From Atractiella rhizophila (Eukaryota): DNA of 32,095 nucleotides. A program made the position numbers and the translations under genes. Below, in pieces: positions 1-32,095 of the stretch. The first letter of the stretch is position 1. The number at the start of each line of letters is the position of its first letter. The notes beneath the pieces were generated by a model. The model did no database searches and had not been told where the DNA came from. It saw only the letters and a list, made by a program, of their open reading frames with translations. The stretch covers positions 1 through 32,095 of the forward strand of contig MU271689.1 in assembly GCA_021432655.1 (NCBI GenBank). The letters are read 5' to 3'.

Positions 1-625
1 GAGAGCTGACAGCGATAAGGGGTCCCGTAACTTGCCTGTACTCATGATATCGACGTTGGCGCTTCGATGAGCGAAAGACAAACAGGACTACACGGCAAAG
101 TGTGTTTGCAGGCCAGAAAATCCACCTGTGTTGGTCGTGAGATGTGGGTTCAGCTGGGCCCCACAAAACAAATGCACCGACAGTCGAAACGGACCTTCGG
201 AATCGGACTCCAAAAGTGAGTCCTGGAGGACTGAAAACAAATGCAGTTTGCCCGGAGTTGGTTAGAAGGTCTCCAGGTGCACAAAAAAAACATGCTCGCA
301 GTGGTCCGTCAAGCTAGGGAAGCCAGTGGCCAGCGGCAAGCAAGCGATTGGCACGCTTGTGTCCGCCGCGCTCGCTCTCCTCCCACAGCTGCAAGGGAGC
401 GAGCTCTTCTAATTCGTTCGCACATGCACCTCCGACGGTCATTAATGGAGACTATCACATTGCTCAATTAAGTTATATCATCCTACCACCATATCCTCCT
501 CTGCTCCACCTTCTTGCATGCCATATTCTGGTTCTGCTCTGTCTTGCTCTTCCAATGCATGCTCTCTTTCCTGAGCTAGCTTTTCGGTAAGCTGAGCCGT
601 ATAAAATGACTGAAATTTCTCTGTG

Positions 626-3600
626 TTAGTATATGGTAATTAGAATGTAATAAAGGAAATTTACTTTCAGCTTGCCCTTTGGTGCGGTCACTCCATAAAG
701 TGCCAGTATTGCTCGTAACTGAGGGATGGTAGGACTGCTGCAGTCAAATGTTGGATCTGTATAGTTGAGGCCAGAGATATCAATGCCGTCAACAAGAATT
801 TGTCCTCCTCCTGCTTGCAAGGATTTCCGTGCCTTTGAAAGTTTCATCTCTGCTTCCTTAAGCTGCTTGTATCGTTCCAGAGATTTGGTGATAACTTCTG
901 AACGGTTATCGAGGAGAAGAGGGTTGCAAAAAGGATCAGTCGTGTCACTGTTGCAAAAGGCATTTGTGTTGAGAATCCAGAGGTCTTTTGTGGTATTATG
1001 CTGATGTTCAATGATGGACTTTCTTTTGGTAGACAGTTGGCGCTCTTGACGAACCGCAGCTTCTCCAGTAGCTCCACACAGCATCAAATCACATGCATGT
1101 TGCACATTAATCGACACCTTGATCATATCCAGAGGCAACGGGAAGAGTTCAGCCGACATTGGAGCAAGAACTGGCATGTGGAAGTGGGAGTGCATAAATT
1201 CGACCATATGAGGATGTGCCAGGATGGAAAGCATTGTCCTAGGTCCGGTGGCAACTCCATCTCTTTGTTCGAGTTTCAGTATCTCCATGACCCTTGCAAT
1301 AATTGGATGTCCATTATCATCTAATGCCGTAGTTGTAACCCATGATCCAACTTGAATTGGCTCGTCCCTATTGACAATGACTGAAGAGACAAGCTGATGA
1401 GAGAATTGAGTAAAAGATGCCCCGTTGCCGCTCAAGCTGGTATTAAGGTGTGTACTGGAAGGGATCTGAGCAAGCTGTGTGTCCTTTGCTTTGACAGTCT
1501 GCTTTGATTGTGAAGCTACCTTGATCTCTCCAGTGCGATCTCTGGGTTCCAGAGTGTCCATATCAATTGCCAAACCCAATAGAAGACGAACTTTGAGGTT
1601 TCGAAATAGTCCACGTACACCATTCCCAGCTTGAACCCACTTTCCAGTTATTTTATCCTTCCAAAACCCTCCACTGAAGATATGTCGGACTCGACTATAA
1701 GCAGCAAAAGATCGGGCAATATCAAGGCTGGGGGCTTGTCGGTTTGAATGAATGGACATGCCACGAATGATTCCATTATAGCTTTCAAATTTTTCAGTTG
1801 CAAAGCTTGAAGCTGGTCCAAACCGGCGCACATGAAGAGGAAGGTGAAGCAGTAGATGAAATTTGCGCTTGTTGAACCACTGAGGTGATAAGAGAGCTGT
1901 CATATCCAGAAAATGATGGATTGCTGTCTCAAGCTCCATGCAGAACTGATTTATATTAAAAATTGATGGACGCCATAATAATCGAGACAAGCGACCAAGA
2001 GCAATCCAAGCATCCAGCTGAGGCTTTGAAAGGGGGTCATAAAGAGCAAATATCGCAAGTTGGGCAATTATCCTGAAGTCTGTACCGACCAAGCTCTGTG
2101 CGTATTGGACGAGAGTTTCTCCTCGAGGAGCTGCGCATCCGAGCCCATTTGGATCTGCTGCAGAAAGCCTCTTGCTAACAAGAATCTTCTGTCTTTCTGA
2201 TAAGCCACTGATGCTGTCTTGCCAGAAATATTTCACAAATCCAAGTAGAATACCATGAAGGATCTCAAATGGCGTATCCTGATGACAGTCAAATGCCTGA
2301 AGATCAAACAGGGGATTATAATGCCACTTTCTAGAAAGTTGATTCTCCTGAAGAGCCTTTAATCGTGTTTGAATATTGTCAGCTGAGGCATTAGCATCTT
2401 CCATAGATTCCGCTAGCTGAAGAAGTTCCTCTGCAAAATGGGAGACAATAGGATCTCTGACGCCTGACTTGCACTGTTCATTTATAACTCCAGTCTTGGA
2501 ACGGGGATTGGCTGCCAGAAGATGAATTTCCTGCGCTTTAGCCCTTGTCTCATTCATAGATCTTGCCTGACCAATTTTCATGAAGTTTGTAATTCCAGTT
2601 TCTGATAACTGATCTCCCTTCTTCTCTTCTCCAACCTTACAGACACGACAGAACTTGAGACTGACCCCTAGCGAGGGAGAGCAAGAGCAAGCTTCGGCCT
2701 GCATTGGATTATCCCCTTCAAAAACTATGACCATTGGGCGAAGTAACAGCTCTTCCCCGGAGATATCGTCATATGAAATGATCCCATTAGACCAATAATT
2801 GTTGAGTTGTTCAACAACACCTTCCAAAAGTTCGGTCGCGGAAACAAGATTTGATGTTCCGATAAAATGGATGTTGAACTCCTGTTGCTGAACCCGATGA
2901 GGAAGACCAGCAAGGGTCATAAGAGCTGAAATGTGCTTATTCCACCTCTTTGATACATTACCAGAGCTGTCATCGCAATAGAGAACTAATGGGACATTGA
3001 GCACCTTTCTTCCACAAGCCAAATCACGAAGAGGGTTGACGAGAGGAATATTAATAGAGTGGAGCTGGCCATCTTGCATCCTGTGAAGGATCGGAGCACT
3101 TGCATGAAAAGTTCCAGGTCTGGATAAGATGCTGGTGATATTGGCTTCAAATGTTGAAACTGGTACTTCCTTTTCTTCTTCCATAATTATCCAACCTCCA
3201 CTTCTATTGGGGTCAAGGTACAAGCCACGAGCATAAAGAGTTTTAGCGCTTCCTAGTAGAAACCAGCGAGAAGGCAGGAAATAGCTTCCATCCACCAGTT
3301 GAGCCGGCTCGTTAACAAAAAATAAGGATCCTCTGACGTGGATAGAAGGTGAAAGAAATTCGGCATCAAGTTCCTCTCTCCATTTTGATGACTGCCACAT
3401 CTCTTTAACCGTTTCACTGCTGTCTTCTGGGTAGAAATGAAGATGTTTTCACACGAGTGGATTGGCAACTTCCTGAGAGATAATTTTCCCAATGTCGTTT
3501 AAATGATAAATATTGCCTTTGTGGCTCGTATACTGAAAAGTTTGAGGACCGATATTGTCATTCTGAAACTGTTGGTGAAGTTTGTTCAACCGATCCTTTG

Positions 3601-4330
3601 AAGGTAATTGTGGAGGAGGAAGGCCTTTTGCAGAACACAGCTCTGGGATGATCCACCATAAAAGCTGACGGAGAGTCTCTGAGATGTGGCGTCGAGGAAG
3701 ATTCAATAGGAGATCGGCCAAAGCTTCTTCAAGTGTCCCATAAGGAAACCAATCATTGGCAGATACCTCTACCAGAAAGGATTCCAAATTCATATCAGGA
3801 TTACTGAACTTATTAGTTAAGTGGTCCTGAAGCCCAAGGATCTTCTCCATAAAAGCTCTATCACGTTCATCCTCAGTCTGCTCTGTCCAAAGTTCTTGCC
3901 ATGCCTGCTGAGCACACATCTCCTGATCTTGATCTTGATCAAATCCAAATTTGGGATCGGTATCTTGAGGAGGAACAGAAAATAGCATCTCTTGCATCAA
4001 TTGTTGTGTTGATGGCAATAGAGGATTGATCCAAATTTTCTGTGGGGCAGGTCGAGCATGAGAGCCACTAAGAGATGTCAGAAACGGGCCACCATCAATA
4101 GTCTGGTTTCCTGCTTCTGAAAACAAACGATTTGGGCAATAAACAGGCTCAAAAGAAAAGTCTGATGGCACCGTGGAAGGGTCTGGAGTAAGGTGGGAAG
4201 AGTTTGAAGCTGAGAGAAGCTGGACATTTTCTCGATGTTGTTTTGAGTTGGCATGTCGTAAACAAAGATGTCGTTCTTTATTCGCAAAGGCTACAGGGCA
4301 AATTGCACAATGAAATCGATTTCCTTTCAA
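626..4330 (-). CDS. CACTA/EnSpm-like DDE transposase (fungal DDxSGNxSKxWNKH type), interrupted by one in-frame TGA at 3449-3451
   Basis: ORFs 3449-4330 and 626-3400 are in the same frame and read EVANPLV*KHLHFYPEDSSETVKEMWQ. Motifs are YCDDSSGNVSKRWNKH, GDNPMQAE, CRVC, DTPFEILHGILLGFVKY and KFHLLLHLPLHVRRFGP..ATEKFESYN (CACTA-type). There is an N-terminal CxxC..HxxxxxH finger at 4235-4309. Probable introns lie at 621-664 (GTAAAT..CTAACACAG) and from 4453 (ATG at 4463). Confidence 0.85.
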
Positions 4331-4705
4331 TTGAAAATGGCTTCCGATCTATTCAAAGGTCTTAAATTGGCTCACTATAAACCAAAATCAGTGCTTTGAA
4401 CACCATGCCGCAATCCCCTCAAGATGGCCTGCCACTGAAACTGCAACACTTACCGGAAGCCATAGTGTTATGTGCTCAAACTCCTTCTTTATCTTCCCTT
4501 TACAAGTTCCACTCTGTGATCAGTCAATCACTGCCCTGGCCGTCAAATAAAAAACTGATCACTTTCGACCCAGCATTTTCCATCAGAGTTCAGACTAACA
4601 ATGACAACAACCACTCTTTCATCCCATCAATCACACACAACTCTCACACAATTTTACTTCAAACATCTCCCATTCAGCATCAGGTACAGATCCAGCACAG
4701 CATCA

Positions 4706-6568
4706 ATGACCAACCCTTTTACATTTCCATCCAACACTGCTCCATCTGCAAATCCCTGGTTGACAGGCGCTTCAATAAATTCCATTTCCTCCATACCATC
4801 AACATCTCAAGCGCAATCACCAGCCACTCCAAGTCCCAGCTCATCCACTTTCCAACACAATCCACGTGTACAAGAATTGCGAGGAACATTTGTGCGCCAG
4901 GCTGTCAGCAGTCTATCGCATCCACCTCTGCAAGTCCTTCTCCTGAAGCTTCGTCTCTTCCAGAATACAGCAGTGATAGAGGCTGTCCTGATGAAGAGTG
5001 AGCTGAATCACTTTCTTGACTCTTCCACAGTTGATGCCTATTGCCTCGCCATACAGCCTTCCAGTCGACTTTGCAACGTCCGCTCAGATGAACTCACCAA
5101 CCAACCATCCAAGTTCCTCAACTCATCCCAGCTCAACACCAGCTTCACCTTATCCCTCTAATCCTCAATCTCTTCCACCTCTTCCACCCTTTCCACCCTC
5201 ATTCACTCCTCCCCCCCTCTCCTTTTCACCTTCGAGTACTTTGCCTTCACACCTTAGCCACTTTGTTCTAAACAAGCCGGCTGTGCGCCCAGCAGACTAT
5301 GCTGCCCTCGAAAGATTCTCGGAGGTGAGTGTTACATTTGCAATAGACTGGGATTTGTTATGTGCTCTTTATGGGCAGAGAGCAATGGCCGGTTGTTTAC
5401 AACGTTGGCCTGGAGCTGCATGCAGCATTGCAACGAGAGATGTGGACCTTGCTGTTGCCAACACGTGTTGACGACATATGTGGGTCAGGCTGACGTGGTC
5501 CAGCGAGAAATGGCAAACCGGGTGATTTTGATTGAGCTGCGAAACCTCATTCAGGATGTTGTTGACATGCAAACCAACGGGTACAAAGTTTCAGACAACC
5601 TCTCAGTTCGCACTCTCTTTGCCAACCATGTACATCACTCACCAGGCCATCTAGACACAATTCTATGCCATGGCCCGTGCATACCTCTTAGATCCCAGCA
5701 CAGTGTCATTCAAAGCCGCTCACACAAAGCTGATGGGAAGTGATAGGTTTAAATTTACTTACATCTAACCAAACTTACATCTTGTTTAGGGTGTTATCAA
5801 GTCTCCCGGTTTTACTCACATCCCGACAGTTCTCAAGGACAATGCCACTGTCATGAAAGCAGTCTCGAAAGATGTGCAACGGCGCTGTACGAAAGCGCGC
5901 AATACAATTAAGACCGAAGTGAGCATGCCCTTTTTGGTTTCTGCTTTGTGGATAAAGAGATATTTCTGTCACAGATCAAGGAATCTATCGAAGAATTACA
6001 GCACATTGAGGACCTTACGACTCATCTACATCGGTTCCGACTAGGAACTTGTGCCAGAGGTGTTTCGCAGGCGGAAATGATGCTCGTATCGATGCTGGTA
6101 AGTTCGTTCTGCTTATCTCAGGTCCTTCGCTAACACTCCCGTATCCAGCGTCAGTTTGTTAAGTTGGACCTTGAGCTCGGAAGCCAAGGAAAGAAGGTCA
6201 CTGTCAAGGTGACGGCTTCGAAGAAGCGCAAGCGCATCGATCTCCTCGGCGAGCGTAACGACGACGATGAGGAGGAAAACTTGTCGCTGTGGGATGCTCT
6301 GGACAAGGAGCTCGCTGCAATGTCGAAGATGAAGCATGCAGATCGATTCACGTACGCTACAATTTCTGCCAGGGACCTACAGCTGATGTCAGTATTGGGG
6401 TATAGGAAAGCAAGCCAGGTTTATGCAGAAGACCTCATGCGATACCACAAGGCTCCAGAAAGCGATATCACAGACTCTCACCGAACTTACAATGCGTATT
6501 TCATAGCCGTTCTCCCTCAAATCCTTGCTTCGGGGAATGCGATACTCTCGAGAGGGCAAGGTTACTGA
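4706..6568 (+). CDS. Multi-exon transposon companion protein (TnpA-position gene), function unknown
   Basis: Ser/Pro-rich N-terminus followed by exons joined in frame by canonical introns, e.g. 5919-5974 (KTE|IKES) and 6098-6148 (SML|RQF, GCTAAC branch). It has a KKRKR NLS-like stretch and LWDALDKELAAM..VYAEDLMRY. It lies inside the TIRs, divergent from the transposase. The start codon and 5' introns are uncertain. Confidence 0.65.
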
Positions 6569-7084
6569 AATAAGAGCGAGAGTGACGCGAAAATGATCGT
6601 AGGCTGAGAGGACGGAAGGAGACTAGGCCATGGCGAGTGGTTGAGGTGTGTTAGGGGACTTAGCAAGGTTTTAATCCAGTGTTCAGGTACCACAGCCCCT
6701 TCAGTCTGTTTGCTTTTACGTTATTATTCCATTTTCATTGCAATTTAATATCTTCCTTCAATGTATTGTTGAGACTCAGGACGGTAGCATTGTAAGAGAT
6801 CCGGGAGGGGAGGGAGGGGAGAGGAAGAGGAAGAGGACTACAATGAGCCGGAGAGCCGCAAAGCCAATATGCCCGGCCTTCAGGACTCCTGAGGATGCAA
6901 CCCAGGGACTGATATTGGACTCCTCAGTGAATTGGGAACGTGCTACCTGGGCTGAACGTGCGTTTCGAGTTACTACATCCAACTCGATTTCGAGTCCCTC
7001 AAGATTGCGACGAGATCGACAAGGGGATTCTTCGCCCTGCAGTCCTGACAGAAGTTCCTGGGACTGCGCGCTCAACCTGCCGTG

Positions 7085-7614
7085 TATGATTGAGCGATCT
7101 GGCCGACTGAGATAGGCATCGCCCCTTTATAAGTCTCAGAAGACAGAATGAACAAAAAACCGTACAGGAAACCCAAACTGCCGCACGAGATGGTGTCACG
7201 AAGGAACCTTGCGAACCAAACAATCTTTGCAATACTGTATCACGATATCATGGCTTTGATTTTCCGGGCCGAATAGTACGAACGAGTCACTGATGTCGAG
7301 AATGAACAGGATGTACAGCTCGATGGCGATGACGATGTTCTGTTTCGTGTGCTTTTAGTTCCACCGTACTCATGCTGGAGAGTGAAACGCACTCGTGGAG
7401 TTGTGGAGATGATGCGGAAGCAACGGTAAAACTATGTTGTACGCAATGAATGTAGGCCGTTAAGAAGAATACACAGCAAACAACAACAACATACCTGAAG
7501 GACTCCTATCCCCCAAAGAACAAATGTGACAATCATAGATACAATGGTGGGAATTAGAATCTTTCCACAAAAGTTGTCTTCCAAGGAGTCAGGCGGCTGA
7601 GTTTCCATTTCCAT
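7085..7614 (-). pseudogene. Decayed integral membrane protein gene (DUF6534-like basidiomycete family), interrupted by the CACTA-like element
   Basis: GKILIPTIVSMIVTFVLWGIGVLQ|intron|FYRCF..|intron|KQNIVIAIELYILFILDISDSFVLF resembles the GxxxxQxyxYf..K..V..l..ld pattern. A hydrophobic frame (IIVLFVF) continues across the insertion site into 1-88. Confidence 0.4.
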
Positions 7615-7707
7615 CCTGGACTCCTCATCGATGTCTGGAATGGGAGGGCAGCTTACCTTTCCTTCTGCCCTGCTTTATGCTTGAAGCCTTGATATATTGT
7701 TGATATT

Positions 7708-7861
7708 CTGGATCAAGCCTACGCTGGATCAAACCTACACTGGATCAATTATGCTGGATCAAACGTCCGCTGGATCAAACGTACGCTGCCTCAATTTACG
7801 CTGGATCAAATGTTACGCTGGATCAAACATCGCACGGAACGCTGGATCAAACGGTCAATCC
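7708..7861 (+). repeat. Array of ~9 ACGCTGGATCAAA motifs at mostly 14-17 bp spacing
   Basis: Copies at about 7708, 7721, 7737, 7751, 7767, 7783 (degenerate), 7798, 7815 and 7839. The array ends CGGTCAATCC and is flanked by TGATAT at 7701 and 7862. Confidence 0.9.
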
Positions 7862-9029
7862 TGATATCTCCCGCCATCTCCCCGCGGGGTCAGAGCGACT
7901 CAATTCTGGCAGGTAGTCTCACGTCCGCTATCGGGCGTGGCTCGTAGATCTATCCCGACCAGCACATAATCAGCAGCTCATAAATATCAGCGCTATCACC
8001 TCGTCTGATGTTCGATGTTGAATCTCTGCTCTCCAGCTTGTTTATGTCATCGGCTTGCTGTCCTTCATGACCATCACGGCCGTAGTAGCTTCGTCAATCA
8101 ACCGGTCTCGAGTATGGTAGATTAGCACAGTTCCTCTTTCAGGGTTCCACAAGTTGGAATCGACGGTGGAACATCGCTTCCTTTTCGATGTATTTTCGAA
8201 AGCGTCACGTCCATCACATTCAGCTGGCCTCTCGAGAGCCGTACACCCCATTTCACGAATCGATACGGTTGTGGAAATGATGGTGGAATCAGAATCTTAT
8301 TGAGCTTTATCTGAGTGCTCGAACTTCTTCGTTCAGCACTTTCACAGTTTCTCGTCAGTCGCTCGAAAGGCAGCAGGAGACTCTCGAAGCGGCGAGGGAG
8401 GGACTTGTCTTCACAATTGGTGTGCGAAATCTTTGCCTTCGTACCAACTTCCGAACGGATGAACGCGAAAGGGAAACGCACCTTGGGAAGGGACAACTTT
8501 CATGCTAGCTTCTTCACATTTGTGCGGAAATAAGCTGTGGATAGCGGCACTCCCATTCCATGGTCAGTGAAACATTGAAAAACGCAACCCGTGACATAAA
8601 AGTCAATGATAGCATTTTATTCTAGAAGATGGGGACAGCGCAATCCGAAGACTAGTTGACTAGTTGGGACCGTTCAGTGCATACTATGTACGTCGATGTT
8701 GCTCGAAGAATAAAGAATCAGTGCATACTGAGCACTTCAATACTCGTCGGGAGAACCCCAAAATGTAGGGTAAATGGCAAAGGGCAGGAGGTATTTGCGG
8801 TGTGGAAGCAGTATATGGTGGGATGGGCAGAGAGGATAGACACTGGTGAGTGTTCTAAATGGAGAAAGTGAGAGGGGTTTGTTATGTCAGCTTCAAGCTT
8901 GGAAGAAGAAGTTTTCGGCCAGATTGCAGGCTTGGATCAAGCAAGAATGTATTTCCTTTCTCATCTTTTCTACCTGTGTGGATTCAGTGCTATTTGTTGC
9001 ATTGCGATCGTGCCCAGCACCTTACGACA

Positions 9030-10230
9030 TCTCAATTGAAGCGCAAAAAGGCGTCTTGATCTGAGAACTTGTTAAGCCAAGCTTCTCGGTGGCTTTCCAG
9101 AATGTTAGCGCGGTTTTGATCGCGAGAAGTTTCTGCCTCGAAGATGGGAGTGGCATGTGCCTGTCAAATGATGCGGCCGATGGGAAGCACCTCCACATCC
9201 CGAACTCGTTCACGATTGACGGAGACTTCAGCAATTTTGAGCTTCCACATCGTGTGGAAGGGTCAACATCATGTCCCACGAGGTTGAAATACTGTACAAA
9301 AGCGAGTTCGTGCTGCTGTCCCTCATACTCGAAAAGAAGAAGGACCTGTGCAAGGCGGAAATGACACTTGCTGTTGCCCGCTTCTAACGAATCACAACGC
9401 ATCATGCTGGATCCTGGCACATCTCGAGCGTACCAAGGGTCCTTAGCCCGAATAGAATACTTGATGAGTGGTTTCGCCTTTGTGAAAGCTGCAAGATTCC
9501 TCCAGACAGAGGTAACAGCTCCGAAACGCGTAATGGAACCCTGAAAATCGGGCAACTGGTCATCATGTTCGTAGCCGACATACTCTCCTGTTTCCAGTGA
9601 CTTTAGAAAGCGCCTTATGTGGTAGCGAAGGTAGAAGAGTTGTTCCTTCTCGATTGCTTGCAACACTGGCGTTGGGTATCCTTCCTCTATGCGGTTGAGA
9701 AGCAAAGCTTACCTAGAGTTTTGCCATGAAAACTCCTACTGTGCCTCCATAATTAATATGTCTCGCCCCCTCGAGGTCGAGCTGCCTCGCTTGGAAGTAA
9801 GCCAACATCTTCAAGACAGGCAGTTTTGAGTTGGAATGCATCTTGCAAGAAGTTTCGGTTCAAAATCTGGGTGCTGCGTTGTTCTTGTTCGTCCCTCTGA
9901 ATGGATCTTTGAGGTCAATGGAATGAAGACTTTCCGAGTACTCTGTGCTGACGAAAGTCACTGGTCCAACATTGACAATGTCGACGTTGTAATGATGCAA
10001 CGAATGAATTTTTGGAATGTTGCAAATTACGCTTTCCACATCTTCATGATTGCTTCATCAGACCTTACGAGTTCTTCACTCAGCACTGGAAGATCTGTCC
10101 ATCCTTGATTTCCTGGCATTTGTTCTTGTGTCAGACAAACTGCTTGTCCTGAGTTTCCCTCATGCTCTCGAGCTCCGCCTGCTTCTATGCATCCGTACTC
10201 GCGTATGATTTTTGGTTCAGATATCTCCTC
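9030..10230 (-). mobile_element. Plavaka transposase remnant (C-terminal half, frameshifted)
   Basis: NIPKIHSLHHYNVDIVNVGPVTFVSTEYSESLHSIDLKDPFRGTNK at about 9880-10022; IRAKDPWY..RCD..RLAQVLLLFEY..LAFVQYF; II*QAHATP; WLNKFSDQDAF. These match Plavaka consensus blocks. The upstream boundary is approximate. Confidence 0.75.
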
Positions 10231-10390
10231 CACCGTATTCCTCGCACTATTTAGCCTTTTGACTGGTTCTCCTGCTTGCTAATGGCGTCCACTGCAGATA
10301 TTATTTCTGAGAGTCTTCCCGCGTTCAACAAATCAGTACCAGCTGTCGTCTAATTACCATCGGCGCCATCTATCATCCCTTTTCAACGCG

Positions 10391-13300
10391 ATGGATACCC
10401 CACTCAAGCCTTCTTCGTTACATACCAACGATCACGATCATGAAGGCCATGGAGAGTTGCCTGATGAGGATAACCAATTAGGCGCCAAATCGCAGGAAAT
10501 TCCATCAGTAGAACGTGACACAGTTCACACCGTCTCGGTGCTACAGTTGCATCCTCGACCCAGCCCATTTCTGGTCAAAGCGGCAATTCTAGCTCAGCAA
10601 CTTCGCGGCGTCTCACGTACCGCCGAGAGCCCATTTCCTTCGACGTTCCGACCCCAATAGCTATCTTATTCTTGGTCTCCTCCCATGTTCAAACTCCCAA
10701 ATCTTCAAAGTCCTGGAGAATGTCAAAAAGACAAACCGAATAAGTTCGAATCCTCGCCATCAACAACGGGGGCATCTGTACTGCCTCCACCCTTTACATG
10801 CTCCAAGTTGGAGACCTCCTTCAAGTTCCAGAGGGAGAAGACGCCCGGTCGTGCGATGTTTTCGATCTCATCTGCGGCACTTCCACGGGAGGGTGGATTG
10901 CCCTCATGCTCGGACGATTGGGAATGACTGTTTGAAAATGCATACGTGCATATGAGCAGATCGTACAGCAGGTTTTTTCCGTAGATGCTCTAATCTCGAG
11001 CGAAGGCAGGGTGTACTCCGCAAAGAAGCTCGAAGCCCTCTTCTTTGACATCATGGCACACTGCATTATCAGAACAATCGTCCCATCTTCCTATGAAGAA
11101 TGGCGATGTCGCAGATCGATGTAGAAGTTTCGTCGGCTCAAGATACGAATCAGACGCCGTCGTTTTGACAGAGGTGCGCACGTAGGACGTCCGCCATTTT
11201 CGCGTCCGCCATTCACCTCGCTTTGCTGCTAAATGTGTGGTGGGAAAGGCAGCAAGAGCACTGCACCTTCCTCTGATTGACTTCTTCCATCCTATCGTCA
11301 TTCACCATAGGAAAAAATAACCCAGCAGCATTAGCGATTGAGGAGTTAAAGAGGATTTGGGGATAAAGAAGCGAAGGAGCCTGTCTTGTATCTTTGGCGT
11401 CAGGGCTCGCTCAGGCTGTCCCATTGCGTCATACGATAGCTGAGATTGAGGGGACTGTGAAGGCCTTCATTGAGGATGGCTCCCGCGTGGCGAATCAGGT
11501 GAAAATGATGATGCAAGAACAACGTCTGGGACATCGCTACCATCGCTTTTCCGTCCATATGGTGGGAAGCATAAATGGGAATGGGATCGAACCCAGGCTG
11601 TCGTCGACCGTACGAAGGCGTATATGGATGTGATGGGTCATGAAGCACATAATGCTGCTGACCACTTCGTACAAGGTTTGATCTATCACCTCTTGTTTCG
11701 ATACCATGTCGATGTTCTGATGAGTGAACGGATTGCAGTCCGTCGGAGGTTTCCGTTACCGCCTCCAGGATCTTGCTTCGGGCGAGAGACTGAGATCCAA
11801 CTTGCCAGAGAACCTATCCTTAACGCCCGCCGCGTCGGGATTGTCGGTGGAGCTGGAAATGGAAAATCCACCGTGGCGCTCGACATCCTGCACTCAGAGG
11901 AGATCAAGCTGGCCTTCGCAGGTACTCGAGAAGACCGCTTCTGGGTTCGCTGCGACACATTGACAACTTTTCCAGGCTTGGACCACATTTGCAAAGATAT
12001 CTTCGGTTTGTCCCAGTCTAGCAAGACCTCACTTGAGAATGTGGCCACCTACTTCAGAAGTCGGAAAATATCTTCTTGTTTTGGATTACTTTGAAGCTCC
12101 TCTGGTTGCTGACAACGACAAAAAGGAACACTTGTTCGAACACCTCTTTCAGACAGCCCATTTAGGTCAGTGCTCGTCGTGGTGCATCGGGGAGATCGAG
12201 CAGAACCGTTATGCGTGCAAGGGAAGGCGGGTATGAAGTTTGTCAAAGTCTCAGTGGGTGGTTGGCGGAAGAGCATGCGTTGGAACTCTTTGAAGGTTTA
12301 TATCAGGGAAAAGCTGCGTTCTCATGACCACGGCTATTAAACAGCTGGATTTCCATGCTCCACGCTCTAGGTGTGAACGAGGATTCAACCATGACACTCG
12401 AACAATTGGCAAACAAGTGGAAGGAGAAAACGACGTGTGTAGCTGTTTTTCGGGGTGAAGATAGCGATAAAGCCATCACCCTCAATAACTCCATATCGTC
12501 CTGCCTCTATTATCCAGCTCTCCAAAAGCAGGGGGAGTGCGGGTTATTTGCTCTGCTGTTGTGAGCTCCTGACGGTGGGAATAAAGCGTTTCTTTCTTCA
12601 GTCTCGCCAGTATTCCAAACAAGTATAGAACCTCATCCCATTCAAGAAATGTATTGCTCACATTTCCAATGTGTGATAGTGTTCGAGTCCACTTTCAAAG
12701 AAAGTAACGGAAGCATCGGGAACCCAGCAACAGCGACCATTGTCAATACGTCTTATCGAACCTTTGCTGTATTTTTTCAATATATCCACACAACGTGAGA
12801 ATCGAGTTGCTTCATTCGGCAGATTAATCAGCTTTGTAGTGAGCTACAATTCCGAAACGAATCTTATGTTCAAGATGACGAAGAAAACGTATACCAAAAG
12901 GATGTGGAGGACAAAAACGACGTCTTAAGAGCTTATACAAAGTGGAATGAAGACATAACCCTTTGCGTCGACCAGGAGAAAGACGGCTGCGATCCCATCG
13001 AGCTCTATGTTCTAGCCGACACTGAGTCGTTGCCGTTTTCTTATCTCATTAACCTACGCGCAAGTTACAATTTGGGTAGCATACGAAGTCAAGGGTTTGC
13101 AGCAGCAGATTAGGGATCATCTGCATCAATTTCTCACCCCTCAGTCGGCATATGACGCGCTGTTTAGCACGCCTTCTCTCATTTTCCCTGAATTGAGGGC
13201 CGTGATAATGAGCTATGTTTCATAGAATTGGGTACACATATCATACCTTACCGTCACCGCCAACGTAATTACTGATTGGGATTTGGTGAGCAGCATGCAG

Positions 13301-13545
13301 TGCGCGAGACATCTGCAGTACTGAACCAGCAGATGTTTCCTTTGTCGCCCTTATCCGAATGCTACCATTTCTTTCCTCATAGCCTGGAAATCTGTTTGGA
13401 AGAGCAAAGGAAAACCGTTCAGATGATCAATAAGGCTTTGCAACGGGGGATCGCTGGCAGTCATTCCTATAATTCGTGTGGTTACTCGCAGCCCACACTA
13501 ACCCAAGATGCATCAGCTGTCGATGACCTTGAGGAAGAGTTCTGA
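10391..13545 (+). pseudogene. Patatin phospholipase-NB-ARC/STAND NTPase fungal NLR-like gene, decayed
   Basis: Patatin domain: VRILAINNGGICT (10744, degenerate DGGG), CDVFDLICGTSTGGWIALMLGRLGMTV* (GTSTG at 10876-10890), AARA.., NNPAALAIEELKRIW, CLVSLASG, YHRFSV. NTPase domain: CFGRETEI, Walker A GGAGNGKST (11846-11872), RFWVRCD, Walker B LLVLDYFE. There are multiple stops and frameshifts. Both outer ends are uncertain. Confidence 0.85.
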
Positions 13546-14599
13546 CTTTTATGCAGTTAAAGTGTTAGCTTAGTGCCAATATGCATTCAGCAGTGGCATT
13601 TAGAAAACAATTAATGATTCATATGATGTTTTGTTGTTTCCATCTAAACCCTTAAAGCAACATATTTACAAGAGAGATAGTCTATAAGGTCAGTATTGCA
13701 TGTGAAGTTTCAGAATGGGACACTTTGGTTGGGACTAGGCACTTCGTACTATATGTGCTAGCGAGGCATCTCACGTACCGACTAACTGATCTTGATGTTG
13801 AAGGAGATTGGAGACAAGAACCACACCTAATCTGACTACCACAAACCATGCACACAAGCCTCAGTTTGTAAGTGTGATGAAAATCCCCAGATATCCTTCC
13901 TGCAGAATGTCGAGATGGTTCAGGCCCAAGTTGGACAGTGTGTTGATGCGCAGCAGGCATGATTGATCTTTCTCCCTCGCTTATTTCGCTCAACATGGAT
14001 TCATAGGCTTCAGCCCAGTGACTTTTCTCCACGAATGACCAAGGGGGAAACTTTGATGTTAGACAAGGACGGTCAGAAAGCAGAGTGAATTGCACTCGCC
14101 CATCGTATCACCCCAGTAACATTGGAACGTGGCGTTCCCATCCACCTCTCAATTCTTTCATCTTTCCTTCCTCATCTACGCACAATGATTCACACACTCT
14201 GGATCACGTTTTTCTTGCCACTTCGGTTCTGGAGCTACGATTATGCGCCATCGAAATCGTCCTACTTCTCTCTTGAATGTCTCGAAAATGCTATCAAATC
14301 CTACTGTGCAATGAATCTTTACATTACTTTGATGGAGAAAAGTCTTACGGTAACTTCCGAGGATACCAAACATTCTGAATGCATGGATTCGGACGACGTG
14401 TCTTTGAAGTCCTTCACATGCACTCTTCACCTTGCAGATAATCGCTCCAGTCCATTTTCGACCCCATCGCCCGATATTCCAAGGAGGAACAGCGTTTCGT
14501 TCCTATCTGCGAATGGGAGGAATCAACCATCTCATCCAGTAGTCTGGGAACCACCATCCAACTCTCCCTCTCCGCAACTCGAACTCAAGGGATTAGCTC

Positions 14600-15744
14600 A
14601 TGCACGTAAAGCTCCCTAGCGAGATCGTCTTCGAGTTCTTATCGTTAGGTAAATACGAAGAACCAACCGAAGCTGTCGCTGATAAACATAAATATCTCGT
14701 TTCCTTTCTCCGAGTTTCTGCAGTCTGTCAGCTCTGGAAGGCTGTTGCACCCCCTTATTTGGATGATTTTGTTTATGTGGAGGAGTTGCAGGCTCACTTG
14801 AAAGCCTATCCTAATGCCGGACGTTTGCGGACGTCCCTTCACTTAGGTAGAGGTGGTTATGGTGTTGAGATGGCGAAAGACGTCATTCACAGGCACGCCG
14901 AATGTTAGGCAGGGCGTGGATGGATGCAATTTGGAATGAAGAAGACGCGAAGATTGTGTTGCATGCGATTGGTAACCTTTAACCAAGGGCTGAGAAAGTG
15001 GAAGAAGGAGGAGGTCGAGAATTTTATGTGGAGGACGAGTGGCAGGGTCAGATATTTCTTGGCTTCGGACGTCGAGGACTTTGCCGCTTCGATATTCCCA
15101 AGTCTTCAGTTACCTTCTAACCTCACATGGCTTTCACTTTATCACGACCCGCCTTTCCCATCGCTCACCCTCCCACGAACCCTCCAGCAGCTGTATCTCT
15201 CCCGCCTGTGTCCCCTCCGTCCCTCCGTCTCAGGCTCATTTCTGCCGCTTCTTCTAGATCATCACGCTAGCAGACTTATCACACCTTGCACATCTCACCT
15301 TCGTCGAACTCGATGGTGGACAGAAACTTCAAATCTAGTCTGCCCCCAGTTCTTCCACACCCTCAGAAATATGGAAAGATCTCCATCCTACCCACTCCGC
15401 TCGACTTATCACACCTTGAACATCTCGCCTTCCTCGAACTTGATGATGGGGAGGAAGCTTCAAATTTCATTTCCCCCCAGTTCTTTCACACCCTCAGAAA
15501 TGCAGAAGCGATAAAAGAGATAACTGTTCGGTACAGTGTGGTGGACTGGGAATTCACTGGGTTCGTATTCTCAGACTTCATCCGCTGGTTCTTTGGCGAC
15601 AGGGGGGTGCAGAAGGAGGGGCATGCGGTGGACGAAGCTGAAAAGGTCGAAAGGATGAGACGACGCGAGTTGAGGGTTGAGCGGTTCTTTGGAGGGTGGC
15701 TTGAGGAAGAAATATGCAAAGATGCAAAGCCTGGAGCGGCTTGA
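14600..15744 (+). pseudogene. F-box / LRR-like protein, frameshifted
   Basis: KLPSEIVFEFL...LRVSAVCQLWKAVAPPYL is an F-box-like motif. LPSNLTWLSL, LPRTLQQLYL and LSHLEHLAFLEL are LRR-like. The gene is split over three ORFs. Confidence 0.7.
15273..15501 (+). repeat. Diverged internal tandem duplication (~98 bp aligned, 130-bp period)
   Basis: GACTTATCACACCTTG...CCCCCAGTTCTTYCACACCCTCAGAAAT occurs at 15273-15370 and 15403-15501. Confidence 0.85.
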
Positions 15745-16007
15745 GAGAGTTTGGGGTGGACAAGGGGAATGGCCGCACATGGGTTCGGAGTGACACTGAA
15801 GGTTTCTCAGGTATTTGCTCGAGTTCTAGCGAAGATATGACAGCATTGAAAATGGGTGACTAAGGACAGGGCAAGAATCTGTTCAGGATGATGCCATCTA
15901 TACATTTCCCCACGCCGTTCGACGGATAACATCTTACAAAGCTCCCTCCCTCTTGTGAGGAATCTTCGAATCTGTCACAGTTAGAATACAATCCTCCTTA
16001 TACAAAA

Positions 16008-17010
16008 CTAGTGTGTCAACGGCCTTCATCCCTCAGGCACCCAACCCATTTGCAAGGGGCATGGCCCCTTGAACCCTACTGTGACTCTTGTGGAGGGTTC
16101 AAGTCCCAGTCCAGTGAGAAATGCATTTTTCCCCCTTCAGAATAAAATTTCCTCGCAGCTTCAGAAAGGCACAAGCATATGCAGTAAGATGGTGTAATTC
16201 ATTTTATTTCAATGTGCCTAGTGAGGGAGGTATGAAGGCTCAGAAGTGCGTTTTATGACTCATGCCAAGAACTGATGAATCTTAGAAGAATAGATAGACA
16301 AGTATGTCAGTGCCCTCATCCCTCAGGCATCCTCCCCGGCCAGGTGCTTTGCCCCTTGGACCCCAGCCTCCGGTGGCCACTGCGTTGAGCTCTTGCCGCT
16401 GGCAGCCATTGCACGGGGCCTTGCCTTCGGCGAGCACATATATATATGGGTTTTGGTATGAATCTGTATGATGTCATTATAGGTCTGTCTACATGGATCC
16501 AATTGTGAAAATTTAAAAACTTCTCTATACACTATATTTTCCGTCCTCCTATTCTCTATCCCTTGCACTTGGTATAAATAAAATCCAAGATTCTTAGCAT
16601 TCGAAACGCTAGAAAGTCCTACGTAAAGTTGCCCATGTGCAAAAACTGGTGTGTCCAAATACAATCCAACAATCTCCACTGACTGGCCTTGTGACTTGTT
16701 GATGGTGAGACAGAAAGCAAATTTACAGGGAATTGAAACTGGTGTAAGGTAAACGGGAATGAATTGGAGACCTTGCTATCCAATGCAATGTGTGGGATGA
16801 GGACTGAGGTGCCCATGAATCTGCCTGTAATGATGGTAGTATCAATGACATGCGAGAGCAGCTGGGTGATAGACACCTTTCTGGAGAAAGAGTACTGCCA
16901 AGCTCATCTTGACTGTTACTACAAGTTGAGTGATTACCATTATTGATCTGACCTCTCTCCATATTACATTTATATGATTAGTGTGTCATTTCTCAAACCC
17001 CACAAAGCTG
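16008..17010 (-). mobile_element. Helitron 3' remnant (Pif1-like helicase C-terminus plus 3' end)
   Basis: GLRNDTLII, VLIPHIAL, FPFTLHQFQFPV, AFCLTINKSQGQS, VGLYLDTPVFAHGQLYVGLS and TENIVYREV. The minus-strand terminus is CTAG|T at 16008, with hairpin CAAGGGGC-CAT-GCCCCTTG upstream. The region is CpG-depleted. Confidence 0.9.
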
Positions 17011-17021
17011 GCAACTAACAG

Positions 17022-17514
17022 ATGTGCGGAATAGTATGTGATCCATTTCTCAGTGTCTCTTTTCTTGATTCCTCTGTGTTCGACTTGGAGCAAGAACAGA
17101 TCGAGCAACATAAAAGGAACTTCATTGATCTCTTCCGCTACCACTACTGCAAAGTTCCCAGCACACCATGCAACTCACTCCATCTCAACCGCACAAACCG
17201 ATGAAACAGATCATGCATCTGACAGCCAATTTTCTTGCTGCAATTGGGCACGGTCCAACACCAGGACCTGATGAGGATGTAGTAATGAGGGTGATCAACT
17301 GTTGTTTAGGCATGAGCCCTTACCATGGGAAGCCGATCCATTAGCATTTTGGAAGTACGAGTCAACCTACAACATCAGCACTTTCCTGGGCAACGTCTAT
17401 GGTGCTATAAGCCCTATCATAGCTCATAGGCATTTTGTCACCTAGGCTCTATGGTAGACCCTCTATAGTGCCATAGGAAGGGTGCCCTATGGGCCATATT
17501 GTACAATGGCACTA
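17022..17514 (+). mobile_element. hAT transposon remnant (transposase fragment plus putative 3' end)
   Basis: GIVCDPFLSVSF..FIDLFRYHY and EPLPWEADPLAFWK resemble hAT (LDPR; DPLxWWK). A cluster of CTATAG/CTATGG/CATAG motifs at 17397-17500 ends in CACTA (reverse complement TAGTG, hAT-like). Confidence 0.45.
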
Positions 17515-18069
17515 TGCCTGTGACTCACTGTCTTACTGGTTTGTTCTCAAGCTCATGCCATAAAAATGCTTTAAAAATCATTGTATTGTTGACACAAATA
17601 TACTTTGGTAATGTATACACTGTCGTCACACTATCAAAAGGGGGTTGTATCATCCACACCGACAGAGACCACTTACCAAGTGTCCAGGGTTATGGGAAAA
17701 CAGTATTGAAGCATTCATCTCAGGCTTCGATGCGGGACCTGGCATGTTGAACCATTGCTGTGAGTCATGGAACAAGGTTGCGAAAGGGAGATCTTGACCT
17801 CTCCACACTAAGGGATTCACTTTAAAACCATTCACATAGTACTCACCTCAATACCATAAATGCTTCTTGTCCCCAATCCAATTACATGCTTAGATAACGA
17901 TGACTGTTTGAAGGGCATGTGAGTGAGAAAGGAGTGAACTTACAGCGAGAGCAACTCTCCCTGCTCGAGTTGCTGGAGGTCAAGAAAAGTAGCTAGACTA
18001 GTGCGAGAGTGTTGGGAGGTGGGAGGACAAGCGGAGAATAAAGTTGATGTGACAAACATCATTGAAGGG

Positions 18070-20116
18070 ATGAATGTTCGACATCGACAGTTTGCCGCAA
18101 GTTGAACTTGGATTTTTTTACCTCTTGGAATGAGCCCCTCGGGCGACCTCAGGCAGAATGCGGTGAGTCATTCTGGTTCTCCAGTAGGTTGTGGGTTCTC
18201 AATCAGAAAGCAGACATGGACAAGACAACATGACTTTCGCCGAGGATGGATGGCAGGTTCGCTGGTCTCATCAAATTGCAATTCTTGCTCCTGACGCAAA
18301 GCCCGCTGCTTTGCTCATGACCTAGCTGAGGACAAGCCTTCAGTCGAAGAGAAGATACAATGCTGCAGAAACACCGAAGCTTCTTATTTCCTTCACCCTG
18401 AGTGATGCAGTGTTAGATGTTGTTGGGAAGACGGACAAGCTCTTTATTGTGGAGGTGCGCCGTGCAGTCTTCTTGTCTTCTTTACCGACCGAAAGATGCA
18501 GATGCACAGACTTGACAACAACAGAGTAAGTGCTCGGATGGTGGGAAAGTGGAATGTTATACTTCGGAAGAGGGATGTGGCGCCCGAAGATATCAAGACG
18601 AGAAGAGAAACCAGAGCCTCGGAGCAGTGGAACGTGACGGTGGATGCTAACCTCATAGAAGTTCGTAACCTTCTGCTTTGCCTCACCTCTCTTGATCGCA
18701 CCCCTTCTTCTCCATATCGCGCAAAGCAATCAGGTATATCTACTCACGATTTATGGAATAGGATCCAATAGGCATTACAGTTTACGTCTGCTCGCTCGAC
18801 AACTTCATCGAGAACGAGGCTCGTCAATCCGAAGAGCTACATAAGCGAATCAACAATAACCTCAACATCTTTGACGATCCGCTCTATTCCGATATCGTTT
18901 TTGTCTTTCCCAACAGAGACGGTGCACGGAAAGGGATGAACTTGTTCGCGAGTTCCAAATTATTGATGGGGCTCTCCAACTATTTTTCAGATGAGTATGT
19001 GGCCGGTTCTTCCAACCTCTCCACATAGACGGCTTATTACAACGTTAGTGTTTGGCTCGGACGGCTTCGCAGAATCCACTTCCACCGCTCCGCCTCCTGC
19101 CGCTCCTCCTACCAACATCGAATCTGAAGTAGCAGAGGACGATTCGGATGCTGAGCGAGACGTGGTGGAACAACGCTCTTACGTTCGTCTCTCTTTCCTG
19201 ACTTTGGCTGACACGGACGGACGGGATGAAACAGGTCGCCAAACCCCTTCCTCGTCTCACGGAGACATACAAATTCATCCCGATCCTTCACACTTGCTAT
19301 TCGACGTACAAAGCAGTCCTCTGGTACCTCTTCAGCGGGTCGATCGATTTCGCCACGCTTTCATCCATTGCGCAGGCTGACAGGATTGTTGGCGCTGATG
19401 CTTCGTATGCGCCGAAAGTCGAGACATCGGAGAGAAAGAACCTCAAGCGAAAGAGGTATGTGCAGGACGCACCACGGGACATAATTCCCAAAGGTACCCT
19501 TTCATCATCGTAACCGTGCGCAATGAGCTGATTGGTGCAGGTATCAAGCAGGGGATCATCCCCGTGTCACCAAAGTCGGTTTTTAAGATTGCCCATGGTG
19601 TGTTCTCTCTCCGCCCCTTCCTTTTCCCTGAAGAGACTCATGGAAGCTTCGTTTCCAAGCGTATGAGATCGGCTCGCTTAAAACAGCCGCACTGAAGAAC
19701 CTTGAATCTCAACTGACGCCTCATAACGTACTTCTCGAACTTTTGTCCGATTGCTCAAACACCTACGAGGAGGTGAGGGGCGTTCATATACGCTATCTGG
19801 TTAAGCATTGGGTTAGTCTGTCTCCTTATTCCTATTGAGAAGCTGAGCGGTAGTTCTTCCTTTTGAGGCGTCTGTCCGTGCCTCTCCTGTCGCCTCCAAT
19901 GTTGCCAAGGAACATGAAGTGTTTCTGTTCAGCCTCTTTCAAGAGGTCATGGACTTTTCCACAAAGTTCATTGGCGAGGAGCTGGCGAGAGCGACAAGGC
20001 TGGTTAGGATGGAGACCCAAGGGAAAAGCCCCCCAGTGAGGCGTACCAGGTGGCCGGCTGAAGAAGAAGAAGAAGAAGAAGAAGACGAAGAAGAAGAAGA
20101 AGAAGAAGAGCGGTAA
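18070..20116 (+). CDS. Multi-exon BTB/POZ-domain protein with poly-Glu tail (possibly disrupted)
   Basis: FDDPLYSDIVFVF..LFASSKLL..SNYF..FGSDGFAES; CYSTYKAVLWYLFSGSIDFA; PVSPKSVFKIAH|AYEIGSLKTAALKNLESQLTPHNVLLELLS. Canonical short introns are present. There is an apparent extra T at 18983-18987, and the 5' end is uncertain. Confidence 0.8.
20060..20110 (+). repeat. (GAA)n microsatellite encoding poly-Glu
   Basis: 17 codons of GAA with one GAC and a final GAG, at the end of the BTB gene. Confidence 0.95.
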
Positions 20117-21949
20117 ACTCTCCAGAGCCCAGATGCAGCAATTGGGTTCATGAAGCATATATCAACGATGTTGTGGTGCTGGCGCCAATTAGTGTTGGAT
20201 CATCAATACGTTTGTTTTCTCAGCTTTTGCTAGGGTTTGCCACAGGTTTTGTCCACATCACTTGCAGTCTCTTTCTTCCATTCTGTCAGCAAAACTGGAG
20301 TGCCCTCTGAAGGTTCGCGCTACTTAGTTTGTTTGTTACCTCTCCTCTTCGTAAAAGTCGCAATTTTTATACAATAGGCAATTCTAAATTTTCGAACGCT
20401 ATCATCCCCACGTAGCTGCCAGCAATCGAAAGCGGCCGCAGTTGATAAAACAACTTCCTCATCGACGAGACGAGCGGGTTATCTCGGGGAAATGACTCGG
20501 GACTCGGTCCAGGGTTGTGATTGGATGTTCACGACACAGTAGACCAGGATTTTCAAACCGGAGGGTGACTGTGACGGCCTCCCAGAAAGTGGACCCAGAC
20601 ATTTTAACCCAGAGGACCATTTGGTCACGGCAACAGTCACGGCTCGAACATCTCGCCAATCCATTCCAACCTCCCCTCTTTCTCCTTCCCTTCCGAGTCA
20701 GTAAGGCTTGGACACGCGGGTAACAGTCCCAAGTCCAGACCGCCATACGCCCCTGTACTCGTAGACGGGGACCCCGCCCCGCGAGGAACCGTGCAAGGAG
20801 GCGAGGAGCGCACGGGGTTGGCACGGGGAGCAGCATTTAGCTAAGCCAAAATTCAATGAAGCAAAGCGGAAGGCGGTTTGCTCTTGACTGTAAGCAAATG
20901 GATATCCAATCCAGCTTTCAAAGTTAAGAGAACGAGGAATGGTGATTCCATTGGTACACGACACCTCGCTCTGCCTGGAGAGTGTGTCATGGAGTGAATG
21001 TCTTTTCGGACGAAATGGAAGCCACGAGAGACGCCCGTCGTGAGAAGAGCCATCCCGGCGTCTTCACTCTCACTCACCCTCACGCCTCTCTCCCTCGTCA
21101 ACGTTCCTCATTTCGCTGTCCACCAATCCTCCGCCTTTTTCCACGCCGGCCTCGTTGCAGCTTTCCTTCTGCTTGCAGTGTATTCCTATTCTCCCTCCTC
21201 TGTCCCTAGCACAAGTGTCCTAGCTGACATGCGCACGAAGTCCCTTGCCCCGCTGCTCCCTTTCCAGTAATCCCGGAAGCTAACTACCTCAGGAACGCGC
21301 CGGAACGGGATGATCACACACCCCAAACCCTGGAGCATCACCAAGGAGAAAGCGACCAAGGTGAAGTGAGCGACCCGCTAAGAATGACTTTTGCGCCGGG
21401 TGTGGCATGGCCTATCCAACTACAGTTGGAACAGATGCAAAGAAGAAGCCACAGTCCTTGAAGGCGCCGCAAGAGGTAGGTAGAACCTACCTCGTAACGG
21501 TCGCTTATATTTCTCCAGAAGCTCGGGAGGGCATCAGAGCGTCAAAGCACTCGTCGTCGCTTCAAGTAATGAACAGATGTGCACATTCTTTTCCTGCCCG
21601 AGGACTCAACGACGGAACAGTCTGTGCCCGAGGCAGGAATGTAAGCTCCTGCGCGATAGCAAGTATAGCAGTGTTTGCAGTATTCTCCCTGACGAGTATT
21701 TGAGGCTGCGAGGTTCACAAAGTAAGAAAAGCCTGTTACATCAAGATGTAAAGTGCTCGCCTCCTGGGAGGCTAGGTTGTGGACTCACGGCTAAGGAGTT
21801 GGAATGAGTTGGGGGGATTTGTTTGGTGGAATCGCGAGATTGTGGGAAAATGAAATTTGAATTCATTCAAATCGCCATCTCGACTAGGAATTGGGTGGGC
21901 TAACTAGCGAGCATGAGAAGTCACTATTCAGTAATAACTCATCAAGTCG

Positions 21950-22480
21950 CATAATCTCTTCAGCGGGTCGCCTCCCTCAAAGTACGCCTTGTAATGTGCA
22001 GCTCTTGGTGCGCATGTTTTGATATGGTTCTGCTCCCACAATGATCAAAACAGATCGCACTAGTGAGTATTTACCCTGATGACGGAGGGCTTCTTGGTCA
22101 AGAAAGTAACGCGACATCCCACACATTGTTGCTACTTCAGCCAAAAATTGAAGTCCACGTCTGGTTTGACTTCTATTCCGTTACGAAAGACATGGTAGAA
22201 AGTCCTTTGCCCAACCATAAGCAAGGGCTCCCGGCCGCACTCTGGGGCAAATGTGCATGTTTCGAAATGTTGTGATACAAATGGGTCTTCTGCTTGAATC
22301 AAGTTCACAAGTCTGCTTTCCGAGACAAGGATTTGAACTTCATGCGCGAAGTAGGTGACATAAGTGTTATTGAGTGTGACAACGTGAGACATGATGACCT
22401 TGGAGGAACATAAAACAAGTTTAAAGGTGGAGGAGAGGTTAGGCCAGACCAAGTTGCTCCCCTTTTTAAAGCCTAAGCCA
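21950..22480 (-). pseudogene. Unidentified gene fragment
   Basis: A 106-aa ORF (22132-22452) with protein-like composition. Its frame continues past a stop to a GTAAAT donor near 22073. No recognisable motif. Confidence 0.25.
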
Positions 22481-22679
22481 GACGTCGGCTGAACATTTGA
22501 AGTTCAGCGGGAGGGAGACGTAAGAGGAAGATGCATGTTGAACGTTGAACGAGAAGAGAAGCGAGAAACGGCGCGGTTTCGCAAGCCACGATAAATGTTC
22601 CAAACGTCAACGTCATCCATCTCACATCAGAGGGTCACATTTAACGTATTCATACTCAGGAGCAGGGAGAAGGAACGGC

Positions 22680-23335
22680 TAAGAAACACGATGGAAGGCC
22701 CTCGGAACGCAGATTACAGGCAACATGTCACAATCCGCTGGACACGGGTCAGAACACGGGTGTTCAACAAAATGCTCCTTTATTCCGTCCAGCACCACCG
22801 GAATATGTCATTCATGCCATATTTTAGCTGCTAACTACTAAATGCCGGCAAGCCTATCATAGGATGACTCCAAGGAGAGTCGCACTGTTGGACATCTCCA
22901 CTGTCTCGCCGCCGAACCGTAACCTGACGGCAATTATTTTCCGGCGATTACGAGTAAAGAGGATGAACTTAGTTTTGTCTCTTTCAAAAAGTGCGCCATG
23001 CTCATCCCCCCATCCCTCTGCTTCGTCTAGGATCCTTTCTAGATCCCTGGTGGCTAGAGTCACTGACGATGATCTAGTTAAAAGGCGACGTCGTCAATGA
23101 ATCCTGCCGAGAAGGAGTTGCATTGGGAGGCTAAACGTAGGAGGGGAGAGTTGTAGACGAGGAAGAGGATGGGGGGAGCCCTGAACTAGACCGATGTTAC
23201 TTGGCAGCTGTTTCGAGTTAAACCCGTCAAAAGGGTAAGAGGTTGAACGGCCCTCCAGCCAAGCCGTTGCAGCCGGTTTCTCCAGGTTGAAGGCGGTGAG
23301 AATAGGGAAATGGTTAGACCAAGTGTGTAGAACGC
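22680..23335 (-). mobile_element. Non-LTR retrotransposon (LINE, Tad1-like) remnant
   Basis: SNHFPILT (endonuclease end), WLEGRST..FDG..GLVQGSP, GFIDDVAF (23081-23104), WGDEHGALFERDKTKFILF, ATLLGVIL and LTRVQRIV..SAFR. Confidence 0.85.
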
Positions 23336-23685
23336 ACATTTTCTTCAAACGCAACTCTAACAAAAGGATGGCCAGATCGTGTGCCTCCCCCTTTCGCCAC
23401 TTGCACGCTCGCGCATTTCTTTAGTTCTTTCAGCCTTTTCTGGAACTTTGGCATCTTTTTGTTTGTCACAGGGATACAGGGATATTGGCTATAAAAGCCC
23501 TTCCAAGCGCGAGACTCATACTCATTTGTTATCTCTTGCCCACTCATTTGTTATCTGGTTTTCGCAGCGCTCACATACTTGTCAAGAGACTCTGTCATCT
23601 CCGATAGAAACAGGCAAAAAATGCAATCTTGTCGGTTGAGTTAGATCTTAAGTGATAAGTTTAAGAGAGCGGCATGCAAGGCTGT

Positions 23686-23782
23686 GAGGTGCGAGACCAA
23701 ACCAATGAGAATGTAATTCCAACTATGTGAAGCTGACCTACGAGGTGCAAGACCAAACCAATGAGAATGTGGTCTCGCACTC
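23686..23782 (+). repeat. 29-bp direct repeat pair plus inverted segment
   Basis: GAGGTGCRAGACCAAACCAATGAGAATGT occurs at 23686-23714 and 23742-23770. GGTCTCGCAC (23771-23780) is the reverse complement of GTGCGAGACC. Confidence 0.85.
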
Positions 23783-23932
23783 GCAGGGCATTTCGCCTCT
23801 ATCAGAGAAAGGTGCCGAGTAACGTGAAGGTGTAATCGGAAGTGAAAAGAAAACTCTACACACCAAAGTAAGGATACTAGGAGACGTGAATGCTCTGGGC
23901 TAAGTCATTCTCCTTGATCCACTGTGGCTCGT

Positions 23933-24655
23933 TTACCCTCCACAAATCGTCACTCTCCAAGCCACAGGGTTATATCGCTTTTCTTCCCCCTCCGAGAACA
24001 AAAAGTCCCGTACGGTGACCGCCTTCATGTTCTCCTTCGAGTATACCTCATTCACATCTGCAGGCTTCACAAGGTTTGGTCTTCTAAGCTTCACTCTCTC
24101 CTCTTTCCGCAGAGGCATTGGTCCATGGATCGGTTTCGGCATCGAAGGAGGGGTGGGAGGCGGAGAGCGGTAGTCGAAATCTGCGTCTTCCGGGAACTTA
24201 TATTGGCAACCTCCATTGGGGAGGTGGACGATGTAAGGGATTGGCTTCTTCCCTCCAATTACAGACTTGTTGGAGAAACCATCAGGTGTGGGGGGTTCCG
24301 TGGGAGCGAGAAAACTGGTGGGAGAGTCTGGATGCGTAGATGCGTAGATGCAGAGGTGGACGGTTGGAGCGGAATCGAGTTCTGGTTCGGTCTGTGCCAG
24401 GGAGGAGGGGGAGACTTCTTTCTCATTCTCGACGAAGGAAGTGGCGCTGGTAGAAGGATCATGGTTTTGTGGAGTGTGACAGGGGGAGCGGTATACTGGT
24501 GGATCCATCAGAGGGATTACGGAGAGAGTCAAACTTGAGATCTGGGGGAAGCATTTAGAGAAGGTATGCTTGAGCGGAATTGGAGCAGGCGACACCGTTC
24601 TTGAAGAGGTGCTGGTGGTATGCTGAAAACTTGAAGGCACTGTGAGGCGAAGCAC
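23933..24655 (-). CDS. Pro/Ser-rich hypothetical protein exon(s)
   Basis: A 240-aa ORF ending at a GTAAAC donor. Probable further exons lie towards 23314. No recognised domain. Confidence 0.4.
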   Translation of the reverse strand: MLRLTVPSSFQHTTSTSSRTVSPAPIPLKHTFSKCFPQISSLTLSVIPLMDPPVYRSPCHTPQNHDPSTSATSFVENEKEVSPSSLAQTEPELDSAPTVHLCIYASTHPDSPTSFLAPTEPPTPDGFSNKSVIGGKKPIPYIVHLPNGGCQYKFPEDADFDYRSPPPTPPSMPKPIHGPMPLRKEERVKLRRPNLVKPADVNEVYSKENMKAVTVRDFLFSEGEEKRYNPVAWRVTICGG

Positions 24656-24789
24656 TCTTCAAGGACATCGTAGGTGAAGGAGCAAAGTGCGTACTGTCCT
24701 GTTCCTCCGTTTGGATGCCGTACATTATCTGGACATCCGTAGACTTAAATCACAGTACAACATTAGTTAGAACCTCGGTGATGGAGATG

Positions 24790-25322
24790 AAGAACTCACA
24801 GCTGCCACATCCGCTGCAGGACCCAAGCCATTCTGTTCCTGGCAAGACGGAAAAGAATTAGACAATGTCTCAGCAATATGTGAGCCTCACGTCAAGCATT
24901 TTTCTGATCTGGCTGCATTTCTGATCATTTGTGCCATTCACACAGTTGAGATTAGCCGTCGCAACACCAGGGTTAACGTTGCCTGCGATGAGATGAGATG
25001 TTTGAATGTGAGAACCATGAAGGATGCCGTGAGCAGGAATCAGGGAGCCGTTGCTTCCAGGGTTTCCGCTCCCTCCGCTCCCAATCAATCCATTAATGAA
25101 ACCGAATATCTCATCGGAAGGAGACTGCTGGAGCTCAGGGTTAGGATTGACCACTCCATGGGGAGGGAGGGAATCAATAGAATTCGTGAAGTTGAAGTGA
25201 TGAGGCGAGTCTTGGTGAGAGGGTGGGAAGGTATTGACTATGTCCGCTGGGTCGGCACTGTGTGGCGAAGTGGAGACCAAAGATAAACTTGGGGAATGCA
25301 ACATGCTAGGATTCCCTAACAT
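24790..25322 (-). CDS. Low-complexity hypothetical protein exons
   Basis: A 150-aa ORF followed by GTGAGG..CAG and GTGAGT..CTAAC..AAG intron-like sequences. Confidence 0.35.
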
Positions 25323-25383
25323 CGAGCTCCCCGAACAGTTGATAAGGAAGGAGAAAGAGGAGGCGTTCTCTTCTCATTCCTCT

Positions 25384-25620
25384 GCGCTGGATCAAATGAT
25401 TACTCGCCTGCATTGGATAGGATGGTCATTTTAGTGGCACCGCTGGATCAAAAAGTACGCTGGATCGCTAGATCAAACCGTCGGTTTCATGAATACGCTG
25501 GATCAAAAAGTGGCTACGCTGGATCAAACTGTCTATTTCACGGATACGCTGGATTAAAAGGCAGATACGCTGGATCAAACGGTCAGTTCCACAGATACAC
25601 TGGATCAAAAGGCAGATACG
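25384..25620 (+). repeat. Second ACGCTGGATCAAA array with ~51-bp higher-order (dimeric) period
   Basis: About 9 copies with alternating 21- and 30-bp spacing (25495, 25516, 25546, 25567, 25597). It shares ACGCTGGATCAAACGGTCA with the 7708 array. Confidence 0.9.
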
Positions 25621-25772
25621 TGTTCCTTGCCTCCCACAAACGCCATGCCAGTGAGACACCATTGACCATATCTTCCCAAGCATCCAATCCAAGCCCGATG
25701 TTCTCTAGGGATGGCTATCGGAGTCGAACCGTACCAAGGTAAAGGTCCGCCGGCTCGGATACCTGTCGTATG

Positions 25773-25905
25773 TAGGGACTGATATGAGCGTGTCATGACT
25801 AACTCATGATCAAATCACATGAAATTTTCCCAAATCTTGGAGCTCAATGTTCACATCACGTTCATTCATTCAAAGCAATCATGAAGAGGGTGAATGAGGC
25901 ATGAA
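25773..25905 (+). mobile_element. Orphan hAT terminus of the TAGGGACT/TCATGA family
   Basis: TAGGGACTGATATGAG matches the TIR of the 26136-26885 element and is followed by TCATGA/CATGA motifs. Confidence 0.6.
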
Positions 25906-25998
25906 AGCGGGAGGAACGTCGATAGCGGACCCGTTGTCGCACATGTGATTGTCAGCCAGAGTCCCAATACTTATTAGCTTCAGAACATTCCATTCCTA

Positions 25999-27184
25999 CA
26001 CGGCAAAGTGTGTTTGCAGGCCAGAAAATCCACCTGTGTTGGTCGTGAGATGTGAGTTCAGCTGGGCCCCACAAAACAAATGCGCCGACAGTCGAAACGG
26101 ACCTTTGGAATCGGACTCCAAAAGTGAGTCCCGGATAGGGACTCGCGTGAATGTGAATAATTCATGAACAGTCACCGTATCATTCACCAAAAAGTCATGA
26201 ATAAGGTGTTCATGAACTGGTGACTGTGACTGTGACATGAACTATGAGCGTCAGGCCTGAGAAATTCTTGAGTCATGACTAGTCATGAATAAGTCACCGG
26301 GCACAACTCATGTTGGCCGGGTTACAGAGGAACAGTCATATCGAAAAGATTACCAGCAGACAGTTGAGACGGAATATGATGAGAATGGGGAACGACAAGG
26401 AAGCCGTTGTCCTAATCTTGCGAAGCTAGCAATAGCTGTGCTCTCCTGCCCTGGTGTGCCATTTCCTTACTCCTTGCCTTCTAGTGACCCTTCCTTAGTG
26501 ACCAGTACCGGTGCGGAATGTGCTTTCAGTGCGGGAGGACTTTAGATCAGCGGCCTCCGGTATAATCTATCACAAGATTCATTCCGTGCTGCTATGGCTT
26601 TAGGCTTCTGGTATGATGCTGGATTGCTTTCTGGGATAGACAAAGAGCTTTTTGATTACTTTAAGACAAAGTAGACATATACACACATACAAACCAATCA
26701 GAACTACTCTTTCCCGCCCTGCTTCGTGACTGACTCATGAAGTGTCATGAATAATCACCTGAGAATCATGACTTGTCATGAATGTAATGTATGATCCGTG
26801 ACATGACCGATGAATTGAAATTTTGGTTGAAAAAGTGATGACTAGCCGTCATGAACTTATCATGAACTTGTCATACAAGTCCCTAGTCCTGGAGGACTTA
26901 AAAACAAATGCAGTTTGCCAGGAGTTGGTGATAAGGTCTCCAAGTGCTCAAAAAAACATGCTTGCAATGGTCCATCGAGCTAGGGAAGCCAGTGGCCTGC
27001 GGCAAGCAAGCGATTGGCACGCTTGAGTCCGCCGTGCTCACTCTCCTCCCACAGCTGCAATGGAGCGAGCTCTTCTAATTCGTTCGCACACGAAACTCCG
27101 ACAGTCATTAATGGAGACTATCACATTGCTCAATTAAGTTATATCATCCTACCACCATATCCTCCTCTGCTCCACCTTCTTGCA
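25999..27184 (-). mobile_element. Second copy of the CACTA-like element's terminal ~430 bp, interrupted by a hAT
   Basis: 25996-26135 plus 26894-27184 align with 88-518 at high identity. The flanks differ beyond CTA. Confidence 0.9.
26136..26885 (+). mobile_element. Non-autonomous hAT element (750 bp) with dimerisation-domain remnant
   Basis: TIRs are TAGGGACT...AGTCCCTA. The 8-bp TSD is GTCCCGGA (26128-26135) / GTCCTGGA (26886-26893), and the empty site is seen at 220-227. About 11 TCATGA subterminal palindromes are present. It encodes CPNLAKLAIAVLSCP|VTSTGAECAFSAGGL*ISGLRYNLSQDSFRAAMALGFW (26405-26674). Confidence 0.92.
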
Positions 27185-28490
27185 CCAGGACTGGTCATCT
27201 TAAGACGACAGGATCACTGAACCATAAGAAGACGAGGCAGCGACAGAAACCTTTTCCCAACCACAAAGAGGCGAATATACCGGCAAGACGGCGTGGTAGC
27301 CACAAACATGTATAAACTTGGACACTGAGAACACAGACATCTACCCCCTCTCACACGCGCTCCTTTGGCATACACAGAACTGCTACAACAATATTGTAGT
27401 TTCGCAAATTGATTCAAGAGCTGAAAACGCTCATCGAAAGTCACGAGGCAAAATGGCAATGTGCTAATCTGATGAATCGGGTTGATCTCGCTAAATTGCT
27501 TAGTCTCTTTCAGAAACATCAAGTCTGTGAAGTGATCATGGGAAGACATATGGAAGTGGATGGACTTGATGCTCCTGCTACAGATAGTTCCTCATCATTC
27601 ACAAAAGGTTCTTGTGCCGTCAAATGTCTCAACTTCAAGTTTATTTCGTCAAGATTAGACAGCCAAGGATTCAAACCTCTGACCGCCTATCTTTCTGGTT
27701 GGACAGATCAGTTGGAAACACTGACATTTGAAATTCTGGCCTCGTAACGTCCAACCGTTCAATTAGACTGTAGGCTTGGTCAGACCATAAAATGTTGACA
27801 GAATGACTTGGATCAAGATTCGTGCTCATAGGACTAGGATTTTGTAGTTACAAAGAGGTGATGAAAGAGGCAGTCCGAAGGAACCTGGAGAATGATGATT
27901 CACTGTAAGAAGGAGCATGTTCAATAAATGCTGTATGTGTAACATTTGAACAATGTACTGACCTGTCTGATCCAAAAAAAGTGACAGCTGTAAGTCTTCC
28001 TCATGCTTCAAACATTATAGAGCAACGATCCCACTCAATTCTTAAAAACAAACCAGATTACCCACACTAATAGCAATACACAAACCGTTCATTAATTTGA
28101 GTGTACCAGGGGAAAGAGAAACAGAGAACAAACAGGGCAGACGATTGACACTTTTGGGGAAGTTGATGAAGGCGGGACAATATTTGATTGTGGTGCCCAC
28201 TACCTGCCTTCTCATGCTTGACAAGCCTGACAGATTGAGAAGTGAAGCAAGCTTTGAGATACACTGGTACATGCTGTGAGGAAGAAGAACTTGTTTCGTG
28301 ATTACAATCTAACATACAGCTGATACTATTGCAATGAAATGCAGAAGTGAAGAAGAACGCTGCATTACAGTGTAGGAGTGCTGGAGTGGAAGGCAAGGCA
28401 GTGAGCAGGCTTGCCACAATAATACAAAGGTTATAACGCATATTCTCAACGAAGGCTCAAGGCACAGGCAGTGTGGGCATGAATCTTGAT
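27185..28490 (+). pseudogene. Heavily CpG-decayed gene (possibly F-box/LRR-like)
   Basis: ORF 27409-27747 (VKCLNF..LETLTFE). At 28201-28483 one frame carries repeated TGA stops in Arg-like positions (HA*QA*QIEK*SKL*DTLVHAVRKKNLF). Confidence 0.4.
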
Positions 28491-29489
28491 CTGTAATTCC
28501 ACATATACACCTCCCAGCAGTTGCTAACACTCCTTTCAAGCTTCAAACTGAATTAACTTTTCCTTCCAGATTCCAGTACCCTCATCCCTCGGAGGGACCA
28601 CATCAACTTTTTGTTTCTACTCTAACCAGTGATTCAGTACTCATCACACTTCTTTGTAAACTACATACTCTGTTTGCTTGTATTCTCCTCCTTGCTTTCT
28701 TTTGATTAAGAAATTGTGTGCAGGCACTCACAGCTACAAGGATGACAAAATGTGAGGCAACAGAGATTTAAACCAATGCCAAAAGCAAGTTAACTCTGTA
28801 CATAACACCAACTACACCATCTAGCAACCCTGATACCTTATAAACTTACTTTGTATAACTAAGGAAAGTCTTGCCCAAAGTGCCAAGAAGTTGACTCAGT
28901 CATGTCATAAAAACAATTTTTTTCGTCTCTCAAATATCCTTTGCTGCATACGGTTGGAAAGGCGCCGACACACATATTCTGGTGGGGTTGTTGTGGGTGG
29001 TGAGAGAAGTGCTCAAAAGTACATGCGTGAGTCATGCTAAAACACGTCGTGCTTTATATGTAAGGATCTTCGTCCGTTTTTACCAGTGTTGGCAAGCGGT
29101 TGTTGGTGTTTGCAATCTACACGAAGGAACTATGTCATTTTGCGTGCTACTTTGACTTCTCATCAGTTTCAGCGGTATTTGCTATTATCAGCTTGCCGTG
29201 ACGTCAAAGTATCAGTAGCACGATCACATGCCAGTATCTCCAACTTCAGCAGAAGGAGAGCACAGCACCTTTCAACGTCAAGCAGCCAATCGGCAAATAC
29301 AGCCATCAAGACACCACTTGTATCAACGTCAGCGGGCTACGCATCTCTAGCACTCTCAACACAAGGGGTTTCGGGGCTGCTGAAGCGATTGGGATTAGCG
29401 AAACGTACATTTGCACCAACTACAGCCAATAGTGGACAAAGAGGTGTCGAGTGGCCCAGAGCAGAAGATGCCTGGGCCCCTGCAAGCTG

Positions 29490-29625
29490 TCATCTGCTGT
29501 CGAAGCGAAGCTATAAATGGAGTCTTCGCCAAACCTGCTGTTAGGTCGTCTGCAGTGCCAACTTGTGTGTATGTTATGTCATTATTTCCTATATATTCCC
29601 GCTCCTTGCATATTCTGCCACGCAC
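29490..29625 (-). mobile_element. Possible Ty1/copia RNase H C-terminal remnant
   Basis: KEREYIGNNDITYTQVGTADDLTAGLAK loosely matches RExxxxgxIxxxyvxTxdxxADxLTK. Confidence 0.3.
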
Positions 29626-30799
29626 TTAACTACATTTATATGCTGAATACCTTCGTAAAGACTGACTTTTGGATACATGACGACAAAAGCAACTAGAGAG
29701 TCATTCAGCTGCCGACTTTCTTCATTTCTTGACGAAGGAAAGTATGCTTGATCGTTTTTTTAATGAAGGTTCCTCATTGATTACCTCAACACTACATGCT
29801 GCTGAATGAAAATGTTCAAACGGACGATTCTGGCATCTGATTAACTAATTTACAGAATTTAATGATCATCGAGCTCGCAGTTAAACCACATTCAAAAGCA
29901 AAACTGACTTCTACTTCAATGTACCTAGGAAGAAGACGACGCCAAACTCCAAATCGCAATTGCTGAATCCAATTCCCTCTCACCATGCGCTCCGCCCACC
30001 GGCTACACGAAGCGATAAACCACGAACATACGGCATAACACCGCAACCCAACTTCTACACAGAGCTTCTCGAAGCTCGTGCGCTCTTTGGACCAGGTAAC
30101 AAAAAGTCTAGACACCTATGAGCTACGCCGTATGGGCACCATGGAGGGCTACCACCTAGAGCGGCACCGTCAGATGTGGGTTTAATTGTGTGGATGTGGC
30201 GCGGCAAGGAGGAGGAGGTGTTTGAGATGGCGCTTAGATGACGTAGAGAGGAGGAGAGGGTGAGGAGGGTGAAATTGGCGAGGGTGAGGAGGGAGAAGGA
30301 CGTTAAGTAGCTGGAGGAGGAGGCGAGGATGGACAGGCTTCCCCATCCTGCTTTTACTAGGAAGCAGATACATCTCGTCCTGTGATACCATCACCTGAGA
30401 CTGGAATGCGTCCACTTCGCCCACCGTTGATATTAACCGGTTCAAGGCCTCCTTTCACATCTCCACCACCATTACAGTCTCACAAAGCCCCAGCGCTGGC
30501 ACCGCCTCCAATATCGACCACGCCTATCAATTCGCCTACAGACAAGAAGCAAGACATTCTCCAGTGTCCTACTTCCCCACCGTCTCTTCGAAGGAATCCG
30601 AGCATCAACAAAGACAAATGAGAAATCGTCAGGCGTCCTGGTTCCCCTTCTATTGTATGGCCTGCAAAACACGGCTCATATTCCTTCTTCTCCCAAAGCA
30701 ACCTCGCCGCAACTTGCGTCACCCGTCAAACCAAACTCTCCTCACCCACCGCCCTTCCTAGGCAGAGAGCAGTCATCCCAGTCTGTGGGCGATCAGGTT

Positions 30800-31258
30800 G
30801 CCCAAAGTACTCCTATGCCGACCTGTCCTCAAACTCCCTCATTTTGCCTTCCCATCTTGGCATGCTGGGGGCTAACTGCTCAAGTTTCTGTAATGACCGT
30901 CAGTGAGAACTGGATGATTGCTGACTATCGGGTCTTGCTAAAAGCTGCAGCGAACAATAGTTGCAGCACGTGAAGTCGCTGCAAACCTACCAGAAATCGC
31001 ATTTTCAAAGGGTGAGACTGGATCTTTACTGCCCTTGTCAAGTCAGGGCAGTGTTGGAGCTGTTTTGTCAAGCGAAGTTGCGGGGAACACTGAATACACT
31101 CCACATCGATGAAATTTACAACCTGAACGAGCATTACTTCTCGGCCTCTTGTTTCCATCTGCTTCCATTGTCACTCGTTTCTTCTTGCTATTTAAACTCA
31201 TTCGTAACTGTATAGACGCTGCTCGTGCCTCTGTTCCAATACTCGCTGCTAGTAAGGT
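30800..31258 (+). pseudogene. F-box/LRR-like fragment
   Basis: ILACWGLTAQVSVMTVSENWMIADYRVL, then frameshifted RVRLDL..TLNTLHIDEI. Confidence 0.35.
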
Positions 31259-32095
31259 ATAAAGGAGTAAAGTACATGTTCCAAACTCCGTCGCCCTCTA
31301 CTGACAGTGTTTTGGGAAAAAACCCAAACAGGAAAAAGCCAATGCAAGGTAGCCGCGGCATCACTAAGCGATAGGCTTGGGTCTTTGAAGCGGACAAGTT
31401 TCTCGTTCACAATTCGCCTGTCAGCCCCAACTACAGAGCACCGAGTTAAGGCTACTTCTTGTAGGCTATGAGTGAATAGACCAACGCGAGGGTTCTCCCA
31501 AGGAGCTAAGCAGAAGTTGCGTAGCTCAAGAACGTGCAAGGAGCTAAGCAGAAGTTGCGTAGCTCAAGAACGTGCAAGCGTGATAATTCTGTAGTGAGGT
31601 CGTAAAAGTTCTTGGAGAGATGCGAGGCATGTGGGTTTGAGCGCGCACAACCAGCATGTGTCGTTGAGCGAGCATAGGCAGCAGATGCCTTCGAGGCAGC
31701 AGAATGCTGGAGTGAAAGACGTAAGATCTCTAATGTCCCCTTGCAAGTTCGTAGAATGGGGTACAAGAAGTCGTCCAGCGATCCGTCCGGAATTAAGAGC
31801 TCCAAAAGTCGAAAATGAGGCAGCGGTTGGTTTTGGCGAATGTTATTGATCAACACTTTGATCATGAATAAATCTCTATCCTCCTCGCAGTCATCATATA
31901 ACATGCGTAAATCTTGAAGAGTGGTCGGCAGAACCATATCTGCAGTGGCGTGCATGTGAGTTTCAAATCTCCGGATGTAGGGCACTGCCACGAGATTACT
32001 GCGGGCTAATTCATAATGCTCGGTATCTTGTGAGGACCAAAGCTTGTCGTGAAGTCCACGGCGTCTGTAACCATCGAGAATATTGATGGTTTTCA
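31249..32095 (-). pseudogene. LRR-like (probably F-box family) gene frameshifted by a 38-bp duplication; 5' part outside the window
   Basis: LPTTLQDLRM, LPHFRLLELL, TLEILRLSL, LSRLHVLELRNF and SLQEVALTRC. ORFs 31506-31991 and 31249-31539 fuse when one repeat copy is removed. Confidence 0.65.
31499..31578 (+). repeat. Perfect 38-bp tandem duplication
   Basis: (CAAGGAGCTAAGCAGAAGTTGCGTAGCTCAAGAACGTG)x2 followed by CAAG. Confidence 0.97.

Follow-up and report, generated by a model that had tools for sequence, protein, structure and literature searches.

A probable ESTA/CNEST-type DNA transposon with TA target sites in a host-gene exon of Atractiella rhizophila

Results

The window, a stretch of 32,095 nucleotides from the root fungus Atractiella rhizophila (contig MU271689.1), carries at positions 91-7084 a genuine cut-and-paste DNA transposon with exact borders and several copies. 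We assign it, with a probability of roughly 85%, to the ESTA/CNEST-type elements of the CMCT clade as a non-functional copy, a placement by shared features of ends, target, size and transposase fold. A first-pass annotation of the sequence had recognized a CMC-type element with TA targeting, which our analysis bears out.

Borders, Insertion Site and Copies

89-90, no strand: left TA of the target duplication, a single TA in the empty site
91-114, + strand: left imperfect terminal inverted repeat with a CACGGCA core, matching the right end at 15 of 24 positions, the first 7 perfectly
205-232, no strand: three subterminal GGACT/AGTCC motifs (205, 219, 228), by motif count
6835-7065, no strand: seven subterminal GGACT/AGTCC motifs, by motif count
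7061-7084, - strand: right imperfect terminal inverted repeat; the complement of CACGGCA ends at 7084
7085-7086, no strand: right TA of the target duplication, a single TA in the empty site
7087-7614, - strand: host gene (5' part), hydrophobic and membrane-protein-like; the element interrupts its exon, and the gene continues at 88-1; the frame is open across the site in C381
25999-27184, + strand: a further left end of the family, truncated and preceded by TA (97% identical, insert at 26136-26885)

The element comprises 6,994 bp with CAC...GTG ends and TA on both sides; the imperfect inverted repeat and the flanking TAs had been noticed before and are found as described. An empty site, which the first-pass annotation had proposed to look for in other isolates, exists among the contigs of the same genome, where C381:39915-39990 reads left flank, one TA and right flank. 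Position 88 is also joined to 7085 (6,996 bases skipped) in assembly contigs from two runs of one sample, evidence that is not independent of the assembly. The transposon was inserted into a host-gene exon, and three paralogues of the host gene (71-76%) are also free of the insertion.

The proposed alignment of copies and flanks confirmed the termini. Homology with the full copy C2, which is 97.6% identical to the element, extends from 89 to 7086 and covers the element and both TAs. The alignment with copy C109, whose end reads CCATG followed by TA, runs 8 bases beyond, to 7094, via partial likeness of the flanks. TA adjoins 14 of the 14 related ends found (background TA frequency, 0.041), and since it is always the flank, ends that include some of the TA would look the same as a duplication. 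The second left end at 25999, also known from the first pass, is interrupted by a 750-bp insert and breaks off at 27184. A distant relative (loci L041 and L042) is present as the same 7,936-bp element twice with different flanks, both times as CAC...GTG between two TAs. A blind search for CAC..GTG pairs near transposases in 26 long metagenomic loci gave TA-flanked pairs in three and seven locus-dinucleotide cases of other flanks; because such a search yields many chance pairs, we trusted only homology borders between copies. No end could be fixed from copy comparison for the C70/C58 subfamily.

The GGACT motifs reported as subterminal are indeed concentrated there, with three in the first 250 bases and seven in the last 250, compared with 0.27 per 250 bases internally. 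Among all 5-mers, GGACT ranks first for presence at both ends, as a motif chosen after viewing the sequence.

A Decayed Transposase with a RAG1-like Core

478-4463, - strand: transposase gene of ~1,280 codons in three exons (4463-4454, 4374-665, about 609-478), predicted from GT/AG and frame
4200-4320, - strand: N-terminal C2H2-like motif (CxxC...H...H), read from the translation, without a Pfam match
1786-2974, - strand: RNase H-like core with DD (about 2974/2971), D (2713), CxxC (2650/2641), HxxxH (1858/1846) and E (1786), from columns of a 113-sequence alignment
955-1540, - strand: BAH-like beta domain with conserved H-x-C-x4-C...H (model pLDDT 82.5)
665-775, - strand: weak HeH/LEM-like tail running on into exon 3 (PF12949, E 0.022, below the curated cut-off)

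The transposon had been described as complete, which is true of its ends; the transposase frame is interrupted by two stops, at 4349-4351 (codon 12) and 3449-3451 (codon 312). This copy is not functional on its own, and the element could now move only with transposase provided in trans. The element copies show CpG-biased decay in a polarised count, which was used in place of an unpolarised count (61/112), discarded for mixing both directions.

No Pfam family profile reached its curated cut-off in the transposase and 36 relatives (37 whole transposases); the PF12949 match in the paralogue P0003 (E 0.0016) likewise lies below it. A PDB sequence search with the family profile gave an unrelated best match at E 0.092. 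The transposases of the family are annotated as hypothetical at NCBI, as the first-pass annotation had expected.

The structure model of the core (pLDDT 87) has a predicted RAG1-like DDE fold with CxxC and HxxxH. The conserved residues are D, D, CxxC, HxxxH and E, with C158/C161 and H422/H426 located between D137 and E446. RAG1 is the best structural match (Z 15.7, rmsd 4.4, 378 aligned; Foldseek E 5.5e-9), besides ProtoRAG (Z 14.2), Transib (13.0) and P (11.8). RAG1, ProtoRAG and Transib share with the element these best matches to the core and CAC-starting ends, but show only 9-17% identity; the element additionally has the BAH-like domain and a 2-bp TA, whereas Transib and RAG duplicate 5 bp.

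By its model, the C-terminal domain is BAH-like, and it probably binds zinc. All but one of the 19 top-ranked matches in a wide structure search are BAH-containing chains, the best at Z 8.9 (rmsd 9.2, 119 aligned) and another at Z 8.3 (rmsd 4.0, 118 aligned), and Foldseek also points to BAH, though only at E 0.009. For a putative methyl-lysine cage, the beta domain has only two conserved aromatic columns (56 and 50 of 63 rows). Our literature search found no mention of a BAH-like domain in these transposases and nothing linking BAH, transposase and Mirage; Iyer et al. (2014) or Repbase/Dfam may already describe such a domain or the family itself.

The Partner Gene and Its Orientation

4707-6568, + strand: partner gene with a Ser/Pro-rich 5' part and an exon ending at 5324; the gene model for the 5' part is incomplete
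5489-5605, 5655-5735, 5790-5918, 5975-6097, 6149-6351, 6406-6568, + strand: six 3' exons of the partner gene, 272 codons free of internal stops

The transposase (- strand) and the partner (+ strand) stand head-to-head, in agreement with the first reading, with start codons ~240 bases apart; the donor of the partner intron 5736-5789 is GG. Wherever a partner could be recognised in a metagenomic relative (11 of 11), it sits downstream of the transposase on the same strand. As far as these sequences indicate, the head-to-head layout is local and not lineage-defining, and the divergent arrangement proposed as a trait of the lineage gives way to a partner in tandem among relatives.

The partner is probably the same gene as the relatives' downstream partner. 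The partner profile matches it collinearly over ~160 residues with 17.6 bits, compared with 8.4 bits for the best of 2,000 shuffles; two intron positions coincide in the alignment, in 10/10 and 10/11 relatives; and the exon order is shared, as is a W-x2-[LV]D motif following a basic/acidic stretch. These likenesses argue against a captured cargo gene, unrelated to the partner of mushroom-type relatives, which we consider a doubtful explanation. It would account for the opposite side and strand of the partner compared with relatives, for the hhalign profile-profile comparison (probability 1.4%, 26 columns) and for the partner protein (P0121) having no direct tblastn match in 68 metagenomic loci at E 0.05. 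Single-exon partner profiles found the right exon in one of five cases.

The partner protein has no meaningful Pfam match, none of TnpA type and none to Transposase_24, and no RAG2-like match appeared in any test run. Its Atlas matches, all below 0.8 (DUF6532, DUF6698), are leads only; all structure rows in Atlas have a TM below 0.3 by query, and a homologue search returned only two models from its own genome. For the C5/C130 subfamily, no partner could be demonstrated.

Relationship to ESTA, CNEST and Other CMCT Elements

The transposase family comprises 2,989 clusters at 50% identity. Homologues at 35-43% identity (E 1e-72 to 1e-104) are found in the rusts Puccinia graminis, P. striiformis, Melampsora and Phakopsora, and four of four rust homologues have no Transposase_21 or Plavaka match. 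A chytrid also has homologues, contrary to the restriction to basidiomycetes assumed at first. Our literature search found no relevant report on Atractiella transposons; in it, ESTA came up only in Kojima (2025) and CNAG_05910 only in the paper on CNEST.

ESTA, named by Kojima (2025; PMC12730594), is characterized as EnSpm-like with a TA duplication, CAC ends and a RAG1-like transposase; a CAC start is present in all 79 starts covered, of 80, in Data S1 and in 4/4 in Table S1. The element shares with ESTA the TA duplication, CAC..GTG ends, a size within the 6.6-11.6 kb of ESTA families without TET, and a RAG1-like transposase (RAG1 ahead of Transib and P) with C(2)C and H(3-4)H between the second D and E. 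The first 8 bases of its right end are the same as the start of ESTA-5_PHord, and its transposase has homologues in those rust genera where ESTA occurs. It differs in lacking TET/JBP cargo and in its host, Atractiella being absent from an ESTA host range described as rusts and Agaricus only (PMC12730594). In the text searched on ESTA, we found nothing on a BAH domain or on a partner gene and its orientation.

CNEST, from Cryptococcus neoformans (PV485210; transposase CNAG_05910), is an active element of 7,152 bp that starts with CACGG, has 33-bp TIRs, duplicates TA (as fresh insertions were read) and encodes a CMC-type DDE transposase without Repbase matches (PMC12810828). Compared by description, it resembles our element in length (~7 kb), CACGG ends, TA duplication and transposase type. 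Unlike CNEST, the copy here is broken and has an imperfect 24-bp TIR, TIR length being a family-level trait. We found no mention of a second gene in the text searched on CNEST (PMC12810828). No Cryptococcus protein is among the 120 matches listed or the 20 named representatives, both being best-scoring lists.

As ESTA and CNEST already combine CAC/CACGG ends, TA duplication, 7-11 kb and a CMC(T) transposase (PMC12730594; PMC12810828), an undescribed lineage is unsupported, and the poorly characterised new lineage of the first-pass annotation is probably not new. It is improbable that the element belongs to a separate, unnamed CMCT lineage, with CAC ends and TA targets like those of ESTA and CNEST but on its own branch. 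The absence of any family-profile match at the cut-off in the 37 whole transposases would suit such a lineage, as would the ESTA host range and the branching of the own-genome proteins with Phenoliferia (support 0.968) in a tree without CMCT outgroups, used only to choose proteins for naming. The rust homologues from ESTA host genera speak against it, and the element fits ESTA in its ends, target and size as well as in its likeness to RAG1.

We also regard it as quite unlikely that no true duplication exists, so that each end holds one TA base (A-CAC...GTG-T inserted bluntly into T^A) or one end the whole TA. This reading accounts for the filled and empty sites just as well, which holds for every element flanked strictly by TA; yet the CAC..GTG ends agree with those of the CMCT clade, in which duplications are 2-5 bp long (PMC12730594), and CNEST insertions were interpreted as duplications (PMC12810828).

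EnSpm/CACTA elements resemble ours in the CAC start, subterminal repeats, a transposase with a second gene, CxxC/HxxxH and a weak Transposase_21 likeness. In the strict sense, the label CACTA-like fails on the ends (CACGG, not CACTA/G), the duplication (2-bp TA, not 3-bp) and the Pfam score (PF02992, 14.1-14.6 bits for the element and 21.4 in P0003, the best relative; cut-off 28.6), and the divergent partner has no Transposase_24 match. The plant CACTA genes TnpA and TnpD are co-oriented. Plavaka (A and B) shares CMCT motifs, possible 2-bp duplications, basidiomycete hosts and an Atlas neighbourhood (Plavaka clusters at 0.90, rank 5; Transposase_21 clusters at 0.89), but has no fixed TA. Those weak scores and Atlas neighbours could point to an EnSpm/CACTA or Plavaka element that has diverged and uses an unusual target. 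This is most unlikely given the sub-threshold scores, the lack of a Plavaka domain (PF18759) match at E 0.1 in any of the 37 whole transposases, and the 3-bp duplications of fungal EnSpm and TGT..ACA or CATCA..TGATG ends of Plavaka (PMC12730594).

Discussion

From its fold and the chemistry of RAG and Transib, a transposase dimer would engage both CAC ends of this ESTA/CNEST-type element and excise it through nicks and hairpins formed on the flanks; the 3' ends would then be joined across TA with a 2-base stagger, the repair of which would duplicate the TA. More tentatively, the GGACT arrays are putative binding sites for the N-terminal zinc finger of the transposase or for the partner protein, which may have a helper role as TnpA has for plant CACTA, and the BAH-like domain might contact chromatin or another protein. 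The partner would be an old component of the family, shifted from a downstream tandem position to head-to-head in the lineage of this fungus.

The empty site fixes both ends and the target, which provides a cleanly bounded reference for a family whose proteins are listed as hypothetical at NCBI and lie outside the coverage of Pfam. The element adds a further order of Pucciniomycotina to the range of ESTA-type elements, and its protein homologues add a chytrid. Our comparison suggests a single superfamily behind two descriptions: ESTA, which was named from genomes, and CNEST, whose jumping was demonstrated. Two family traits were not found in the literature searched: the BAH-like domain, which makes target choice testable, and an orphan partner gene, conserved and flexibly placed.

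The PHD finger of RAG2 reads a histone mark for RAG1. We regard it as unlikely, if conceivable, that the ESTA/CNEST-type transposase combines a RAG1-like enzyme with a built-in chromatin reader, in which case the conserved, zinc-bound BAH-like domain would read a histone mark and select TA targets, the HeH/LEM-like tail would serve in this fungus as a tether to DNA or the nuclear envelope, and the partner would be a GGACT-binding helper or an anti-silencing factor. If true, this widespread fungal superfamily would offer a natural model for RAG-type integration guided by chromatin.

Termini, target site and copies

The element and its two genes occupy the following parts of the window:

91-7084, whole element, flanked by TA
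4463-478, minus strand, transposase gene with three exons and about 1,280 codons
4707-6568, plus strand, partner gene

The left border at 89-97 reads TA/CACGGCA and the right border at 7078-7086 reads TGCCGTG/TA. As proposed in the first-pass annotation, these are imperfect inverted ends with a CACGGCA core, in which the first seven bases are perfect and 15/24 are matched overall. The GGACT motifs it described are indeed subterminal, with 3 and 7 in the terminal 250 bases versus 0.27 per 250 in the interior. By searching the same assembly with each end, we identified an empty site on contig C381, where the left flank runs up to a TA and the right flank continues from the same TA; the filled site has two. 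Contigs assembled from two public DNA runs of one sample join position 88 to 7085, skipping 6,996 bases, a joint that is not independent of the assembly, as the sample may be the same. A second full copy on contig C2 (6,980 bp, 97.6% identical) shows homology confined to 89-7086. BLAST of five end types against sampled stretches of the genome gave, as lower bounds, at least 14 distinct ends. Seven belong to this family, five to a sister family of roughly 70% identity and two to a third, and 14/14 touch TA, against a background TA frequency of 0.041. The TA target on both sides is confirmed, with no non-TA flank among these ends. The usual ambiguity applies, namely that the ends may themselves bear the TA instead of duplicating it, and a TA-only target fits both readings alike.

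A second left end, preceded by TA, is present at 25999 as described; it is split by a 750-bp insert and ends at 27184. The insert (26136-26885) is hAT-like, with TAGGGACT-type inverted ends, an 8-bp flanking repeat (7/8 identical) and what we take, by eye, to be a remnant of a hAT dimerisation domain.

Other features of the window were also observed. Arrays of CGCTGGATCAAA-type units (11 copies in two clusters, 7721-7859 and 25384-25617) occur on C381 too. A minus-strand frame at 16323-16775 is similar to the C terminus of PIF1/Helitron-type helicases, with a weak UvrD_C_2 match (E 0.009), and a frame at 11474-12094 with a P-loop and weak NB-ARC/AAA_16 matches resembles a fungal NLR-type gene. 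The stretch 28627-29068, 71-87% similar to an insert interrupting related transposase loci on contigs C3 and C70, is probably the end of another transposon.

Decay and insertion site

The transposase gene carries stops at codons 12 and 312, where other copies have sense codons; the copies on C2 and C109 are broken elsewhere. The element is real, exactly bounded and dead, and its earlier description as complete holds for the ends but not for the transposase. Of the differences that separate the window copy from the C2 copy, 96 could be polarised with the C109 copy as outgroup: 23 are CpG>TpG, 24 are C>T elsewhere, 27 are T>C and 22 are transversions. With 444/3,123 cytosines in CpG, the rate of change at CpG is about sixfold higher, as would be expected of methylated DNA.

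The insertion lies within an exon of a host gene that encodes a hydrophobic protein. The site is empty, with one TA, both on C381 and in three paralogues (71-76%), which favours the pre-insertion state over an excision scar. On one contig of run X2, telomere-like repeats are joined at 7214.

Transposase homologues and fold

Among the best 120 of 239 protein matches, 6 are from A. rhizophila (one being the window's own model) and 112 from Agaricomycetes (34-44% identical); named homologues are labelled hypothetical, uncharacterized or unnamed by NCBI. An exhaustive search gave 2,989 clusters at E 0.001, of which 20 representatives included 12 Agaricomycetes, 4 rusts, 1 Phenoliferia, 2 chytrid and no Cryptococcus sequences. 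Two homologues, P0216 and P0234, belong to the chytrid Phlyctochytrium arcticum, beyond Basidiomycota. Transposase_21 scored only below the Pfam threshold, and no Plavaka domain was matched in the transposase or the relatives scanned.

The alignment conserves DD-x-SGN, D137, C158/C161, H422/H426 and E446. The closest structure to the core model (pLDDT 87.1) is RAG1 (Foldseek E 5.5e-9; Z 15.7, rmsd 4.4, 378 aligned), followed by ProtoRAG (Z 14.2), Transib (13.0), P (11.8) and Hermes (6.2). The C-terminal model (pLDDT 82.5) resembles BAH domains: in a comparison with 48,161 chains, 18 of the 19 best-ranked contain one (highest Z 8.9), with Foldseek giving no better than E 0.009; its H-x-C-x4-C...H pattern occurs in 59-61/63 alignment rows. 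A HeH/LEM-like tail, below the Pfam cut-off, was found in 4/265 proteins (three models from this genome and P0125).

Partner gene and layout

The head-to-head arrangement of two genes withstood scrutiny, and the exons and splice sites of the partner are conserved in alignment with the sister family. Its six 3' exons form 272 codons without a stop, provided that splicing of intron 5736-5789 uses a GG donor. This dinucleotide is GG in 3/3 copies of the window family, GC in its sister family and GT in the copy on C119, which points either to a non-canonical intron or to a partner gene that was impaired from the family founder onward. An insert of about 550 bp with direct terminal repeats, like a tiny LTR element, lies in an intron of a sister-family partner gene (L020:8230-8800, G000:C38).

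A metagenome scan gave 68 loci with related transposases; relatives among them carry a conserved multi-exon gene 3' of the transposase. Partner motif matches (14, 14, 16, 7 and 14) are all on the transposase strand, and the partner is downstream in 11/11 loci with at least three ordered motifs; in one annotated pair, the locus numbers of partner HWV62_8146 and transposase HWV62_8148 differ by two, and the contigs that bear them have the same length. The metagenomic profile aligns with some 160 residues of the window partner and scores 17.6 bits, against 8.4 for the highest of 2,000 shuffles, and two aligned intron places are common to both (10/10 and 10/11 donors). hhalign of the thin partner profiles counts against a shared partner (probability 1.4%). 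Within this genome, the window-element and sister families are head-to-head, as are C70 and C58 by one motif. The divergent layout, previously regarded as the mark of the transposon lineage, is therefore a trait of this fungus's lineage and not family-wide.

Two metagenomes contain one 7,936-bp element (L041:163-8098 and L042:591-8526; 99.95% identical, different flanks), with borders TA/CAC...GTG/TA, a candidate recently active member. Loci L048 and L090 have a common TA/CAC left border.

Relation to known superfamilies and proposed mechanism

By the defining ends and duplications of those groups, the element belongs to neither EnSpm/CACTA nor Plavaka. In the accessible part of the ESTA description (Kojima, 2025; PMC12730594), this fungal superfamily is defined by a TA duplication together with a resemblance to RAG1, carries C(2)C and H(3-4)H motifs and is kept apart from Plavaka and from fungal EnSpm, which duplicates 3 bp; starts in its Data S1 are CAC in all 79 of 80 examined, and non-N families measure 6.6-11.6 kb, with Puccinia, Melampsora and Agaricus as hosts. 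For CNEST, an active C. neoformans element of 7,152 bp with TA duplications, a new CMC superfamily was proposed; the CNEST TIRs start with CACGG and span 33 bp, whereas ours have 7 perfect bases and 15/24 (PMC12810828, as far as available). According to the portion consulted of a Pfam-based survey, CMC elements have expanded in Agaricomycetes and Pucciniomycotina (PMC5751038). The window element is like ESTA in ends, target, fold and motifs, and like CNEST in size, ends and target; its probable ESTA membership rests on the four features that it has in common with ESTA. The claim that it delimits a poorly characterised CMC lineage was probably pre-empted by the ESTA and CNEST reports, in the parts available.

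RAG and Transib excise by a nick followed by a hairpin on the flank. Beside the ends, target, copies, fold, motifs and decay established here, a mechanism can be proposed in which excision would be of this type and strand transfer would cross TA with a 2-base stagger. The GGACT arrays would be putative binding sites, the partner protein may act as a TnpA-like helper and the BAH-like domain may contact chromatin or protein.

Neither a partner gene nor a BAH-like transposase domain is mentioned for ESTA/CNEST-type elements in the literature searched, as far as its available parts extend. Elements of this kind have only recently been described in print, and within that scope the partner gene and the BAH-like domain would be new.
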